From Candidatus Bathyarchaeota archaeon (GTDB taxonomy: Archaea > Thermoproteota > Bathyarchaeia > Bathyarchaeales > Bathycorpusculaceae): a stretch of DNA of 64,000 nt. The position numbers were made by a program, and so were the translations under genes. Below are positions 1 through 64,000 of this stretch, piece after piece. The notes under the pieces are model-generated. The model was given only the letters and a program-made list of their open reading frames with translations. It was not told the origin of the DNA and made no database searches. The DNA lies in the NCBI GenBank assembly GCA_963702095.1, contig OY969706.1, forward strand, positions 896,001 through 960,000, written 5' to 3'. Position 1 is the stretch's first letter, and each line of letters begins with the position of its first letter.

Positions 1-54
1 AAAAAACGCTAACTCAATAATTCAGGGAAAGCACCGTTTGGAAGAAAAAAGGGT

Positions 55-753
55 TCAGAAGTCAAATGAGAAGCTCTCGGCCATAATCCGCTTCATAATC
101 CCTAAGCCATGCCGTAGCTTAAGTTTCTTGACGCCCATTCTGGTCCGGTAATCGATAGGGACCTCCATAATTCGGTAACCCCGTCGTTCCACAAGAGAGT
201 TCATTTCCGCTTCAACATCAAAACCTTTGCTTTTGGGTTTCCAACCGTTTAAAATATCGCTGCGCACCACACGTAACCCTGAAAGTGGATCATCAAGTTT
301 GACCCCATTCATGAATAGTTGTGCTAACGCCAAGAGCTTGTTGCCAAGGTAGAACGGGTTAGTTAACGATTTTGAAATGTTGTGTTTACCCTTGAAACGG
401 TTTCCGATAACCATACCGACTTTGGGGTTTTGCTCTAAGATTTCAACCATCTGGGGGACGTATTCAGCTGGGTAAGTGTAGTCGGCGTCGGTGAAGACGA
501 TATAGGGCACCTTAGAGGCAAGCCCCCGCAACCCCTGAAACATAGCGTCTCCTTTGCCTTTACCTTCCTGCAACAAGACGTCTGCGCCCATGTTTTTGGC
601 TATCTCTATGGTTCGGTCGACACTATTGCCGTCAACCACAACCATGTAGGGATTATTTAGAACCCGCTGCATTTCGCCGAGTGTGGGTCCAATCCCTTCT
701 TCTTCGTTCAGGGTAGCAATAACTACGGATATACTTGAGTTTAGTTCGATCAC
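55..753 (-). CDS. Glycosyltransferase family 2 (DPM1-like)
   Basis: SVVIATLNEE, VVDGNSVD, FTDAD (DxD), GFDVEAE motifs; start moved to GTG at 753 behind a GGAGG SD. Confidence 0.9.
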   Translation of the reverse strand: MIELNSSISVVIATLNEEEGIGPTLGEMQRVLNNPYMVVVDGNSVDRTIEIAKNMGADVLLQEGKGKGDAMFQGLRGLASKVPYIVFTDADYTYPAEYVPQMVEILEQNPKVGMVIGNRFKGKHNISKSLTNPFYLGNKLLALAQLFMNGVKLDDPLSGLRVVRSDILNGWKPKSKGFDVEAEMNSLVERRGYRIMEVPIDYRTRMGVKKLKLRHGLGIMKRIMAESFSFDF

Positions 754-899
754 AGAAAAAAGTCCTCCCAAAAAAGGGAAAACGGCTTCCATTGTTAGTC
801 GGGGAAACAAACCTTTAAAGCCGTAAGGAAGAAACATACTGAACAAACGCCGGATTGTTCTAGACAATCAAAAAAAGGTTAACGTGAAAAAGTAGCAAT

Positions 900-2030
900 T
901 CAGCTTAGTCTATGTGTTAAGACTTCGATTTTGTCAACAACGAAAGCTACGTCTTCATCAGACAACTCCATGTGCACAGGCAAAGCTATGGTTCTAGACA
1001 AAACCTCCTCAGCCACCGACAAGTCTCCATACGAGAAACCGCCTAGCGTCCTGTAGGCTTCTTGCATGTGACAGGGCGGATAGAAAATGTTACCTGTCTC
1101 CACACCATACTCTTCCATGAGCACTTTGGTGAATTGTTGCCTATCAATGCCGCCGCCTAAAATCAAGGGGTACTTATAGTAGGCGCTACGGTATCCGTCT
1201 GGGCAACCTACCGTTTTTAAACACTCATTTTCTTTGAAGGCTTCGTCGTATGCTTTGCAGATTTCGTTGCGTCTGGCGACGAATTCATCGAGCCGTTTCA
1301 ACTGGTAAATCCCCAGAAGCGCCGAAATCTCCGCCATCACCATGTGGCGGCCCACATTGACGAAGTTTGTTTTCCCCGCGCCCGAACCATAGAAGCTGTA
1401 GAGCTTAGCGAACTCGCAAAGCTCGGCGTTGCTGGATGCCATCATGCCGCCTTCCCCTGTGGTGATGACTTTTGTTGGAGTGAAAGAGAAAACAGCGGCG
1501 TCGCCGAAACTGCCGGCTTTTTTGCCATAAACGCTGGCGCCGATGGCATGTGTTGCATCCTCGATAAGGAACAAGTTACGGTTTCTGCAGATTTCTTGTA
1601 TGCGTTGCAAATCAGGGTTAGGGAAACCTGCGATGTGGGTAACAATGACTCCACGGGTGTCCGATGAGAGGTTTCTCTCTAAACTATCGGGGTCCATGGA
1701 GAGGGTGTCTGCTTTAATGTCGGCGAAAACCACTTTGCCGCCTGCAAACATCACGCTGTTAGGAACAGAAATGAAACTGTTAGTGCAAACCACAACTTCT
1801 TTGCCTTCGACGCCGAAGTAGCGAAGAGCCGTTTCGTAGGCGCTGGAGTCAGAGTCAAAAGCCACGGCACCGTCAACACCGAGGTAGGTGGCTGTTTGAT
1901 CTTCGAAGATTTTCACGTTTTTTCCAAAACGGAATTGGCCGTCCTCAAGGACTTTGCCGATGTCACCTAGGAGGGGGTTGATGTCTTCTTTGGGGAAGAA
2001 GGGTTTGGATGAACGGATAAGTTTGGGCAA
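900..2030 (-). CDS. DegT/DnrJ/EryC1/StrS PLP-dependent sugar aminotransferase
   Basis: LIEDATHAIG and FSFTPTKVITTGEGG (PLP lysine) motifs. Confidence 0.92.
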   Translation of the reverse strand: MPKLIRSSKPFFPKEDINPLLGDIGKVLEDGQFRFGKNVKIFEDQTATYLGVDGAVAFDSDSSAYETALRYFGVEGKEVVVCTNSFISVPNSVMFAGGKVVFADIKADTLSMDPDSLERNLSSDTRGVIVTHIAGFPNPDLQRIQEICRNRNLFLIEDATHAIGASVYGKKAGSFGDAAVFSFTPTKVITTGEGGMMASSNAELCEFAKLYSFYGSGAGKTNFVNVGRHMVMAEISALLGIYQLKRLDEFVARRNEICKAYDEAFKENECLKTVGCPDGYRSAYYKYPLILGGGIDRQQFTKVLMEEYGVETGNIFYPPCHMQEAYRTLGGFSYGDLSVAEEVLSRTIALPVHMELSDEDVAFVVDKIEVLTHRLS

Positions 2031-2041
2031 ATGTGTTCCTC

Positions 2042-2668
2042 TTAGAAGTCGTAGGTTACGGTGAAAAGGTGGAATTTTTCGTCTAGGATTGCATGTATGA
2101 TTTGCCAGACTGAGTGTTTGTAGAGGCGGTGGAAAATGAAGCCGAACCGTATGGGCGGTAACGCGCCGTTTCTAAGTGATTTTATGTAGAGTCGGTTGTT
2201 GTTTTTGTATATGATCCAGGAATGCACTTTTTCGCCGTACAACAACTCGTTTAGCCATGAGGGCCCTTGGATGTAGCCGTGCTTTGAGACGCGTTTTAAC
2301 TCCTTAAGCAGCGTCCAGGGGTCGCTGAGGTGCTCGATTAAGTAGTAGCTGGTTACAAAATCGAACGCTTTATCCCTAAACGGCAAAGAATAGCAACTAC
2401 ACATAACAAAGGGCTTATCGTCGGTGACCAGTTTCTTCATGCTGCGGTCAGGCACAGGCTTCACGTTGAGGTCACAGAGCACGTTGGCTTCTGGGAACGG
2501 TTTAGCGCCACAGGCAATGTCTAGACAGAGTGCAGAGCCATCCACGTTTAAACCTACGGCTTGGTAAAATTTTTGTTTGCCAAATTTGAAGCGATCAAGC
2601 TCAGATTGGCGAATGGGAACCCGCTGTAGCACACCGTTTTTCTGGACTTCTGTTGGCATGCCAAGCAC
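2042..2668 (-). CDS. Class I SAM-dependent methyltransferase
   Basis: LDIACG motif I; LPFRDKAFDFV..YLIEHL; lies inside the sugar operon; exact start uncertain. Confidence 0.8.
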   Translation of the reverse strand: MLGMPTEVQKNGVLQRVPIRQSELDRFKFGKQKFYQAVGLNVDGSALCLDIACGAKPFPEANVLCDLNVKPVPDRSMKKLVTDDKPFVMCSCYSLPFRDKAFDFVTSYYLIEHLSDPWTLLKELKRVSKHGYIQGPSWLNELLYGEKVHSWIIYKNNNRLYIKSLRNGALPPIRFGFIFHRLYKHSVWQIIHAILDEKFHLFTVTYDF

Positions 2669-2675
2669 TGCTGAG

Positions 2676-3815
2676 TTACTGTTTTGCTGATTCAGCGATG
2701 GCTGCTACGAGGCTACTGCGGATGTAGTCAACGTTTTCTTTTGTTACGCCAACATGCATTGGTAAGCAGAGAACTTGTTTGAGTACGCGTTCAGCGGCGG
2801 GGAAATCGCCCATCCGTGTCCCATATGTCTGCATGTAGTAGGGGTGGAGGTGGCAGGGTGGATAGTAAACGTGTCCGGGTTCAATCTGGTATTTCTCTTT
2901 GAGCAACGCCGCAACTTTTAAGCGGTCAAAGCCGTCGGCGAGCACTAGGGGGTATTTGTAGTAGCTGTGCCTAAACCTCGACGACAACTTGAACAACGCC
3001 ACGCCTTCAACGTCGCCTAAGGTTTCTTCGTACCAGCGGGCGACTTGGTTACGTTTAGTTATGAATTCGTCGAGGTGTTCTAGCTGGTTTCGTCCCACAA
3101 TCGCCGACAACTCACTCATACGCCAGTTATGACCCAAAACAACCATAAGTCGATCTGCGTTTTGTCCGCATGTTCGTACACATCGGGCTTGATCTATGAA
3201 GTCGTCTTTGTTTGTTGTGATCATGCCGCCTTCACAGGCGGTCATAACTTTTGTGGGGTAAAAAGAGAAGCAGCCTATGTCGCCGAAGGTCCCCGCTTTT
3301 TGCCCATCCAACATGGCGCCATGTGCATGTGCGCTGTCCTCTATGAGAAAGAGACCCTTGTTTTCGCAGAAGGCTTTGAGTTCACGAATCTGCGGACAAA
3401 CCAACCCGGCGATGTGTACCACAATTACGCCGGCGGTTTTGTCGGTTACTTTGCGTTTGACATCGTCTACGTCGAGGCCTAAGGTTTCAGGGTTCATTTC
3501 GGCGAATACGGGTTTGCCGCCTGCAAAAACAACGCCGTTGGGTGTAGAGATGAAAGTGTTGGTGGGAACTATGACTTCGCGGCCCTGCAAGTTATAGTGG
3601 CGCAGAGCCACATCCAACGAGGCTGAGCCTGAACTTACACCCACCGCATACTTCACCTGCATATAATCTGCGAATTTTTTTTCGAAGTCCTGCAGATATG
3701 GCCCATCAGTCAATCTGCCGCTTTTAAGCATTGATTTTACTTCTTCGCTTATGGTGTTTAGGCTCTCTTCAGAAAAATAGGGAAACGATCCAAAAATCAT
3801 GTTTTTATTCCTCAT
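2676..3815 (-). CDS. DegT/DnrJ/EryC1/StrS PLP-dependent sugar aminotransferase
   Basis: IEDSAHAHG, FSFYPTKVMTACEGG, GHNWRMSE motifs. Confidence 0.93.
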   Translation of the reverse strand: MRNKNMIFGSFPYFSEESLNTISEEVKSMLKSGRLTDGPYLQDFEKKFADYMQVKYAVGVSSGSASLDVALRHYNLQGREVIVPTNTFISTPNGVVFAGGKPVFAEMNPETLGLDVDDVKRKVTDKTAGVIVVHIAGLVCPQIRELKAFCENKGLFLIEDSAHAHGAMLDGQKAGTFGDIGCFSFYPTKVMTACEGGMITTNKDDFIDQARCVRTCGQNADRLMVVLGHNWRMSELSAIVGRNQLEHLDEFITKRNQVARWYEETLGDVEGVALFKLSSRFRHSYYKYPLVLADGFDRLKVAALLKEKYQIEPGHVYYPPCHLHPYYMQTYGTRMGDFPAAERVLKQVLCLPMHVGVTKENVDYIRSSLVAAIAESAKQ

Positions 3816-3816
3816 T

Positions 3817-4485
3817 TTACCAGGGTTTTCCGCCCATGCAGAAAAGGTAGTCTATGACTGAGAGGTTGGAGATGAATCCGCCGTTGCATTGGGCGTAGAC
3901 GGGTTGGCGGAAATCTTGAAAGATCAGTTTAATGCCTTCTTTTTCGAATAGTGATCGGTCAATATAGTTGCGGCAGCCTTCGCCTGCAAGCTGGACGTCT
4001 GCGCCGACTTTTTTGCATTGAGCCACGATTAACTCGTTTTTTTTGCCGTCCACCCCCAACGTGGAACTCAAAACTATGGGGCGGTCGATTTTTAGGAAGC
4101 CCATGATGCCGCGTATCAGATGCATGTTTAGGTCAATGAGTTTATCCCATTCATGCTGGTAGGTCTCCTCGAAGAATTCTGCGTATTCGTTCCAATAGGG
4201 AGCTTTACAGTAGCCGTGTTTTATGGTTAACCAGTGTTTGCGTCCCCAGCTGGGTTCGCCTTTGTTGGCGATTTTTACTTCGTTGATGAGTAAAGGTTTG
4301 TTTGCGTGTTCAATTGGGACACTGAGCCATCTGACGCCGTCGGAGGTTAAGACTCGGTTGCGGCTAGTGAAGCCTTGCCGTTCAAACTGGACGTTGTCTT
4401 CAATGATGAATATGTCGGCGCGTCGCATTTTGTCGAAGAAGCCAAGCCAGGGCAGGTAATTAGGTTGGTGTCCAGCAACAATCAT
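3817..4485 (-). CDS. WbqC family protein
   Basis: HQPNYLPWLGFFDK N-terminus and NLSVIDYLF C-terminus typical of WbqC. Confidence 0.9.
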   Translation of the reverse strand: MIVAGHQPNYLPWLGFFDKMRRADIFIIEDNVQFERQGFTSRNRVLTSDGVRWLSVPIEHANKPLLINEVKIANKGEPSWGRKHWLTIKHGYCKAPYWNEYAEFFEETYQHEWDKLIDLNMHLIRGIMGFLKIDRPIVLSSTLGVDGKKNELIVAQCKKVGADVQLAGEGCRNYIDRSLFEKEGIKLIFQDFRQPVYAQCNGGFISNLSVIDYLFCMGGKPW

Positions 4486-4500
4486 AGGGTAATCGCCGGT

Positions 4501-5138
4501 TTAGGGTGAGCTTAAACGTTCAACGTAACGCACGACTTCGAAGGCTTCGGCGGCTGTAAGACTAACTTGGCTGCCCCTAAAAGACGCGAGGTTAACCATC
4601 GATTCGTAGGTGATATACCGCTTAGTTTTCTGTGAGAAATGACATTTCAAAGCGGTCCACTTGTCGTTTACGCTGTTAGTGATGTCTACGAAGTAGGTTG
4701 GCGAGAAGTTGTGGGTTACACGTGGGGTCTCGTATGCGAGAACCTGGGAGCATTCCTAAAAGCTGACATCGAAGCCCAGCCGACTTGGCGGTGGTCTTGG
4801 TGAATGTCGTTGACGGTATGTGTCAGTATGGTTTCTGGTCTATTAGCGACGTAGAAGGCTTCGAGGAAGTCGATGGCTTGTCTAGAGCAGGGGATTTCTG
4901 TGTCGGGGAAATCGCCGAAGTAAACTTCGTTAACACCCAAGTAGGAGAGTGCTTCAATGCTTTCTTTTGGGCGAACTTCAGGGTTGCCGCTGTGTTCACC
5001 TTTGGACATAAAGACAGCTATGACTTTTTTGCCGAGTCTTGAGGCAGCCCGGATCGTGCCTCCGCAGCCCAGTTCAATATCATCAGGGTGGGCACCAACT
5101 GCCAAGATAACGTTGGATCTTAGAACCAAGCTTTTCAC
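4501..5138 (-). pseudogene. PIG-L/LmbE family deacetylase, frameshifted at ~4747 (possibly an assembly error)
   Basis: AHPDDIELG and DIHQDH motifs; the C-terminal half (VLAYETP..PTYFVDI..KWTALKCHFSQ..AEAF) continues in another frame to TAA at 4501. Confidence 0.8.
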
Positions 5139-5147
5139 CCAAAAATT

Positions 5148-5750
5148 TTAGGTTGTGTCCATTTTTAACCATAAACTGTTGTAACGTTCATTATACTGGA
5201 AGGAGTTGCTTGTTTGGTTGTAGAGGTATAGTTCAAAGAACAAGTTGCCGTAGAAAGCGCCTTTATCTTTGTCGTAGGTTATCTTTGTAGAGTCAGGATG
5301 CAATGCCACACCGTTGATGGTTATGTCCTGTATGTCCAGCCTGGTTGAAGTGCCATTGTTAACTTGGTAGTTGAAGGTGATGTCTAGGGGCAACTCGGTG
5401 GTTTGGTCGTTGGCTGCAAACAAAGTGAGGCTGCCTATGGAGGGTAAATCACTGTTTGTATGGTTGAAGCTGTTGGGTCCTGATTGGCTTTCATTGCGGA
5501 ATTTAATCTCCACAACGTAGTAAGCGCAGGAGCCCAAATGGTTGCTGACGTCTAGGTAAAGGCGGCAGTTTTCGCCGGAAGTCACGTTTGAGGGGTAAGC
5601 GGCTGTGTGGTCTGGACCCAGAAGCCACATTTCAGTAAGCTGGTCTGTTTGGGGTTCCACGATGAACTGCTGTAGCGCTGGTGACGCAAGTATTAACGCC
5701 GTAATGGCAGTGACTGCTAGAAGAAGGGTTTTATATTTTTCCAGCCCCAT
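5148..5750 (-). CDS. DUF1616-like membrane-anchored protein
   Basis: N-terminal TM, TEMWLLGP..YPSNV, V.NHLG...YVVEIK, FELYLYN. Confidence 0.7.
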   Translation of the reverse strand: MGLEKYKTLLLAVTAITALILASPALQQFIVEPQTDQLTEMWLLGPDHTAAYPSNVTSGENCRLYLDVSNHLGSCAYYVVEIKFRNESQSGPNSFNHTNSDLPSIGSLTLFAANDQTTELPLDITFNYQVNNGTSTRLDIQDITINGVALHPDSTKITYDKDKGAFYGNLFFELYLYNQTSNSFQYNERYNSLWLKMDTT

Positions 5751-6213
5751 GAATGTTCCTCCTTTCACGTCTGCTCAAAACAACCCAAGCACCCAATCCA
5801 GCGCCAAGAACCGCCAACGAAAGCAACGCCAAAAACACGATAAAAACAAAGTTTTGAGTGGACGCTCCCTGGGCGCTTGCGGCAAGCGCGTTTGCTTGGG
5901 GAATAAAGTCGTTGAGTTTACTTTGGCATTGGCTTGCTGCGTTGTATGCTGTGTCGTAGTCGCCGCCTGCATTGGCTAATAGCGCTGTGGACAACGAGGA
6001 AGCGGCGTCGTTGAGTGTCGCCATTAAGGCATCTACGTTTGCGCCTGCAGCCTCCGCCTCCGAGACAGCGCTGTAACAGTTTTTTAATGTGTCCTTCGCC
6101 GAGTCAATGGCGCCTTGTGCGCTTCCTTGAGCGTAAACTGAAGAAGTAAACAGTGCACTGCATAGCAAGAGGGCAAGCGCAAAGATAGAGAATTGTCTTT
6201 TCATGGTTAACAT
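5731..6213 (-). CDS. Hypothetical secreted helical protein with C-terminal membrane anchor
   Basis: Signal peptide, Ala-rich helices, C-terminal TM followed by basic residues; overlaps the next gene. Confidence 0.75.
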   Translation of the reverse strand: MLTMKRQFSIFALALLLCSALFTSSVYAQGSAQGAIDSAKDTLKNCYSAVSEAEAAGANVDALMATLNDAASSLSTALLANAGGDYDTAYNAASQCQSKLNDFIPQANALAASAQGASTQNFVFIVFLALLSLAVLGAGLGAWVVLSRRERRNIHGAGKI

Positions 6214-6229
6214 CCTTTAGAATTGGTTA

Positions 6230-6571
6230 TTACTTTATGAGTGGTTCGGGGTAGGGATTTTTTTGGGGGCAGAGTTCCTCGAGAGTTTTCCGTTTAATGG
6301 AGAAATCGTTGAATCGTTTCTCCATGTTTTTGCTGCTTCGAGTGTACTCCTTGTATGCATCAAGGTAATCTCGGCCTTTGCCAGTTAAAAGGTAGAGTTG
6401 ATTTTGATGTTCAAAGCGGATTAGAGAAGCCCCGGCGACTTCGTTGAGGTAACGTTGCAGAACTTTGTAACTGAGGTTTGCTTGGTACATGATCTGTGTT
6501 TTCTTTGCTTCTCTGCTGACAACAGTTAAAATGTCGGCTATTATATCTAATCGGTCTCGATAGGTAACCAA
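6230..6571 (-). CDS. Winged-helix transcriptional regulator (archaeal HTH_45/ArnR1-like)
   Basis: RDRLDIIADIL..KKTQIMYQANLSY..YLLTGKG pattern. Confidence 0.85.
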   Translation of the reverse strand: MVTYRDRLDIIADILTVVSREAKKTQIMYQANLSYKVLQRYLNEVAGASLIRFEHQNQLYLLTGKGRDYLDAYKEYTRSSKNMEKRFNDFSIKRKTLEELCPQKNPYPEPLIK

Positions 6572-6597
6572 TTAAAACGCCTCGATAACTTTAACGG

Positions 6598-6978
6598 TTA
6601 AAGATGCAGCCATCCTCGGCGGCTTTTCTTCTGCTGCTTCTGTTTGTTTTCGGGTGCGCTGTAGTATTCAATGTACTTTTCTGCTTTTGCTTTGCTGGTG
6701 ATGTTGTCTTTAACGAATTTGTTCCAGCCGCCGGCGTTGGGATTAGGAGGGATGTATCGGTCAGGGTTTATTACCTCATGCTGTTGCAGGATGTCTTTGA
6801 AGTTTAACGCTTTGAAGTCCCGGGTTGCGTGAATTATGGTGCCTTTATCAATGAAAAGTGAACTGTAATCGTCAACGGCTATGCCTTCTGCACGTACTTT
6901 ATCGTCAACTCTTTCTTGCCAGAGCCGTTTCCATTCAATTTTTAACTCCTCTACGAGTTCTTTCTGTTTTAGCACCAT
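6598..6978 (-). CDS. Hypothetical protein
   Basis: 126-aa ORF, co-oriented with the cluster, protein-like composition. Confidence 0.7.
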   Translation of the reverse strand: MVLKQKELVEELKIEWKRLWQERVDDKVRAEGIAVDDYSSLFIDKGTIIHATRDFKALNFKDILQQHEVINPDRYIPPNPNAGGWNKFVKDNITSKAKAEKYIEYYSAPENKQKQQKKSRRGWLHL

Positions 6979-7385
6979 ATGTAACAGGTCCCTTCATGAT
7001 AGAAGTGGATAAGGAAAAAATTCTGATTCTAAAAAATCTCACTAAAATCAGTTTGAGGGCTAAACCTCAACTATTAAGTGTTTGGAGCGCGGTTATTTAA
7101 ACCGTAAGGATAGATTGTTCTAGTTTTATCTAGCTTAGCAAGGGTTTTTCTGTATTTTTTGTGATGTTCTGTCGGATTAATTTGTTGTTTGACATAGAAC
7201 ACGATGCTGTTTTTTCATACAAAGCCTGTGTCAGCGGTGATTTACGGCTGCCTCAGAAACTGATTTACACAGTAATTGTTATGTCTGGGCAAATAATTAA
7301 GGCTTTATCTCTTGCCTTTTTGGAGAGCTTGGGTTTACAACGTTTAAATTCAACTTGTAACATTAAATTCGCAGGGATATTCTAA

Positions 7386-8567
7386 ATGGCAATGTCAACT
7401 ACAGTTAAAGATGTCTATTCTCAGCAATTCAACACCGTTTTAGAAAACGATAGCGCCTCAAAATGCTTGGAGGCCTTCAAGAAGGGAATGCCGCCGGTGT
7501 TGGCTGTTCTCGACGACCGAGAAAACTATGTGGGGATGGTAAGTCGACGATCGGTTATTAGGACACGCTTGGACTTAAGTCGGCTTAAAGTTAAGAGTCT
7601 AATGATGGCTGCGCCCGAGGTTGCCTTAGGCGAATCGCTTAGCCGCGTAGCTAAACTAATGATCGGCAGCGGTGTGCGGCAGCTTCCTGTTTTCGAGAAG
7701 AACAAGATTGTAGGATTCATAACTGACGAAGCAGTCATCCACTCAGTTGTCGATGCACAATGGGGCAAAAGCTCCGTTGACACAATTATGACCCGTGCCC
7801 CACACACAATGGAAGCTAACCGCAGCGTAGGCGCAGTGTTGGGTGTAATGCGGGAATACGGCGTATCCCATGTGCCAATAATGGAGAGGGGACGCCTTGC
7901 AGGGGTAATAAGTGTTCAGGACATTTTGCAGAGCCTCTATTTTCCGCCTAAACGCATGGGCAACAACGACTTGGCAGGTGACCGCATCGACACGTTGGGC
8001 GTCGCCGCTAAAGGCATCATGAGCAGCCCAGTAATCACTGTTGACCCCAAAAAGAACCTGCGGGACTGCGAAGCACTGATGCATAAACATGACATCTCCT
8101 GCCTCTGCGTAGTCAACGACGAACGCTTAGTAGGCATTGCCACTAAACTAGACTTTCTCGAGCCCATCAGCCAACTGGAAACAGCCGAGCGACGCTTAAC
8201 CATACAGTTCGGCGTCAAAGAAGTCGACGTTAGCCCCGACCAACAACAGTACATACTATCAGAATTCGATTCGTTCGCACGCCGCTTCCAAGAAGCTTTC
8301 CAGCTGGGGTCACTGTTCGTTTACATGAAAACCCACCGGGGAACCAACATGCGTGAAACCCCAATGGTCCATTGCCGACTACAATTCAGAACGACACGTG
8401 GAAGCTTTTTTGCTGCCAGCGAAGGCTGGGGCGTGGAACCTACCTTCAAAGTGGCGTTGGACCGTCTTGAACGGCGGCTGCTGCGCAGTAAAGAGTTGCT
8501 TGCTTACAACCCGCGGTACGCAAGGGATTATCTGCGTGTAATCGGGTTGCCATCTGAGGAAGAATGA
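7386..8567 (+). CDS. Four-CBS-domain protein with C-terminal HPF/RaiA (S30AE)-like domain; Hib-type ribosome hibernation factor
   Basis: Two CBS pairs (VKSLM..LPV..VGFIT; IMSSPVITV..LVGIAT); C-terminal beta-alpha-beta3-alpha pattern ending FFAASEGWGVEPTFKVALDRLERRL. Confidence 0.75.
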   Translation: MAMSTTVKDVYSQQFNTVLENDSASKCLEAFKKGMPPVLAVLDDRENYVGMVSRRSVIRTRLDLSRLKVKSLMMAAPEVALGESLSRVAKLMIGSGVRQLPVFEKNKIVGFITDEAVIHSVVDAQWGKSSVDTIMTRAPHTMEANRSVGAVLGVMREYGVSHVPIMERGRLAGVISVQDILQSLYFPPKRMGNNDLAGDRIDTLGVAAKGIMSSPVITVDPKKNLRDCEALMHKHDISCLCVVNDERLVGIATKLDFLEPISQLETAERRLTIQFGVKEVDVSPDQQQYILSEFDSFARRFQEAFQLGSLFVYMKTHRGTNMRETPMVHCRLQFRTTRGSFFAASEGWGVEPTFKVALDRLERRLLRSKELLAYNPRYARDYLRVIGLPSEEE

Positions 8568-8623
8568 GCCTCTTCCACCCATTTTTTGGGAATCATTCCT
8601 TGTTTGTGGCTGTTATTGTTTTT

Positions 8624-8712
8624 TGTTTTTCTAGTTTAAGAAGAAGAGAGTGTCGCCCTTGCTCATCATCTTCTTGCGGGTTATTCAGGCGGTTGCGTTT
8701 TAGGTTCTGCAA
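8624..8712 (-). repeat. Dispersed ~130-bp intergenic element, copy A (partial)
   Basis: TTTTCTAGTTTAAGAAGAAGAGAG..CCTTGCTCATCATCTTC..GGTTGCGTTTT..TTCTGCAA aligns with 38136-38222 and the reverse complement of 55374-55461. Confidence 0.8.
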
Positions 8713-8867
8713 AGCCAGTGGGATGCAAATTTGTTGCGGAAGTGGTGGAGAGGGATAAGGGTTTTTTCGTCAAGAAATCTTGACTTAACACAAAAGAGCG
8801 GATAGCAAATTTAGAGGCGAAATAACTTGGGGTTGACAGCCGAGTAGCGCTACAGTTGCTTTACTTT

Positions 8868-8993
8868 TCATGAAGCATCGATTAGTTCTAAGGCATGCTT
8901 GCTTAGAGGGGCCTTCGCAAAAGAACCCCTAACTAACCACTGATTGGGAATTCTCGGTTTCTTAGTAGAACGATTACTGATGGCATTTTTCAT
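8868..8993 (-). CDS. Possible 41-aa basic small protein (MKNAISNRSTKKPRIPNQW...)
   Basis: ATG preceded by GGTGAT SD; below the ORF-track length cut-off; no homology recognised. Confidence 0.3.
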   Translation of the reverse strand: MKNAISNRSTKKPRIPNQWLVRGSFAKAPLSKHALELIDAS

Positions 8994-9320
8994 GTGTAAT
9001 CACCAACTTTTTCCTTTAATTACACTCGACCTATTTTTGACAGACCAAAATGTTGCATGAAAGAAAGGATTTAGCCCAACCATGGTGCGGGTCCTGGCTT
9101 TTAGTAGAACGAGCGTTGGTAGCATTCCTCGTGGCGGAGAGCGGTGCATTTTCGGGTTGCTACACGTTGCCCCTCAAGGATGGGTTTGTGGCATATGAGG
9201 CAGTTTAGGTTTCCTTTCTTCTGGATTCGGATTATGTGACGGTGAGTCAAGACGTAATGGTTTGTGGTCATATCACTCACTATGAAAAAACGTGCCCTCT
9301 AATCCAGTAAAAGCGTTTTT

Positions 9321-9361
9321 GTCAAGGTTTCTGGACTAAGAGTTAGTCCATTTTTCTTGAC
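9321..9361. promoter_or_regulatory. 41-bp symmetric palindrome upstream of the radical SAM-dinB operon
   Basis: GTCAAG-N5-TGGACTAA-GAG-TTAGTCCA-N5-CTTGAC, symmetric about 9341. Confidence 0.6.
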
Positions 9362-9422
9362 TAAACTTTCTCCATGGAGGCGAAGCTTTTTGTCTTCATA
9401 CACAGCATAATAAACGTAGTGT

Positions 9423-10313
9423 TTGACGGTGCCGTTGATTTCAAGCTTTGACCCTTGGCGTTCAGGCCTCTGCACATGCCCCCAAAAGCTGACTTTTAAC
9501 CCCTACACTGGCTGCGACCACCAATGCATCTACTGCTATGCCACAAGCTACATCCCCAACCACAGAGACATCCACCCCAAAAAAGACTTGCTAACCCAAC
9601 TCAAGCGGGAAGCAGCTAAACTCAAAGGCGAAACCATCTCACTCTGCAACTCATCTGACCCCTACCCCCGCATGGAAGCATCTGAGGGTTTGACGCGGCG
9701 TTGCCTCGAAATCCTCTCGGAAGCTAACTGCCGAATCCAAATCATAACCAAAAGCAACCTTGTCACCCGCGACGACGACATCCTCAGCAAGGTGCCCGCG
9801 ACGGTTGCGTTGACCATAACCACAAACGACGAGGGTCTCGCCAAGAAACTGGAGCCCCACGCACCCACGCCGAACCAGCGCATCCGAGCCGCACAGGACC
9901 TAATCAAAGCAGGCATCCCCGTCACCGTGCGCATTGACCCCATCATCCCCAACATAAACGACCAGCCCCAAACACTCATCGCCGAATTAGCTGCCATAGG
10001 CGTCAAACACATAACCGCCTCCACCTACAAAGCCAAACCAGACAATTGGGCACGACTGTCAGCAGCGTTTCCCCATCAAGCGGGAATCCTTAAGCCCCTC
10101 TACTTCCAGTTGGGCGAACGCGTGGGCGGCAGCGTCCTTTTGCCCAGAGAAACCCGTTTTAAACTGCTCAAGAGCACCCGCGACTCAGCCGAGGCTTATG
10201 GCATGAAATTTGGGGTTTGCCGCGAAGGACTGCAGCAACTTAACACTGCCGCCTGCGACGGCTCATGGCTCATGCCCAAACCTAAGGAGGACAAGCAATG
10301 CAGAATCGCGTGA
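9423..10313 (+). CDS. Radical SAM protein, spore photoproduct lyase (SplB)-like DNA repair family
   Basis: NPYTGCDHQCIYCY (CxxxCxxC), SDPYP, ITKS, RIDPIIP motifs; overlaps dinB. Confidence 0.85.
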   Translation: MTVPLISSFDPWRSGLCTCPQKLTFNPYTGCDHQCIYCYATSYIPNHRDIHPKKDLLTQLKREAAKLKGETISLCNSSDPYPRMEASEGLTRRCLEILSEANCRIQIITKSNLVTRDDDILSKVPATVALTITTNDEGLAKKLEPHAPTPNQRIRAAQDLIKAGIPVTVRIDPIIPNINDQPQTLIAELAAIGVKHITASTYKAKPDNWARLSAAFPHQAGILKPLYFQLGERVGGSVLLPRETRFKLLKSTRDSAEAYGMKFGVCREGLQQLNTAACDGSWLMPKPKEDKQCRIA

Positions 10314-11398
10314 TCTTCCTCGCTGATTTCGACTATTTCTTTGCCCAATGCGAGGAACTGCGCAACCCAGCCATCAAAGACAAACCCATCGTCGTCGGCG
10401 TCTACTCAGGGCGTACCGAAGAAAGTGGCGCTGTGAGCACAAGCAACTATGTCGCCCGCGAATACGGCGTCAAATCCGGCTTGCCCTTGTTCCTGGCGAA
10501 GCGCAAGCTGGAAGGCACAGATGCAGTGTTCTTCAAAGTGGACCACGAATACTACGACGACATCAGCAACCGCATCATGGACATTTTCCGTGGGTACGCG
10601 TCGGTTTTGGAGCAGGTCAGCGTGGACGAAGCGTATCTGGATGTGACTGAGCAGGTGGCGGGTAGCTTCGAGAAAGCCCGCGACTACGCCCAGAAGATTA
10701 AAGCGGACGTTAAGGCGCAAGTGGGCATCTCATTCACCATCGGAGTCGGCCCCAACAAACTTGTCGCCAAAATCGCCTGCGACAGCCAAAAACCCGACGG
10801 CTTAACCATCGTCCGCCCCGAAGAGGCACAGGCTTTCTTGTCGCCGCTCCCCGTTGACAGTCTCTTAGGCGTAGGCAAGAAGACTACGGTGCGGATGGAG
10901 CAGATGGGCATAAAAACCATCGCTGATCTCGCCGAATACGATTGCCAACGCTTAGTCGAAGTCTTCGGCAAAATCTTGGGCGTATACTTTCACAACGCTG
11001 CCAACGCCGTCGATAACGAACCCGTGGTAGAGCAGGGGGAAGCGGAATCCATCAGCAAGATCGGCACCCTAAAGCAGGATACGCATGACTTGGAGTTCAT
11101 CATGCAGAAATGCGAAGAGTTAACAGAGTATGTCTACAAGGAAGTCCAAGCTAAAGTCTACAGTTTCAAAACAGTCTCAATTTACGTGGTGAACGTTGAT
11201 TTAAGCAGCAAAAGCCGCAGCATCACCCTCGAACAACCCGCCAAAGACAAAGAGTCCATCACACGCAACGTTCGCATGCTCTTCGAGAAATACCTTGACG
11301 AGTCGCCGATGGAAATCCGGCGCGTCGGCGTCCGTGTCTCAGGCTTCGGCAAAGAGGAGCCTAAACAAAAGCAGCTTACCAGCTTTTTCTATTCTTGA
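10298..11398 (+). CDS. dinB: DNA polymerase IV (Y family, Dpo4/DinB)
   Basis: ADFDYFFAQCE, SNYVAREYGVKSG, SVDEAYLD, NKLVAKIA, GVGKKT, IRRVGV. Confidence 0.95.
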   Translation: MQNRVIFLADFDYFFAQCEELRNPAIKDKPIVVGVYSGRTEESGAVSTSNYVAREYGVKSGLPLFLAKRKLEGTDAVFFKVDHEYYDDISNRIMDIFRGYASVLEQVSVDEAYLDVTEQVAGSFEKARDYAQKIKADVKAQVGISFTIGVGPNKLVAKIACDSQKPDGLTIVRPEEAQAFLSPLPVDSLLGVGKKTTVRMEQMGIKTIADLAEYDCQRLVEVFGKILGVYFHNAANAVDNEPVVEQGEAESISKIGTLKQDTHDLEFIMQKCEELTEYVYKEVQAKVYSFKTVSIYVVNVDLSSKSRSITLEQPAKDKESITRNVRMLFEKYLDESPMEIRRVGVRVSGFGKEEPKQKQLTSFFYS

Positions 11399-12715
11399 CT
11401 TAAAATGCCTCCTAAAAAACAAGGCGAATGCTGCTAAAAGGACGGCTATAATGATTGATACTGCACCTATTACTACGATAGTATTCGCTGGGATGTCGAT
11501 TGGAAATACTGGCGAGTTGGTTACATTTGGCGATGGTGGAGGAGGGAGAAGCGAAGGGCTTGCAAGGGGCGTAGGCAGAGATGCCTGCACTTCCATCAAA
11601 TACCAATAGGACGGATAACCGATGTCCCAGCCGCCCCAGTAGCCGCCTACCACCAGATCACCGTTTCGGGTTTCAATCACGTTGGGGGTGAAGTAGCCAT
11701 CTGATTGAGACCCGTACGTCTGAGACCACTGCACGTTTCCTGAAGAATCCGTTTCGATAAGGCAAACAAGTGGACCCCAATTCTCAGTCCTACCTTGTTC
11801 ACCGCCAAAAACAAAGTGACCATTGCCTAACTCGATAATTGACGTTACCGCTGTGTCAAACTCCTTTGCCCACTGCACACTCCCGTTTTGATCGATTTTG
11901 GTAACAATTGGTGTTCCACCCGAGCCAAATGAATCCGCCAGGATGTAGCCTCCGTCACTGGTCTGGATTAAAACCGGCGAGACGCCGTATTGACCAGTAA
12001 AATTCACGTTCCAGAATACTTTCCCTGATAAATCAATTTTTGAAAGGACCATGCTTCCGGAGTACGCATACTGTTGGGTTAGGTTTTTGGGGTATACAGT
12101 TCCGGCTGCAATGTAATCCCCGTCAGAGGTTGGTATGAGTTTCGCTAAGCCTCCTGACCAGGGCATCTGGCAAGTTCTATTCCATTGTAGGTTACCTTCC
12201 GCGTCGGTCTTAACAAACCAAAGATTCTGCTCAGCGGACCCAGCTAAAACATAACCGTCATCGCTTGTATGCGTAACCGATTCCATGTAACCGTAAGTTT
12301 GAAACGCATGGCTCCATTGGACGTTGCCGTTTGAATCTAATTTTATAAGGGAAGAGGTTTCAAGCATGTACCCGTCGTCGGCTGTCTCGAATAAACCGTA
12401 AACTTCGTCAGTGTTGAAAGCCCTTTGCCACTCAACCTGTCCAGTACTATTGGTTTTGAATAAATCGCACGATGGACTGGCCGTATGAAAATATGCATAA
12501 TTGCGTGTTGCGTTTATGACTACAAAAGCATATCCGCCGTCGCTTGTCTGTATGAGCTCCTTAACTGAGCTGCTTACGCCGCCGGTTGATCCATAAAGCT
12601 CAGCCCATAAAGTTGGATGAGCACCTGCACCTTGAACTAGACCGTAATTTACTGTTGGGGCTAGCAGTAAAAATATTGCCAAGATGACTAAAAAACAACT
12701 TTTCCTGTTTGTCAT
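11339..12715 (-). CDS. Secreted beta-propeller repeat protein with C-terminal membrane anchor
   Basis: Signal peptide; repeated TSDGGY and KxDxxGNxQW blades; Pro-rich linker and TM. Confidence 0.85.
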   Translation of the reverse strand: MTNRKSCFLVILAIFLLLAPTVNYGLVQGAGAHPTLWAELYGSTGGVSSSVKELIQTSDGGYAFVVINATRNYAYFHTASPSCDLFKTNSTGQVEWQRAFNTDEVYGLFETADDGYMLETSSLIKLDSNGNVQWSHAFQTYGYMESVTHTSDDGYVLAGSAEQNLWFVKTDAEGNLQWNRTCQMPWSGGLAKLIPTSDGDYIAAGTVYPKNLTQQYAYSGSMVLSKIDLSGKVFWNVNFTGQYGVSPVLIQTSDGGYILADSFGSGGTPIVTKIDQNGSVQWAKEFDTAVTSIIELGNGHFVFGGEQGRTENWGPLVCLIETDSSGNVQWSQTYGSQSDGYFTPNVIETRNGDLVVGGYWGGWDIGYPSYWYLMEVQASLPTPLASPSLLPPPPSPNVTNSPVFPIDIPANTIVVIGAVSIIIAVLLAAFALFFRRHFKSRIEKAGKLLLFRLLFAEA

Positions 12716-12818
12716 TGAATACAGTTAGCAACCCCCAGCTTAAATCGTTAACTTAGCCCAAAGGCGATGAAACAAAACTTTTTTCTTTTCGAAACCGCAT
12801 TGATAGGCAGGGATAATT

Positions 12819-13409
12819 TTGGCGTATGATTTAAAGAAGCGGCTTCCGCCTGACCAGGAACCCACCGATCACCTTCTGCGCTGGGGCACCGAGCACCCCG
12901 GCATAACCAGCACAAACCCCCAAATCAAACTCGAAACCTACACTTTGACCGTTGAGGGCGAAGTCGACAACCCAGTCACGCTTAGCTGGAAAGACTTTCT
13001 TGCGCTGCCCCAAACCGTCTCAGTCAGCGATTTCCATTGCGTAGAGGGCTGGAGCGTTTTGGATTGCAAATGGGAAGGCGTCCGCATCAGCAACATCGAG
13101 CGATTGGTGAAGCCAAGGGCGGTGGCGCGGGCGGTGACTTTTGAATGCGCCGACAACTACATCACTTCGTTGTTCCGTGAGGAGTTGGCTGGGGATGATG
13201 TGTTGTTGGTGCATAGGCTTAACGGTGAGCCTTTGGAGGAGGGGTTGGGGTTTCCGGTGCGGTTGATTGTGCCCCAAAAGTATGCTTACAAGAGTGCGTT
13301 GTGGGTTGTGAAGTTGCGGTTTACCCGTGGTAAGGAGCTTGGGTTTTGGGAGCGGCGGGGTTACAGTGACAGCGCCGATGTGTGGAAGAATGACCGGTTC
13401 AGGCGTTGA
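12819..13409 (+). CDS. Molybdopterin-dependent oxidoreductase (sulfite oxidase/MsrP-like, cytoplasmic)
   Basis: DFHCVEGWS (Mo-ligating Cys), GFPVRLIVP.KYAYKS..W, GFWERRGY. Confidence 0.9.
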   Translation: MAYDLKKRLPPDQEPTDHLLRWGTEHPGITSTNPQIKLETYTLTVEGEVDNPVTLSWKDFLALPQTVSVSDFHCVEGWSVLDCKWEGVRISNIERLVKPRAVARAVTFECADNYITSLFREELAGDDVLLVHRLNGEPLEEGLGFPVRLIVPQKYAYKSALWVVKLRFTRGKELGFWERRGYSDSADVWKNDRFRR

Positions 13410-13902
13410 GTGGGGCTGTTTTGTTTAAGTCACCGCGGGTGAAGTGGATGGGTGTTTTGCAACGGTTTTTGGGGTGATAAGACTGTTTTTTAAGCAACAG
13501 CATAACGTTTATAAGCAGACAGCGCTACATGGTTTGATTCTTGTGAGGTTGAAGAATATGTCTCAGAAAAAAGCAGCGCAACTAAACAGCCACGTCACAC
13601 CCGTAGCAGTGATTGCGTCAGTAGCTGTGCCTGCAGTAAAACGAAAAGAACAAGCAAAAGAAGCTCTATACATAACCAGAATCTAAACATCGACTACCCT
13701 AAATTGCGGATAGCCTACTTTTAGACAACATATCTTAATGTACTGGTAGATTTCCATTTTTAAGAGTGTACCACACTGGAAATTGGGTCTGTATCGAAGA
13801 AAACACCACCGTCATATGTGTTAAACAGGTGCTCCAAAGAGTCGTTGCATTGAATTCTTTTTATAGGCGATACTTATCGTTAACCTAAGAGGCAAAGCGC
13901 CA

Positions 13903-14358
13903 ATGGACTATACAGAAGCTAATATAGGAAGAATCTTCATCCTAAGACTCCAACAAGACGAAGTCCTACATGAAGAAATAGAGAAATTCGCAGCTCAAAA
14001 ACAAATCAAAAGCGGCTTATGCTTTTTCCTAGGCGGCGCAGACGACCTAAGCAAAGTGGTTGTTGGACCCAGAGACGGTAAAGTCATGCCGCCCGAACCC
14101 ATGGCAACCATCCTCCAAGGAGCGCACGAAGGTGTTGGTGTAGGCACCATCTTTGTTAACGAATCTGGGAAACCCAAGTTGCATATGCATGCCAGTTTTG
14201 GCAGGGAAGATTGTGCAGTGACGGGTTGTGTGCGTATGGGTGTGGAGGTTTGGCAGGTCGGTGAAGTCGTCATTTTAGAGTTAGCTGATTGCGCAGCGCG
14301 GCGGGCTAAGGATAGGCAGACTGGTTTTGAGTTGCTGCAAACGCGGGCGTTATCCTAG
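13903..14358 (+). CDS. PPC/DUF296 domain protein
   Basis: GRIFILRL, G.GTI, KLHMHASFG. Confidence 0.85.
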   Translation: MDYTEANIGRIFILRLQQDEVLHEEIEKFAAQKQIKSGLCFFLGGADDLSKVVVGPRDGKVMPPEPMATILQGAHEGVGVGTIFVNESGKPKLHMHASFGREDCAVTGCVRMGVEVWQVGEVVILELADCAARRAKDRQTGFELLQTRALS

Positions 14359-16059
14359 GAAGCGGACGAGGAAGATTCTGTAGCCGTACCAACCGTAGTA
14401 GTCACCCCAAAACGGCCTATCATGAGGGTCGTCGAAGCGTGAAGTATTGTAAATCATAGTTTGAACTTGCGTATAATCAAGTGTTGAATTGAAAAATGTG
14501 TTATGCAATCCGAAGTCATAGAGTATTATGTATTTGACGTTTCTCTGGACGCAGAGGTCAGTGAATTCGGTTATGTTGAAGTTGGGCGTAAATGAGTCGA
14601 CTGCTAAGGCGGGGTACTGCCAGATTTGGTCGCTGGACATGTTTGCGGGCAAATAGAAGCGGAACATGTCTTGGCTGAGCAGGTTAAAGCTGCAGACAAG
14701 CACAGCCGACTGGTTAGCGTCTAAGTGGTTTACAAGGTATTGGGTGGCTTGTTTTATGGGTATTTGGATTTGGTCCCGAACAGTCATCTGGTAAGCTTCA
14801 TACCCGCTGTACGCCACTGCCCCAACGATGATGGCGATGAAAGCGATTGAAGCAAACTTCTTGAGCCGTGCCCCAGTAACTCCGATTTGCGGCGGCTTCC
14901 ACGCGTGGACTTTACCATAGAGGAACATGATGAAGCAGGCGGCTGCAACAGCCAAAATGGGGAACAGCGGCGTCACGTAGCGCCATTGCCGATTAGGAAT
15001 CAACGTGAAAAACACGTAAATCACCAGAAACCAGGTTAAAAAGAAAATGTCCTGTTTGCTTCGGCGGTAGGCAAACAAGCCCAGTCCACACAACCCCAGA
15101 ATGAAGATAGGTAAAGCGATGGGGTGCACGGGTATGTCGTTGAAGGGCCACGCCATCTCGACTAGGTAGTAGATGGGCAAGGGTTGGAAGCGGTTGCTGT
15201 AGGCTGGTCGGTCCTGTCCGCCTTCGGTCATGACGTACTGGAGGGTTTGGAATTTGGTTATGCCGTCGTAGTGGTAGATCATCAGAAACCAAGGCGACAC
15301 AACCAACACCACGATGACGACTATGAGTAGGAATTTGGCTAAGTTGATTTTAAGCCGTTTTCGGCACAGAAATAGGATACTGAGCAGCATCGCTATTGCG
15401 GCAACAATGAGTTGATATTTTGCCAAAACGCCGATGCCCAAAGCTAAACCCGCAAAGACAAGTGCCTTGTAGCTGGTGTCTTTGTTTAGCCAAGTGTAGA
15501 AGGCAAACATGGATAGTGTGAAGAAGAAAATAAGCATGGTTTCCAGCATGGTTACGCGGCTAAGCCAGAAGAACCCCGGCATTGTACCCAACAGGACGCT
15601 GGCGATTAACGCGTTTCTTTTTCCGTAGGTGCGTTTGGTGAATTCAAACAGCAGTGCGATTGAGAGCACCGCGAAGGTTACGGCGACGAGGCGACCAGCA
15701 ACTTCATTGACGCCGAGTACGCTGAAGAAAGCAGTGGTTACCAGGTCGAAGACGGGGGGGTAGTAGCCGTAGGTGGTCATGTAATCCCATGTTTGCCCAC
15801 GCAGCAAAAGGGTGCCGCCGAAGAGGTGGGGCATTTCATCCCACTGCACCGACATGTAGCCGATGCCATAGGTTGCTGCCACAACAAAAACAACGATGAA
15901 CGCCAGCAGTAACAAGCGGTATTTATGCTTCTCCGCAAACCCTTTTTTCCCTGTAAGTTGACCGCTACTGCTGGAATGTTGGCTTATGGTTTGCGCCCTC
16001 CCCACTTTAGGTTCAATGTTAGGGTCTGCTTCTAAAAAGAGTTTGCGATAAACCAACAA
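14350..16059 (-). CDS. GT-C membrane glycosyltransferase (GT39/PMT/ArnT-like)
   Basis: WDE acidic pair after TM1, YYPP, many TMs, LAKY, WRYVTP; exact start uncertain. Confidence 0.85.
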   Translation of the reverse strand: MLVYRKLFLEADPNIEPKVGRAQTISQHSSSSGQLTGKKGFAEKHKYRLLLLAFIVVFVVAATYGIGYMSVQWDEMPHLFGGTLLLRGQTWDYMTTYGYYPPVFDLVTTAFFSVLGVNEVAGRLVAVTFAVLSIALLFEFTKRTYGKRNALIASVLLGTMPGFFWLSRVTMLETMLIFFFTLSMFAFYTWLNKDTSYKALVFAGLALGIGVLAKYQLIVAAIAMLLSILFLCRKRLKINLAKFLLIVVIVVLVVSPWFLMIYHYDGITKFQTLQYVMTEGGQDRPAYSNRFQPLPIYYLVEMAWPFNDIPVHPIALPIFILGLCGLGLFAYRRSKQDIFFLTWFLVIYVFFTLIPNRQWRYVTPLFPILAVAAACFIMFLYGKVHAWKPPQIGVTGARLKKFASIAFIAIIVGAVAYSGYEAYQMTVRDQIQIPIKQATQYLVNHLDANQSAVLVCSFNLLSQDMFRFYLPANMSSDQIWQYPALAVDSFTPNFNITEFTDLCVQRNVKYIILYDFGLHNTFFNSTLDYTQVQTMIYNTSRFDDPHDRPFWGDYYGWYGYRIFLVRFLG

Positions 16060-16151
16060 TAGTAGAGCCCTATATAGTTAAGTGATATACGGAAGTCATT
16101 TATGGGTAAGAAACATTTGTTCTTCAAGCTCTCCAGACGGTTGAATATCCC

Positions 16152-16883
16152 TTGAAAAACCTCCAGCCCACCAAAGAACTCTCCATTCTGCTGCCCGCCT
16201 TCAACGAAGCACAGCAGATTGAACGGTGCGTGCGGGAGGTGGAGACGGCTGTTAGGGGTTTTTTGGATTCCTACGAGATCCTCGTTTCTGAGGATGGCAG
16301 CACCGACGGAACCGACGCCATCGTCTCGAAAATGGCGCAGTTCAACCCAAACCTGCACCTGCTCCACTCCAAAGACCGCTTAGGCAAAGGCAGAGCAATC
16401 AAAAACGCGCTGGCCCAATCACGCGGCAGAGTCATCGTTTTCATGGACGTGGACTTAGCCACCGATCTCAAATGCCTCCCTGACCTCCTGCAGGCGGTTA
16501 AGCGTAATGGCGGCATGGCTATTGGGTCACGGCATGTCCATGGCGCCTCCGTGCAGCGTCGAACCAGCCGAACCATATTCAGCTTAACCTACAACGCCTT
16601 CGTCGGATTACTCTTCATGGACGGCATACGTGACCACCAATGCGGCTTCAAAATGATGACTCGCCAGGTCGCCGAAACCGTGTTGGGCTTCTCTAAATCC
16701 GACGGTTACTTCTTCGACACCGAAATGATTGTGCGGTGTAAACAGTTGGGGTATCCGGTGGAGGAAGTGGCGGTGCAGTGGATGGAGAAGGGCAAAGGCG
16801 CCAACTCAAAAGTAAACCCCATGCGTGACGGCAGAAAAATCGGGTTGGAAATGCTGTCGTTTAGGCTCAACCGCTCCAAATAG
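16152..16883 (+). CDS. Glycosyltransferase family 2 (dolichyl-phosphate hexose synthase-like)
   Basis: SILLPAFNE, EDGSTD, GKG, MDVD, DHQCGFK, FFDTE. Confidence 0.9.
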   Translation: MKNLQPTKELSILLPAFNEAQQIERCVREVETAVRGFLDSYEILVSEDGSTDGTDAIVSKMAQFNPNLHLLHSKDRLGKGRAIKNALAQSRGRVIVFMDVDLATDLKCLPDLLQAVKRNGGMAIGSRHVHGASVQRRTSRTIFSLTYNAFVGLLFMDGIRDHQCGFKMMTRQVAETVLGFSKSDGYFFDTEMIVRCKQLGYPVEEVAVQWMEKGKGANSKVNPMRDGRKIGLEMLSFRLNRSK

Positions 16884-16894
16884 GCGGGTAGGGT

Positions 16895-17557
16895 TTAATG
16901 GCTGAGTTTTTTGATTAACCGTTTGAGACGATAAACCGTCAGCCCCGCATTCAAAGAAGCGGGCACTGGTCCCCCGTGGGGTGCACAGTTGCCTTTAACG
17001 ATTGCTTTGGCGACTGCGTCAACCGTGGCTTCCTCCGCCTCGATTTCGGTATAGCCGTAGCCGATTTGGGGACCATAATGCGCGTCTGTTCCCGCAACCC
17101 GCGACAGGTTGTAGCGTTCGGCGGCTTCTTGAGCTTTTTTCATGCTGCTTTTGAAGGGGAATGCTCTGGCGTTGATGACTTCGATGGCGTCAAAAGCCCC
17201 GCATACGTTGTTGCGGAGGCATCCTTTGAAGTAGACATAGGGGTGACAAGCGATGGCGACTCCGCCGGCTTTGTGGATGCGTTCGACTGTTTCGACGGCG
17301 CTGTAACCTTTGGGGATAAGTTCTTTGACGTTTAATGCGACGATGTGACCGTCGGCGCTGGAAACCTCCATGCCGGGGATTATGAGAAAATCAGGGTTTT
17401 CTTTTGCGATTTTGTAGGCGCCGTCTAAGGTGTTGTGGTCGGTGACCGCCACAGCGTTTAACCCACGCTTCTTCGCGTAGTAAACGAGGTCTTTTGGGGT
17501 TATGAGTGAGTCACTGGAGTAGGTTGTGTGGACGTGAAGATCAGCGCTTATCTTCAT
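16895..17557 (-). CDS. PHP domain metal-dependent phosphoesterase
   Basis: DLHVHT, AVTDHN, CHPY, GTDAH. Confidence 0.9.
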   Translation of the reverse strand: MKISADLHVHTTYSSDSLITPKDLVYYAKKRGLNAVAVTDHNTLDGAYKIAKENPDFLIIPGMEVSSADGHIVALNVKELIPKGYSAVETVERIHKAGGVAIACHPYVYFKGCLRNNVCGAFDAIEVINARAFPFKSSMKKAQEAAERYNLSRVAGTDAHYGPQIGYGYTEIEAEEATVDAVAKAIVKGNCAPHGGPVPASLNAGLTVYRLKRLIKKLSH

Positions 17558-17566
17558 TTGCCCGCC

Positions 17567-19270
17567 TCACTTCGAAGCCATTTTTGCCCGCACCTGCGCC
17601 AACTGTTCATCAAAAACGTCCTCGTTTGCGTCGACCTTATGGAAAAGCGGGGTAGGCTTGTTGATTTTGTGCCCTGCCTCAAGCGGCACCAAAGCATCTG
17701 CCCATTTAATTTGCTCAACGGCGCCCGCCAAATTCATAGTTTGCCACAATTGCTGGGCGGTTTGGGGCATAAACGGCTCCGACACCACCGCAATGGCTTT
17801 GACAACCTGCGCTGAAACGTAGAAGATGGTGCCTGCCTTCTCCTTGTCAGTCTTCATGAGGTTCCATGGCTCCTTAGTGTTTAGGTACTGGTTCCCCATG
17901 CGGCTGATTGTGACCAGCGTGTTGGCGGCGGATTGAAGCCACCCATCCTCGATTTCCTGGGCTGCCTGCGCAACTTTTTCTTTTAAGCAGTCGAGTACGG
18001 CTTGATCGGCATCGTCCAGTTTGGTCGGCGCTGGGATGGTGGCGTCGAATTTACTATTGATAAACGAGAGGGTGCGGTGCATGAAGTTGCCAAACGTGTC
18101 GTTTAAGTCGGCGTTGATTTTGTCGGCGAAAGCTGCCCATGTGAAGTTGGTGTCTTTGCTTTCTGGGCGGGTGGCTATTAGGAAGAAGCGCCAGTAATCG
18201 ACGGGGAACATTTCCAGTGCCTCATCTATCCAGATGCCTATTCGCTGGCTTTTGGAAGCTTTCTGTCCGCGGAACTGCAGGAACTCGGTGGCAGATACAT
18301 TCCAGGGCAGGTTGTAGCCCTGTCCCGAAGCCAACAGCAACGCTGGCAATATGATGGTGTGGAAGGGAATGTTGTCTTTGCCCACAAAATACAGCGTTTT
18401 AGCAGTCTTGTCAAGCCAGAACTCCCGCCACTTCTCCGGTTGCCCAAGACGCTGGCATAACTCAATCGTTGCCGAAACATAACCCAATACTGCCTCCACC
18501 CAGACGTAGACGGTTTTCCCTTCAGCGCCTTTAAAGGGTGCGGGGATACCCCATTCGACGTCGCGGGTGACCGCTCGGGGTTTTAAGCCCTCTTTTATCC
18601 AGTTTAAGCTAAAGTTTTTGGCGTTTTGGGGCAGTTGACAGTTGTTTTCTATGTACTGTATTAGGGGTTGCTCTAGTTTGGTGAGGTCGATGAACCAGTG
18701 CCGCGTGGTCTTCACGACGGGCTTGCTTTTGCAGATGATACAGTAAGGCTCAATCAGCAGCGTGGGCTCGAGTAGTTTGCCGCAGCTGTCACATTGGTCG
18801 CCCCGCGCTTTCTCGCAGCCGCAGTAGGGGCATTTGCCCTCGACGAAGCGGTCGGGGAGGAAACGCTGGTCATGCTCGCAGTAGAGCATCTGCGTGTCTT
18901 TAGCGAAAATGTAGCCGTTTGCCTCGATTTCAAGCAGCGTTTTCTGTACGAACTCTTTGTGTGTGGGGCTCTCGGTGCTGGTGTAGTTGTCAAAGGAGGC
19001 GCCCCAGCGGCGGAACAGTTCGGAGACGCGGGCGTGGTTGCGCTCGGTTAAAGCCCTGGGGGTTATGCCTTCTTTTAAGGCGGCTACCTCCATGGGTGTG
19101 CCATGCGTGTCGCTGCCGCTAACCATCAACGTGTCGGCGCCTTTGAGGCGGTAATAGCGGGCTGTTACATCGGCGGATAAGACGGAGCCGACGAGGTTGC
19201 CCAAGTGCGGGATGGCGTTGATGTAGGGCCAAGCGGACGTGACAAGAACTTTCTCAGGCAAAGTTATCAT
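17567..19270 (-). CDS. metG: Methionine--tRNA ligase (short form without the C-terminal tRNA-binding domain)
   Basis: TSAWPYIN, HLGN, zinc knuckles, YVWVEA, GKDNIPFH, KASKS; start placed at ATG 19270. Confidence 0.96.
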   Translation of the reverse strand: MITLPEKVLVTSAWPYINAIPHLGNLVGSVLSADVTARYYRLKGADTLMVSGSDTHGTPMEVAALKEGITPRALTERNHARVSELFRRWGASFDNYTSTESPTHKEFVQKTLLEIEANGYIFAKDTQMLYCEHDQRFLPDRFVEGKCPYCGCEKARGDQCDSCGKLLEPTLLIEPYCIICKSKPVVKTTRHWFIDLTKLEQPLIQYIENNCQLPQNAKNFSLNWIKEGLKPRAVTRDVEWGIPAPFKGAEGKTVYVWVEAVLGYVSATIELCQRLGQPEKWREFWLDKTAKTLYFVGKDNIPFHTIILPALLLASGQGYNLPWNVSATEFLQFRGQKASKSQRIGIWIDEALEMFPVDYWRFFLIATRPESKDTNFTWAAFADKINADLNDTFGNFMHRTLSFINSKFDATIPAPTKLDDADQAVLDCLKEKVAQAAQEIEDGWLQSAANTLVTISRMGNQYLNTKEPWNLMKTDKEKAGTIFYVSAQVVKAIAVVSEPFMPQTAQQLWQTMNLAGAVEQIKWADALVPLEAGHKINKPTPLFHKVDANEDVFDEQLAQVRAKMASK

Positions 19271-19690
19271 CAACAAAACGTTAAGTAAAGACCTTATAAA
19301 AATTGCTATGACAACACAAATAACGGATCCTTTGACACACGGAACGGTTTGCAATCACGTAATTATTCGCCTATTTAGGGCTTGAATTTGGCGTTTTCTT
19401 TCGGGTGTGGGGTTGGCAATTGATTTCTGAGAGTCGAGGGATAATTAGGAGAAGAAAATTCTCGAAGGGAAATGCAAAAACCTTCAAGCAGAAATACTGT
19501 AACCTTGGCGCGATAAAGGAACTAGTGCATTGCTTTTGATACGCACTATAAATGTCTGGTTGTGGGTTGCCTGATTGATTGGGCTTACTTTGCGAAGTTG
19601 TCTTTGCAACTTTGCGAATTGGAATTGGCTAAATCGTTAAGCTGGTTTCTCAAGAAGTACTATATTTGCATCCTTAGTAAGAGAGAATAC

Positions 19691-19912
19691 ATGCAAAGGC
19701 TACTGAGTCAGAAAATCAGGTTTTTTTTCCTACCATTGGCCTTGCCTCTTTTGATTATCGGTTGGTTCTTATTAAACCGACCGAAAAACACTCAGAAGTA
19801 TACTCCAAAAACGAAAGCCAAGCCCACATCGCTTAATGTCACAGAGGCTAAAGCGGCTATAGAGCTTTGGGGTGAGCCTGTTCCTACTCAAACACTCAAT
19901 CCAACGCAATAA
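19691..19912 (+). CDS. Small membrane protein (hypothetical)
   Basis: One TM (FFFLPLALPLLIIGWFLL) followed by a basic tail; ATG at 19691. Confidence 0.45.
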   Translation: MQRLLSQKIRFFFLPLALPLLIIGWFLLNRPKNTQKYTPKTKAKPTSLNVTEAKAAIELWGEPVPTQTLNPTQ

Positions 19913-20245
19913 GGAGAAAAAACCGAATAAATGCATAAACATGCAAAAATCTGGTTTTCATGAATCAAGCGAATCACAGGCACTCCTCACCCCAGTAACC
20001 GACTCAACTCCGAGCTTATAATGTTTTTTCCCCAATTCTTAACCCAAAAATTCATTCGCCCAGGCAAAATAATTTGCCGAAATGGGCTGATGCGGACTGC
20101 GCCGTTTTATGAGGGATATGTGATTCTCTGAGAGCAACATAAAAGGTGCGTAGGCTCAACTGTGCCTGGAAGCCTTGGATGTTTGGTTTTTCGGCGGCAA
20201 GGCTTAAATTTTGATGCAACAATACCCCGTATCGAGGAGAAAAGC

Positions 20246-21322
20246 GTGCCATACTGTCGAAGATGCGGAGCTAAACTTGAAGAGGATTGGCGTTTCTGCC
20301 AAAACTGCGGAACCCAAGTAATCAACAACTTCACTCCACCCCCCGCCCCAGATACCCCCGCTGCGCCGTTGAGGCCTATGCGCAAAGATCCCATCCTGTG
20401 GACTGGCGTGGCTTTAGCAGCAATTTTGGTTGCCGCCGCAGTCATCGCCGCCATCTTGGCTGCACCAGTAGGGACATGGAGTTTAGCCGTGCCTTACGGG
20501 GACTCCAGCCCAAACGTGCACACTCTTAACTTGAACTTTCAAGCCGACATCGCAAAAATAAACATCCTAACAGAGAAAAATGGCAACGACAACATCTTGG
20601 TCTATGTGTCGGGGAACGGGTCAAGAGGTCTAACAGGCGGTTCGGCTGCTCCCCTCAACGTCACGTTTGTAAACCAGACTATGGGCGACGTTTTAACCGT
20701 GGACATGGAGGTTACAGTTGAGCAGCCTGTGCCCTTAGCAAACGTTGTCTGCGACATCTATGTTGACCCCAACCTCAAACTTAACCTCAACGTCACCACA
20801 ACAACGGGGCAAATCACTTTTGGCGCTGAGCAACCCACAACCATAGAAACCCTTCGTCTGCAAGCCACCACCGGCCAAGTGGAAGCTAATCTCCACAGCG
20901 ACACCACAGTCGCGGGCAACCTCACCTTAAAAACCACTACCGGAGCAGTTTATTTTTCGATGAGTGAAACCAAAGTGGTCGGCAACTGCACACTTGATTT
21001 GCATTCAACCACTGGCGCCGTTAATATGGATATTTCTGAGACAAAAACTTTGCAGGGCAACCTCGCAGTTGAGGCTGACACGAACACCGGAGCCATAAAC
21101 GTCAACTTAATCGTGGACAGCGGAGTCGGAGCAAAAATCAACTCCCAAGTCAACGGTTTCGGCAACATACACGCCGATCTTACACACTTCAACGGCGACA
21201 AATCACCCCTGCAATCAGACAATTACCCCGCAGCAAGCAACATAGAAATAACCAACCATGTCAACGGGTTCGGCGACGTAAACATAGACGCCGTCTACCA
21301 AACTCAACTTGCCACAAGTTAG
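20246..21322 (+). CDS. Zinc-ribbon, TM and DUF4097-like beta-solenoid protein
   Basis: YCRRCG..FCQNCG, a TM, repeated TTTG beta-strand units; GTG after GAGGAG. Confidence 0.85.
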   Translation: MPYCRRCGAKLEEDWRFCQNCGTQVINNFTPPPAPDTPAAPLRPMRKDPILWTGVALAAILVAAAVIAAILAAPVGTWSLAVPYGDSSPNVHTLNLNFQADIAKINILTEKNGNDNILVYVSGNGSRGLTGGSAAPLNVTFVNQTMGDVLTVDMEVTVEQPVPLANVVCDIYVDPNLKLNLNVTTTTGQITFGAEQPTTIETLRLQATTGQVEANLHSDTTVAGNLTLKTTTGAVYFSMSETKVVGNCTLDLHSTTGAVNMDISETKTLQGNLAVEADTNTGAINVNLIVDSGVGAKINSQVNGFGNIHADLTHFNGDKSPLQSDNYPAASNIEITNHVNGFGDVNIDAVYQTQLATS

Positions 21323-21366
21323 CCCTAAACCTTTAAAACCCGCCACTTACCACATAGAATATAGCA

Positions 21367-21615
21367 ATGGTGATTTTTTTGGCACAGAAAAAAGTAACCA
21401 GACAAGAACTAGAAGAAAACAACGGACAAAACGGCAAACCAGCCTACATACTCTACAAGGGCAAAGTCTACGATGTAACGGAAAGCAGTTTCTGGATGGA
21501 GGGCGAACACATGGGCATGCACAACGCCGGCAAAGACCTCACCGAAGATTTAGAGATGGCGCCGCATAAAGAAGAGAACTTTAGCCGCGTAAAATACGTC
21601 GGCGACTTAGAGTAG
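21367..21615 (+). CDS. Cytochrome b5-like heme/steroid-binding protein
   Basis: GKVYDVT..W..GEH...HNAGKDLT....APH. Confidence 0.88.
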   Translation: MVIFLAQKKVTRQELEENNGQNGKPAYILYKGKVYDVTESSFWMEGEHMGMHNAGKDLTEDLEMAPHKEENFSRVKYVGDLE

Positions 21616-22839
21616 GCATTGTAGCACAGAGTCAATCTGCACTATATCCGCTAACACATTTTTTACTTCCACCTCAGCTAGGGTGGTGCGGTTCTGGTGG
21701 ATTTCGGTTACTGTTTGGGTTAAGCTGTCAAAAGCTCCTTTAACGTCCAAGTCGTTGTTCATGTGCGCTTCAAACTCGCTTCGCAGTCTGCCGACATATG
21801 AATCGCCCTGACACTTCTCAGATGCACTCATACCCTGCAGGTCCGCAATCATGCGCCTCAAAGAATCCATTTGCTCACTTGCTTGCCCAAGCTTTTCAAA
21901 GGTGAAATTGAGCACTTCTCGGTATGGACCATAAATTAGGAAAAACCGCAGTTGAGATCCGCTAAAACCCTTGGCTGCAACATCGCTTGTGTAGTACACG
22001 TTACCTTTGCTCTTGGACATTTTTTCTCCGTCAACATAGAGGTGTCCGCCGTGTAGCCAGTAACGCGAAAACTGTTCGCCGGAAACTGACTCGGCGATTG
22101 CGAGCGTGTAGTCATGGTGCCGCACCAAGTTGTCGATGCCACCACAGGCGATGTCTATGCTGTAGCCTAAGGTTTTTGTTACGATTGCGGCGTCTTGGAT
22201 GTTCCATGCTGGGCGACCACTACCGACTGGCGTATCATAGCAGACGTCTTCTAGGCCGCAGCCATGCCAAATGATGAAGTCACCCATGTTCCATGGCGTG
22301 CCAGGATAGGTGTCTTTATGGTAACGCCGATGCCGCTTGGGCCATTTACTCATGTCGAGGTGTGCCAGTTTTCCGAAGCCCCGAAATTTAAGGGGGTCAA
22401 AATAGGCGTTTTTGACGCCTCGATAGATGTACCAGTAAGCGTAGCCGCAATCAAGAAGCTTAGCAACCAAATCAGTAGCTTGGTCAACCGCCCGCGACGC
22501 CCTCACTGGATAATCGGGTTTTTTTATGTGCAGTAACTTAAAGTCTTCAAAGAAGACCGCTTCATTCTTCTGGGTTAACGCCTCCACGGTTAACCCCTCT
22601 TTTTTAGCTTGGATAATGGCTTTGTCCTCCACGTCAGTTAACGCCATAGCCCGGGTAACTTTGTAACCGAGGTATTCGAGGTAGCGTTGGAGTATGTCTT
22701 CGAAGAGGAAAGTGCGGTAGTTGCCGATGTGCGCCCGCTGATACGTCGAGGGTCCGCACGTGAACATTTTGACTTTGCCCGGTTCGGCGGATTGGAAGGG
22801 CTCGATTTTACGTGTGAGGGTGTTGTAGATGTTAAGCAC
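21607..22839 (-). CDS. Cysteinyl-tRNA synthetase-like class I ligase (divergent paralogue)
   Basis: IYNTLTR, CGPS, HIGN and KMSKS retained; WHIEC replaced by WNIQD, HHENE by HHDYT; ends after the DALR helices. Confidence 0.85.
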   Translation of the reverse strand: MLNIYNTLTRKIEPFQSAEPGKVKMFTCGPSTYQRAHIGNYRTFLFEDILQRYLEYLGYKVTRAMALTDVEDKAIIQAKKEGLTVEALTQKNEAVFFEDFKLLHIKKPDYPVRASRAVDQATDLVAKLLDCGYAYWYIYRGVKNAYFDPLKFRGFGKLAHLDMSKWPKRHRRYHKDTYPGTPWNMGDFIIWHGCGLEDVCYDTPVGSGRPAWNIQDAAIVTKTLGYSIDIACGGIDNLVRHHDYTLAIAESVSGEQFSRYWLHGGHLYVDGEKMSKSKGNVYYTSDVAAKGFSGSQLRFFLIYGPYREVLNFTFEKLGQASEQMDSLRRMIADLQGMSASEKCQGDSYVGRLRSEFEAHMNNDLDVKGAFDSLTQTVTEIHQNRTTLAEVEVKNVLADIVQIDSVLQCLL

Positions 22840-23308
22840 TGGTTTTTTCCTCTTGCTCTAGCATTTGGAGGGTTTCTTTTGCTTCCTCCACATGCCGTTG
22901 CGCTTGAGTCTGCGAATTAAAAATGTGTCGGACCACGCCCTTCTTGTCTATAATGTAGGTGACTCTGCCAGGCAGAATCCCCATACTATGCGGCACCCCG
23001 TAGAACTCCCGCACTTTGTTGCCCACATCAGCCAACAGTATAAACGGCAGCCCATAATGCGTTGCAAATGCCACATGTGATTCGACGCTTTGGCCGCTTA
23101 CGCCCAACACTTCGGCGCCTAAATCTGCCAGTTGCTGGTAGCTGTCGCGGAAACTGCAGGCTTCTTTTATGCATCCGGGCGTTTCATCTTTGGGGTAGAA
23201 GTAGAGAACTATGTTTTTTTTGCCTAGGTACTCTGATAGGGTTACGTTGTCGCCCATTTGGCTGGGTAATGTAAAATCTGGGGCTTTATCGCCAACTTTA
23301 ACCGTCAA
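22832..23308 (-). CDS. bcp: Peroxiredoxin (BCP/PrxQ)
   Basis: YFYPKDETPGCIKEACSFRD. Confidence 0.93.
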   Translation of the reverse strand: MTVKVGDKAPDFTLPSQMGDNVTLSEYLGKKNIVLYFYPKDETPGCIKEACSFRDSYQQLADLGAEVLGVSGQSVESHVAFATHYGLPFILLADVGNKVREFYGVPHSMGILPGRVTYIIDKKGVVRHIFNSQTQAQRHVEEAKETLQMLEQEEKTSA

Positions 23309-23488
23309 AAATTTTCACCACAAAATAGTGGCTTCTTAGTGCTATTATGTTTTTTCTTATTTCCCGCTAATGCTATGAACAGCGGTTTTTAGCACCCACA
23401 TTAAACTGAACAACAAATTTTAAGCACTTACACGTCTTGACTTTAGAGAACGCCCATATATTCTGATTTTAAAAGATTCTTGACTAAT

Positions 23489-24715
23489 TCACTTTTTTCT
23501 TCTGTAAATGACACCCACCGCTACCGATATTGCAGCTATTACTATCACAGCAGTTGAAGCGATTATTGCGTTTTGCGTCTCATTCGCAATTGGGACTCTA
23601 GGGTTCGGTTCTTGGGTGGGAGTGGGTGTTTGGGCTAACAATGGGTCAGGCCCTGTACCATAGCCGAGGGGCGAGTACCGCTCGTTTAACGCGAAATGTT
23701 CGACAGTGTAACTGTCTGGTAGAGAATCAAAGTAATCTGGATAATGGTAGGTTGTATGAATGCCTCCTATGGCATAGATAAGATCGTTTGCCGTGGCAAC
23801 GCCGAAACCAGAGCGATCTGTGGGCTTAGCGATGTCAACACTCCAGCTGTTATCGAATGGGTTATACACTTGTGCAGATTGATAATGCAGAAGAGCAGCA
23901 TCAAACAAATAGATTCGTAGTGACGCATTTTTGCCGTTAGTTATGGCAGCTACAGAGTAAGCGGCGTATAGCGGTGAATGCGCACCCGAACTCCATTGAT
24001 CTGTTTTTGGGTCGTAAATCTGGGTTGAATTCTGAACTACTATATTTTTTAGTTGGAGTCCACCAAAGACGTATACCTTATTAGCGAAGGTAGTTGAGGC
24101 ATACCATCGGGTACCGACTGGGATTGACGCCTTTGTAGTCCATGTGTCTGTGGTTGGATCATATTCTTCATTTACTGAGAGACTGGCGTCGGTATAGGTG
24201 TCATAGGTTCCGGGTGTCTGTCCGCCGATTAGGTAGATTTTGCCGTTTACTGTATTGGCTTGCAAGTAAACTCTGGCTGTTGGCATGGCTGCTTTGGTTT
24301 CCCATGTGTCGGTTGTTGTATCGTATACTTCGTTTACGGCTGCGTATATTGGTGCGTGGTCTTCGGGTTCTTGGTGGTAGCCTGTGATTCCGCCGATACA
24401 GTATATCTTATTTTGGACGACAGCTATAGCGAAATTGTATCTAGCAGTTGGCATTGGTGCCTTGTATTCCCAACTGTTTGTTGCAGGATCATATACCTCG
24501 TTTGTTGATAATGCTTCACCATCATCGCCTCCTATCGCATAAATCTTATCGTTGACGGACACTACGCCTAAACCTGCTCTTGCTTGTTGCATCGGCGCCA
24601 TTTGAGTCCAAACGTTGTTTGATGCCCCAACGTTACTACAAAGACTTGGTTGAAGGACTATCAAAATGAGTAAGATGGATAGCACCGAGAGAACCGTTAT
24701 TTTTCTCAAGCGCAT
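23489..24715 (-). CDS. Secreted Kelch-repeat protein with C-terminal membrane anchor
   Basis: About six IYxIGG..YDP..W Kelch repeats, signal peptide, PT linker, TM followed by RRKK. Confidence 0.9.
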   Translation of the reverse strand: MRLRKITVLSVLSILLILIVLQPSLCSNVGASNNVWTQMAPMQQARAGLGVVSVNDKIYAIGGDDGEALSTNEVYDPATNSWEYKAPMPTARYNFAIAVVQNKIYCIGGITGYHQEPEDHAPIYAAVNEVYDTTTDTWETKAAMPTARVYLQANTVNGKIYLIGGQTPGTYDTYTDASLSVNEEYDPTTDTWTTKASIPVGTRWYASTTFANKVYVFGGLQLKNIVVQNSTQIYDPKTDQWSSGAHSPLYAAYSVAAITNGKNASLRIYLFDAALLHYQSAQVYNPFDNSWSVDIAKPTDRSGFGVATANDLIYAIGGIHTTYHYPDYFDSLPDSYTVEHFALNERYSPLGYGTGPDPLLAQTPTPTQEPNPRVPIANETQNAIIASTAVIVIAAISVAVGVIYRRKK

Positions 24716-24865
24716 ATACATAACTAAGTGATTGGTGTTATATGAGGTTTTGTATCCAATCAATTAGGGCAACAATTTAGTTACTAACCATAACTACTAA
24801 TAGCGAAAAATTTAAAAGGAAACTCTTTCACATCAATATTATTAGCATTCAACCGCCAAAAGGTT

Positions 24866-27800
24866 ATGCCTATGAAATCGTTTCTCATTACAACAATCAT
24901 CCTAATTATTCTTATCACAAGCGTCTTTACAGTTACTTTACCCAAAACACAGGCAACTGAACTTAACTTAACTCAAAAAGGGGAAATATTTCTTGGCAAT
25001 GTTTTAAATTTGGACTTAACTAAATACTATATAGAAACAAAAACATACCCTTTAGATAGCTCGTCTTTATACTTAGGCATAGTTCCGCAAGACAGCATCG
25101 GCTACAAACTTACTTCGGAACATAACAAAATAGAGCTTGTGTGTACTTTTATCGACGGAAATTTACATATGCTTTTTGTAACCAACAATGAAGGCACAGC
25201 ACAACTTCTCGAAACTGACAATAATAGCCCCATTGAGGTAGCAAGGAGTTTTCTAGCGAGCTATCAGAACTTCGCTGATAATGCACTATTTGGCGGATTG
25301 GTTTCAACTCTAGAGAAAGCGCAGCAGGGTGAAAATTTTACTACAACGCTTGGAAACATTGCGCTAGAGGCTACATATGCAGCAGATTCTGCCACATTCA
25401 GGTGGCATTATGCAGCTAACGGGGCTGAAGCGTCATATTCAAAGTTCATTTCGCTTGTCGTAAAAAATGGTTTAGTGACTGGATTTATTGACAACTGGCA
25501 ACTGTACACTGTAGGAAACAATGCAGTAAATCTTACTGAAAAAGAAGCCTCAGAGATTGCCTTACAAGCAACAAAAGCTCATGTAGCAGGATTTGAAAAA
25601 TATGGTCTAAATCAAAATAATATTAATGGCTCAAATGTACGCTGGGCAAGGCTTATTTTTGATAACTCTTTAAACGTAAGTGTTCCACGTAGTAAAGACC
25701 TTCTAGAATTATTTCCAGTTTGGCGAGTCGGTATTGCATTAGATAAATGGTATGGCTCAATGTATGGGGTAGAAGTTGACATTTGGGCGGATACCAAAGA
25801 AATCCGGTCTATCGAAGAAGCCTGGGGCGACTTACCTCTATCAGATCAACAGGAAATTGTTAACACCACTTCAATTCAACAGAATATCGCTAACCCCATT
25901 GCTACCCAGCAGGTCGGCGCTTCTATTCCAACTAAGGAGTCAGAACTAAACATTCAGCCGATATTAATAGTAACAGGCGGTTTTCTTTTTGGCACAGGAC
26001 TTACAATTACTTATTTGAGTTGCAAAAGAGGTAAATTGCCCAAATATTTACTTAGGTCTAAGCCGATGGCTCTAGTTACGTTATCATTAATAGTATTACT
26101 TCTCGTTCCAATTGGCTTAGTTAGTGCAAACACCAAAACGGCTGTCGTTTGGGGAGCAGAAAGTACTGGTGCAACCGGTTATCAAGGACCTGATGGACCA
26201 AGTTGGCGTAAGCAAGCATGCGAGGTCACACAGCAACAATCAACAGCCATTACTATCAGGAACTACTTCGCGAATTACGGAGGATATACGGCGTATAATC
26301 ATCAAGGAACTGTTGGGCCATCTACACATTTAGCTATATTAAGTGATATTAATTCCTACAATTCTGTTAACAGTCGAGCTGTCTATATCGATTTTGATCA
26401 TGGTAACTGGTATGACAAGTCATTAACAGATCGGAATCACTTTATTTTTGAAGATCAGGTTGGAACATTAATCGGCACTTTTGATGATTATCTAAATCAT
26501 CGAGTAGTTTCTAACCCAACTGGGCTTGTCTATGATGATGAGATAAATGCCAGAACAAATAGCAGCACAACGTTATTTGTTTTGATAAACGCTTGTAATT
26601 CAGGCGCCCTATTTAATTTACTAGATGGCACGAGATGGCAGGGTACTAGCAACAAAATAGGTTTGCCTTATGGTTTTACGCACCGGACAGTCGAAAACAA
26701 AGAAGACCCTATACCGGGTATTTCGTTCGATATTAAAAGTCATATGAGCGACGATGCATATTTTTATCCAGATGATGGCTGCCAAGTTTTCATGGGTTTC
26801 GTAGGAGGATCAATTTCTCTAAGCCAAAAAATGCCCTACCCTGACGGCACAAACTATTATTCAACATTTATAGAGAGATTCTTCTACGACGCACTATATT
26901 ATGACGATACATCGGTAAATTGTGCTCTTGATATGTCTTCTTTTGAGACCCTTGGTGGCAGATATTACTCAGACACATTGTGCCCTCTTAGAAGTTTTAC
27001 AGCTTATTGGTGGATGCCGCCAGAAACACATTTAAACCCCCTTGGGCCAGGTCATTTAGTTGTCTACGGTAACGGCAGAATTCAGCTCAAAAGTTTCAGC
27101 GATGACTTTAATGATGGTAATTACAATGGCTGGACAGTAATTCCTCCAGGTTCATGGACAGTAACGGGCGGCAAATTAAAAGCCCAACAGGGGAACTCAT
27201 TAATCCGAACCAACGAGCAATTCTCAAACGACCGATTCCTTCGAGCAAAAGTACAGACGCTCACAACTGGTACAAACTCATGGGATGTCGCTTGGGTTAT
27301 GGCTAAATATGTAGACAATAACAACAAAGTTTACGGGTTGATACACAAAGACGGTAAAGTAGAACTTTCTCTTTTTCGAAATGGGCAGCAATATCCATGG
27401 CAAAGTGCAGCCAACAGCACACTTCATCCTACTGATTGGCATACTATTGAAGTAAATATCGTGGGAAACAAGGGTTGGGTATTTGTTGACGGCGTATTCA
27501 AAATTAGTGGAACCAGCGATTACTTCGATGATTTTAGTGGCTATGCGGCACTACATACCCATACCTCGGCAACAGCTTACTTTGACGATATCACCGTTGT
27601 GGAACAACAACCCTGGTCTACTTATCACAAACTAACAGTCAATTCCTCTACAGGGGGTACCACAAGTATTGCCCCTGGCGTATACAATTATACTGCTGGT
27701 ACACCGGTTACCGTAACTGCTTATCCTTCTACTGGATATCATTTTAGCCATTGGCATGACTATGGCGTTGATGCCTGTACTCAAAACCCAATAACAGTGA

Positions 27801-28612
27801 CAATGAATGCGCCGCACAAGTTACAACCTCAGTTTACAGCCGACTATTACGTTACATTCCAAGTTGCGTCTGGTTCTGGAACCACTGACCCTAGTGTTGG
27901 AGTACATAGCTATAATCAGGGACAAGTGGTGCCAATACATGCTATTGCATCACCCGGACAAGTTTTCGACCACTGGGATAGCTTAGGCCTTATGAATATA
28001 GCAAATAGCCACTCAGCGGATACGACAGCGACTATATGGAGTAACGGGACAATTATGGCATATTTCCATCAATCGCAATGCTCCGTGACCGTAACAAGCG
28101 ATGGCCACCTCACTACGAATCCAAGCGGAACCAGCGTCTATACATACGGAGCAGCAATTCCGATTTCTGCGACAAATACACCCGGGTACGAGTTTGATCA
28201 TTGGGTTTCCCCTGGTAATACTATAGATAATCTCTACTCAGCCTCAACCACTGCCCACTTAACTAACGATGGAACCATAACTGCCATATCGCATCCTGCG
28301 GGAGTCACCTCTTGGACCGTTCATACTTGCTATTATGTTTATGATGGGTATGTGGGGACCGCGCAGGTTGGAGAAGATTGGCAGACGGTTGATGCGGGCT
28401 GGCATGATTTCTATTATCCAAATCAGTGGGAGGATCCTTGGTTCCCGGGGTATATGTCTGACTTCTGGTATGCAATTACTGACGACGGCTTGCAATCTTG
28501 CAATTATATTCCGTTCCATGTTCAAATAACACGCGATACTACGATTAATGTCTATTATATCACCAATTTCTCGGGAATGAGGGATTTTCCGCCTACGGAA
28601 GAAACAGGTTGA
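24866..28612 (+). CDS. Large multidomain surface protein: N-terminal domain, internal TM hairpin, caspase/gingipain-like peptidase domain, ConA-like domain, InlB B-repeat-like repeats
   Basis: Signal peptide; two TMs near aa 365-420; YIDFDHG and VLINACNSG; FSDDFNDG..FDDITV; three G.T.P..G..Y..G..V...A....GY.FDHW repeats. Confidence 0.75.
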   Translation: MPMKSFLITTIILIILITSVFTVTLPKTQATELNLTQKGEIFLGNVLNLDLTKYYIETKTYPLDSSSLYLGIVPQDSIGYKLTSEHNKIELVCTFIDGNLHMLFVTNNEGTAQLLETDNNSPIEVARSFLASYQNFADNALFGGLVSTLEKAQQGENFTTTLGNIALEATYAADSATFRWHYAANGAEASYSKFISLVVKNGLVTGFIDNWQLYTVGNNAVNLTEKEASEIALQATKAHVAGFEKYGLNQNNINGSNVRWARLIFDNSLNVSVPRSKDLLELFPVWRVGIALDKWYGSMYGVEVDIWADTKEIRSIEEAWGDLPLSDQQEIVNTTSIQQNIANPIATQQVGASIPTKESELNIQPILIVTGGFLFGTGLTITYLSCKRGKLPKYLLRSKPMALVTLSLIVLLLVPIGLVSANTKTAVVWGAESTGATGYQGPDGPSWRKQACEVTQQQSTAITIRNYFANYGGYTAYNHQGTVGPSTHLAILSDINSYNSVNSRAVYIDFDHGNWYDKSLTDRNHFIFEDQVGTLIGTFDDYLNHRVVSNPTGLVYDDEINARTNSSTTLFVLINACNSGALFNLLDGTRWQGTSNKIGLPYGFTHRTVENKEDPIPGISFDIKSHMSDDAYFYPDDGCQVFMGFVGGSISLSQKMPYPDGTNYYSTFIERFFYDALYYDDTSVNCALDMSSFETLGGRYYSDTLCPLRSFTAYWWMPPETHLNPLGPGHLVVYGNGRIQLKSFSDDFNDGNYNGWTVIPPGSWTVTGGKLKAQQGNSLIRTNEQFSNDRFLRAKVQTLTTGTNSWDVAWVMAKYVDNNNKVYGLIHKDGKVELSLFRNGQQYPWQSAANSTLHPTDWHTIEVNIVGNKGWVFVDGVFKISGTSDYFDDFSGYAALHTHTSATAYFDDITVVEQQPWSTYHKLTVNSSTGGTTSIAPGVYNYTAGTPVTVTAYPSTGYHFSHWHDYGVDACTQNPITVTMNAPHKLQPQFTADYYVTFQVASGSGTTDPSVGVHSYNQGQVVPIHAIASPGQVFDHWDSLGLMNIANSHSADTTATIWSNGTIMAYFHQSQCSVTVTSDGHLTTNPSGTSVYTYGAAIPISATNTPGYEFDHWVSPGNTIDNLYSASTTAHLTNDGTITAISHPAGVTSWTVHTCYYVYDGYVGTAQVGEDWQTVDAGWHDFYYPNQWEDPWFPGYMSDFWYAITDDGLQSCNYIPFHVQITRDTTINVYYITNFSGMRDFPPTEETG

Positions 28613-28658
28613 ACAACTAAATCCCTTCTTTTTGCACTAGCTCAAAAATTTTAGTCAT

Positions 28659-28790
28659 CTGCTTGTGGAAATCGCTACAACCAGCCTGCAACGGCCCTTT
28701 TAGCCTGACGCCAAAAAGCAACCTGCAGCCCAATCGGCTGGTTGTTGTTGTGTATAGGGGATTTTCTGCAACAACTACTATAGAAAAAAA
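28659..28790 (+). repeat. Dispersed ~130-bp intergenic element, copy D (diverged centre)
   Basis: CTGCTTGTGGAAATCGCTACAACCAGCCTGCAAC matches 55331-55364; ends in TAGAAAAAA at the same distance. Confidence 0.65.
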
Positions 28791-28957
28791 TTAACCGACA
28801 AAATTTTGATCTATTGTTTTTACTTAGAGGAACTCAAGACCATAGGCTATTCAGCCTGAACCAAAAAGAAGCCTCGACGCCAAGCACTTCGGCCTTTATG
28901 CTTTTCGAGTCGCAACAAATTAATGGACGCCCTCCTATAGCTTGGGAGGTGACTTTG

Positions 28958-29566
28958 ATGGAAGAGAAAACACTCGATGTCGCAGGCTGCAAATGCCAAG
29001 CTCTTATCCACGAAGCTGAGGGCACTCCCATCGTGTTCCTGCACGGCTTATCCTACACTATAGAGGTTTGGCAACGCATAGGTGTCCTCGACCTTTTGGT
29101 TGAAAAGAAGGTGCCCTTTATTGCGTTGGACATGCCGTATGGGTTGAAAAGTCAATGTGAACCCAAAAACCGTGATCCCCAAGTCAACGTTACCTTTGCG
29201 GCAGAAGCAGTTAAATCCGTCTTCGGCGAAACGTCTCCAGTGGTGGTGGGCGCCAGTTTAGGCGGGTACATAGCCCTCAACTACGCCGCCAAGCACCCTG
29301 TCCAAGGTCTTTTTCTGATATCCCCTGCATATGCGTTTGAAAACATGGATCTCGTGTGGAAATATGCAAACTTTCATTTTCCAGTTCGAATCGTCTGGGG
29401 CTCAAACGACAGCATCATCTCAAGCGAAGAATTACGCACCCTAGCCGACAAGCTGCCCAACGCAAAAATGCTCGTTTACAATGGAGCGGCGCATTCGGCG
29501 TATCAGGATCGGCCTGAGTGGTTCAAGACTGACCTGCTCAAACTGTACGCTTCCGCCACGACTTAG
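28958..29566 (+). CDS. Alpha/beta hydrolase
   Basis: VFLHG, GASLGG nucleophile elbow, WGSND, AAH; GGAGGTGA SD before ATG 28958. Confidence 0.9.
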   Translation: MEEKTLDVAGCKCQALIHEAEGTPIVFLHGLSYTIEVWQRIGVLDLLVEKKVPFIALDMPYGLKSQCEPKNRDPQVNVTFAAEAVKSVFGETSPVVVGASLGGYIALNYAAKHPVQGLFLISPAYAFENMDLVWKYANFHFPVRIVWGSNDSIISSEELRTLADKLPNAKMLVYNGAAHSAYQDRPEWFKTDLLKLYASATT

Positions 29567-30153
29567 CTGGAATTTGCCGGCTTAGCCGTTACGAGGTAAT
29601 GATAGGGTCCCACTTCACCGACGGATTCCACCTTGAAACCCGCGGCAGAAAGCAGTTCTTCCACCTTCTCTATGCTAAACCGTATTTGCTCCGGCGGACC
29701 AACCTGTGCACCCTGCTGCTCCCAACCCATCTTTTTCCAGTCTAAATCCACCAGTTGCCCAGTGGGCTTAAGCATAGCTTTAGCGTTTTGAAGCACCTTG
29801 GCTTGGTCTTCGAAGTCGTGGAGGTCCATGCTGAAAAACACCATGTCTGCGCAGCCTCTGCAGAAAACCGTGTCTTCCGCCCTGCCCACGGCAGCGACTA
29901 TGTTGATTAAGCCCTCGACATCGGCTTTTTTCTGGAGCTTCTCAACCCCCGAGGCGTCTACGTCTACCGCGAAGACTTTGCCTTTTAAACCCACTTTTCT
30001 AGCAGCCAGTATGCTGAAGTAGCCGTCTCCGCAGCCCATGTCCACGAAGGTCATGCCTTCTTTGAGGTTTTCAAGGATTGCGTCTGGATTGTACCAGCTT
30101 CTGCGTTTTGTTTCGTCTAGGGCGAATCCGCCGTGGCACCTGTGTGAGCTCAT
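29563..30153 (-). CDS. Class I SAM-dependent methyltransferase
   Basis: VDMGCGDG, VFAVD, LHDF, LKPTG, DW. Confidence 0.9.
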   Translation of the reverse strand: MSSHRCHGGFALDETKRRSWYNPDAILENLKEGMTFVDMGCGDGYFSILAARKVGLKGKVFAVDVDASGVEKLQKKADVEGLINIVAAVGRAEDTVFCRGCADMVFFSMDLHDFEDQAKVLQNAKAMLKPTGQLVDLDWKKMGWEQQGAQVGPPEQIRFSIEKVEELLSAAGFKVESVGEVGPYHYLVTAKPANSS

Positions 30154-30154
30154 T

Positions 30155-30469
30155 TTACATGCCCAGTTCTGTTGGTGGTTTTAGGAGTTCGAGGACTTGT
30201 TTTTCGTGTGTTTGGCGGGTCGTAAGGGGGTAGATTTCGCGTTCGCATTCAAAGAACATTGGGTCTTGGCCGATTATGCGGGAGAGTTTTTCGTCGGAGT
30301 CTACCTCGACGATTAGCATGGTGCCCTGTTGGCCTATGAGGTGATAGTAGGTTTCAATTGTTTTCTCTTTTTGCAGCTTCTCGAAGTATTTGAATTGCAG
30401 CGGAAGCAGTTTTGCCCAGCGGTTAAGTGGGACTTCACGTTTGACTTTTTGGATAATTAGAAACTTCAA
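30155..30469 (-). CDS. Muconolactone-isomerase/DUF3303-like dimeric alpha-beta barrel protein
   Basis: MKFLII start, GTMLIVEVDS..L......DP....EIYPL; TTG after GAGG. Confidence 0.6.
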   Translation of the reverse strand: MKFLIIQKVKREVPLNRWAKLLPLQFKYFEKLQKEKTIETYYHLIGQQGTMLIVEVDSDEKLSRIIGQDPMFFECEREIYPLTTRQTHEKQVLELLKPPTELGM

Positions 30470-30664
30470 GTTAATCCTCATGTAGAGGAAGGATTGTTTT
30501 GGGTATAAGGCTTTCTTCTTTGAACGCCGCAAAAATGCTTGCTTGATGTGCAAACAACCAATCGTGTTACAAATGGTTCCCTGCGGGATATATACTGAAA
30601 TGGAAATAAACCTTTATAAAAACGGCACGTTTGATTGGAGAAGCAACAGTTTGGAAATGATAGA

Positions 30665-30901
30665 ATGCCCAGTGTTTCAAAGAAAGAAAAGTTAAGCGAA
30701 ACTGCTCTGCCTGTGATTAGATGTTTTTGTGGAGCGAAGATTTTGTTGCTTCCAGACGTTAAATTGATGAGTAAAGCCATCGAAGCCCATGTTGAGGAAC
30801 ATACAAAAAATATAAAGGAAACAAAAAAAGCCGAAGAAGAAGCCGAACGCGTCCGAGACGACTTAATTACCAAAGTGTTTGACAAAGCATACGAAATGTA
30901 G
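30665..30901 (+). CDS. Hypothetical small putative zinc-binding protein
   Basis: IRCFCG...HVEEH pattern (CxC plus HxxxH). Confidence 0.6.
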   Translation: MPSVSKKEKLSETALPVIRCFCGAKILLLPDVKLMSKAIEAHVEEHTKNIKETKKAEEEAERVRDDLITKVFDKAYEM

Positions 30902-31060
30902 TTACTCCTTGTTTTCTTGGCTGCCGCCTCGACGCATCATTTCCGGAAGCCTAGATGAAGCCTTAGACATAGCGTCTTTAACCACATCCATCAATTCCTC
31001 GTTAACTTCTAAATCCACAGTAACTTTGAGGCGCCCTTTTTTCTCAGCTATTTCAGTCAT
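30902..31060 (-). CDS. 52-aa hypothetical protein absent from the ORF track (MTEIAEKKGRLKVTVDLEVNEELMDVVKDAM...)
   Basis: Open ATG-TAA frame with GGAGGTGG SD; overlaps the stop of 31053-31355. Confidence 0.7.
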   Translation of the reverse strand: MTEIAEKKGRLKVTVDLEVNEELMDVVKDAMSKASSRLPEMMRRGGSQENKE

Positions 31061-31355
31061 GGAACCACCTCCCGTAACGGCTAAACTGCTTAGGGAAAAG
31101 GTTAGCGAACAAGTGAACCGTCTGCATGCCGGTTAGGTCTAAGTCGATTTCTATGCGGTAATGGTATTTGCCCAAGCGTTTGGTGTGGGTTTTATAGTTG
31201 CTTATTATGCCGCCGTCTCTGTAACGATGCAGTTGCTCATGCAACAGAAGTGATATGGCTGTGGGCGCCAGCGGTTCAAAGCGAAATGCTATCCGCAGCA
31301 AAACCCGCGCTGCACTTTCCATTAGGGATTCAGAAACTGTTTCTGGTTGAGTCAT
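31053..31355 (-). CDS. Hypothetical protein
   Basis: 100-aa ORF coupled to the downstream small ORF. Confidence 0.65.
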   Translation of the reverse strand: MTQPETVSESLMESAARVLLRIAFRFEPLAPTAISLLLHEQLHRYRDGGIISNYKTHTKRLGKYHYRIEIDLDLTGMQTVHLFANLFPKQFSRYGRWFHD

Positions 31356-31478
31356 AAAAGTTCACGAAAAATCCTTTGCCGCTCAAGCGGACAAGTCCTT
31401 GAATAAACAGTAGCCGAGGGGAATTTTTTAAGGTTGTGTGACTGTACATATTCAACCACAAGGCGACCAAACGTGAGT

Positions 31479-31970
31479 ATGGAAGAAATCAACCTGGCAG
31501 TTTACGCTTGCAGAAAATGCCGGCTCTGGCAAGGCACCAAACACGGCGTACCAGGCGAAGGACCCCTAAACGCAAAGGTCATGTTTGTGGGGCAGAACCC
31601 CGGCGCAGAAGAAGACGAAGTGGGGCGTCCGTTTGTTGGCAGAGCAGGTAAATATCTTACTAAAACACTGGCTGAATTCGGAATAAAACGTGAAGACGTT
31701 TACATAACCAATATTGTTAAGCATACTTCGCCGCAGAATCGCAAGCCATATGATGATGAAGTCACCGCCTGCCTTCCCTACCTGGCAATGCAAATCAGCA
31801 TCATCAAACCCAAAATCATCGTGTTACTCGGTGCCTCCGCAAAAGATACGCCAAGGGTCGAGGGCATAGAATACTTTGAGGTGGTTCATCCCTCGGCGGC
31901 TATGCGCTTCACCAAGATGAGGGACAAATTTAGAGGGCAAATTAGCGAATTAGCGAAACGAATCAAATAA
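31479..31970 (+). CDS. udg: Uracil-DNA glycosylase family 4 (Fe-S)
   Basis: CRKCRL, VPGEG, GQNPG, GRPFVG, TNIVK, HPSA. Confidence 0.9.
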   Translation: MEEINLAVYACRKCRLWQGTKHGVPGEGPLNAKVMFVGQNPGAEEDEVGRPFVGRAGKYLTKTLAEFGIKREDVYITNIVKHTSPQNRKPYDDEVTACLPYLAMQISIIKPKIIVLLGASAKDTPRVEGIEYFEVVHPSAAMRFTKMRDKFRGQISELAKRIK

Positions 31971-31979
31971 CAGTAGGAG

Positions 31980-32009
31980 AGGCACTTTACAATTTTTGTG
32001 GTAGTGCCT
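31980..32009 (+). terminator. Hairpin after udg
   Basis: AGGCACT...AGTGCCT inverted repeat 10 nt after the stop codon. Confidence 0.35.
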
Positions 32010-32099
32010 TGAAACCCCAAAAGTAACAGTTGAAAGGTTTTCTTTTCAAAAACCCATAAATCCCGTCAAGCCCATCAAGCCACCATCGAGGCTAATCCT

Positions 32100-33065
32100 T
32101 TGCCAGCGCAAGAGGACAACGAAACCTACTCAGTAATATACGCGGCGCTAAAGCATCCTGCACGCCGAAGAATCCTCCGCATGTTAGACGAAAAAGAATA
32201 CACCTATACAGAGATCCTTAACACGTTGGGTTTAGACACAGGGCATCTTAACTTTTACTTGGAAGGTTTAGGAGAGCTTGTTACCAAAACTGAAGAAGGC
32301 AGATACCGACTCTCCGAGTTTGGCAAAGCAGCAGTGGCTTTAATGGCAGGGGTTGAAGAGACTGAGAATAACAGACCGCTAAGAGGAAAAGTTTGGCGCT
32401 CCAAGCGTAGGATGGCGGTTGCTGTTGAGGTTTTGGCTGTTGTTGCGTTGGTTGCTGCAGCATTGGTTTTCTCAAACGTCCATGACACATCCGAATACTA
32501 CTATGGCGCAACATCCAAACAGGCTGTTTTAGGGCCAAACGGCGCTTTAGCCATCAACGATTTCGTTTCAGAACATGAGTTCCCAACTAACACTTCCACC
32601 CAGAACTACAGGGTGCTCTACCGAATCAGCGTAACAACAAATGCCAGTCTGTGGATTCAACTCATCGGCGGCGCAACCGGCTCTACACCTCAACCCAACC
32701 TTGAAACTCTTCCAAGCGGTGCCTACGTTCTATACGACCAAAAACATGTAGAACCAATCCGTTCTGATGGAACTACCATAGGTTACAACGTAGATATCCC
32801 CCTCTCACCAGATATGGCGGGCAATGGAATCGACGGTTTACCCTACGAAGTCCGCATAGAAAACCTCGGACAAACAACAACCATGCAGGAAACAAAGCCA
32901 AACCACTCTGCACGGGTAGATGTCGTAACTCAATACCCACTCATCCAAGAAACCGATACCCCATACTATTATGTGGGCATCGCATTCTTTGTGGTGGCGT
33001 TGATTGTGGCGCTATTGCCCGTTTTACCAGTGTTAATGGACAAATTTCGCCGTAACAGTCATTAG
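32100..33065 (+). CDS. ArsR-type wHTH regulator fused to two TMs and an extracytoplasmic domain
   Basis: ALKHPARRRIL..YRLSEFG; two hydrophobic segments. Confidence 0.85.
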   Translation: MPAQEDNETYSVIYAALKHPARRRILRMLDEKEYTYTEILNTLGLDTGHLNFYLEGLGELVTKTEEGRYRLSEFGKAAVALMAGVEETENNRPLRGKVWRSKRRMAVAVEVLAVVALVAAALVFSNVHDTSEYYYGATSKQAVLGPNGALAINDFVSEHEFPTNTSTQNYRVLYRISVTTNASLWIQLIGGATGSTPQPNLETLPSGAYVLYDQKHVEPIRSDGTTIGYNVDIPLSPDMAGNGIDGLPYEVRIENLGQTTTMQETKPNHSARVDVVTQYPLIQETDTPYYYVGIAFFVVALIVALLPVLPVLMDKFRRNSH

Positions 33066-33066
33066 G

Positions 33067-33669
33067 TTACTTCATCGGTTGCCGCAGCACCGTTTTTAGT
33101 TTTTCTGGCACCGTCTTCTGTGGATTGCTTATGTAGATTTCATGGTGTTTACCGCTTAACTCGTGGCCGCTTGCTTTTATGGCAGCGTGGAGTTTTTGGA
33201 TGTTCTCTGCTTCAGCCGAGTAAGGCCCAATATGCATAATCTGCGCCGCTTTGCCCTCATGTAAACATTCAAACAGCACCTTATCGAGCGCTGGCAGGTT
33301 CTTTTTGCGCACTTGCTCCACGGCAGCTTTGAAGTCGTCTTCGGCGACGTATTGGGGCTGCATGATCATCGCCGTCCACTTCCACTCATCCTTGCGTTCG
33401 GCGCTAAATTTGGTCATGTCGTCAACCCACCAGAGACCTTCGAGCGGCGCTACGCCGTAGTCGACGCCTTTGCCCTTCTTAACGATGAACTTCAGCGCAT
33501 ACGCCAACGGATAGAGCGTCTGCGCCGCATCCATATACTCCTGCGAAGAGGGCGCACCTTGCCCATCAATCATCAAAAAATTCATATCAGGGACGTCTAC
33601 GATTGTAACCTCCTTGGCTGAGGGGTTGTAGAGGGCTTTGAGTTCTTTTTTGAAGTCAATTTTATCCAA
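33067..33669 (-). CDS. GyrI-like small-molecule-binding protein
   Basis: PLEGLWW, WTAMIMQP, HIGPY, HHEIY. Confidence 0.9.
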   Translation of the reverse strand: MDKIDFKKELKALYNPSAKEVTIVDVPDMNFLMIDGQGAPSSQEYMDAAQTLYPLAYALKFIVKKGKGVDYGVAPLEGLWWVDDMTKFSAERKDEWKWTAMIMQPQYVAEDDFKAAVEQVRKKNLPALDKVLFECLHEGKAAQIMHIGPYSAEAENIQKLHAAIKASGHELSGKHHEIYISNPQKTVPEKLKTVLRQPMK

Positions 33670-33750
33670 TCTGACACCTGCAACTGATTTTTAGGTAGTG
33701 AGGAAATAAAAAACTACTGAAACCAGCCTTTGGTGACAGGGAAAAGTGTC

Positions 33751-34267
33751 TTAGATTGTGAAGTTCAAATCTATTTGGGCTTCAAGAATATTCGTGTTCA
33801 CGGTTGAGCTGCCCACCAGTATAATATATTGTCCGCTTGGCAGGGAAAGGTTGAGGTTGTCTGACGCCATCGGGTACATGTCTTTGTTGTAGCATGGGCT
33901 GGCATTTTGGGCGTTTAGGTAGTTGAGGAATTCCTTTTGGCTCCAAATGGTCATGGTTGCTGCGCTGTTGGTGCTGTTGTTTATGACGGTGTAGTTGCCT
34001 TGGAGAACTGCGGACTTGGCGTTGTCTGGAACATAGAAACCGCTGAAGTAGCAGCCGTCTGGGTTAAGAACGATTGAACCACAAAGCACATGCTGAGTAT
34101 ATTGCCCCGGAGCATAAGCATCCATACATGAGCCGCCACTGCCGTTTGCCCTGGGTTGCACTAAGTAAACCCGAAGTCAAGACAACCGTGATTAAAACTG
34201 CAACTGTGACTGCCACTGCCATGTTTCTCCAATACCGTTTCGTTTTAATTGGATTTTGATTAGTCAT
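33751..34267 (-). pseudogene. Membrane-anchored hypothetical protein, frameshifted at ~34150
   Basis: The N-terminal TM ORF and the beta-rich C-terminal ORF join on removal of one G from a GGG run. Confidence 0.65.
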
Positions 34268-35094
34268 TGGTGACGTTTCAATAAAGGACATTTTTCGGTC
34301 AGAGAACCTAAAAGTGCATTTGAGATAAGAGTCCTAGTACGTCTTGGAGAAACCAGACATAACAAGTATAATCGCTGGGGGAGATTGAGGGCAAGCCTTC
34401 CTGGGCGAAAACTGCCTCCACTGCTTCGGGTGCCTGCAATGGTGCCCAAAACACGCCATACAAGCAGGAACAATAACAGTTGGCAAACCAAGACGTTTTC
34501 CAGCTTGGAAAAAGCCTTCGCGAATGGGTCCTGCCTAGTGCCCGATTGCAATTCGCTGTTCACTGCTGTTTGCACTATGGCTTGTGCTGAAAACGCACTG
34601 GTTGCATATTGGTTTCCACGGGAAGCGCGCCTCTGGGTGCGTTTTTCGCCATCATATTAGGCTCCAAATATCAGATGTATGCACAAATCAGTAGAGGGAG
34701 GGTTCCTGTGCGGTGGGAAGGTGCGTTTTACGCATTTGTGTTGGCACGCAGAATCCTATATAGAGGGATAAGGTTCTTTTGGTGGAGTGAGTAGCCATTA
34801 AATGTTGGAAATTACCCGCTTTTTGTAGGGGAGGGCGGTTGTGGCTGAGCAACAAGCGCTGTTTATTTGCTGAGCCTTTTTCAAGCGCAAACGAGATATG
34901 CTTCCACATCCACACCGCGGCGGCTTCAAAATGGAGCCATGCAGACCATGTGGAGAAAAACACACTCGCCACACCGAAACAGGCAGTGAAAAACAACGCA
35001 ACCAAAAAAAGAAGCAAACGCCTCCACCGCCCATCTTGTGGCACCCCGCAAACTACCACACTCACATAAAGAGAGCGAGAAAAGAAAATTTGGT

Positions 35095-36219
35095 TTATTC
35101 AGCAGCTGCTGACGAATCCACGATTGCCTTGATTTCTTTGTTAAGGGCATCGGGCAAGCCAAGGATGCTAACATCCATGAAGCCTCGGATAATCAGTGAA
35201 ACCGCCTGTTCACGCGACAGCCGCCGAGTCATGAGGTAAGTGATTTCTTTTTCGCTGATTTTGCCCACTGCAGCTTCATGGGTGATTTCGACGCCTTTCT
35301 TGGTGGCGATAAGCTCTGGGATGGATTGCATGAAGGATTCGTTGTCTAAGATTAAGCCTTTGCATTCTAAGTGGCCTTTGCAGTCGGGGGTGTGGCCTTC
35401 GATCATGCCGCGGATAATCATTTTGGAGCCTTCTCGGGTGATGGCTCGGCTGACCATTTCGGCTTTGCTTCCCTGCCCCGTTAAGACCGCTTTGGAGCCA
35501 ATGTCAAGCAAGCTGTTTTTGTGGCCGTAGAGGATGCTGTTGAAGCTTGCTCGACTGTTGTTGCCTTTACAGTAGGCGACTGGGTACATTTGTGAGTCTC
35601 GCACGGGGCGCATGCAGACATAGTTGGATACGAAAGTGGCGTTGTCCTCTATTTCAGTGGCGCTTCTGGGACGGACCAGTGTTTGTTCGCTCCACTGGTG
35701 AATCATGGTAAAGTTAAGCATGGCGCCTTTTTTAACGTAGATTTCAGAGATGCCTATGTGCGAAGCATTGGGTACAGTGGAGTGCTGTAAGCAGCTGGTG
35801 ATGATGTGTGCTTTGGAGTCTTCTTCAGCGATAATGATGTTGTGGACACGCTGCTCAAGGTTCTTCTGCGTGATTAACAGGCAACTCTGGAGTGGAAAAG
35901 CGATTTCTGCGCCTTTCATGATGCGCATGAAGTAGCCGCCGCTGTAGTCTTCCGCCACCTTCTTGGTGTATTCGTCTTTGTCTTTGCTTACAAGCTTCCA
36001 GCGGTACTCTTCAAGCCATGGATACTTTTTAAGCGCCGCCTTGGTGTCCATGAGTTCTATTTTGCCTTCGTAGGCTTCGTTAACTTTTGAAGCGATGGTC
36101 TGCTGGTCCATATGCACGAAGGTTCCTGAGCGGTTTTTCTCTTGTAGTTCAAGCCCTGCTTTTTGAGCTTCTTGGAGTATCTGATGAGGAAGTTTAGTTA
36201 GTTCGCTTTCACTTTGCAT
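35095..36219 (-). CDS. sufB: Fe-S cluster scaffold SufB/SufD family (SmsB)
   Basis: PLQSC, QRVHNIII, GHLECKGL, IPEL, THEAAVGKI, YLMTR. Confidence 0.9.
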   Translation of the reverse strand: MQSESELTKLPHQILQEAQKAGLELQEKNRSGTFVHMDQQTIASKVNEAYEGKIELMDTKAALKKYPWLEEYRWKLVSKDKDEYTKKVAEDYSGGYFMRIMKGAEIAFPLQSCLLITQKNLEQRVHNIIIAEEDSKAHIITSCLQHSTVPNASHIGISEIYVKKGAMLNFTMIHQWSEQTLVRPRSATEIEDNATFVSNYVCMRPVRDSQMYPVAYCKGNNSRASFNSILYGHKNSLLDIGSKAVLTGQGSKAEMVSRAITREGSKMIIRGMIEGHTPDCKGHLECKGLILDNESFMQSIPELIATKKGVEITHEAAVGKISEKEITYLMTRRLSREQAVSLIIRGFMDVSILGLPDALNKEIKAIVDSSAAAE

Positions 36220-36970
36220 TTTTCCATCCCTCGCTTGTTCTTACTCTGCAAGCTACACACTCTTCATAACCCATCTCTTTTATGTCGTTGTAGATACGCA
36301 TGGGGTCTTTGAAGCAGTGGAACTGCCCGTTTAGCAGTATACAGCCATAAGAGGCTTTGATGTACTCTAAAATGTCCCCTTTATGAGTTATAATCAACGC
36401 TGAGGCGCCTGAGGATTCCACGTACTTTTGGATTTCAGTGGCAATCATCCGCAAACTCTCCACATCCACGCCCGAATCAGGTTCATCAAGCAAAAGCAGT
36501 TTAGGCCTAAGGAAGATGAGCTGCAGGATTTCCGAGCGTTTCCGTTCGCCGCCGCTAAAACCCAAGTTCACATCACGGTTCAGGAAGTTGGTCAGGCGGA
36601 AAGCTTCTATCTGCGCCGTCTCCTCTGAGCTGAATTCATCAGATGCGGTTTTGCCTAAGCAGAGCTTTAGCAAGTCCCCCAGTTTAACCCCTGTTATTTC
36701 AGGGGGATTCTGGAAACTCACGATTATACCAAGTTTTGCCCGCACATCGACGGTTTTATCGGTGATGTCGATGCCTTGGAAGAGGATTTTGCCAGATGAA
36801 ACTTCATAGCCTGGCAAACCCATCAGGGTGCTGATAAGGGTTGTTTTTCCTGAGCCGTTGGGTCCGAACAGTATGTGGCTGGCGCGTTCTTGTAGGTTGA
36901 AGTTCAAGTTTTTTAGGATAAGCTTGCCTTCAACTTTAACGGATAAATCTTTAACTTCAAGTAGGTCCAT
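36209..36970 (-). CDS. sufC: Fe-S assembly ATPase SufC (SmsC)
   Basis: GPNGSGKT, GFSGGERKR, LDEPDSGVD, C-terminal CxxC (CVAC). Confidence 0.92.
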   Translation of the reverse strand: MDLLEVKDLSVKVEGKLILKNLNFNLQERASHILFGPNGSGKTTLISTLMGLPGYEVSSGKILFQGIDITDKTVDVRAKLGIIVSFQNPPEITGVKLGDLLKLCLGKTASDEFSSEETAQIEAFRLTNFLNRDVNLGFSGGERKRSEILQLIFLRPKLLLLDEPDSGVDVESLRMIATEIQKYVESSGASALIITHKGDILEYIKASYGCILLNGQFHCFKDPMRIYNDIKEMGYEECVACRVRTSEGWKNAK

Positions 36971-37107
36971 TGGAGGTCACAATAGAAATGTTGCTAAAGA
37001 ACATAAGCTTTTTTGAGTCAAAGTATGATTTGTTCTTAAAAGTACGTTATTAGAGACCAAGCGGTTCTAAATCATAAACTATTATAGTTGTCACAGCCAA
37101 TACCCTT

Positions 37108-37644
37108 TTGATGTACCGCTTTGTAGCTTTCTTAAGAGGCATAAATGTTGGCGGACGCACAGTAACAAAACAAACGCTACAGGCTGCCTTCGAATCCCTC
37201 GGGTTCACCAGCATCTCCACGTTTAGACAAAGTGGCAACATCATTTTTGAGTCTCAAACCGTCGACGCTGAAGCAATCAGAACCCAAATCCAAGACCAAT
37301 TACGCCAAGTTTTAGGCTACGAAGTTTTGGTCTTCCCACGCACTTTTGCCCAACTCCAAGAAATAGTCGCCTGCGACCCCTTTAGAGACCAAGATAGAGA
37401 GGGCTCGAGTTTTCTAGTGACTTTTCTCGGCTGTACGTTACCGGTTTTTCCGTTGCAGTTGCCCCTTACGATCCCCAAGTCTACTGCACAAGTGATTTCG
37501 GCGCAAAGCACAGAGTTTTTCAGTGTTACTCATGGGGGCGGTGAGGGTGCGTTGCCTAACACGTTTATGGAGTCGAAACTTGGGGTTAAAGCAACCACAC
37601 GAAACTTCAACGTTATTAGGGCTATCGTTGAAAAATATGGGTAG
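37108..37644 (+). CDS. DUF1697 family protein
   Basis: AFLRGINVGG, QSGNIIF, TTRNFN. Confidence 0.9.
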   Translation: MMYRFVAFLRGINVGGRTVTKQTLQAAFESLGFTSISTFRQSGNIIFESQTVDAEAIRTQIQDQLRQVLGYEVLVFPRTFAQLQEIVACDPFRDQDREGSSFLVTFLGCTLPVFPLQLPLTIPKSTAQVISAQSTEFFSVTHGGGEGALPNTFMESKLGVKATTRNFNVIRAIVEKYG

Positions 37645-37676
37645 GATGCAGTTTTTTGCTGTGTTGATTTGGCTCC

Positions 37677-38066
37677 CTACTGCTTGACAGGGCTAGCATT
37701 TTTTGTGTTCATGATTTTAGCCAGTGATATAACAAACGTGCTGATGCGTTCGTCAGCTTGCCCAAAATCCATAACCGACGTAATAGTGGTAACTGGAGTG
37801 CCCGCATCAATCTTTATGTTAGTTGTTTTCTCATTTACCTTTGACGCATGTATTATAAGCGTTGAACTGTACGAGAGGAAACTGCTCTGAGTTTTAACCT
37901 TCAAAAGGTGTGCGTTGTCATCTTTTTCCTCTATTTCCCATTTTAGCTCCGCTAAAGCCTCGGGAATAGCCCTCCAGATGTCTTCAAGTGGAAAATCGGC
38001 TTCGAGTTCCTGTTTTGTTGTTCTAAGATAAGCCATTTTTTCCTCAAACACACTTCTGGGTGGCAT
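37677..38066 (-). CDS. Hypothetical protein
   Basis: 129-aa ORF with an alpha/beta pattern. Confidence 0.7.
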   Translation of the reverse strand: MPPRSVFEEKMAYLRTTKQELEADFPLEDIWRAIPEALAELKWEIEEKDDNAHLLKVKTQSSFLSYSSTLIIHASKVNEKTTNIKIDAGTPVTTITSVMDFGQADERISTFVISLAKIMNTKNASPVKQ

Positions 38067-38135
38067 TCATATAACTGTTATTTCCAAGAGTTTGCTGAAG
38101 GGTTGTTGCCGAAGGCCTTTGCGACCTAAAGCCTA

Positions 38136-38265
38136 TTTTTTCTATTGTAAGAAGAAGAGAGAGTCTGCCTTGCTCATCATCTTCCTATGAGCTTGGTGGG
38201 TGGTTGTGTTTGTATTTTGCAATAGAGAAGAACTGCTGGCTGGTTGAGGCGGTTTCCTCAAGCAG
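38136..38265 (-). repeat. Dispersed ~130-bp intergenic element, copy B
   Basis: Aligns over its full length with the reverse complement of 55331-55461. Confidence 0.85.
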
Positions 38266-38285
38266 AAGCACGCCAAAGCATTGGT

Positions 38286-39790
38286 TCACTGCTCTGAATG
38301 CTTGGTTCTCACTAACCAAACAATCAAGCCCAAAAAACCAAGCAAAGCCGCAATAACACCTGCTGCGATATAGGGAAGATATTCCGTATAAACAAGCGGT
38401 GGGCTACTGTTTTGTGCTTGGCTGATTTTGACTTGGTGGGTGCTGTGGTGGTAGGTGAACATTATTATCCATGCGTCGTCGTCCGAGGTTACGGTACAGT
38501 TTATTTGGCTGTCGTCAAGGTAGACTTTGATTTCGTCACCGTTTGGCATGAAACTCTTGCTTATGGTTGCTTTGACGTAGCCTGTGGTGCCGGTTGTGCC
38601 GTTGACGTTGAAACTGATTTCGGGAACTGAACTGTTAAACGAGAATGCGCTAACAGTGCTGTTGGATTCTACGTTGAAACTGTTGGAGTAATCAGTGATT
38701 GTTGCGTTCGGTTCTTGGGTTGACGTCGGAGTTGGGGTGGGAGTCATTGTTGGAAGTTGTGAGAGTAGGCTTGGGTCAGGCATTGCTTGAGGGTTTGGCT
38801 CATTTAGGATTGGAGTATAAACGATTTTTTGAGTTGGGTCACTGGTTTTGTCGATGAACGATTGGGCTATCAACGAGGTGTCTGTTGTGCCCCACCAGTT
38901 ATAGGCCATGTTAATGGTTCTTTGAGTGCCGTTGAACTCAACTGATGCGGCATATTGGTTGCCGTAAATGTTGTTATATGTTACATCTTTGCGTTCTGTG
39001 CCCCTGTAAAACGTGTAGCTGGTAAACCTGAACCCGAACGTGTTGTTGACGACGGTGTTGTTTGCTATGTTGAGGTGGCTGCCCCAGTCTTCGATGCCGA
39101 TTGTATTGTTAACTACCAAGTTTCCGATTATGGTGGGGTGATAGATGGGGTCAGGTGAACCGAAGCCGCAGCAGATGCCAACATTAGCATCTTTAACTAT
39201 GTTGAAGTAGATTGAGGCGTTCTCTGCCTCTATCCCTCGGTATCCACCCATAACCGTGTTGTTTATGACTAATCCGTTAGTGCGTATGGATGCTGCATCA
39301 TTATTGTAATTGTAAACTATGTTGTTTGAGATTTTGGGGGTGCCTCCCAAGATTGCTTCATATTGGAAGGTGGGCACATGAATCTCCGCATGGTCGATGA
39401 TGCAACCGGTGCCATTGGCTTCGTCCCAAGGTGTGCTGCTGGGGGCAAAGTATATTCGGGGCGCCACGAGCGTGTTAAACGCTGTTCTGCTTGGATAACT
39501 ATTCTGCTGGCATCGTCTCCTATAGCCCGTAGTGTTCCCTCGATAATGAATGAGGTAAGCTTAAGGTCCACAACAGTGCCCGGCAATACCGTTAGGGTAA
39601 CACCGCCTGCAACCGTGAAATTGTCACCCACCAAAGTGTAGGGGCTTCCTTGCGGCGTCCAAGTTGCGTCGGCGGTGAGTGTTCCGCTGACTTGGGTGCC
39701 AACTTGTCCATATGCTGAGTCTACCGCGAAAAGTGTTGCACTTGCCAAGAGGAGAAATACAAGAAGGGCGGAAACGGTTTTTCTTTCCAT
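38286..39790 (-). pseudogene. Secreted right-handed beta-helix (NosD-like) surface protein, frameshifted at ~39460
   Basis: The signal-peptide ORF (WT..GSPY..GVTLTV.PG) and the beta-helix/NWWG/TM ORF join by adding one base at a CCCC run. Confidence 0.75.
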
Positions 39791-39906
39791 ACAAGCCTTA
39801 TCATAGTGGGCGCTTTAATTGTTTACTGAAATGGGCAGATGTAGGTTCACCCATGTTAACACATATTTGTATTAACAACTTTTCCGCCAAATTACTTGGT
39901 GATTTT

Positions 39907-40368
39907 TTGGTACTTGAAAACCAAACGGAACCAAACAGAGTCATGGGTCCAGTGGACTACCTCATTGTAGGGTTTCCTGGAAACAATTTCAGCGGCAAAA
40001 TCGCCCCCGAACTCTCTGCACTCGAAAACAAAGGACTCATACGCGTGATCGATCTAGTGTTTGTCTACAAGGATACTAACGGAAAAATATTGACCACTGA
40101 AGCTAAGGACTTGGCGGGTGAAGCAGGTGTGGCGTATGCGGCGTTCGCGAGGAATACAATGGAATGGTTCTATGAGGGCGACATAAACGCGCTTGCATCA
40201 ACGTTGCCGAATAACAGTTCTGCTTTACTTCTACTATATGAGAACGTTTGGGCAGTCAGTTTCAAGAAGGCGCTGCTAGAGGCAGATGCAGAATTAATTG
40301 ACATGGGCCGTATTCCGCCTGACGCAATTGAGAAGGAACAGGAATTGATGGCAAGCGGAGGTAGCTAA
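39907..40368 (+). CDS. DUF6325/DUF1269-like protein
   Basis: MGPVDYLIVGFPG, IRVIDLVFV, YENVWA, GRIP; start at TTG 39907 or ATG 39943. Confidence 0.8.
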   Translation: MVLENQTEPNRVMGPVDYLIVGFPGNNFSGKIAPELSALENKGLIRVIDLVFVYKDTNGKILTTEAKDLAGEAGVAYAAFARNTMEWFYEGDINALASTLPNNSSALLLLYENVWAVSFKKALLEADAELIDMGRIPPDAIEKEQELMASGGS

Positions 40369-40372
40369 AAAG

Positions 40373-40642
40373 ATGCGTGGAAGAGGACTTATGTTAGTTG
40401 CAGGTATGCGGGCAGGAGAACGAAGGGCAACGGCGGCACAGGAACAGCAGCAACAAGCTCAACAGGCACAAGCACAGGCTTACCAGCAGGGCGTGCAGGC
40501 ACAGCAGCAAGCCTCCCCCCAACCGGCAGCACCACCGCAGAAAGACGTAGTCGCTGAACTGCAGAAACTAGGCGACCTTCACATTTCAGGCGTTCTAAGC
40601 GATGAAGAATTCGCTACCGCTAAAAAGAAACTGCTAAGCTAA
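40373..40642 (+). CDS. SHOCT domain protein
   Basis: Q/A-rich linker then LQKLGDLH.SGVLSDEEFATAKKKLL. Confidence 0.88.
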   Translation: MRGRGLMLVAGMRAGERRATAAQEQQQQAQQAQAQAYQQGVQAQQQASPQPAAPPQKDVVAELQKLGDLHISGVLSDEEFATAKKKLLS

Positions 40643-40660
40643 CCCATATTTCCTTTCTTT

Positions 40661-41128
40661 TTATTTGCCATGTTTTGCCGGTTGCAGTGCTCTTCTAGCT
40701 ACGCCTATCCCGCTAACAGTTGAAAAAACCAGTAGCCCAACAAGCAATGCCAACTTCAGAACCGTGAACTGCTCCCCAATCGCAATCAAAACCAGTACAA
40801 TGGGCACTACAGAAATCAAAACATAAATAAAGGGAAACAGCTTCAACGCCTTCCTGTTAACATTCTCTTTTCCTCTTTTAGTGAAAAAAACATCGAACAT
40901 TTTACCCATGCCTATGGTGCAGGTTTTGCAGTAGAAGCATGAAACGCAGCCTTTCTTGCCGATTTCATAGTAGATCAAAAACCCTAACACCGCAGCAAAG
41001 GCTAAGCCTGCAAAAACGTTGAAGAGCATGCAGACAGCTGCCCCCACCAAAATCCAGGTTATGACTACCAAGTTGCCCAAGTACAGTTCGGTTTTGGTGT
41101 ATTCTCTTTTTTCTTTATCTGCTGTCAT
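40661..41128 (-). CDS. Four-TM membrane protein with a CxxCxxCxxC motif
   Basis: CVSCFYCKTC between TM pairs; 4-bp overlap with the GMC gene. Confidence 0.75.
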   Translation of the reverse strand: MTADKEKREYTKTELYLGNLVVITWILVGAAVCMLFNVFAGLAFAAVLGFLIYYEIGKKGCVSCFYCKTCTIGMGKMFDVFFTKRGKENVNRKALKLFPFIYVLISVVPIVLVLIAIGEQFTVLKLALLVGLLVFSTVSGIGVARRALQPAKHGK

Positions 41129-42429
41129 CTTACTTTTCCTGTGTTTGTTCTGATAATCTGTTTTGCTACCTTTAAGGCTAATGCAGAAGTCGTTAGCATA
41201 GCGGGCAAACCTTGGGAGCGAGGCATAAGTGAGAGGTCCGCAACCCAGAGGTCCTCTGGGAGTCCACGGGGACGCATGGTTTTAACGTCTGCCGCAGTCA
41301 AAGGAACAGTGCCGCCGATGTGGCCGCCATGTACCATCCCATCAACGAATGGACCCAAAACCCCTGATGCCGCCATAATCGCCTTCGCTTTCACCTTAGC
41401 TTCTTCTAAGCGTTTCTTGTCCAGTTCAGTCAGGGATTTAGTGACGGAGCCATCCGCCGCTACTGAGCCCTTTTCCACGTCGGCAAGCTTTATCATCATG
41501 CCTACACGGTTCTCGGCTGCTACGTCTTTCCAGGGTTTATGGAACCAGTATGACAGTATATCGAAGTAGGGCGAGAGGATGTAGTTTTCTTCTTTTATGT
41601 ACCACACCATCGGCGGTTCGTTTAGCATCTTTGCGTCTTTGCAGACGCCGCCCACAGTCAAAAGCACATCCACCCACAATGTGTCGCTAACCGGCAAGTT
41701 TGAAGCCCGAAGAATCCGAGCGGTGCCTATGCCGCCTGCAGAAAGAACCACAACATCAGCGTCCACGCGTTCAGTTGAGGCGCCATGAGTCACCATGACG
41801 CCTTTGGTCTTGCCATCTTCAACAACCACTTTCTGCACCCTGTGCTCCGTCTGCAAGGTGATGCCTTTCCCAAGCAGGTCGCGGTAGACGCGTCGGCTAT
41901 CCCATTTAGCTCCGGTGGCACAGCCCAATTCGCAGTAGCCGCAACCGACGCATTTTTGTAGGTCACAGACTTTGGGGGTTGGTTGGGGGTTGACGCCTTG
42001 TTTCTGTGCTTCATCGAACATTTTTTGGCTCAGAGGACGCCAACGCTCGCGGGGAATGGTGCAAATGGATAGGTTGTGCTCTATCTCTTCATACTCAACT
42101 GAGAGGTCTAAGCCGATTTCTCTTAAACCACGCTCAGCCCGCACCATGTCTCCGCAAGCCAGTGAGGTGCATCCGCCCTCGGTTACCCCGATAAAAATCG
42201 CCAAATCCTCGCTCGAACGCAAAGTCTGGTAGTGGGGGAAAAACCGTTTTATCGCGTTTTCGTCTTTTATTAGCCGTGAACCCCTCAAGCCGCTGAACCA
42301 CGAAATCTTGTGAGTAAGTGGGCTGAAGGATTTGCCCGCTTCGAGAATGGTTACTTCATATCCGTTTTGCGCCAGTTTGCGTGCGGCTGTTGCGCCGCCT
42401 GCGCCTGAACCCACCACTATCGCTTTCAT
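41125..42429 (-). CDS. GMC-family FAD oxidoreductase with a ferredoxin-like Cys motif
   Basis: VVGSGAGG, CVGCGYCELGC, VVLSAGGIGT, HIGGT, VADLS.MP. Confidence 0.85.
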   Translation of the reverse strand: MKAIVVGSGAGGATAARKLAQNGYEVTILEAGKSFSPLTHKISWFSGLRGSRLIKDENAIKRFFPHYQTLRSSEDLAIFIGVTEGGCTSLACGDMVRAERGLREIGLDLSVEYEEIEHNLSICTIPRERWRPLSQKMFDEAQKQGVNPQPTPKVCDLQKCVGCGYCELGCATGAKWDSRRVYRDLLGKGITLQTEHRVQKVVVEDGKTKGVMVTHGASTERVDADVVVLSAGGIGTARILRASNLPVSDTLWVDVLLTVGGVCKDAKMLNEPPMVWYIKEENYILSPYFDILSYWFHKPWKDVAAENRVGMMIKLADVEKGSVAADGSVTKSLTELDKKRLEEAKVKAKAIMAASGVLGPFVDGMVHGGHIGGTVPLTAADVKTMRPRGLPEDLWVADLSLMPRSQGLPAMLTTSALALKVAKQIIRTNTGKVR

Positions 42430-43034
42430 TTTTGTTCCCCGATTGTTATTTCGGCTATGCATGCGCTGGAGCCATCGGTTAATTTTTCTTTAAACCTCAT
42501 GGTCGCGTTTGAGGCGAGTCCACTCATTACGCCTTCATCAGCGGCGCTTAGGACTTGGCAGGTCAACTCCGAATACTCTTTAGCCAAAGCACACCTGTTC
42601 ACTGTCATAACGCCTCTAATATCATCGACCCATCTGACGTTAAATTCGATGCCTAACACGCGATACAATATCTTAGCGGCTTTTACTACATCATACGGGT
42701 TTTCCACGCCCAGTCTACGTCGAGATTCCTCTCCCAATTCTCTGCCGACTCTAAAGAGGGCTTCTCTGCCCAAAAGAACCGCACGGTTCCTTCCAAGCGC
42801 CTCAACCAAAGCCGCTACCAAAACCGAGTGCTGCTTTGCCATGACGCTTCTTCTCTCTTCAAGGTTACCAGTCAAATGGTGTACTTCGCTGCTGACCTCA
42901 AGGGTTGTGTTGTTTTTAATGACCTCTATTAGGGCACCCGTCGTTTTGGAGGCAACTCTGTCTAGTTCATGGCAAATGAGCTGTTTAGGCGTCCACCAAC
43001 CCAAAAACGTCAACCTCAACCCCATCAATCTCAC
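42426..43034 (-). CDS. V4R/ATC-hydrolase-like ligand-binding domain protein
   Basis: VNRCAL, CQVLSAADEG, G...C pattern; 4-bp overlaps on both sides. Confidence 0.65.
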   Translation of the reverse strand: MRLMGLRLTFLGWWTPKQLICHELDRVASKTTGALIEVIKNNTTLEVSSEVHHLTGNLEERRSVMAKQHSVLVAALVEALGRNRAVLLGREALFRVGRELGEESRRRLGVENPYDVVKAAKILYRVLGIEFNVRWVDDIRGVMTVNRCALAKEYSELTCQVLSAADEGVMSGLASNATMRFKEKLTDGSSACIAEITIGEQK

Positions 43035-45823
43035 TCATCCTTCTCTGCCGCACCAATATGGATGCCTTCTTTGGGTTCTGCTCCGCCATAGAGTGCGCTG
43101 ATTACCTCTGCGTTTTTCTCTGCGGCGACATTGCGTTTGAGCTTGAGGTTTGGCGTCAAATCGCCGTTTTCGATGCTTAGGGTGTTTTGGAGTAGTGCCC
43201 ACCGCTTGATTTTCTCGGGGTTGGAGAGGTTCTTGTTCATTTCTTCGATGGCGGCGTCAATCTTTTTTGAGGCTTCATTGCTCCATTTGTCTTTTTGCAC
43301 CCATAGCAGTGCGCCACAGTAGGGTTTTGATTCGCCGACAAGCAACGCCTCAGAAACACCCTTGATTTCTTTTAGCATACCCTCGATTTTGCAGGAGTAG
43401 ATGCATTTGCCATACGCAGTTTTAAGGACTTCTTTTTTGCGTCCAAGAATAATTAGGCTGCCTTCCGCTGAGATTTTGCCAATGTCGCCTGTCATGAGCC
43501 AGCCATCTTTAAGCGGCGGCTTGAGGGTTTTGTCAAAGTAGCCGACGGTAACTTGGGGACCCCTAATCATTATTTCGTCGTCTTCGCCAATTCGGATTTC
43601 GGTTTGGGGCAATGGTTCGCCGACGGTGCCAATCCTGTTCCTTCCCAACCGGTTGATTGAAACTAGCGGTGCCTCTGTCAAGCCGTAGGCATCGTATATT
43701 TCAACGCCTAACTCACGGAAGCTTCGTAGCAGTGCCTCATTACTGCTTGCTGACCCAACGATAAGTTGAGCGCACCTGTCAAGTCCCGCCCGCTTCAAAA
43801 CGCTGCCTCTTAGCAACCTCGCCAGTAAACGCTTGAAGATGCCTCTCTTCTGGTGGATGTAAAACATGCCGAGCCCATTTTTCTCTAGTCCCTCCCAAAC
43901 TTTCTCGTACAATCGGGGCACAGAAAAAAAGATGGTCGGTCTAACCAATGGTAAAGCTTCTTGGAGTTTTCTGAAGTCCTCTAAAAAGTAGATTTCTGCG
44001 GATGAGGCAGGGAAATAGTAGGGGGAATAAGCGGCTAATATGCCTTCAACTACGTGTCCCATGGGGAGAAACGATAGGTAGGTGCATTTGCGGTTTCGGG
44101 CTTTCCATGGTGAGATGGAAACGAGGGATTCTGCCATGTAGCGGAGGTTGTCGTGTCTAAAGATTGCGCCTTTAGGTTTGTCTGTGGTGCCTGAAGTGTA
44201 GCGCAACGTGGCTGTGTCGCTGAAATCGACCGGTGCATTGTATGTGGTTAATTCGTTTTGGGTTTTGGAGAGGAAATCGGTCCATGAAAGAACTTTTTTA
44301 TTGCTCGGGTTTGCACTGGTACGAGTGAAGTTTACGATTGGTATGTCCGTTTTGAGTTCATCTACCCGTTGTAGGAGCCCAGGTATGCCGATGAAGAGGA
44401 GTTTTGCGCCGCTGGCTTCCAAAATCTCATCCACATCTGGCGGCGGAGCAGTATAGTAGAGCGGTACACTGACGGCGCCGACGATGCCTATGGCTATGTC
44501 AACCATGAGGTATTTGGTGCAGTTGAGCCCCGTTAAGGCAACGCGGTCGCCTTTGCCGATGCCTATGGCTTGGAGTGAGGCTGCCGCCTTCAAGATGCTT
44601 CTCTTCATGTCCGCTGCAGAGAGCGCAATTAACTTGCCCTCAACAATATCGTAGAACATGAGAGGGTGACTTTCGCTCTCTAACCGAAACATCACTTGCT
44701 CATGCACTGTACGGTCGGAGCGGTGGAAGAAACTGTGGTAAGTGGCAAATTCTAAGAGATGGGGCAGCATCTCTTCCCAGCGCAAGTCATAGTTGCCGAG
44801 TAACAGGTCAACGTTGTCTCGCCTAAACTGCTTGTTCTCACTAAAATAAGGCGCCAACGAAACCATAGCGTCAGAAACACGCGGACTCCCCATTTTGAAG
44901 GCACGTTGGAGCCACAGGAACCTTTTGGCAGTGGACATGCTGATGTAGATTGGTTTTGGAAGATTGACACCCAAGTTGGTTTTTGCCCACTTTTGCACAA
45001 AGTCTGTTATGCTTTCAATCGTTGGTAGGGCGTCTTGGGGAGAGACCAGATGGAAAGTTTTGTCTTCCGCTCTCTTCTCAAATGTGAGTTGCACAATTGA
45101 CTTAGAAACGTAGTCAACGGGAACAACGTTGACCCTTAGCGTGCGCTTAACCGGCATAACCCGCAGTTTGCCCGTCAAGTAGAGCTTCAGCGGGAAGTAG
45201 AAGGTGTTGAAGGTTTTAATCGCGCCCATTTGCGAGTCGCCCACAATCATGGCGGGGCGGAAAACCGAGACGGGGAACTCTTTTTTGGCGTTCTGCACCA
45301 ACAGTTCCCCCTCGTATTTGCTGCGCTCGTAATCAGTGAAGAAGCCAAACTCGTCAGTTAAGTCGTCTTCGGGAACTTCCCCCGCTCTTCCGCCTGCAAC
45401 GTAAGCAGTGGAGACATGCGCGAACCTTTCCAGCCTGTGGTGCTCGTTGGCTTTTCTGGCAAAATTCAAAACGTTTCTGGTGCCTTCAACGTTGGTTTTT
45501 CTTAGCTCTTCAAGGGGCATAAACCGCCAGTCTGCAGCAGTATGAATGACATGCGTTACCCTCTTGGTGAGGGCGACATAGGCGTCGCTGCCCAGTCCGA
45601 ATTGTGGCAGGCGGGTATCGCCACAGACGACTTCAACCCTAGACCCTAAAGCATCGACAAGTTCGGGCCAATCCCACCAGTTACGGGATAACTTCCGCTG
45701 GGCAGCCTCAAGATTTTCTGCTCTAACCAACGCTAAAACAGCGACTTCTCCGTCCTCGAGAAGATAGCGGGCTACCTGTGTGCCGACAAAGCCAGTGGCC
45801 CCTGTTAAGAAAACGGTTTTCAT
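43031..45823 (-). CDS. Fusion of an N-terminal extended-SDR thioester/fatty acyl-CoA reductase and a C-terminal long-chain acyl-CoA synthetase (AMP-binding) domain
   Basis: FLTGATGFVG, HTAA, HVSTAYV, YERSK, RP..IVG; then YTSGTT..PKG, FLPMGH, YGLTE, TGDIG, GRKK, LTPNLKLKR. Confidence 0.9.
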   Translation of the reverse strand: MKTVFLTGATGFVGTQVARYLLEDGEVAVLALVRAENLEAAQRKLSRNWWDWPELVDALGSRVEVVCGDTRLPQFGLGSDAYVALTKRVTHVIHTAADWRFMPLEELRKTNVEGTRNVLNFARKANEHHRLERFAHVSTAYVAGGRAGEVPEDDLTDEFGFFTDYERSKYEGELLVQNAKKEFPVSVFRPAMIVGDSQMGAIKTFNTFYFPLKLYLTGKLRVMPVKRTLRVNVVPVDYVSKSIVQLTFEKRAEDKTFHLVSPQDALPTIESITDFVQKWAKTNLGVNLPKPIYISMSTAKRFLWLQRAFKMGSPRVSDAMVSLAPYFSENKQFRRDNVDLLLGNYDLRWEEMLPHLLEFATYHSFFHRSDRTVHEQVMFRLESESHPLMFYDIVEGKLIALSAADMKRSILKAAASLQAIGIGKGDRVALTGLNCTKYLMVDIAIGIVGAVSVPLYYTAPPPDVDEILEASGAKLLFIGIPGLLQRVDELKTDIPIVNFTRTSANPSNKKVLSWTDFLSKTQNELTTYNAPVDFSDTATLRYTSGTTDKPKGAIFRHDNLRYMAESLVSISPWKARNRKCTYLSFLPMGHVVEGILAAYSPYYFPASSAEIYFLEDFRKLQEALPLVRPTIFFSVPRLYEKVWEGLEKNGLGMFYIHQKRGIFKRLLARLLRGSVLKRAGLDRCAQLIVGSASSNEALLRSFRELGVEIYDAYGLTEAPLVSINRLGRNRIGTVGEPLPQTEIRIGEDDEIMIRGPQVTVGYFDKTLKPPLKDGWLMTGDIGKISAEGSLIILGRKKEVLKTAYGKCIYSCKIEGMLKEIKGVSEALLVGESKPYCGALLWVQKDKWSNEASKKIDAAIEEMNKNLSNPEKIKRWALLQNTLSIENGDLTPNLKLKRNVAAEKNAEVISALYGGAEPKEGIHIGAAEKDE

Positions 45824-47049
45824 GGCAGCCACTCCGGATAATTCTGCTCAAGAAATGCTTTGAAGAGCGTGATGTTTCTTTTTTCTCGTTCCCTGTACTG
45901 TTCGTAGCCTGCACGGAGTTTGGCTTTTATGGTGTCATACTGGTTGAAGAGTGTTTCCACGTTATCGCTTAGAAGCTTGTATCGCTCGGGATCCTCGTGA
46001 TCCACGAATAACTCTTCTATGCCCAGGTCACAGTAGAAGTCTCTGATTCTTAGGTCGTGCCCAATCGCGGTTTGCGGGACCTGGCTGGCTAAGGAGAGAA
46101 CTCCAGCATGGTACCTCGATGTAATCAGAAAGTCAAGACTTCTAAGGATGCTAGTCATCTGTGAAGCATTATATTCGATTGAAGTAAAAATCTTTGTTTT
46201 ATCCGCATGCTTCATTAAGCTCTGAATTTTTCTGCCGAAAGTGGCGTCCAACCCCTCCATGCTCAATAGTGCCACATGGGTGCCGTATTCTTCTATCATC
46301 TCATCGGCTTGAACTGCTAAAACATCAGCTAGTAGCTCGCTTTTTTCTTGGTTTTCTTTTGTGTGCGTGTAGTAGTAGGGCCATCGATAAAGAAACTCGC
46401 TTGACGCCCACGGTCGAATTACTACGGGCCACTTGTAAATGTCTTCGGCGGCGATGCCCACAACGTAGGATGCGTCTGGCCAAACCCGCTTCAATAGCCC
46501 CTCGTCGGCTGGTGCTGGATTGAACGAGAAGGCGTTATCCGCGGTGACTTCTATGGGGGCTTTAACCTGCCAGTTTCTGAGGCGGTCTGCGGCTTTCTGT
46601 GTCCGCGTAAGAATCAGGTTTGTTTTGCTTGCTTCCCGTCGTATTAGCCAACTGTTGAAACGTGATGCGGTGCCTGCATCTACGGAGTATGCTACGCAGG
46701 GTTTTTTCATGGTGTGGGCATATCGGGTTGCCAGCAGGTAGCTCCATAGGAGTGCTGAGCCCCAAGTGTCCATGTAGGTGCTGCCTTCAACCAGCATAAT
46801 CAAGTCGTTGTGTTTTACGAGGTTATAGATGTCCCAGTAGAAGATTGCTGGTCGGACCTCTTTGATTTTAAGTGCCTCGTTTTCCCTTAGGTATCGGCAT
46901 AGGTTTTTTACGTTAAGCGAGGGAACGGTGAGTACTGCGTTGGGTCCAACAACTGACCGTACCTCATTAAGTATTGCAAGAAGTTTCGCCTCTGCTCCGG
47001 TGTTGTTTGCGCCGTTGTAGCCGACAAGTAATATTTTTGGTGGGGTCAA
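45820..47049 (-). CDS. Polysaccharide pyruvyl transferase family (CsaB/WcaK-like)
   Basis: LVGYNGANNTGAEA, ILTR, TAD.AF, ITSRYHA. Confidence 0.8.
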   Translation of the reverse strand: MTPPKILLVGYNGANNTGAEAKLLAILNEVRSVVGPNAVLTVPSLNVKNLCRYLRENEALKIKEVRPAIFYWDIYNLVKHNDLIMLVEGSTYMDTWGSALLWSYLLATRYAHTMKKPCVAYSVDAGTASRFNSWLIRREASKTNLILTRTQKAADRLRNWQVKAPIEVTADNAFSFNPAPADEGLLKRVWPDASYVVGIAAEDIYKWPVVIRPWASSEFLYRWPYYYTHTKENQEKSELLADVLAVQADEMIEEYGTHVALLSMEGLDATFGRKIQSLMKHADKTKIFTSIEYNASQMTSILRSLDFLITSRYHAGVLSLASQVPQTAIGHDLRIRDFYCDLGIEELFVDHEDPERYKLLSDNVETLFNQYDTIKAKLRAGYEQYREREKRNITLFKAFLEQNYPEWLP

Positions 47050-47439
47050 TCTGTGTTGGACTCCTCTGTGGGGTACTTATAATTTGTGTTTTAACATGCA
47101 AGAAGATGGCTTAAAGAAAATTTGTGCATTGACTATATAGCTAACAATAGATTCCCCACTGCTTTTCTGCCCTTTCTTAATCAATTGAATCATTTTACCC
47201 CTGTTTATACTCTACTGGCTTGCTGGTTATAGCCCTAACATTTAGAGCCACTACTCCAATGTATAGAGTAACACCGGAAATTGCCCAGATATTTATCGAG
47301 GGGCGAATGCTTCAAGCCCAAAAAATTATGGTTAAACCGCTTCTTTAAAACTGTTCACACTTACCCTTGCCCAGGGAAACCTACATGTATATTAGTTGAG
47401 ATAGCGTTATTTTCCGTGAGACTTTTGGAGGTTTTAAAA

Positions 47440-47646
47440 TTGAAGTTGAGCGCAAGAAACCAGTTTAAGGGAAAAATCATATCCGTACAAAAAGGCGTAA
47501 TAACCGCAGAAGTTAAAGTTGAAATAGAAATGCCCATCACGGTGACGGCGGTAATAACCAAAGATTCTGTTGAAGAATTGATGCTTAAAGAGGGCGATGA
47601 GGTTGTGGCAATCGTGAAGTCTACTGAAGTCATCATTGCTAAGTGA
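47440..47646 (+). CDS. Molybdate-binding TOBE/Mop (molbindin) protein
   Basis: LSARNQFKG, AVITKDS..L.L..GD.V.A.VKS; TTG after GGAGG. Confidence 0.92.
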   Translation: MKLSARNQFKGKIISVQKGVITAEVKVEIEMPITVTAVITKDSVEELMLKEGDEVVAIVKSTEVIIAK

Positions 47647-47857
47647 TCTACCCTTTTACTTTGGCTTCTATTTTCTTGGTTGATTGACGCGACTTCTCTG
47701 TTTTAGGATTTCTCTGCGAACCTGTACAGCACTTCTCGATGTAAAATCTGTGAGTCCTGTGAAGAATATTTATTAATTCAGTTATAAAGGGATATTATTT
47801 AATGATAATATCGTCAATGCTCCTTCAATACAACTTACCTGTCATGAGGTAGTCAAA

Positions 47858-49186
47858 ATCACACCCCAAGATCGCACAAAGAAATTAGGTCACAAAGCCT
47901 TCGGCAATTATACTCCGGTCAATAAAGCTCTCGAACAGCTTCTCACTTCATACCAAAAAAACGGTTCCTTCACCCAAAAAACCGAACACGTGAACCTGCT
48001 GGATGCTGCAAACAGAGTTTTAGCTGAGGACTTCATCAGCCCCATAGATTTACCTCCGTTTACCCGTTCAGCCATGGATGGTTATGCCGTAATAGCCAAC
48101 GAGACCAAAGGCGCTTCCTCAAACCATCCCATCACACTTGAAGTAATAGGACGGACAAATGCTGGCGACACATCACCACTAAAGATTGGTTCCGGCCAAT
48201 GTGTGGCAGTAGCAACAGGAGCCAAGATTCCTCAAGGTGCAGACGCAGTAGTGATGGTAGAGGACACTACCGTTGATGATAAGAAAAGCCCCAATAAAAC
48301 AGTGAAAATCTTCAACGCAATAGAGAGCGGTAAGAATGTCGCTGCCAAGGGCGAAGACCTAACAAAAGGAAGAGTTATCCTTTCGCGGGGAATTTGGCTT
48401 AGACCCCAGGATGTGGGTTTGATAGCCGCGGTCGGCGTGCAGACCGTGCCTGTTATCCGTAAACCCAGAGTGGCGGTGTTTTCTACAGGCAACGAACTTG
48501 TTGAACCTGGGTCGGCGTTGACCACCGATGTGGTTCTCTTTGACAGTAATAGGTTCATGCTATCTCTTATGATAAGAGAGTCCGGCGGAGAAACCGTAGA
48601 TTTAGGAATATGCAAAGACAATGAAAGCCAAATATTGGCTACACTAAAGAAAGCCCTTCAAAGCGATGTTGTGGTCATCTCGGGCGGGTCATCGGTGGGG
48701 GAGAAGGATTTCGTTCCAGACATCATAAACAGCTTAGGAAAACCAGGCGTCATAGTGCATGGCGTCACAATGAAGCCAGGTTCACCAACCGCGCTGTCTC
48801 TTGTTGACGGAAAACCCGTTATCTCAGCCCCCGGTTACCCTGTTGCCGCTTTCTTAGCCTTCTACACGTTTGGACGCCCCCTACTCTATAGGATGCTTGG
48901 GACGAAGGGATTGCCTGAGGCAAGGGTGGTTGCAAAAATGGCGTCTGGAATCAAGTTGCAAAAGGGGGTGCGGGCGTTTGTCAGAGTTAAATTGAAGACG
49001 GTGAAAGATAAAAAAGGCACCGTTTGCTATCTGGCTGAGCCGATAAGTGCCGCTGCTGCAAGCAAACTCTCAACATTAACAGTTTCTGACTCGATAATCA
49101 TCGTGGAAGGCAAAAAACAGCTTATCAAGGGCCAAAAAGTTGAAGCCTTATTACTTAGACCCATAGGAAACGCTGAACATGAATAA
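47858..49186 (+). CDS. moeA: Molybdopterin molybdotransferase
   Basis: PPFTRSAMDGYA, TGA.IP.GADAVVM.E, STGNEL, SGGSSVG, KPG, PGYP; MoeA-like frame extends 44 codons upstream of the first canonical start (47990). Confidence 0.92.
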   Translation: MTPQDRTKKLGHKAFGNYTPVNKALEQLLTSYQKNGSFTQKTEHVNLLDAANRVLAEDFISPIDLPPFTRSAMDGYAVIANETKGASSNHPITLEVIGRTNAGDTSPLKIGSGQCVAVATGAKIPQGADAVVMVEDTTVDDKKSPNKTVKIFNAIESGKNVAAKGEDLTKGRVILSRGIWLRPQDVGLIAAVGVQTVPVIRKPRVAVFSTGNELVEPGSALTTDVVLFDSNRFMLSLMIRESGGETVDLGICKDNESQILATLKKALQSDVVVISGGSSVGEKDFVPDIINSLGKPGVIVHGVTMKPGSPTALSLVDGKPVISAPGYPVAAFLAFYTFGRPLLYRMLGTKGLPEARVVAKMASGIKLQKGVRAFVRVKLKTVKDKKGTVCYLAEPISAAAASKLSTLTVSDSIIIVEGKKQLIKGQKVEALLLRPIGNAEHE

Positions 49187-50180
49187 CCCCCTCCAGATGA
49201 TTGACGGTTTCGGCAGAGCGCCAAAGAAACTACGCATCTCAGTTACCGACAGGTGCAACATGCGCTGTGTATACTGCATGCCGCAAAAGCAGTTTTCTTG
49301 GTGCCCAAGAGCTGACCTCTTAAGCTACGAAGAAATTGCACGACTAACCCATATATTTGTGGGTCTTGGCGTTGATAAGATACGGCTCACAGGAGGCGAG
49401 CCCCTGGTTAGGCCACAAGTCGAAAAACTTGTCAGCGCCTTATCAGGGCTCGATGGCATAAAAAAGGTCGGCATGACAACCAACGGGCTTCTTCTCGGAG
49501 ACAAAGCGGACCCGCTCAAAGCTGCGGGTCTTCAAAGCGTAAACGTTAGCTTAGACTCCTTAAAACCCGACAGGTTCAAATCAATAACAGGTGTCAACGG
49601 TTTATCCCAAGTTAAAAAGTCCTTGAAAGTTGCACGCGACGCGGGCTTTGAAATAAAGATAAACACTGTGGTCATCAGGGGAAGAAACGACGACGAAATA
49701 GAAGCGTTTGCCAGGTTTGCCATGGTTGAAGGCTTCACTGTCAGGTTCATAGAGTTCATGCCGTTGGATGGGTCGCACATCTGGGATTCATCCCTCGTTG
49801 TGACAAAGGCGGAGATGATAAATAAAATTGGCAAGATGGGGCTGGAGATGTCACCAGTAAACAACAGTGCATCTGACCCTGCCCGGCTCTACACACTCAA
49901 AGGCGGAGCGGGAACCATCGGATTCATTCCCTCCATAAGCGAGCCATTCTGCAGTGCCTGCGACCGGGTCAGATTAACTTCCGACGGGAAATTCTTAACT
50001 TGCCTATTTGAACAGCCCACCTACGATGTCAAGAAACTGCTGCGCTCAGGAAGCACAGACAAGGAGATAGAGAACTATCTTTTAGATTGCTACAGAAAGA
50101 AACCCGAAGGCGTGGTAAGTATTATACGGGGTAAGAACTTGATTTCGGGGTTAAACTTGATGAATACTATCGGTGGCTAA
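49179..50180 (+). CDS. moaA: GTP 3',8-cyclase
   Basis: LRISVTDRCNMRCVYC, RLTGGEP, FCSACDR.R....CL, C-terminal IGG. Confidence 0.96.
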   Translation: MNNPLQMIDGFGRAPKKLRISVTDRCNMRCVYCMPQKQFSWCPRADLLSYEEIARLTHIFVGLGVDKIRLTGGEPLVRPQVEKLVSALSGLDGIKKVGMTTNGLLLGDKADPLKAAGLQSVNVSLDSLKPDRFKSITGVNGLSQVKKSLKVARDAGFEIKINTVVIRGRNDDEIEAFARFAMVEGFTVRFIEFMPLDGSHIWDSSLVVTKAEMINKIGKMGLEMSPVNNSASDPARLYTLKGGAGTIGFIPSISEPFCSACDRVRLTSDGKFLTCLFEQPTYDVKKLLRSGSTDKEIENYLLDCYRKKPEGVVSIIRGKNLISGLNLMNTIGG

Positions 50181-50193
50181 AAGGAGGCAGAAG

Positions 50194-50481
50194 ATGATTA
50201 AGAACATGACTACTAAAGAAGAAGCATCCGAAGCGGCTTTCAAGATAAAGTTGTTCGGAATATTTAGAGAGGCAGCGGGGGGCGAGGAAGTGGCAGTTAC
50301 CCTTCATTGCAGGCACGCCACAGTGGCTGATTTAAAAAAGAGCCTCAGTGATTGCTATCCGGCGTTGTCATCGCTCAATATGCCCTTCATTGTAGCTGTT
50401 AACAGAAAAGTCGCCGCTGACTCCACAATGGTGCAGCCAAACGACGAAATAGCCCTATTGCCCATGATATCAGGAGGTTAA
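50194..50481 (+). CDS. moaD: MoaD/ThiS/SAMP-like sulfur carrier
   Basis: VAVN..DEIALLPMISGG C-terminal GG; AGGAGG SD. Confidence 0.9.
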   Translation: MIKNMTTKEEASEAAFKIKLFGIFREAAGGEEVAVTLHCRHATVADLKKSLSDCYPALSSLNMPFIVAVNRKVAADSTMVQPNDEIALLPMISGG

Positions 50482-50485
50482 TGCA

Positions 50486-50923
50486 GTAATCGCAGTAGTT
50501 CAGGACCCAATCGACGTATCAGCCATAGCGCAGAGCGTAGCTGACGATTCCTCAGGCGCAACAGTCTTATTCCTAGGAACCGTCAGAAACACTGGTGACG
50601 TAGGCGCTGTCTCCGAAATCTACTTTGAATCATACAAGGAAATGGCTGAAGCAGCCCTCAAAAACATAGAGCAGCAGGCGATTCAACGCTGGAACATAAA
50701 AAAGTTCAGTGCAGTCCACCGCGTTGGAAACCTGCAGGTTGGAGAAATCATCGTTGTGGTTGCAGCTTCAGCGGCGCATCGGGCAGAAGCTTTCGAAGCG
50801 TGCCGCTATGCAATCGACACAATTAAAAAGTCGGCTCCGATTTGGAAGAAAGAAATATCTGGTTCAACTTCCAGATGGGTAGACGGCGTATTACTGGAGG
50901 ACAGTCAAGATGGGAATGTTTGA
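50486..50923 (+). CDS. moaE: Molybdopterin synthase catalytic subunit
   Basis: GATVLFLGTVRN..YESY upstream of the track ATG, then HRVG.L, AHR.EAF, K..APIWKKE; start is non-canonical or mis-sequenced. Confidence 0.9.
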   Translation, partial: VIAVVQDPIDVSAIAQSVADDSSGATVLFLGTVRNTGDVGAVSEIYFESYKEMAEAALKNIEQQAIQRWNIKKFSAVHRVGNLQVGEIIVVVAASAAHRAEAFEACRYAIDTIKKSAPIWKKEISGSTSRWVDGVLLEDSQDGNV

Positions 50924-51824
50924 TGTCTCAGACAAACCGGATACTCTGCGGGAAGCAGTTGCACAGGCAATAGTTAATGTTAACCCGCAGACAATTCAGC
51001 TAATCAAAGAAGGCAAATCTCCCAAAGGAGACGTAGTGGAAAACGCGCGAATAGCCGGAACAATAGCCGCCAAAAAAACTTCAGAGATAATACCCTTCTG
51101 CCACCCCATCCCCATAGACTACGTCAAAATCGACATATCCCTAAAAGAAAACACCATCGAAGTCCAATCCTACGTTAAAACCGTCTGGAAAACCGGTGTC
51201 GAAATGGAGGCACTCACAGCAGCATCAGTTGCCGCCCTAACAGTCTACGACATGCTAAAACCCATCGACGAAACCATGTCCATCGGTTCAGTTACGCTTG
51301 TAAGGAAAAGCGGCGGCGTAAAAAGCTTCCAAGAAAAATACAGCAGGCAACTCAAGGCGGCTGTGTTGGTTGTCAGCGATTCTGCGGCGAAGGGTGAACG
51401 CGTAGACAAATCGGGCAAGCTTGCCACTGAAAGATTAGAGGCAAACTGTTTTGTGGTGGACGATTACCAGATAGTGCCTGACGAAGCCGAATTGATTGTG
51501 GCTGAACTTAAGCGGCTTTGCGATGAAGAGAAAGTGGATTTGATAATTACCTGTGGCGGAACCGGTTTGGGGCCACGCGACGTGACCACGGAGGCTACCC
51601 TCAAGGTGTTGCAGAAAGAAGTCCGAGGCGTATCCGAGGTGCTCCGCGCTTACGGTCAAAGGAGAACGCCGCTTGCGATGCTTTCGCGGGGCGTGTGTGG
51701 TGTGAGGGGCAAAACTGTTGTGGTGAATCTGCCCGGGAGCACGAAGGCGGTTTCAGAGGGCCTTAATGCTCTGTTCCCTGGGATACTGCATGTTTATAAG
51801 ATGATTGAGGGTCATGGGCATTAG
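50910..51824 (+). CDS. moaC: Bifunctional MoaC + MogA/MoaB protein
   Basis: MFDVSDK, IPFCHP, TGVEMEAL, YDMLK; then VSD, GGTGLGPRDVT.EA, NLPGS. Confidence 0.93.
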   Translation: MGMFDVSDKPDTLREAVAQAIVNVNPQTIQLIKEGKSPKGDVVENARIAGTIAAKKTSEIIPFCHPIPIDYVKIDISLKENTIEVQSYVKTVWKTGVEMEALTAASVAALTVYDMLKPIDETMSIGSVTLVRKSGGVKSFQEKYSRQLKAAVLVVSDSAAKGERVDKSGKLATERLEANCFVVDDYQIVPDEAELIVAELKRLCDEEKVDLIITCGGTGLGPRDVTTEATLKVLQKEVRGVSEVLRAYGQRRTPLAMLSRGVCGVRGKTVVVNLPGSTKAVSEGLNALFPGILHVYKMIEGHGH

Positions 51825-51926
51825 GTGACATTTGTAATGGTGTTTAGGTGTGTTTGCAGTTGGAGTATTGCTTGTTTTAAGAAGGGTTAAGAAAAAGTTT
51901 TAAAAAGGTTTATAACGATCGACATT

Positions 51927-51946
51927 ACTCGATGGTAACATCGAGT
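51927..51946. promoter_or_regulatory. Inverted repeat between the TATA-like box and the modA start
   Basis: ACTCGATG-GTAA-CATCGAGT, overlapping a second ATCGA-N6-TCGAT. Confidence 0.5.
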
Positions 51947-51954
51947 GCGTTAAC

Positions 51955-52806
51955 ATGAACACCAAACTTGTTGCAATAACAGTCATAGTTATAGTAATAG
52001 TTGCTTCAGCAGCGGGATACCTAATCTATAACAACACCCAATCAAAAACACCCCCCGTCGAACTCCGAGTCGACATAGCAGCAAGCCTAACCAACGTCGT
52101 TGCAAACATGACCCAAGAATTCGAACAAGCAAACAACTGCCACCTAATCATAAACTCCGCCGGATCAAGCACACTATACACACAAATCACCCAAGGCTCA
52201 CCCTGCGACGTCTTCATGTCAGCAGACCAAAAATGGACAAAACAACTCAACAACTCAGGGCTACTCTACAACAACTACGTGAATTTTACAACCAACAGCC
52301 TAGAAATTATTGTGGCTCAAGGAAACCCTAAAAACGTGAATTCTCTTGCAGACCTGGCTAAGCCTGGCGTACAATTAGTCTTAGCTGACCCAGCGATACC
52401 TTCCGGTTCCTACACAAACACAACTTGCTACAAAATCGATTCAACATGGGGAAACCCAAACAGCCCCTTCTACGACACGTCTGGGGCTTACGTAAACTTT
52501 AACGCCACCATGCACCAGAACGTTGTCTCATATGAATTAACCGTTGAAAACGTAGTGGGCAAAGTCTCCCTCAACACAGGCACAGCCGACGCAGGCATCG
52601 TATTTGTCTCAGATGGTGTCTATGGCAAAATGGTGGGTTCTGAAGTACAGTTCCTCCCCATACCCCGCTCAGTAAACACTAAAGGCACTTACGGCATAGC
52701 AGTCTTAGGTTCAACAAATCAAGCGGAATTGGCGCAAAAATTCATGGATTTCTGGTCGTCAACAGAGGGCCAGGCGTTACTGACGGATTATGGCTTTAAT
52801 TCGTAA
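51955..52806 (+). CDS. modA: Molybdate ABC transporter substrate-binding protein
   Basis: AASL, GSSTL..QI..G...DVFMSA, P.G.Y, ADAGIVF.SD; N-terminal TM anchor. Confidence 0.92.
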   Translation: MNTKLVAITVIVIVIVASAAGYLIYNNTQSKTPPVELRVDIAASLTNVVANMTQEFEQANNCHLIINSAGSSTLYTQITQGSPCDVFMSADQKWTKQLNNSGLLYNNYVNFTTNSLEIIVAQGNPKNVNSLADLAKPGVQLVLADPAIPSGSYTNTTCYKIDSTWGNPNSPFYDTSGAYVNFNATMHQNVVSYELTVENVVGKVSLNTGTADAGIVFVSDGVYGKMVGSEVQFLPIPRSVNTKGTYGIAVLGSTNQAELAQKFMDFWSSTEGQALLTDYGFNS

Positions 52807-52835
52807 AAGTGCTTTTAAGCACTTTCCCACTTTTT
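52806..52835 (+). terminator. Hairpin plus U-tract between modA and modB
   Basis: AAAGTGCT-TTTA-AGCACTTT followed by CCCACTTTTT. Confidence 0.45.
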
Positions 52836-52858
52836 AAACAGACAATCTTGGTGTACAA

Positions 52859-53677
52859 ATGAATCGGGGCTTCGCTAAAAGACTTCCCAACAAAATAGTG
52901 CTTGTAATTCTAGGCATAATTGTAGTCACCTATTTTCTCCTAATTATTTTGCCTATCCTTTCAGTTTTTTTAAAAATTAGCCCCAGCCAAATCAGCGAAC
53001 AACTGCAAAACCCCCAAATCATAGAAGCCATAAACCTAAGCTTGTACACTTCTGCAATCGCAACCGTAATCGCCTTTATTCTTGCTGTTCCAACCGCCTA
53101 CTTCATGGCAACACGAAAATTCTGGGGCAAATCCGTTTTAGATACCATAATCGATTTACCCTTGGTGCTGCCCCCAGCCGTAGCCGGTGTGGCGTTGCTT
53201 TATGCTTTTGCGCCAATGGGTCTTTTGGGTCCAATATTCAATCATTTTGGCATAGTAATACCTGGCTACACAATCGCGGTTATCATTGCCGAAACTTTTG
53301 TTGCATCGCCTTTCCTTGTGCGTTCTGCAAAAATAGGTTTCGAAGGCATGGACCGCAACATAATAAACAGCGCCAAAATTTTAACTGGTTCACGGCTCAG
53401 GGTCTTCTACACCGTTTCATTGCCCCTTGTTATCCGCGCGGTCATCTCTGGCACGATGATGACTTGGGCGCGTGCGATGGGTGAATTCGGTGCCACCCTT
53501 ATGTTTGCAGGTAACTTGCAGGGGATAACCCAGACTATGCCCCTAGCGATTTATACCCTGCTGTACTCTATCCCCGCTGCGGGTATCACGTTATCCATTA
53601 TCCTAATCGTCATATCCTTCAGCGTCCTAATAGTGGTAAAACTGCTTGAACAAAAGAGGTTCGGAAACAGAAAATGA
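52859..53677 (+). CDS. modB: Molybdate ABC transporter permease
   Basis: DLPLVLPPAVAG, WARAMGEFGATLMFAGN, TMPLAIY. Confidence 0.93.
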   Translation: MNRGFAKRLPNKIVLVILGIIVVTYFLLIILPILSVFLKISPSQISEQLQNPQIIEAINLSLYTSAIATVIAFILAVPTAYFMATRKFWGKSVLDTIIDLPLVLPPAVAGVALLYAFAPMGLLGPIFNHFGIVIPGYTIAVIIAETFVASPFLVRSAKIGFEGMDRNIINSAKILTGSRLRVFYTVSLPLVIRAVISGTMMTWARAMGEFGATLMFAGNLQGITQTMPLAIYTLLYSIPAAGITLSIILIVISFSVLIVVKLLEQKRFGNRK

Positions 53678-54789
53678 TAAACATCGAAGCAGTCACCAAA
53701 TCCTTCGGCAACAAAAAAGTCATCGACAACCTTAGCTTAGAGGTCAAACCCCATGAAATCGTAAGCTTGCTGGGGCCCAACGGTTGTGGCAAAACAACAC
53801 TGCTAAATATGCTCTCAGGTTTGCTACGTCAGGACAGCGGCAACATCTACATCAACGATGTCTTAGTCAGCGGTTGCCATGGCAAGAAAAGAGTCAATTT
53901 AAGCCCTTCAGATCGTAGGGTCGGATATGTTTTCCAAAGCATCTCCCTGTTTCCAAACATGCGGGTGGAGGATAACGTCGCATATGGTTTAAAGGCACTT
54001 CATCTGCCTCAAAAAGACGTTAAAAAACGGACTGTGGAACTGCTGGATTTCGTCAGTTTATCAGAGTATGCACGGTTCTATCCTAGTCAACTCAGCGGGG
54101 GACAGAAGCAGCGCACTGCGTTGGCAAGGTCATTGGCTACTGAGCCAAGCGTACTACTGCTCGATGAACCCGTCTCCGCAATAGACCCCCAGTTGAGGGA
54201 GTCGTTTAGGGTTGAGTTAAAGAATTATTTGCGTAAACTCAAAATCACCGTTGTCTACGTTACGCATAACCTGTCAGAGGCGTTTATTATGTCTGATAGA
54301 ATCGCTGTCATGGGTAACGGGCGTATTGAGCAAATCGGTTCAGGCAGCGAAATCTTTGATAAACCCCGCTCAACTTTTGTTGCCCAGTTCCTAGGCGTCA
54401 ACACGTTCAAATGTAAAGCGCGCCGGGTTTGCGGTGGCTTATTAGAGCTTGACGCCGTCCGTGGGCTTCACTTGTTGGCGGATGCTTCTCCAGAGTTAGA
54501 AGGAAAAAATGTTGTGGCAACACTGAAGCCTGAGGATATTTTTCTATCAAACATGGAAAAACAGGATTCAAAGGGTGCTTCGTTAAACATTGTGGAGGGT
54601 ACAATAACTGAGATGACTCAGATGCGTTCCACCGCGCAAATCTCAGTTGATGTGGGCTTCACCTTGAAAGTTAGAGTTCAATTGAGTGCCCTAAAAAATA
54701 TGGGTGCAATCGTCGGCGACAAAGTGCAGGTGAGTTTTAACCCTCAAGTTTTAAACGTGTTTGTTGATAGTAGTACCGTTGAACTGTAA
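53674..54789 (+). CDS. modC: Molybdate ABC transporter ATP-binding protein with TOBE domain
   Basis: GPNGCGKT, LSGGQKQR, LLDEP, VTH; follows modAB. Confidence 0.88.
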   Translation: MINIEAVTKSFGNKKVIDNLSLEVKPHEIVSLLGPNGCGKTTLLNMLSGLLRQDSGNIYINDVLVSGCHGKKRVNLSPSDRRVGYVFQSISLFPNMRVEDNVAYGLKALHLPQKDVKKRTVELLDFVSLSEYARFYPSQLSGGQKQRTALARSLATEPSVLLLDEPVSAIDPQLRESFRVELKNYLRKLKITVVYVTHNLSEAFIMSDRIAVMGNGRIEQIGSGSEIFDKPRSTFVAQFLGVNTFKCKARRVCGGLLELDAVRGLHLLADASPELEGKNVVATLKPEDIFLSNMEKQDSKGASLNIVEGTITEMTQMRSTAQISVDVGFTLKVRVQLSALKNMGAIVGDKVQVSFNPQVLNVFVDSSTVEL

Positions 54790-54804
54790 AAAAGGTGTTT
54801 CAGT

Positions 54805-55311
54805 ATGTCATCAAATCAAACCAAGCCATTGAATGAATTCAACTTAAAAGCAATCGGCGTAGTGCATTCGCCCTTCAAGGAACCGAAAAACGTTCCCATA
54901 CAAGCATCGGCTTCAACCGCTGAAGGCACCGTAGAAGTTTTCCCAGAATACGCTGAGGGTTTACGTGACATCGAGGGCTTTTCCCATATTATTCTGCTCT
55001 GCTACCTTCACTTGGCGAAGGGCAGTCCTCTGATTGTCAAGCCATTCCTTGACGACAAAACCCACGGCGTATTCGCCACGCGGTCACCGGCTAGACCCAA
55101 CAATATCGGCTTATCAGTGGTTAAATTAAAGAGCGTAGAAGGCAACATTCTGCACGTTGTAGGTTTGGACGTAATTGACGGAACCGCCTTAATCGACATT
55201 AAACCCTATATTCCAGAGATTGACTGCCGCCAAGAAGTAAAAACTGGATGGTTCAGCAGCAAAATAAGCAAACTCGACAGCACACGCGATGACGGTCGAT
55301 TCTGCAAGTAA
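54805..55311 (+). CDS. tsaA: TsaA/TrmO-like SAM-binding protein (tRNA m6t6A methyltransferase family)
   Basis: IGVVHSPF, GVFATRSPARPN.IGLS, GLDVIDGT...DIKPY. Confidence 0.9.
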   Translation: MSSNQTKPLNEFNLKAIGVVHSPFKEPKNVPIQASASTAEGTVEVFPEYAEGLRDIEGFSHIILLCYLHLAKGSPLIVKPFLDDKTHGVFATRSPARPNNIGLSVVKLKSVEGNILHVVGLDVIDGTALIDIKPYIPEIDCRQEVKTGWFSSKISKLDSTRDDGRFCK

Positions 55312-55330
55312 CCGTTTCGCAACGTTTGTT

Positions 55331-55461
55331 CTGCTTGAGGAAAACTCCACAACCAGCCAGCAACTCAAATCCCTTGCAGAACGCAAAACACAGCCGCCCC
55401 TTAAGCCCACTGGAAGAAGATGAGTAAGGGGCTCGCTGCCTTCATATTAAAATAGAAAAAA
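55331..55461 (+). repeat. Dispersed ~130-bp intergenic element, copy C
   Basis: Full-length match to the reverse complement of 38136-38265; internal GCCCCTTA/TAAGGGGC stem. Confidence 0.85.
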
Positions 55462-55544
55462 CAAAGTAGGGTTTGGCGCCTCGGCAGCAACTTTTAAAAA
55501 AACGACTGGTCAGCCCTAAAAGGGATATAGGACAAAGAATTCTT

Positions 55545-56309
55545 CTATTTCTGCATGTTTTGAAGCACAAAAAGAGTAATAGTCGCCATATTGAGCAAGT
55601 TTAAATCAAGTGCTTCGCCGTTTAAGCCTTTTTCTTGCACCGCTTCACTGAAGGGGATAGCGCCAATCACCTTCTCTTTGCCTATCTTTGCAATTATTTT
55701 ATCCGCAATGTTGCCGTCGGCTTTGTTGATTATGAATCGGAGGGGTTTTTGGCTTTCTTTAGTCATCGCAACTATTTTCTCAGATAGCCTAATCGACTCG
55801 TAAGAGGGGTCGACTATCCCCAAAATGAGGTCCACGCTTTTCGCTACGCCTCTGCCTAAATGTTCCACGCCTGCTTCGGTGTCGATGATGGCGACGTCTT
55901 TTGAACTCAAGGTTAGGTGGCTGAGGAAGTCTTTGGAGAGTACCCCCATGGGGCAAGCGCAGCCTTCGCCGTAGTGCTTGACTTTTCCAATCTGCAACAG
56001 GTATAGGTTGCCTTTATTTGAGAGACACTCCGCGGGTATATCCTCAATACTCCACGGTTCGCTAAATACTGGGGTTTTGTGGACGTCGCCTTGGGCTTTA
56101 CCCATCTTGTTTTTCACAGCGTTTTTTCCACCAATGTACTCCATAAGCTCCATTGGAGAGTTTAATCCCAGTTGAGCGCTAAGACCAAAATTTGATTCAT
56201 CGGCATCAACAACTAAGACACGGTAGCCTCTTGCTTGCAAACTCTTTGCCAGAAGCGCGGCAACAGTGCTTTTTCCGCTGCCGCCTTTGCCGCATATCAA
56301 AATTTTCAT
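55545..56309 (-). CDS. CooC/AcsF-like nickel-insertion ATPase
   Basis: GKGGSGKS deviant Walker A, GCACP, DTEAGVEHLGRG. Confidence 0.9.
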   Translation of the reverse strand: MKILICGKGGSGKSTVAALLAKSLQARGYRVLVVDADESNFGLSAQLGLNSPMELMEYIGGKNAVKNKMGKAQGDVHKTPVFSEPWSIEDIPAECLSNKGNLYLLQIGKVKHYGEGCACPMGVLSKDFLSHLTLSSKDVAIIDTEAGVEHLGRGVAKSVDLILGIVDPSYESIRLSEKIVAMTKESQKPLRFIINKADGNIADKIIAKIGKEKVIGAIPFSEAVQEKGLNGEALDLNLLNMATITLFVLQNMQK

Positions 56310-56316
56310 GCTTCAC

Positions 56317-57129
56317 TTACTCCTGCTGGTTTTTATTTTTCGGTTTGATAGTTATGAATTGAACGGCTGATTTGAGGGCTGGTGTTCCTCCTCCTTCTGA
56401 TACTATCTGCATCATTTTGGCTGCATCTGTAATTTTGACTCCGCCGACTATGGTTACGCCGTGTTCAAAGAGAACATCTGGCAGTATCCCCGCGGACGCT
56501 CCTATAACGGCGACTTCCCGTGCTTTTGCCGTGAGTTCTAGCAGGTGGTCTATTGTTCCGTTCGCTATCGCAGTTCCCGTAATTAGAACCACGTCTGCGT
56601 TGGGCAGGATTTGGTCGCAGGCAGTATCTGGCAGGACACCCTCTCGGCGCATTGTTGGGGTTCTTTCAAGGATATGGAGTTGCTTTGCTTTTGCTCGAAT
56701 GGGCGGAATAAAAGGTGCAATGTAGCCGACTAAGGCAACGACGTCTTCTTTGGTTAGCGGAATAAACTCTAACACGTCTCCGCTTGAAACTGTGTAGTTC
56801 TGAGGGTTTTTCTCTATGACAATTTGGGAAAGCGCGTTTAATGTTGCATGGCCTAATACGCTTTCACGTATGTCCCACGATTTTGCTTTTTCTGCCAGCT
56901 TAAACGCGGGCATACCGACTAATGTCCCCGCTAAATCAGAGACTTGGCAATGCTGTGTGGCTTGTGCTATCTCAGCTTGGAAGGTGTAGCATAGGCGTGC
57001 ATGGCCATCGTTTAGCCTTACACCAGTGTAGCCGAGGCCCAAAACAACTTGCTCAACTACTATGTCATCAAGCTCCGGTATGGAGGCTTTAATTTTTTCC
57101 AGTGCTTCTTCAACAATAAGTTTTGTCAT
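56317..57129 (-). CDS. DUF364 putative heavy-metal chelation protein
   Basis: GLGYTGV, ATLNAL, ADVVLITGTAIANGTID.LL. Confidence 0.85.
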   Translation of the reverse strand: MTKLIVEEALEKIKASIPELDDIVVEQVVLGLGYTGVRLNDGHARLCYTFQAEIAQATQHCQVSDLAGTLVGMPAFKLAEKAKSWDIRESVLGHATLNALSQIVIEKNPQNYTVSSGDVLEFIPLTKEDVVALVGYIAPFIPPIRAKAKQLHILERTPTMRREGVLPDTACDQILPNADVVLITGTAIANGTIDHLLELTAKAREVAVIGASAGILPDVLFEHGVTIVGGVKITDAAKMMQIVSEGGGTPALKSAVQFITIKPKNKNQQE

Positions 57130-57132
57130 CTT

Positions 57133-57694
57133 TTATTCCTTCTTTGTTAATTCTATATAGTATTTGCCGTTTGCGCAGGCGCGGCAAAGCAGTTTTCCAC
57201 CACGACTAACGTCGCGGCCATCCATTATTCTTTCGCCGCAAACACTGCAGTTTTCACGTTTCTTGGGAAGACCAGGGCAAATCAGTTTCCGCAATATCCA
57301 CCATAACTTCTTGGATGTATACAACTTCGTTTTCGGGAAGTTGAGCCATTTTTTCCACCACCTCTTGAGGGTTACCTTTGATTTCGCAGCTTTCCCGAAT
57401 GGTCGCGCGGACGGCTTTGTTGGTTGTGAGGTTTACGAAGGTGGCGGCGAATTTGCCGTAGTCAACGTATTTTAGTGTTCGGTGACCCAGCGTGCAGCCG
57501 CTGATTACCTGAATCGCATCCGTCATGCAGCGGTCGATTTCGGCGTACACGATCAGGTTCTTGTTTTTGACGGCTGGGTCTAATCTCAGGTGCTTCATTG
57601 CGGCTAAGGTCATTTTTGTTCCCATGGCTATGCCGAAGCAAATGTGACCATGGTAGTCTCCTACTTTCTTAACGTATGTTTCAAATTCACTCAC
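57133..57694 (-). pseudogene. FmdE family protein with C-terminal zinc finger, frameshifted at ~57276
   Basis: YHGHIC.G, RCMTDAIQ..GCTLG, YGKFAATF; CSVCGE..CRAC finger in the adjacent frame, joined by removing one C. Confidence 0.8.
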
Positions 57695-57710
57695 TGTTTT
57701 AGTCTCCTAG

Positions 57711-58505
57711 TTACTCTCCAACAGGTACAACTATCCTTCGTTTGACGCCTACATCGACGTCAACATTAACTATTTTGACTTTGATTTTGTAAACGTCTGC
57801 CAAATTGGATTCAGTTATGATTTCGTCTGGTGCACCAACATCTATCAACTCGCCCTGCTTCATGAGAACTACTTGGTTGGATACTAAGAAGGCATGGTCG
57901 GGAAAATGCGAGGTCATAATTATCGGCAACCCCGTATTCGCCAATCTCTGCAATGTTGCCAACAATTTTATTTGGTTTCCAAAGTCTAAATGTGAGGTTG
58001 GCTCGTCCAGTAAGAGCAGGGAGGGCTTCTGTGCTAAGACTCTGGCGATAAGAACCATCTGTCTTTCGCCGCCGCTAAGCTGAATGTAGGAAGTATTGGC
58101 CAAGTGGGATATACCCATGGTTTCTAAAGCCTGATTCGCGATTTGGACATCCTCTTTTTTCGGTGCATCCAGAAATCCAATGTGAGGCGCTCTGCCAACC
58201 AGAACTGCATCCAGCACTGAAAAGGCGAAGCTGGGCTGATGAAACTGCGGCACGTAACCGATGGCTTTTGCTATTTCAACTCTTGACAAATTGGCGAGGT
58301 CTTTGCCGTTTATCGAGATGTTGCCCCCCTGTAATTTTATTAGTCCATCAATGCATTTTAGCAGGGTTGTTTTTCCGCAGGCGTTTGGTCCCAGTATGGA
58401 TATCACTCCGGGCTGGTCTAAGGTGAAATTGATATCTTTAAAGCCATGGCTTTTTTCTAAGTCATAGTGGTATTCAGCGTGGCTTACGCAGAGTTTTATG
58501 CCCAA
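57711..58505 (-). CDS. Fe-siderophore/cobalamin-type ABC transporter ATPase
   Basis: GPNACGKT, LSGGERQ, DEPTSHLD, SHFPDHA. Confidence 0.92.
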   Translation of the reverse strand: MGIKLCVSHAEYHYDLEKSHGFKDINFTLDQPGVISILGPNACGKTTLLKCIDGLIKLQGGNISINGKDLANLSRVEIAKAIGYVPQFHQPSFAFSVLDAVLVGRAPHIGFLDAPKKEDVQIANQALETMGISHLANTSYIQLSGGERQMVLIARVLAQKPSLLLLDEPTSHLDFGNQIKLLATLQRLANTGLPIIMTSHFPDHAFLVSNQVVLMKQGELIDVGAPDEIITESNLADVYKIKVKIVNVDVDVGVKRRIVVPVGE

Positions 58506-59554
58506 CCCTTTCCTCTCCTGCTAAGCATATACAAGAAGAATGGTGCGCCAATCATGGCTGTGAGAATGCCAAGCGGTATTTCTAAGCTTGAGACTGTTCG
58601 GGCAATGTCATCTATGAGCAATAGGTAAGATGCTCCCAGCAGAAGGCTTACTGGCAGAAGGCGCCTATGGTCGGGTCCAACCAGTAAGCGGCTGATGTGC
58701 GGAATCACCAGCCCTACCCAACCGATGATGCCGCTGAGGCAAACTGCCGCGGCGCTTATCATGGTGCAGCAGATTATGATTATGATGCGAACTCGACCCA
58801 CGTTTACGCCCAGTGCCTGAGCTTCTTCTTCGCCCATAGCCAACACGTTGAAGCGCCAGCGAATAAGCAACAGGATAATTATTCCAATAATCATCGGTAC
58901 AGCGGCAACTAATACGTCGGTGAGGCTAAGTGAAGCTAAACTGCCCATTAACCAATAAATGATTGTTGGCAGTTGATCGGTGGGGTCAGCGATATACTCC
59001 ATCAACGACAATGAAGCGCTGAACAAGGAGGTTATTGCCAGTCCAGCCAAGACTAAACTAAGCGTGCGGTTGCCCTTAACTACCCTACTGACAGCGTAAA
59101 CAATACCTACAGATACTAGCCCAAAACCAAACGCGAAAACTTGGATGATAACTCGGTCTCCGGACAGCAAGATAGCTAAAGCCGCACCGAAACCGGCACC
59201 TGCAGAGACACCGAGAATATCCGGCGAAACCAATGGATTGCGGAAAAGTCCCTGAAAAGAGCCTCCTGCCAAAGATAACGTGGCGCCAATTAAGAGAGCT
59301 GCCATTATTCTGGGCAGTCTAATCGTCATTACTACTGTGTTAGGAATATTTGATTGCGCGTGCCCTAAAAGGTTTGAACCCAAAATACCTAGCACATCAC
59401 CCGGGGGAACAGAGTATCTGCCTAAACCTAATGATAAAATGAAGAGGGATATCAGGAAAATCAAGAGGAATATGCTTATTGGGAGACCACGCAGAGCTTT
59501 GAGCGTTTTAAGAATTTTTGCCCAGTAAGCTTTTGATGTTATCTGGTTTTTCAT
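58496..59554 (-). CDS. FecCD/BtuC-type ABC permease
   Basis: RLPRI, FRNPLVSPDILGVS.GA, GWVGLVIPH, EIPLG. Confidence 0.93.
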   Translation of the reverse strand: MKNQITSKAYWAKILKTLKALRGLPISIFLLIFLISLFILSLGLGRYSVPPGDVLGILGSNLLGHAQSNIPNTVVMTIRLPRIMAALLIGATLSLAGGSFQGLFRNPLVSPDILGVSAGAGFGAALAILLSGDRVIIQVFAFGFGLVSVGIVYAVSRVVKGNRTLSLVLAGLAITSLFSASLSLMEYIADPTDQLPTIIYWLMGSLASLSLTDVLVAAVPMIIGIIILLLIRWRFNVLAMGEEEAQALGVNVGRVRIIIIICCTMISAAAVCLSGIIGWVGLVIPHISRLLVGPDHRRLLPVSLLLGASYLLLIDDIARTVSSLEIPLGILTAMIGAPFFLYMLSRRGKGWA

Positions 59555-59656
59555 TGTTCAGAGGTTCCCAGCTCAGATGTCTCAATTTTACTTTTTCTTA
59601 TAAGTGTAAATTTGATGGTTTTTTAAAAGAAAAAAGGGAAGAAGGTACGTTTTGAA

Positions 59657-60892
59657 TTATAAGTTTCCTCCGCTTAGTAACGTCTGCACTTGGGCGTCTG
59701 TTAGGTTATAGTGGAAGAAGTCGGTGTAGAAAGTCTTCACTTGTGCGTTAAGGTCTAAATCCGTTGTTAAGCCTGGGTAAAGCGTGTGCACCATCCAGTA
59801 CATACCCAGAATTTGGCCTGGACCAGGTGGACCATCAAACCATGAATATGGGTTGTCTGGTCTGATTACGACTTTGCCGTCTTTGACTGCATCGAGTTGG
59901 TTCCAAGTTGGGCTATTCATGATTGTGTTGTAAAGTGTTGCTTGACTACCGCGTCCAATGATGATTATCTGTGGATTCCATTGGTAGATTGCTTCCATAG
60001 ACGTTGATGCCATGCCGTAACCTGGTAGCAACGTAACGTTGGCAACGTTTACGCCGCCGCAGAATGATATGAGCATTGTATGCATTGAGCCTTGAGGGTC
60101 AGTGTTTAGTCCTGCTGAGCCTTCCGCATAGTAGACTGTGACTTTGTCGGCAGGTTGAATGTTGTAGACTTTAGAGGTTACATAGTTCATGGCGTCTTGG
60201 TAGTAATCATTGAGTTTCTGCGCTTGTGTCTGTACACCCAGCAAGTTTCCTATGAGGGTAATTTCAGCTTTGTATTGGGTTATATAGTCACCAGCGCTGC
60301 AGCCGATAACTGGAACTGTACCGAACTGTTCTTGCCGTGACGCAAGGGAGTCATTTGTGCTGTCTGTGCCGTCTAAGATGATGTCTGGGTTTGCCACCAA
60401 GAAAGTTTCGACGTTGCCTGTTGATTGCCCATACCAGCCGCCCACAACAGGTATGTCAGCATAGACGTCTGGGACGTATGCTGGGTTGCCATTGTAAGTG
60501 AATGGTAAACCAACGAGTTTGTCTGGTGCAAGCATGTAGACGATTTCTGCTTCGATTGGGCTTGTGCATAACACGCGGTTAATTGTGTATGGAACAGTTA
60601 AGGTTCTGCCATACATGTCGACGACTGTTTTTGACGTTGGAGTCAGCGTGGGGGTAGGTGCAGGCGTGGCTGTAGGGGACGGCTTGGTGGTTGCCTTTGG
60701 AGTGGGGGATGGCGAGGCGGTGGTTATCGGCGAGGGCGACGATGTTGTTGTCGGAGTAGGCGTTGGAGTAGGAGATGTTGAGTCTTTGTTGAGGTACGGC
60801 GGAATCAATATAGCTCCCACCAGTACCACAGTAATTAACACCACAACAGCGGTTACTATTACCAATTGATTTTTCGTAGCTTTTAATCCCAT
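59657..60892 (-). CDS. Class III (Fe-chelate/cobalamin-type) ABC substrate-binding protein
   Basis: TM anchor, PT-rich linker, VDMYGR.L.VP..I.RV, WNPQIII, AVKDGKV, WFD.PP. Confidence 0.9.
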   Translation of the reverse strand: MGLKATKNQLVIVTAVVVLITVVLVGAILIPPYLNKDSTSPTPTPTPTTTSSPSPITTASPSPTPKATTKPSPTATPAPTPTLTPTSKTVVDMYGRTLTVPYTINRVLCTSPIEAEIVYMLAPDKLVGLPFTYNGNPAYVPDVYADIPVVGGWYGQSTGNVETFLVANPDIILDGTDSTNDSLASRQEQFGTVPVIGCSAGDYITQYKAEITLIGNLLGVQTQAQKLNDYYQDAMNYVTSKVYNIQPADKVTVYYAEGSAGLNTDPQGSMHTMLISFCGGVNVANVTLLPGYGMASTSMEAIYQWNPQIIIIGRGSQATLYNTIMNSPTWNQLDAVKDGKVVIRPDNPYSWFDGPPGPGQILGMYWMVHTLYPGLTTDLDLNAQVKTFYTDFFHYNLTDAQVQTLLSGGNL

Positions 60893-60948
60893 TTTGTTAC
60901 CCTTCTCATAACTTTGGGAAAAAACGCTCACGTGAATTCATAAGGCTT

Positions 60949-60968
60949 GGTAAACCGATTCGTTTACC
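60949..60968. promoter_or_regulatory. Palindromic operator upstream of the substrate-binding-protein gene
   Basis: GGTAAAC-N6-GTTTACC directly upstream of a CTTATGAA TATA-like box on the - strand. Confidence 0.7.
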
Positions 60969-61040
60969 TTATCCGTATACCCGAGTGCCCAATTGGGTGG
61001 GCAAGAAAAGAAAACTCTTTAAAGATGGGTCACAAAGGGG

Positions 61041-61706
61041 TTATATCGGATGGTAGTAAGACCCTCTCAGGCAGTTTCTGCATAAAACCTTGTCGCCTTG
61101 CTTAACCCCCATGCCAGTCATAATTTCCTCGCCACATCTCGAGCAGACTACCGCAGGATCCATCCTTGAGGAAATAAGCGGGCTGTCCCATGACACTTCG
61201 ACCGCTTGGTAATCAAGCAAATCTTCGGGCGGCAACTTCATGAAAGCGTTCATTAATATCTGCCGTTCAAGGCGGGACATTGGCTCAACTTTTTGGTCTG
61301 CTGTAATTATATCATCTTTAACTGCCAATGCCAAGGCACGTTCTGTTAAATCTTTCTTTGAATAAACCCTGTACCCCTTCCCTGTTCTGCCGTCGACAAA
61401 AGTCGCAGCTGATTTACCGTAATAGAGCATTTTGAGTTTTCTACTTCCAGCGCTGCATCCAGTGGTGACTTGTATGCCGTCTGCGGGACACTTGTCGTTC
61501 TCAACGAAGACTACGAGGTACTCCCTTTTTTCTTCTTCAGGCAAGTTTAGAAGTTTGAGCCCCATCTGAGCCATCTTAATGCCTAAAGGCAAGCCTAGGC
61601 AGCGGTGGCCTCTTAGGTCTGATGCTTTTTGGATGAGTCCCTCAAAATCGTTAATGTTTATCGGAGGCGCTGCGTGATGTGTGTGCTCTTTTTTGTTGGG
61701 GTACAA
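61041..61706 (-). CDS. FmdE family protein with C-terminal zinc finger
   Basis: GHRCLG..LG, KCPADGIQ.TTGCS.G, YGKSAATF, CSRCGE..CRNC. Confidence 0.88.
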   Translation of the reverse strand: MYPNKKEHTHHAAPPININDFEGLIQKASDLRGHRCLGLPLGIKMAQMGLKLLNLPEEEKREYLVVFVENDKCPADGIQVTTGCSAGSRKLKMLYYGKSAATFVDGRTGKGYRVYSKKDLTERALALAVKDDIITADQKVEPMSRLERQILMNAFMKLPPEDLLDYQAVEVSWDSPLISSRMDPAVVCSRCGEEIMTGMGVKQGDKVLCRNCLRGSYYHPI

Positions 61707-61758
61707 TCTATTTGCTTCCTTTTTAGTTTAGGCTTACCTCGGTTGATTTATAAGTTTT

Positions 61759-61778
61759 CGTAAACCAATCGGATTACC
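61759..61778. promoter_or_regulatory. Second copy of the operator, upstream of fmdE
   Basis: CGTAAAC-N6-GATTACC at the same offset from a CTTATAAA TATA box. Confidence 0.65.
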
Positions 61779-61796
61779 CTTCTAGGCGTTTCTAAA

Positions 61797-62252
61797 TTAA
61801 TGGACAAGCAGTTGCCCGTCCTGCTTTATCCTTACTGCAAGGGGAGAAACTAATCGACATTGTCGGATCTTACCCTTAGACTTAACCAATGCTATTATAC
61901 AATTTTCATCCAGTTTTACCCAAATTCCAAGTGTGTCTCCCCTCAAAAAGATAAGTCTGGGAACATCGTAAATGGAGGTGCGGCTTGGTATCAGGAATAT
62001 TCCATCTTGGTGAAGAGATTCGAAGGCTTCAATCGTTGCCTGTGCAGCCCAGACAACTTTGTACGCGTTACGTTCTATGATGCTTACGTTTACTCTGCTT
62101 GTGCCAAGCATCTTGGCTACTTTTTCCTGTGTGAAGCCACGTTTTCTCAGTAGCAGGACCTCTATTTGGCGGGAAGTGAGGTTTGTGCGGCTCTTTATGG
62201 ATAGTTTGTTACAGTTTTTCCTGACGATTGCTATGTCAGCTGTAGTTAGCAT
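61797..62252 (-). CDS. tfx: Tfx family DNA-binding protein
   Basis: LTSRQIEVL.LR..G.TQ..VA..LGTSR.NVS.IE..A; adjacent to fmdE; start uncertain. Confidence 0.85.
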   Translation of the reverse strand: MLTTADIAIVRKNCNKLSIKSRTNLTSRQIEVLLLRKRGFTQEKVAKMLGTSRVNVSIIERNAYKVVWAAQATIEAFESLHQDGIFLIPSRTSIYDVPRLIFLRGDTLGIWVKLDENCIIALVKSKGKIRQCRLVSPLAVRIKQDGQLLVH

Positions 62253-62686
62253 TTTATTTCCGCCTCAGAATATTTTTTGATTATTTGGTTTGCAGCGTAG
62301 GATAGGGTTACTTTTGAGTCTTTGGTGTAAGCAATGTGTTTGATTTCGTTTTTGGGCTCTGCGGCACCAGTGACTTTCATGAGGTAAACTTTATGGTTGT
62401 CTTTGAAGAAACCGCCTTTTATGCTTCTTTGGATACGCCCGTTATACTCAAAGAGCCAAGCGCACTTGTCTGCTTTTAATCCAGTTTCCTCCTCCAATTC
62501 TCTTAGGGCAGCTTCTCTACGGCTTTCACCCTCTTTAGCTGCTCCTCCTGGCAGATCATATTTTTTGCCGTCTTCGCTAACTACTAATATGCCCCTGCAA
62601 GTATCAACTACCGCCGTTCCCCTTCTTCGACTTCTAAAACGCAGGCACCTCTGCCATCTGCGCGGTCTCTTTTGTGCTTGCTTCAA
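62246..62686 (-). CDS. NUDIX hydrolase
   Basis: LPGG....GES..EAALRELEEETGL Nudix box. Confidence 0.9.
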   Translation of the reverse strand: MKQAQKRPRRWQRCLRFRSRRRGTAVVDTCRGILVVSEDGKKYDLPGGAAKEGESRREAALRELEEETGLKADKCAWLFEYNGRIQRSIKGGFFKDNHKVYLMKVTGAAEPKNEIKHIAYTKDSKVTLSYAANQIIKKYSEAEIKC

Positions 62687-62871
62687 TTCGCGGGCCTCTC
62701 AAACTCGATGTTACTAATTGATAATAACGGTTTTAAGGCTTGCGGCTCAAAGAAACCAAATCCAATATTTGCACTGTTGCCAGATTTTTTTAGTTAATGA
62801 TCTGTCTTTTTTAGGGTACCGCAAGGTTGAAATTTTAAAACGTTGTAGGTTACTCGGACGATGAGAAAATC

Positions 62872-62938
62872 GAGGTACGCCGAAGCTGAAGGTGGGGAAA
62901 TTTAACGCTGGAAGCTAGTGAGTGCTTTTTCCGCTATT
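62872..62938 (+). repeat. ~67-bp imperfect direct repeat, copy 1
   Basis: GAGGTAC..GA.GC..AAGG..GGGAA.TTTA..GCTGGA.GCT.GT.AGTGCTTTTTC.GCTATT shared with 63663-63728. Confidence 0.8.
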
Positions 62939-63143
62939 GAGTCCAAAATTATGAAATACAAAATTTCTGGCATGGCTAATTTTTTCTCAAAAGGTCATTT
63001 TAGCTGTTGTTGAACCGCAGAATCTTTTCATGGCAAGCTCTGCGCTTGCCTCTTTTATGCATTAAACTGGCAAAAATCTTTTAAGCAACACATTATCCTA
63101 GCAAGCAATCGAGTTAGCGGTAAAATTACAAGGAGTATCTAAA

Positions 63144-63500
63144 TTGGCTTCAATGATTGGTAAGAAAAAACTTTACGTTGTGATCTTGGTAGTTGTTCTG
63201 GTTGTAGTGATTGTTGGTGCAGTTGTAGCCTATTTGAATTCAGGTGGAGCAGCACCTAATCTGCCAAATATGGTCGGCACATATTTTGAGCAAACTTCAA
63301 GCGGAGACGGATACACAATAGTTCTCTATGAAAACGGTACCGCAACATTTAGCGTCTACACCGGCACATGGCAACTCGTTAACGCAACAACCTTCGAAGG
63401 CACATACAGTGTGTTCAACGTACCCAGAGATGACTACTTCACAATCACAAACAACGGCTTCACTGCAGTCCAAACGGGAAACGTATACATCAGAAAGTAG
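63144..63500 (+). CDS. Membrane-anchored hypothetical beta-rich protein
   Basis: KKK followed by a Val-rich TM; VGTY..LYENGT..GTW pattern; AGGAG SD. Confidence 0.75.
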   Translation: MASMIGKKKLYVVILVVVLVVVIVGAVVAYLNSGGAAPNLPNMVGTYFEQTSSGDGYTIVLYENGTATFSVYTGTWQLVNATTFEGTYSVFNVPRDDYFTITNNGFTAVQTGNVYIRK

Positions 63501-63662
63501 TCGCATACGCTTCAAACCCTTTTTTTGCTTTAGTGCTTTCTATCAATTCAATCTGGTTTTTTCTGCTTCAATAGCATTGCAGTAAAAAACAACGCCAAGC
63601 ATGCGTACCGTCAACCATGCAGCAAGCGCTTAAAAATATCCTCAGTACATGCTGACCCTATT

Positions 63663-63728
63663 GAGGTACACTGAGGCCAAAGGCTGGGAATTTAGTGCTG
63701 GAGGCTTGTAAGTGCTTTTTCTGCTATT
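63663..63728 (+). repeat. ~67-bp imperfect direct repeat, copy 2
   Basis: Matches 62872-62938 with one gap. Confidence 0.8.
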
Positions 63729-63836
63729 CCCCCTCTTGAGCTTTTAGTGCTCATACTTTGTTCTATTAGCCGTTGCTATAGCAGGGCTTTTATCACTTAG
63801 CCGCCTATTTGTAAGCTATACCTAACTTTGAGGGCT

Positions 63837-64000
63837 ATGGCTATGGCGATTTCAGACACTGTCTGGTTTACTGTTAAAGAAAAGAAGTGGAAAGTCGGTT
63901 ATTTCGGCAAATTCTTCTGGACAGGCAAAGAAGAGTTATGGGATTCCGACAACTGTACCATTAATTTCGCCAGAACCATCACCGGAAAAAGCTTGATTGT
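63837..64000 (+). CDS. Hypothetical protein, truncated by the window end (MAMAISDTVWFTVKEKKWKVG...)
   Basis: Open frame from ATG 63837 to the end of the window; GAGG upstream. Confidence 0.55.
   Translation, partial: MAMAISDTVWFTVKEKKWKVGYFGKFFWTGKEELWDSDNCTINFARTITGKSLI

Follow-up and report, generated by a model that had tools for sequence, protein, structure and literature searches.

The gene studied here encodes a CysRS-derived paralogue, which we call PAR. The ATP chemistry of CysRS is retained in it, but the cysteine/zinc pocket has been rebuilt and the anticodon reader is gone; judged on these features of its sequence, its job is therefore very probably something other than ordinary protein synthesis. 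We propose, with moderate confidence, that PAR is an ATP-dependent amino-acid ligase that serves an acceptor other than tRNA(Cys) and works in stress defence. PAR belongs to a large and apparently unstudied CysRS-derived family.

The PAR gene and its protein

The DNA that we analysed, referred to throughout as the window, is a stretch of 64,000 nt from Candidatus Bathyarchaeota archaeon (GCA_963702095.1, contig OY969706.1, positions 896,001-960,000 of the forward strand), and the features of interest within it are collected in Table 1. The PAR gene lies directly downstream of a peroxiredoxin gene, and the 8 bp overlap between the bcp stop and the PAR start that was claimed in the original prediction is seen both in the ORF list and directly in the two reading frames (22832-22839), with bcp ending ...ACC AGT GCT TAA and PAR beginning GTG CTT AAC. 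The predicted PAR length of 410 aa likewise agrees with its ORF. The Bcp protein has a CxxxxC pair, C46/C51, of which both cysteines are invariant in 28 orthologues. At the other side of the locus, the end of the Cyt-b5-like gene meets the end of the PAR gene.

Table 1. Genes and sequence elements of the PAR locus, in window coordinates.
Feature	Position	Strand	Basis
bcp/PrxQ-type peroxiredoxin, upstream of PAR	22832..23308	(-)	158-aa ORF; AhpC-TSA at 1.4e-38
PAR (CysRS-derived paralogue)	21607..22839	(-)	410-aa ORF, GTG start; PF01406 at 4.9e-73
CGPS, residues 28-31, holds first metal-ligand cysteine C28	22747..22758	(-)	PAR translation
HIGN, residues 37-40, class I HIGH-type ATP motif	22720..22731	(-)	PAR translation
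Rebuilt CP1 loop WPKRHRRYHKDTYPGTPWN, residues 166-184, replacing canonical 'xAGARV'	22288..22344	(-)	PAR translation
WNIQD (canonical WHIEC), residues 212-216	22192..22206	(-)	PAR translation and alignment to 1li5
RHHDYT (canonical PHHENE), residues 240-245	22105..22122	(-)	PAR translation and alignment to 1li5
KMSKS, residues 273-277, class I ATP/adenylate loop	22009..22023	(-)	PAR translation
Small cytochrome b5-like protein, 82 aa, convergent with PAR	21367..21615	(+)	Cyt-b5 at 1.2e-10

PAR had been predicted to be a paralogue and not the enzyme that charges tRNA(Cys) in this cell, and this is what we find: a second, canonical cysS is present elsewhere in the genome (473 aa; 512.3 bits to TIGR00435 over positions 2-465 of 466), sharing 36% identity with PAR. 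Against the same profile PAR scores 310.4 bits, below the curated cut-off of 340, and matches positions 1-399 of 466 only. A canonical-type CysRS match was also found in 40 of the 41 relatives' genomes, the lone exception being 56% complete, and one methanogen carrier of PAR has SepRS instead of canonical CysRS.

PAR is made up of a Rossmann fold, CP1, SC-fold and helical bundle, without the alpha/beta anticodon-binding domain. Its AlphaFold2 model (pLDDT 93.1) has CysRS 8qhp as its best Foldseek match (TM 0.88), with E. coli CysRS (1li5, 1li7, 1u0b) at TM 0.84-0.86. Seven positions of the C-terminal domain reach at least 85% conservation across 98 canonical CysRS, and PAR lacks them all. Pfam DALR_2 has no match on PAR at E<=0.01; support for the earlier statement that PAR ends after its DALR helices comes from aligning it with CysRS structures, up to about residue 405, and from the AlphaFold2 model.

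The motifs CGPS, HIGN and KMSKS were found intact in the translation, as predicted, the first two within the segment FTCGPSTYQRAHIGN, which carries C28 and H37-N40. C28, G29, P30 and S31 (canonical T31 being Ser in PAR) are invariant in all 51 family members that we compared, as are H37, G39 and N40. M274 and K276 of KMSKS are invariant in the same set, with K273, S275 and S277 conserved at 90% or more, and T68, D69 and D236 are present in PAR and invariant or nearly so across the 51. In HIGN, KMSKS, T68, D69 and D236, PAR retains the contacts for ATP and for the backbone of an alpha-amino acid.

A rebuilt pocket fixed across a large family

When PAR is aligned to E. coli CysRS (1li5), GRPAWNIQD (208-216) falls on GRPGWHIEC and RHHDYT (240-245) on PHHENE, and DIACGG (229-234) stands in place of canonical DIHGGG. 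The zinc ligands of E. coli CysRS are C28, C209, H234 and E238. The alignment places Asp216 of PAR at C209 and Thr245 at E238, as had been read from the sequence previously; the other two ligand equivalents, C28 and His241 (H234), are kept, and Tyr244 occupies the N237 position. In 98 canonical CysRS, C209 and E238 are each 100% conserved, as are the H, E and C of WHIEC, whereas the conservation of C209 and E238 in the PAR family is 0%.

The substitutions might have been decay. Instead W212, N213, Q215, D216, H241, H242, D243 and Y244 show no variation at all among the 51 diverse family members, the family signature reading WN[IV]QD and RHHDY[TN], with Thr or Asn at the E238 position and H224 not conserved. 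Together with a dN/dS of 0.094 between PAR and its closest relative, this indicates conserved change, not decay. Of the 81 in-region positions at which the 98 canonical CysRS reach 85% conservation or higher, 54 are kept in the PAR family and nine have switched to another conserved residue (T31S, T115S, Y155F, K192H, H213N, E215Q, C216D, P240R and N244Y), and the remaining 18 are relaxed, chiefly within residues 211-248. In E. coli numbering, PAR keeps HIGN, KMSKS, T68, D69, K73, W205, D229, H234 and H235 of canonical CysRS, but differs from it by C209D, Thr/Asn at E238, H206N, E208Q, N237Y, P233R and a rebuilt 'AGARV' segment. Within that rebuilt CP1 loop, the family shows no variation at P167, D176 and Y178 and hardly any at W166, R172, G180, W183 and N184. 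According to the available part of PMC5389517, it is through this CP1 segment that CysRS recognises tRNA(Cys) at its first base pair.

A thiolate-binding metal could still sit on C28, Asp216 and His241 of PAR. The exchanges of Cys to Asp, His to Asn and Glu to Gln may also point to a metal of another kind or to a side chain without a thiol.

Relatives of PAR occur in at least 598 species genomes (598 of the 600 matched stretches listed) and account for 549 of the 590 matched stretches listed from metagenomes. Small shares of the gene's sequence words were seen in two wetland DNA runs. The hosts are anaerobic Archaea and Bacteria, namely Bathyarchaeia, methanogens, Desulfobacterota, Nitrospirota and Spirochaetota. 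In a phylogeny with CysRS, as the original prediction had called for, the 51 members plus P0129 form a single clade (SH-like support 87 in a FastTree of 172 rows, MshC sequences not among them). The gene is accessory and patchy, being present in 14 of the 201 genomes of the class and 4 of its 82 genera, and the spread of the family among strict anaerobes of both domains is by horizontal transfer. Our full-text literature search found no paper describing the family, and its ESM Atlas matches went no further than clusters with the general labels CysRS, MshC and 'class I tRNA ligase'.

Short CysRS of DPANN archaea (about 405-417 aa, e.g. P0132 of Candidatus Micrarchaeia archaeon) resemble PAR in length and in lacking the C-terminal domain but, unlike PAR, keep WHIEC and HHENE. 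Loss of the anticodon domain alone therefore does not bring the pocket changes. Tyr at 237 was found in none of 14 short CysRS-like representatives outside the PAR family, whether or not these retain the Cys and Glu zinc ligands of canonical CysRS. One intermediate, P0147 of Micrarchaeota (WNVQC, HHENT), branches beside the PAR family, and full-length CysRS with WHIED exist (P0204, P0224 and P0247).

Gene neighbours and a possible link to stress

The coupling of PAR to bcp that was proposed originally is real, yet confined to one Bathyarchaeia clade. The two genes adjoin in 16 of the 18 relatives' loci, and the neighbours counted over 160 PAR loci, which are mutually related and in some cases near-duplicates, were Bcp at 42 (40 of them adjacent), DinB at 17, MatE at 12 and CorC at 11. 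PAR at the 42 Bcp-linked loci is 53-100% identical to that of the window, except for one at 51%. The genes are also separable: bcp without PAR occurs at G017, and PAR without bcp at G008 and L049. The small Cyt-b5 protein adjoins PAR in 34 loci of the Bathyarchaeia clade, and further neighbours include an OsmC fusion, HPF-CSD, SOD and Hsp33. By-eye inspection upstream of matE/corC gave nothing obvious by way of LexA-type boxes.

Taking the presumed co-transcription with Bcp here together with dinB, matE, corC and osmC/SOD elsewhere, we infer from gene neighbourhood that PAR has a role in the oxidative or general stress defence of anaerobes, with gene neighbours that differ from clade to clade. 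Except for the Bathyarchaeia clade's Cyt-b5 protein, the small ORFs beside PAR are mutually unrelated, with no common carrier protein among them, and in two flanking-ORF samples and across the 160 loci no acceptor-making or product-using enzyme was conserved beside PAR in any clade. None of 18 long CysRS-like matches, whose fusion partners are cysteine synthase/PALP, GT2, aminotransferase and others, has the family signature. Long PAR frames at L101, L104, L049 and L085 were considered as fusions and rejected, since Pfam shows no further domain in them and their starts seem to have been called too far upstream.

Substrate, acceptor and competing readings

MshC, the ATP-dependent L-cysteine:GlcN-Ins ligase of mycothiol synthesis, needs no tRNA. 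Like PAR it is CysRS-derived and without an anticodon domain, and the resemblance turns out to be closer than the original prediction had it: MshC reads PHHEYS where PAR reads RHHDYT, and the two have in common Tyr at N237, Ser/Thr at E238 and the loss of H224. We assume that the shared residues at 237 and 238 are convergent. Because the E238 equivalent is lost in both enzymes, the metal site can have three protein ligands at most. Both enzymes also retain KMSKS and the Arg/Tyr residues of the SC-fold. The best PDB match to the active-site segment of PAR (195-260) is MshC, at 44.6 bits against 35.9 for CysRS, whereas its CP1 region matches CysRS and not MshC. MshC differs from PAR, however, in keeping WHVEC and PHHE, with both zinc cysteines, where the PAR family has WN[IV]QD, and in its hosts, which are Actinomycetota as opposed to anaerobic archaea, Desulfobacterota, Nitrospirota and Spirochaetota.

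In the mechanism that we propose, PAR would convert an amino acid to its aminoacyl-adenylate, with the substrate side chain held on a three-ligand Cys/Asp/His metal site, comparable to the Cys/Cys/His site that we take MshC to have. Given such a three-ligand site, cysteine or a close analogue would be the likeliest substrate. The nucleophile that then receives the amino acid would not be ordinary tRNA(Cys); a small molecule, or some other acceptor that is not a tRNA, is the most likely, and in the clade of the window this would take place in an enzyme that is probably co-transcribed with the Bcp peroxiredoxin. We put forward, tentatively, a more specific form of this proposal, which we consider possible though on balance improbable: the family would be an undescribed tRNA-independent ligase of cysteine or a cysteine analogue that makes a protective small molecule, a second and separate invention of the MshC solution. 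The product might be, for example, a low-molecular-weight thiol feeding peroxiredoxins such as Bcp, made at a Cys/Asp/His metal site in strict anaerobes of both domains that would be without glutathione, mycothiol and bacillithiol, and in bacteria its export or buffering might fall to the MatE and CorC transporters encoded beside PAR.

The acceptor could also be an RNA, in which case PAR would be a specialised aminoacyl-RNA synthetase that recognises tRNA(Cys) by its acceptor end alone, or that charges another tRNA or RNA. GluQRS, which modifies tRNA(Asp), would be one parallel, and CysRS* on its selC* tRNA another. The SC-fold and helical bundle are kept in PAR, with R298, Y306 and R307, and the conserved CP1 loop is strongly basic and retains the Arg of 'GARV' (R172, 90% conserved). 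CysRS*, from selC*-selB*-cysS* loci (Mukai et al., Nucleic Acids Res 2017), lacks the anticodon domain, has a changed CP1 motif and still charges a tRNA in vivo, as far as the accessible text of PMC5389517 describes it. In the same account, however, the operon of CysRS* also holds a tRNA(UCA) and a copy of SelB, whereas at 60 PAR loci no tRNA gene was adjacent; tRNA genes were present at five of these loci, the nearest about 2.9 kb off and none for Cys or Sec, and there was none anywhere in the window. SelB-type families were not among the 25 commonest PAR-neighbour families in two samples, and ARAGORN (50 calls) found in the genome a single tRNA-Cys and no tRNA-Sec-like gene, the few odd calls being probably artefacts of the program. 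MshC keeps the same SC-fold residues without needing tRNA, so these residues are no argument for an RNA substrate, and H224, N237, E238 and Q241, conserved in tRNA-charging CysRS, are lost in MshC and PAR alike. An RNA acceptor therefore seems unlikely to us.

If PAR did charge tRNA(Cys), it might serve as a reserve CysRS when zinc runs short or oxidative damage occurs, its metal site needing less zinc or fewer oxidisable thiols. A carboxylate does replace one thiolate ligand, the full-length CysRS with WHIED mentioned above are in line with this, and the carriers' habitats, by their record titles, are sulfidic, metal-poor and anoxic. Zur-regulated CysS paralogues of proteobacteria provide a parallel, in the parts of PMC2770081 and PMC10882993 available to us. 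Such a back-up is nevertheless doubtful, as PAR has lost the anticodon domain and rebuilt the CP1 acceptor loop, and in the available portion of PMC5660078 translation activity is lost when zinc cysteines of the E. coli and human CARS are changed to Asp, which is also an experimental precedent for the reading that we favour. Neither does the genomic context favour it, with no cobW (COG0523) among the 25 commonest flanking Pfam families of two samples, no znu or zur recognised among the listed neighbour families, and a gene as patchily distributed as described above.

A third alternative takes the likeness to MshC literally: in a pathway resembling that of mycothiol or bacillithiol, PAR would link cysteine to an amino sugar that has been de-N-acetylated. 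Beyond the common domain set and the shared changes at 237, 238 and H224, the PAR model superposes on MshC (3c8z, 8hfm) with a Foldseek TM of 0.84-0.85, and the only PIG-L deacetylase of the genome lies within the window, in a surface-sugar cluster about 16.5 kb from PAR. The mycothiol pathway partners are given as MshA, MshB (a PIG-L deacetylase) and MshD in the accessible part of PMC7278568. We rejected this PIG-L protein as an MshB-type partner, since PIG-L is missing from four of five diverse carriers, one of them a 97%-complete single-contig genome, and is present in three of five non-carriers of the genus; a mycothiol-type form of the small-thiol metabolism hinted at in the original prediction is thus unsupported. 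Moreover, PAR scores 187.1 bits against the MshC profile TIGR03447, far below its cut-off of 485.1, it has Asp at the second zinc cysteine, and no glycosyltransferase, deacetylase or acetyltransferase was among the 25 commonest flanking Pfam families in two samples. We regard this alternative as quite improbable.

Least probable of all, in our view, is that PAR is a dedicated cysteine persulfide synthase, having kept the ATP-independent, PLP-dependent CPERS activity of CARS and lost aminoacylation: the C28D and C28/209D variants of EcCARS and C78/257D of CARS2 do keep persulfide synthesis while losing translation activity, and PAR is in an operon with a peroxiredoxin, but CPERS requires neither ATP nor tRNA and is strongly reduced by mutation of K76 (all in the available portion of PMC5660078), and this second lysine of KIIK is not conserved in the PAR family, whose consensus is DKAIxEAxK. 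The family shows little or no variation in HIGN, KMSKS and the residues that bind the adenylate, which argues that adenylation is under selection.

A ligase with an acceptor other than tRNA(Cys), acting in stress defence, remains the reading that we favour. PAR belongs to a large family under strong purifying selection, in which change has fallen on the cysteine/zinc pocket and the acceptor-stem loop and the ATP site is untouched. Other aaRS paralogues that work outside translation (MshC, GluQRS, EpmA, HisZ and the cyclodipeptide synthases) each opened new biochemistry, and knowing the amino acid and the acceptor of PAR would define a new enzyme activity. The question is directly testable, as there is a cultured carrier, Desulfoferrobacter suflitae DRH4 (locus L061). 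The answer might show how strict anaerobes withstand oxidants.

Gene structure and a separate canonical CysRS

The gene for PAR, the 410-aa CysRS-derived paralogue, begins within the end of bcp, the AhpC/TSA peroxiredoxin gene upstream of it. The 8-nt overlap (...ACC AGT GCT TAA in the bcp frame, GTG CTT AAC in that of PAR), which lies a few bases 3' of a GAGGA, and all of the PAR motifs quoted in the original prediction were found in the DNA and the ORF translations. PAR contains CGPS, HIGN, GRPAWNIQD, DIACGG, RHHDYT and KMSKS, which align in E. coli CysRS with CGIT, HIGH, GRPGWHIEC, DIHGGG, PHHENE and KMSKS, respectively. The CxxxxC pair of the bcp product is invariant in 28 orthologues.

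PAR and its immediate neighbours, in window coordinates
Feature	Position	Strand or orientation	Description and profile match
PAR	21607..22839	(-)	410-aa ORF, GTG start; PF01406 (CysRS catalytic domain), 4.9e-73
bcp/PrxQ-type peroxiredoxin (AhpC/TSA)	22832..23308	(-)	158-aa ORF; 1.4e-38
Cytochrome b5-like gene	21367..21615	convergent with PAR; ends meet	82 aa; 1.2e-10

PAR matches the cysS model at 310.4 bits (cut-off 340) over positions 1-399 of 466, and the MshC model at 187.1 bits (cut-off 485.1). Searching the window's own genome (2.94 Mb, one contig) returned a second cysS match of 512.3 bits over positions 2-465 of 466, a 473-aa protein with GRPGWHIEC, DVHCGG, PHHENE and the C-terminal domain, to which PAR is 36% identical. 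With this canonical CysRS elsewhere in the genome, PAR is not the sole Cys-charging enzyme, and its predicted status as a paralogue rather than the cell's CysRS holds. ARAGORN also reported two tRNAs in this genome that are probably artefacts of its intron mode, one whose anticodon has four bases (ttcg; G000:C1:1235811-1235888) and a tRNA-Leu interrupted by an intron of 1725 nt (1553484-1555302).

A canonical-type CysRS match is present in 40 of 41 genomes (the window's and 40 relatives), the sole exception being 56% complete, and above the cut-off in three of five distant PAR carriers. Of the other two, a Methanomethylovorans MAG has SepRS (745.9 bits) in the expected place of the canonical CysRS, and a MAG labelled Methanocella (L037) yielded neither enzyme. 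The PAR of the latter is 74% identical to the window's, and its contig is probably misbinned, since it is syntenic gene for gene with the Bathyarchaeia genus. The labels Acidoferrum, Binatia and Chloroflexi sit on proteins 69-70% identical to PAR, and may reflect misbinning too.

The rebuilt pocket and its likeness to MshC

We compared 51 family members with 98 canonical CysRS representatives at the 88 positions that are at least 85% conserved in the canonical enzymes. Within the region that PAR covers, 54 of 81 such positions are kept, including all known ATP/adenylate-binding ones; nine have switched to another conserved residue (T31S, T115S, Y155F, K192H, H213N, E215Q, C216D, P240R, N244Y) and 18 are relaxed, 12 of these between residues 211 and 248. 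The relaxed positions include H231 (E. coli H224), E245 (the zinc ligand E238 of E. coli) and Q248. The remaining seven of the 88 belong to the C-terminal domain and are missing from PAR altogether. The family's CP1 segment is a conserved, basic WPKKxRRFHKDTYPGxRWN where canonical CysRS has xAGARV, the segment that according to PMC5389517 reads tRNA(Cys) at its first base pair.

Across the family alignment (51 sequences, down to 41% identity), the invariant residues are C28, G29, P30, S31, Y33, H37, G39, N40, D48, T68, D69, E71, D72, K73, W212, N213, Q215, D216, G234, D236, H241, H242, D243, Y244, E250, H263, M274, K276, R298 and R307. Against its closest relative PAR gives a dN/dS of 0.094 at a dS of 0.575, more distant pairs being saturated. 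Thus, the pocket substitutions are conserved and not decay. Three full-length (458-462 aa) CysRS representatives (P0204, P0224, P0247) also have Asp at the C209 position, in WHIED; their motifs are otherwise canonical, except that two of the three have Cys at the N237 position.

An AlphaFold2 model of PAR (pLDDT 93.1, pTM 0.93) superposes on CysRS 8qhp with a TM of 0.88, on 1li5 and 1u0b with 0.84-0.86 and on MshC with 0.84-0.85. For the 66-residue active-site segment (residues 195-260), the best PDB match is MshC, at 44.6 bits versus 35.9 for the best CysRS. Like the family, MshC, which reads WHVEC, DIQGGG and PHHEYS at the pocket, has Tyr in place of N237 and a small hydroxyl residue in place of E238, has lost H224 and lacks the anticodon domain, so that the proposed analogy is borne out. 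Unlike MshC, the family has Asp at the second cysteine, carries H206N, E208Q and P233R, and has a CysRS-like CP1 region. Tyr at 237 occurs in none of 14 short CysRS-like representatives outside the family (one named a cysteine--tRNA ligase of Micrarchaeia), most of which keep WHxEC and HHENE; shedding the anticodon domain thus does not by itself account for the pocket changes. Since MshC also retains KMSKS and the Arg and Tyr residues of the SC-fold, these are uninformative on tRNA binding.

Distribution and neighbourhood of the family

A 90%-cluster search listed 120 relatives, 68-100% identical to PAR, nearly all of 407-416 aa and named only 'class I tRNA ligase family protein' or 'cysteinyl-tRNA synthetase'. 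Among the best 150 of the 50%-identity representatives in an exhaustive search, at least 14 have both WN[IV]QD and RHHDY, the remainder reading WHxEC and HHENE or near variants. Pattern scans gave at least 549 relatives among at least 590 matched stretches in metagenomes, and at least 598 among at least 600 in genomes (one per species) of Bathyarchaeia, methanogen MAGs, Desulfobacterota (including the isolate Desulfoferrobacter suflitae DRH4), Nitrospirota, Spirochaetota and Anaerolineaceae. In a quick FastTree of 172 rows, in which MshC is absent, the 51 members form one clade (SH-like support 87) together with P0129, itself a member whose WNxQD region is scrambled. Next to this clade branch P0205, a degenerate protein, and P0147, a 405-aa Micrarchaeota protein that reads WNVQC and HHENT and lies between canonical CysRS and the family.

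PAR is an accessory gene. It is carried by 14 of 201 genomes and 4 of 82 genera of the class, and by 18 of 24 other genomes in a draw of relatives from the genus, two of those 18 copies looking broken. Split or in-frame-stop copies in the same genus (G021:C7:9930-11092, G022:C6:14149-15374, G194:C14:55410-56204) suggest recent loss in some lineages.

The predicted link to bcp stands within the genus, where bcp adjoins PAR in 16 of 18 loci and its orthologue is absent from four of five non-carriers, but it is clade-limited. In the fifth non-carrier (G017) the membrane gene, cyt-b5, bcp and the gene after it are present in synteny and PAR is precisely absent, and PAR occurs without bcp in genome G008 and locus L049; the two genes are therefore separable. 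A census of 160 loci (80 genome and 80 metagenome, some near-duplicates) found Bcp at 42 (40 adjacent), Cyt-b5 at 36, DinB at 17 (every one directly downstream of PAR), MatE at 12 (every one directly upstream) and CNNM/CorC at 11. The order bcp-PAR is found with PAR copies that share 53-100% identity with that of the window, PAR-dinB in a second Bathyarchaeia clade, matE-PAR in a Nitrospirota/Syntrophales subclade, and corC-PAR in a Syntrophobacteraceae-like subclade, where two fusion genes, alpha/beta-hydrolase-OsmC and HPF-cold-shock, also lie upstream. A different Bcp lies nearby in two loci of other clades (L126, L200), SOD near PAR in two loci and Hsp33 in one. The neighbours examined included no recurrent biosynthetic partner, carrier protein, tRNA, SelB or cobW.

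In the window, positions 23489-28612 (GC 0.405-0.416 versus about 0.48 around) separate bcp from the genes that directly adjoin it in relatives, and look like an inserted island; they encode a repeat protein of 424 aa and a larger, secreted-looking one of 1248 aa, the latter with a single weak 23% match among relatives' loci.

None of 18 long CysRS-like proteins is a fused form of the family. The CysRS-like fusions P0278-P0295 have canonical zinc sites, with partners that include PALP/cysteine synthase (P0278-P0281, P0283, P0292), GT2 glycosyltransferase (P0284, P0285, P0288, P0289, P0293, P0295), a class III aminotransferase (P0286) and an HMGL-like domain (P0294); those with GT2 could be bifunctional thiol-synthesis enzymes. 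A third CysRS-like match in D. suflitae (G041:C53:233096-234484; 260.9 bits, 801-aa open frame) is probably of the cysteine-synthase fusion type.

Proposed function

We propose that PAR would retain aminoacyl-adenylate formation, and that the invariant C28, D216 and H241 may hold a metal in the manner of MshC's Cys/Cys/His site, which makes cysteine, or an analogue close to it, the foremost candidate substrate. The acceptor would be other than ordinary tRNA(Cys), and the repeated peroxiredoxin, DinB, exporter and other stress-gene neighbours point to a putative role in stress defence. Taken whole, we regard this reading as evenly balanced between right and wrong.

The acceptor may instead be an RNA, which we think unlikely; it stays a serious rival because the rebuilt CP1 loop is basic and because CysRS*, the variant from selC*-selB*-cysS* loci, can charge a tRNA without an anticodon domain. 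That PAR is a zinc-sparing or oxidation-resistant back-up CysRS seems distinctly improbable. An MshC-type amino-sugar pathway is more doubtful again: the PIG-L (MshB/BshB-type) deacetylase, rejected as a partner, is absent in four of five diverse carriers and present in three of five non-carriers. The genome's only PIG-L gene lies in a sugar-modification cluster at 55-5138 (-), with GT2, two DegT-type aminotransferases, a methyltransferase and a WbqC-like gene, about 16.5 kb from PAR, and no link between cluster and PAR was found. We give least credence to a persulfide synthase, an ATP-independent activity that, according to PMC5660078, E. coli CARS and human CARS2 retain, while losing translation activity, when their zinc cysteines are mutated to Asp.

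A full-text literature search, with subscription journals and supplements outside its reach, found no description of the family, NCBIfam has no model for it, and the reviews consulted name no CysRS paralogues other than MshC and CysRS* (PMC9437257). New here are the position-specific parallel with MshC, the control that the short CysRS-like outsiders provide, the table of divergence at each position, the census of neighbours in each clade, the exclusion of PIG-L as a partner and the evidence for the separability of bcp and PAR. We conclude that PAR is an accessory paralogue under selection, with its ATP/backbone site intact, its side-chain/metal pocket and acceptor loop rebuilt and its anticodon reader absent, and by analogy we class the family as putative synthetase-derived ligases in the manner of MshC.
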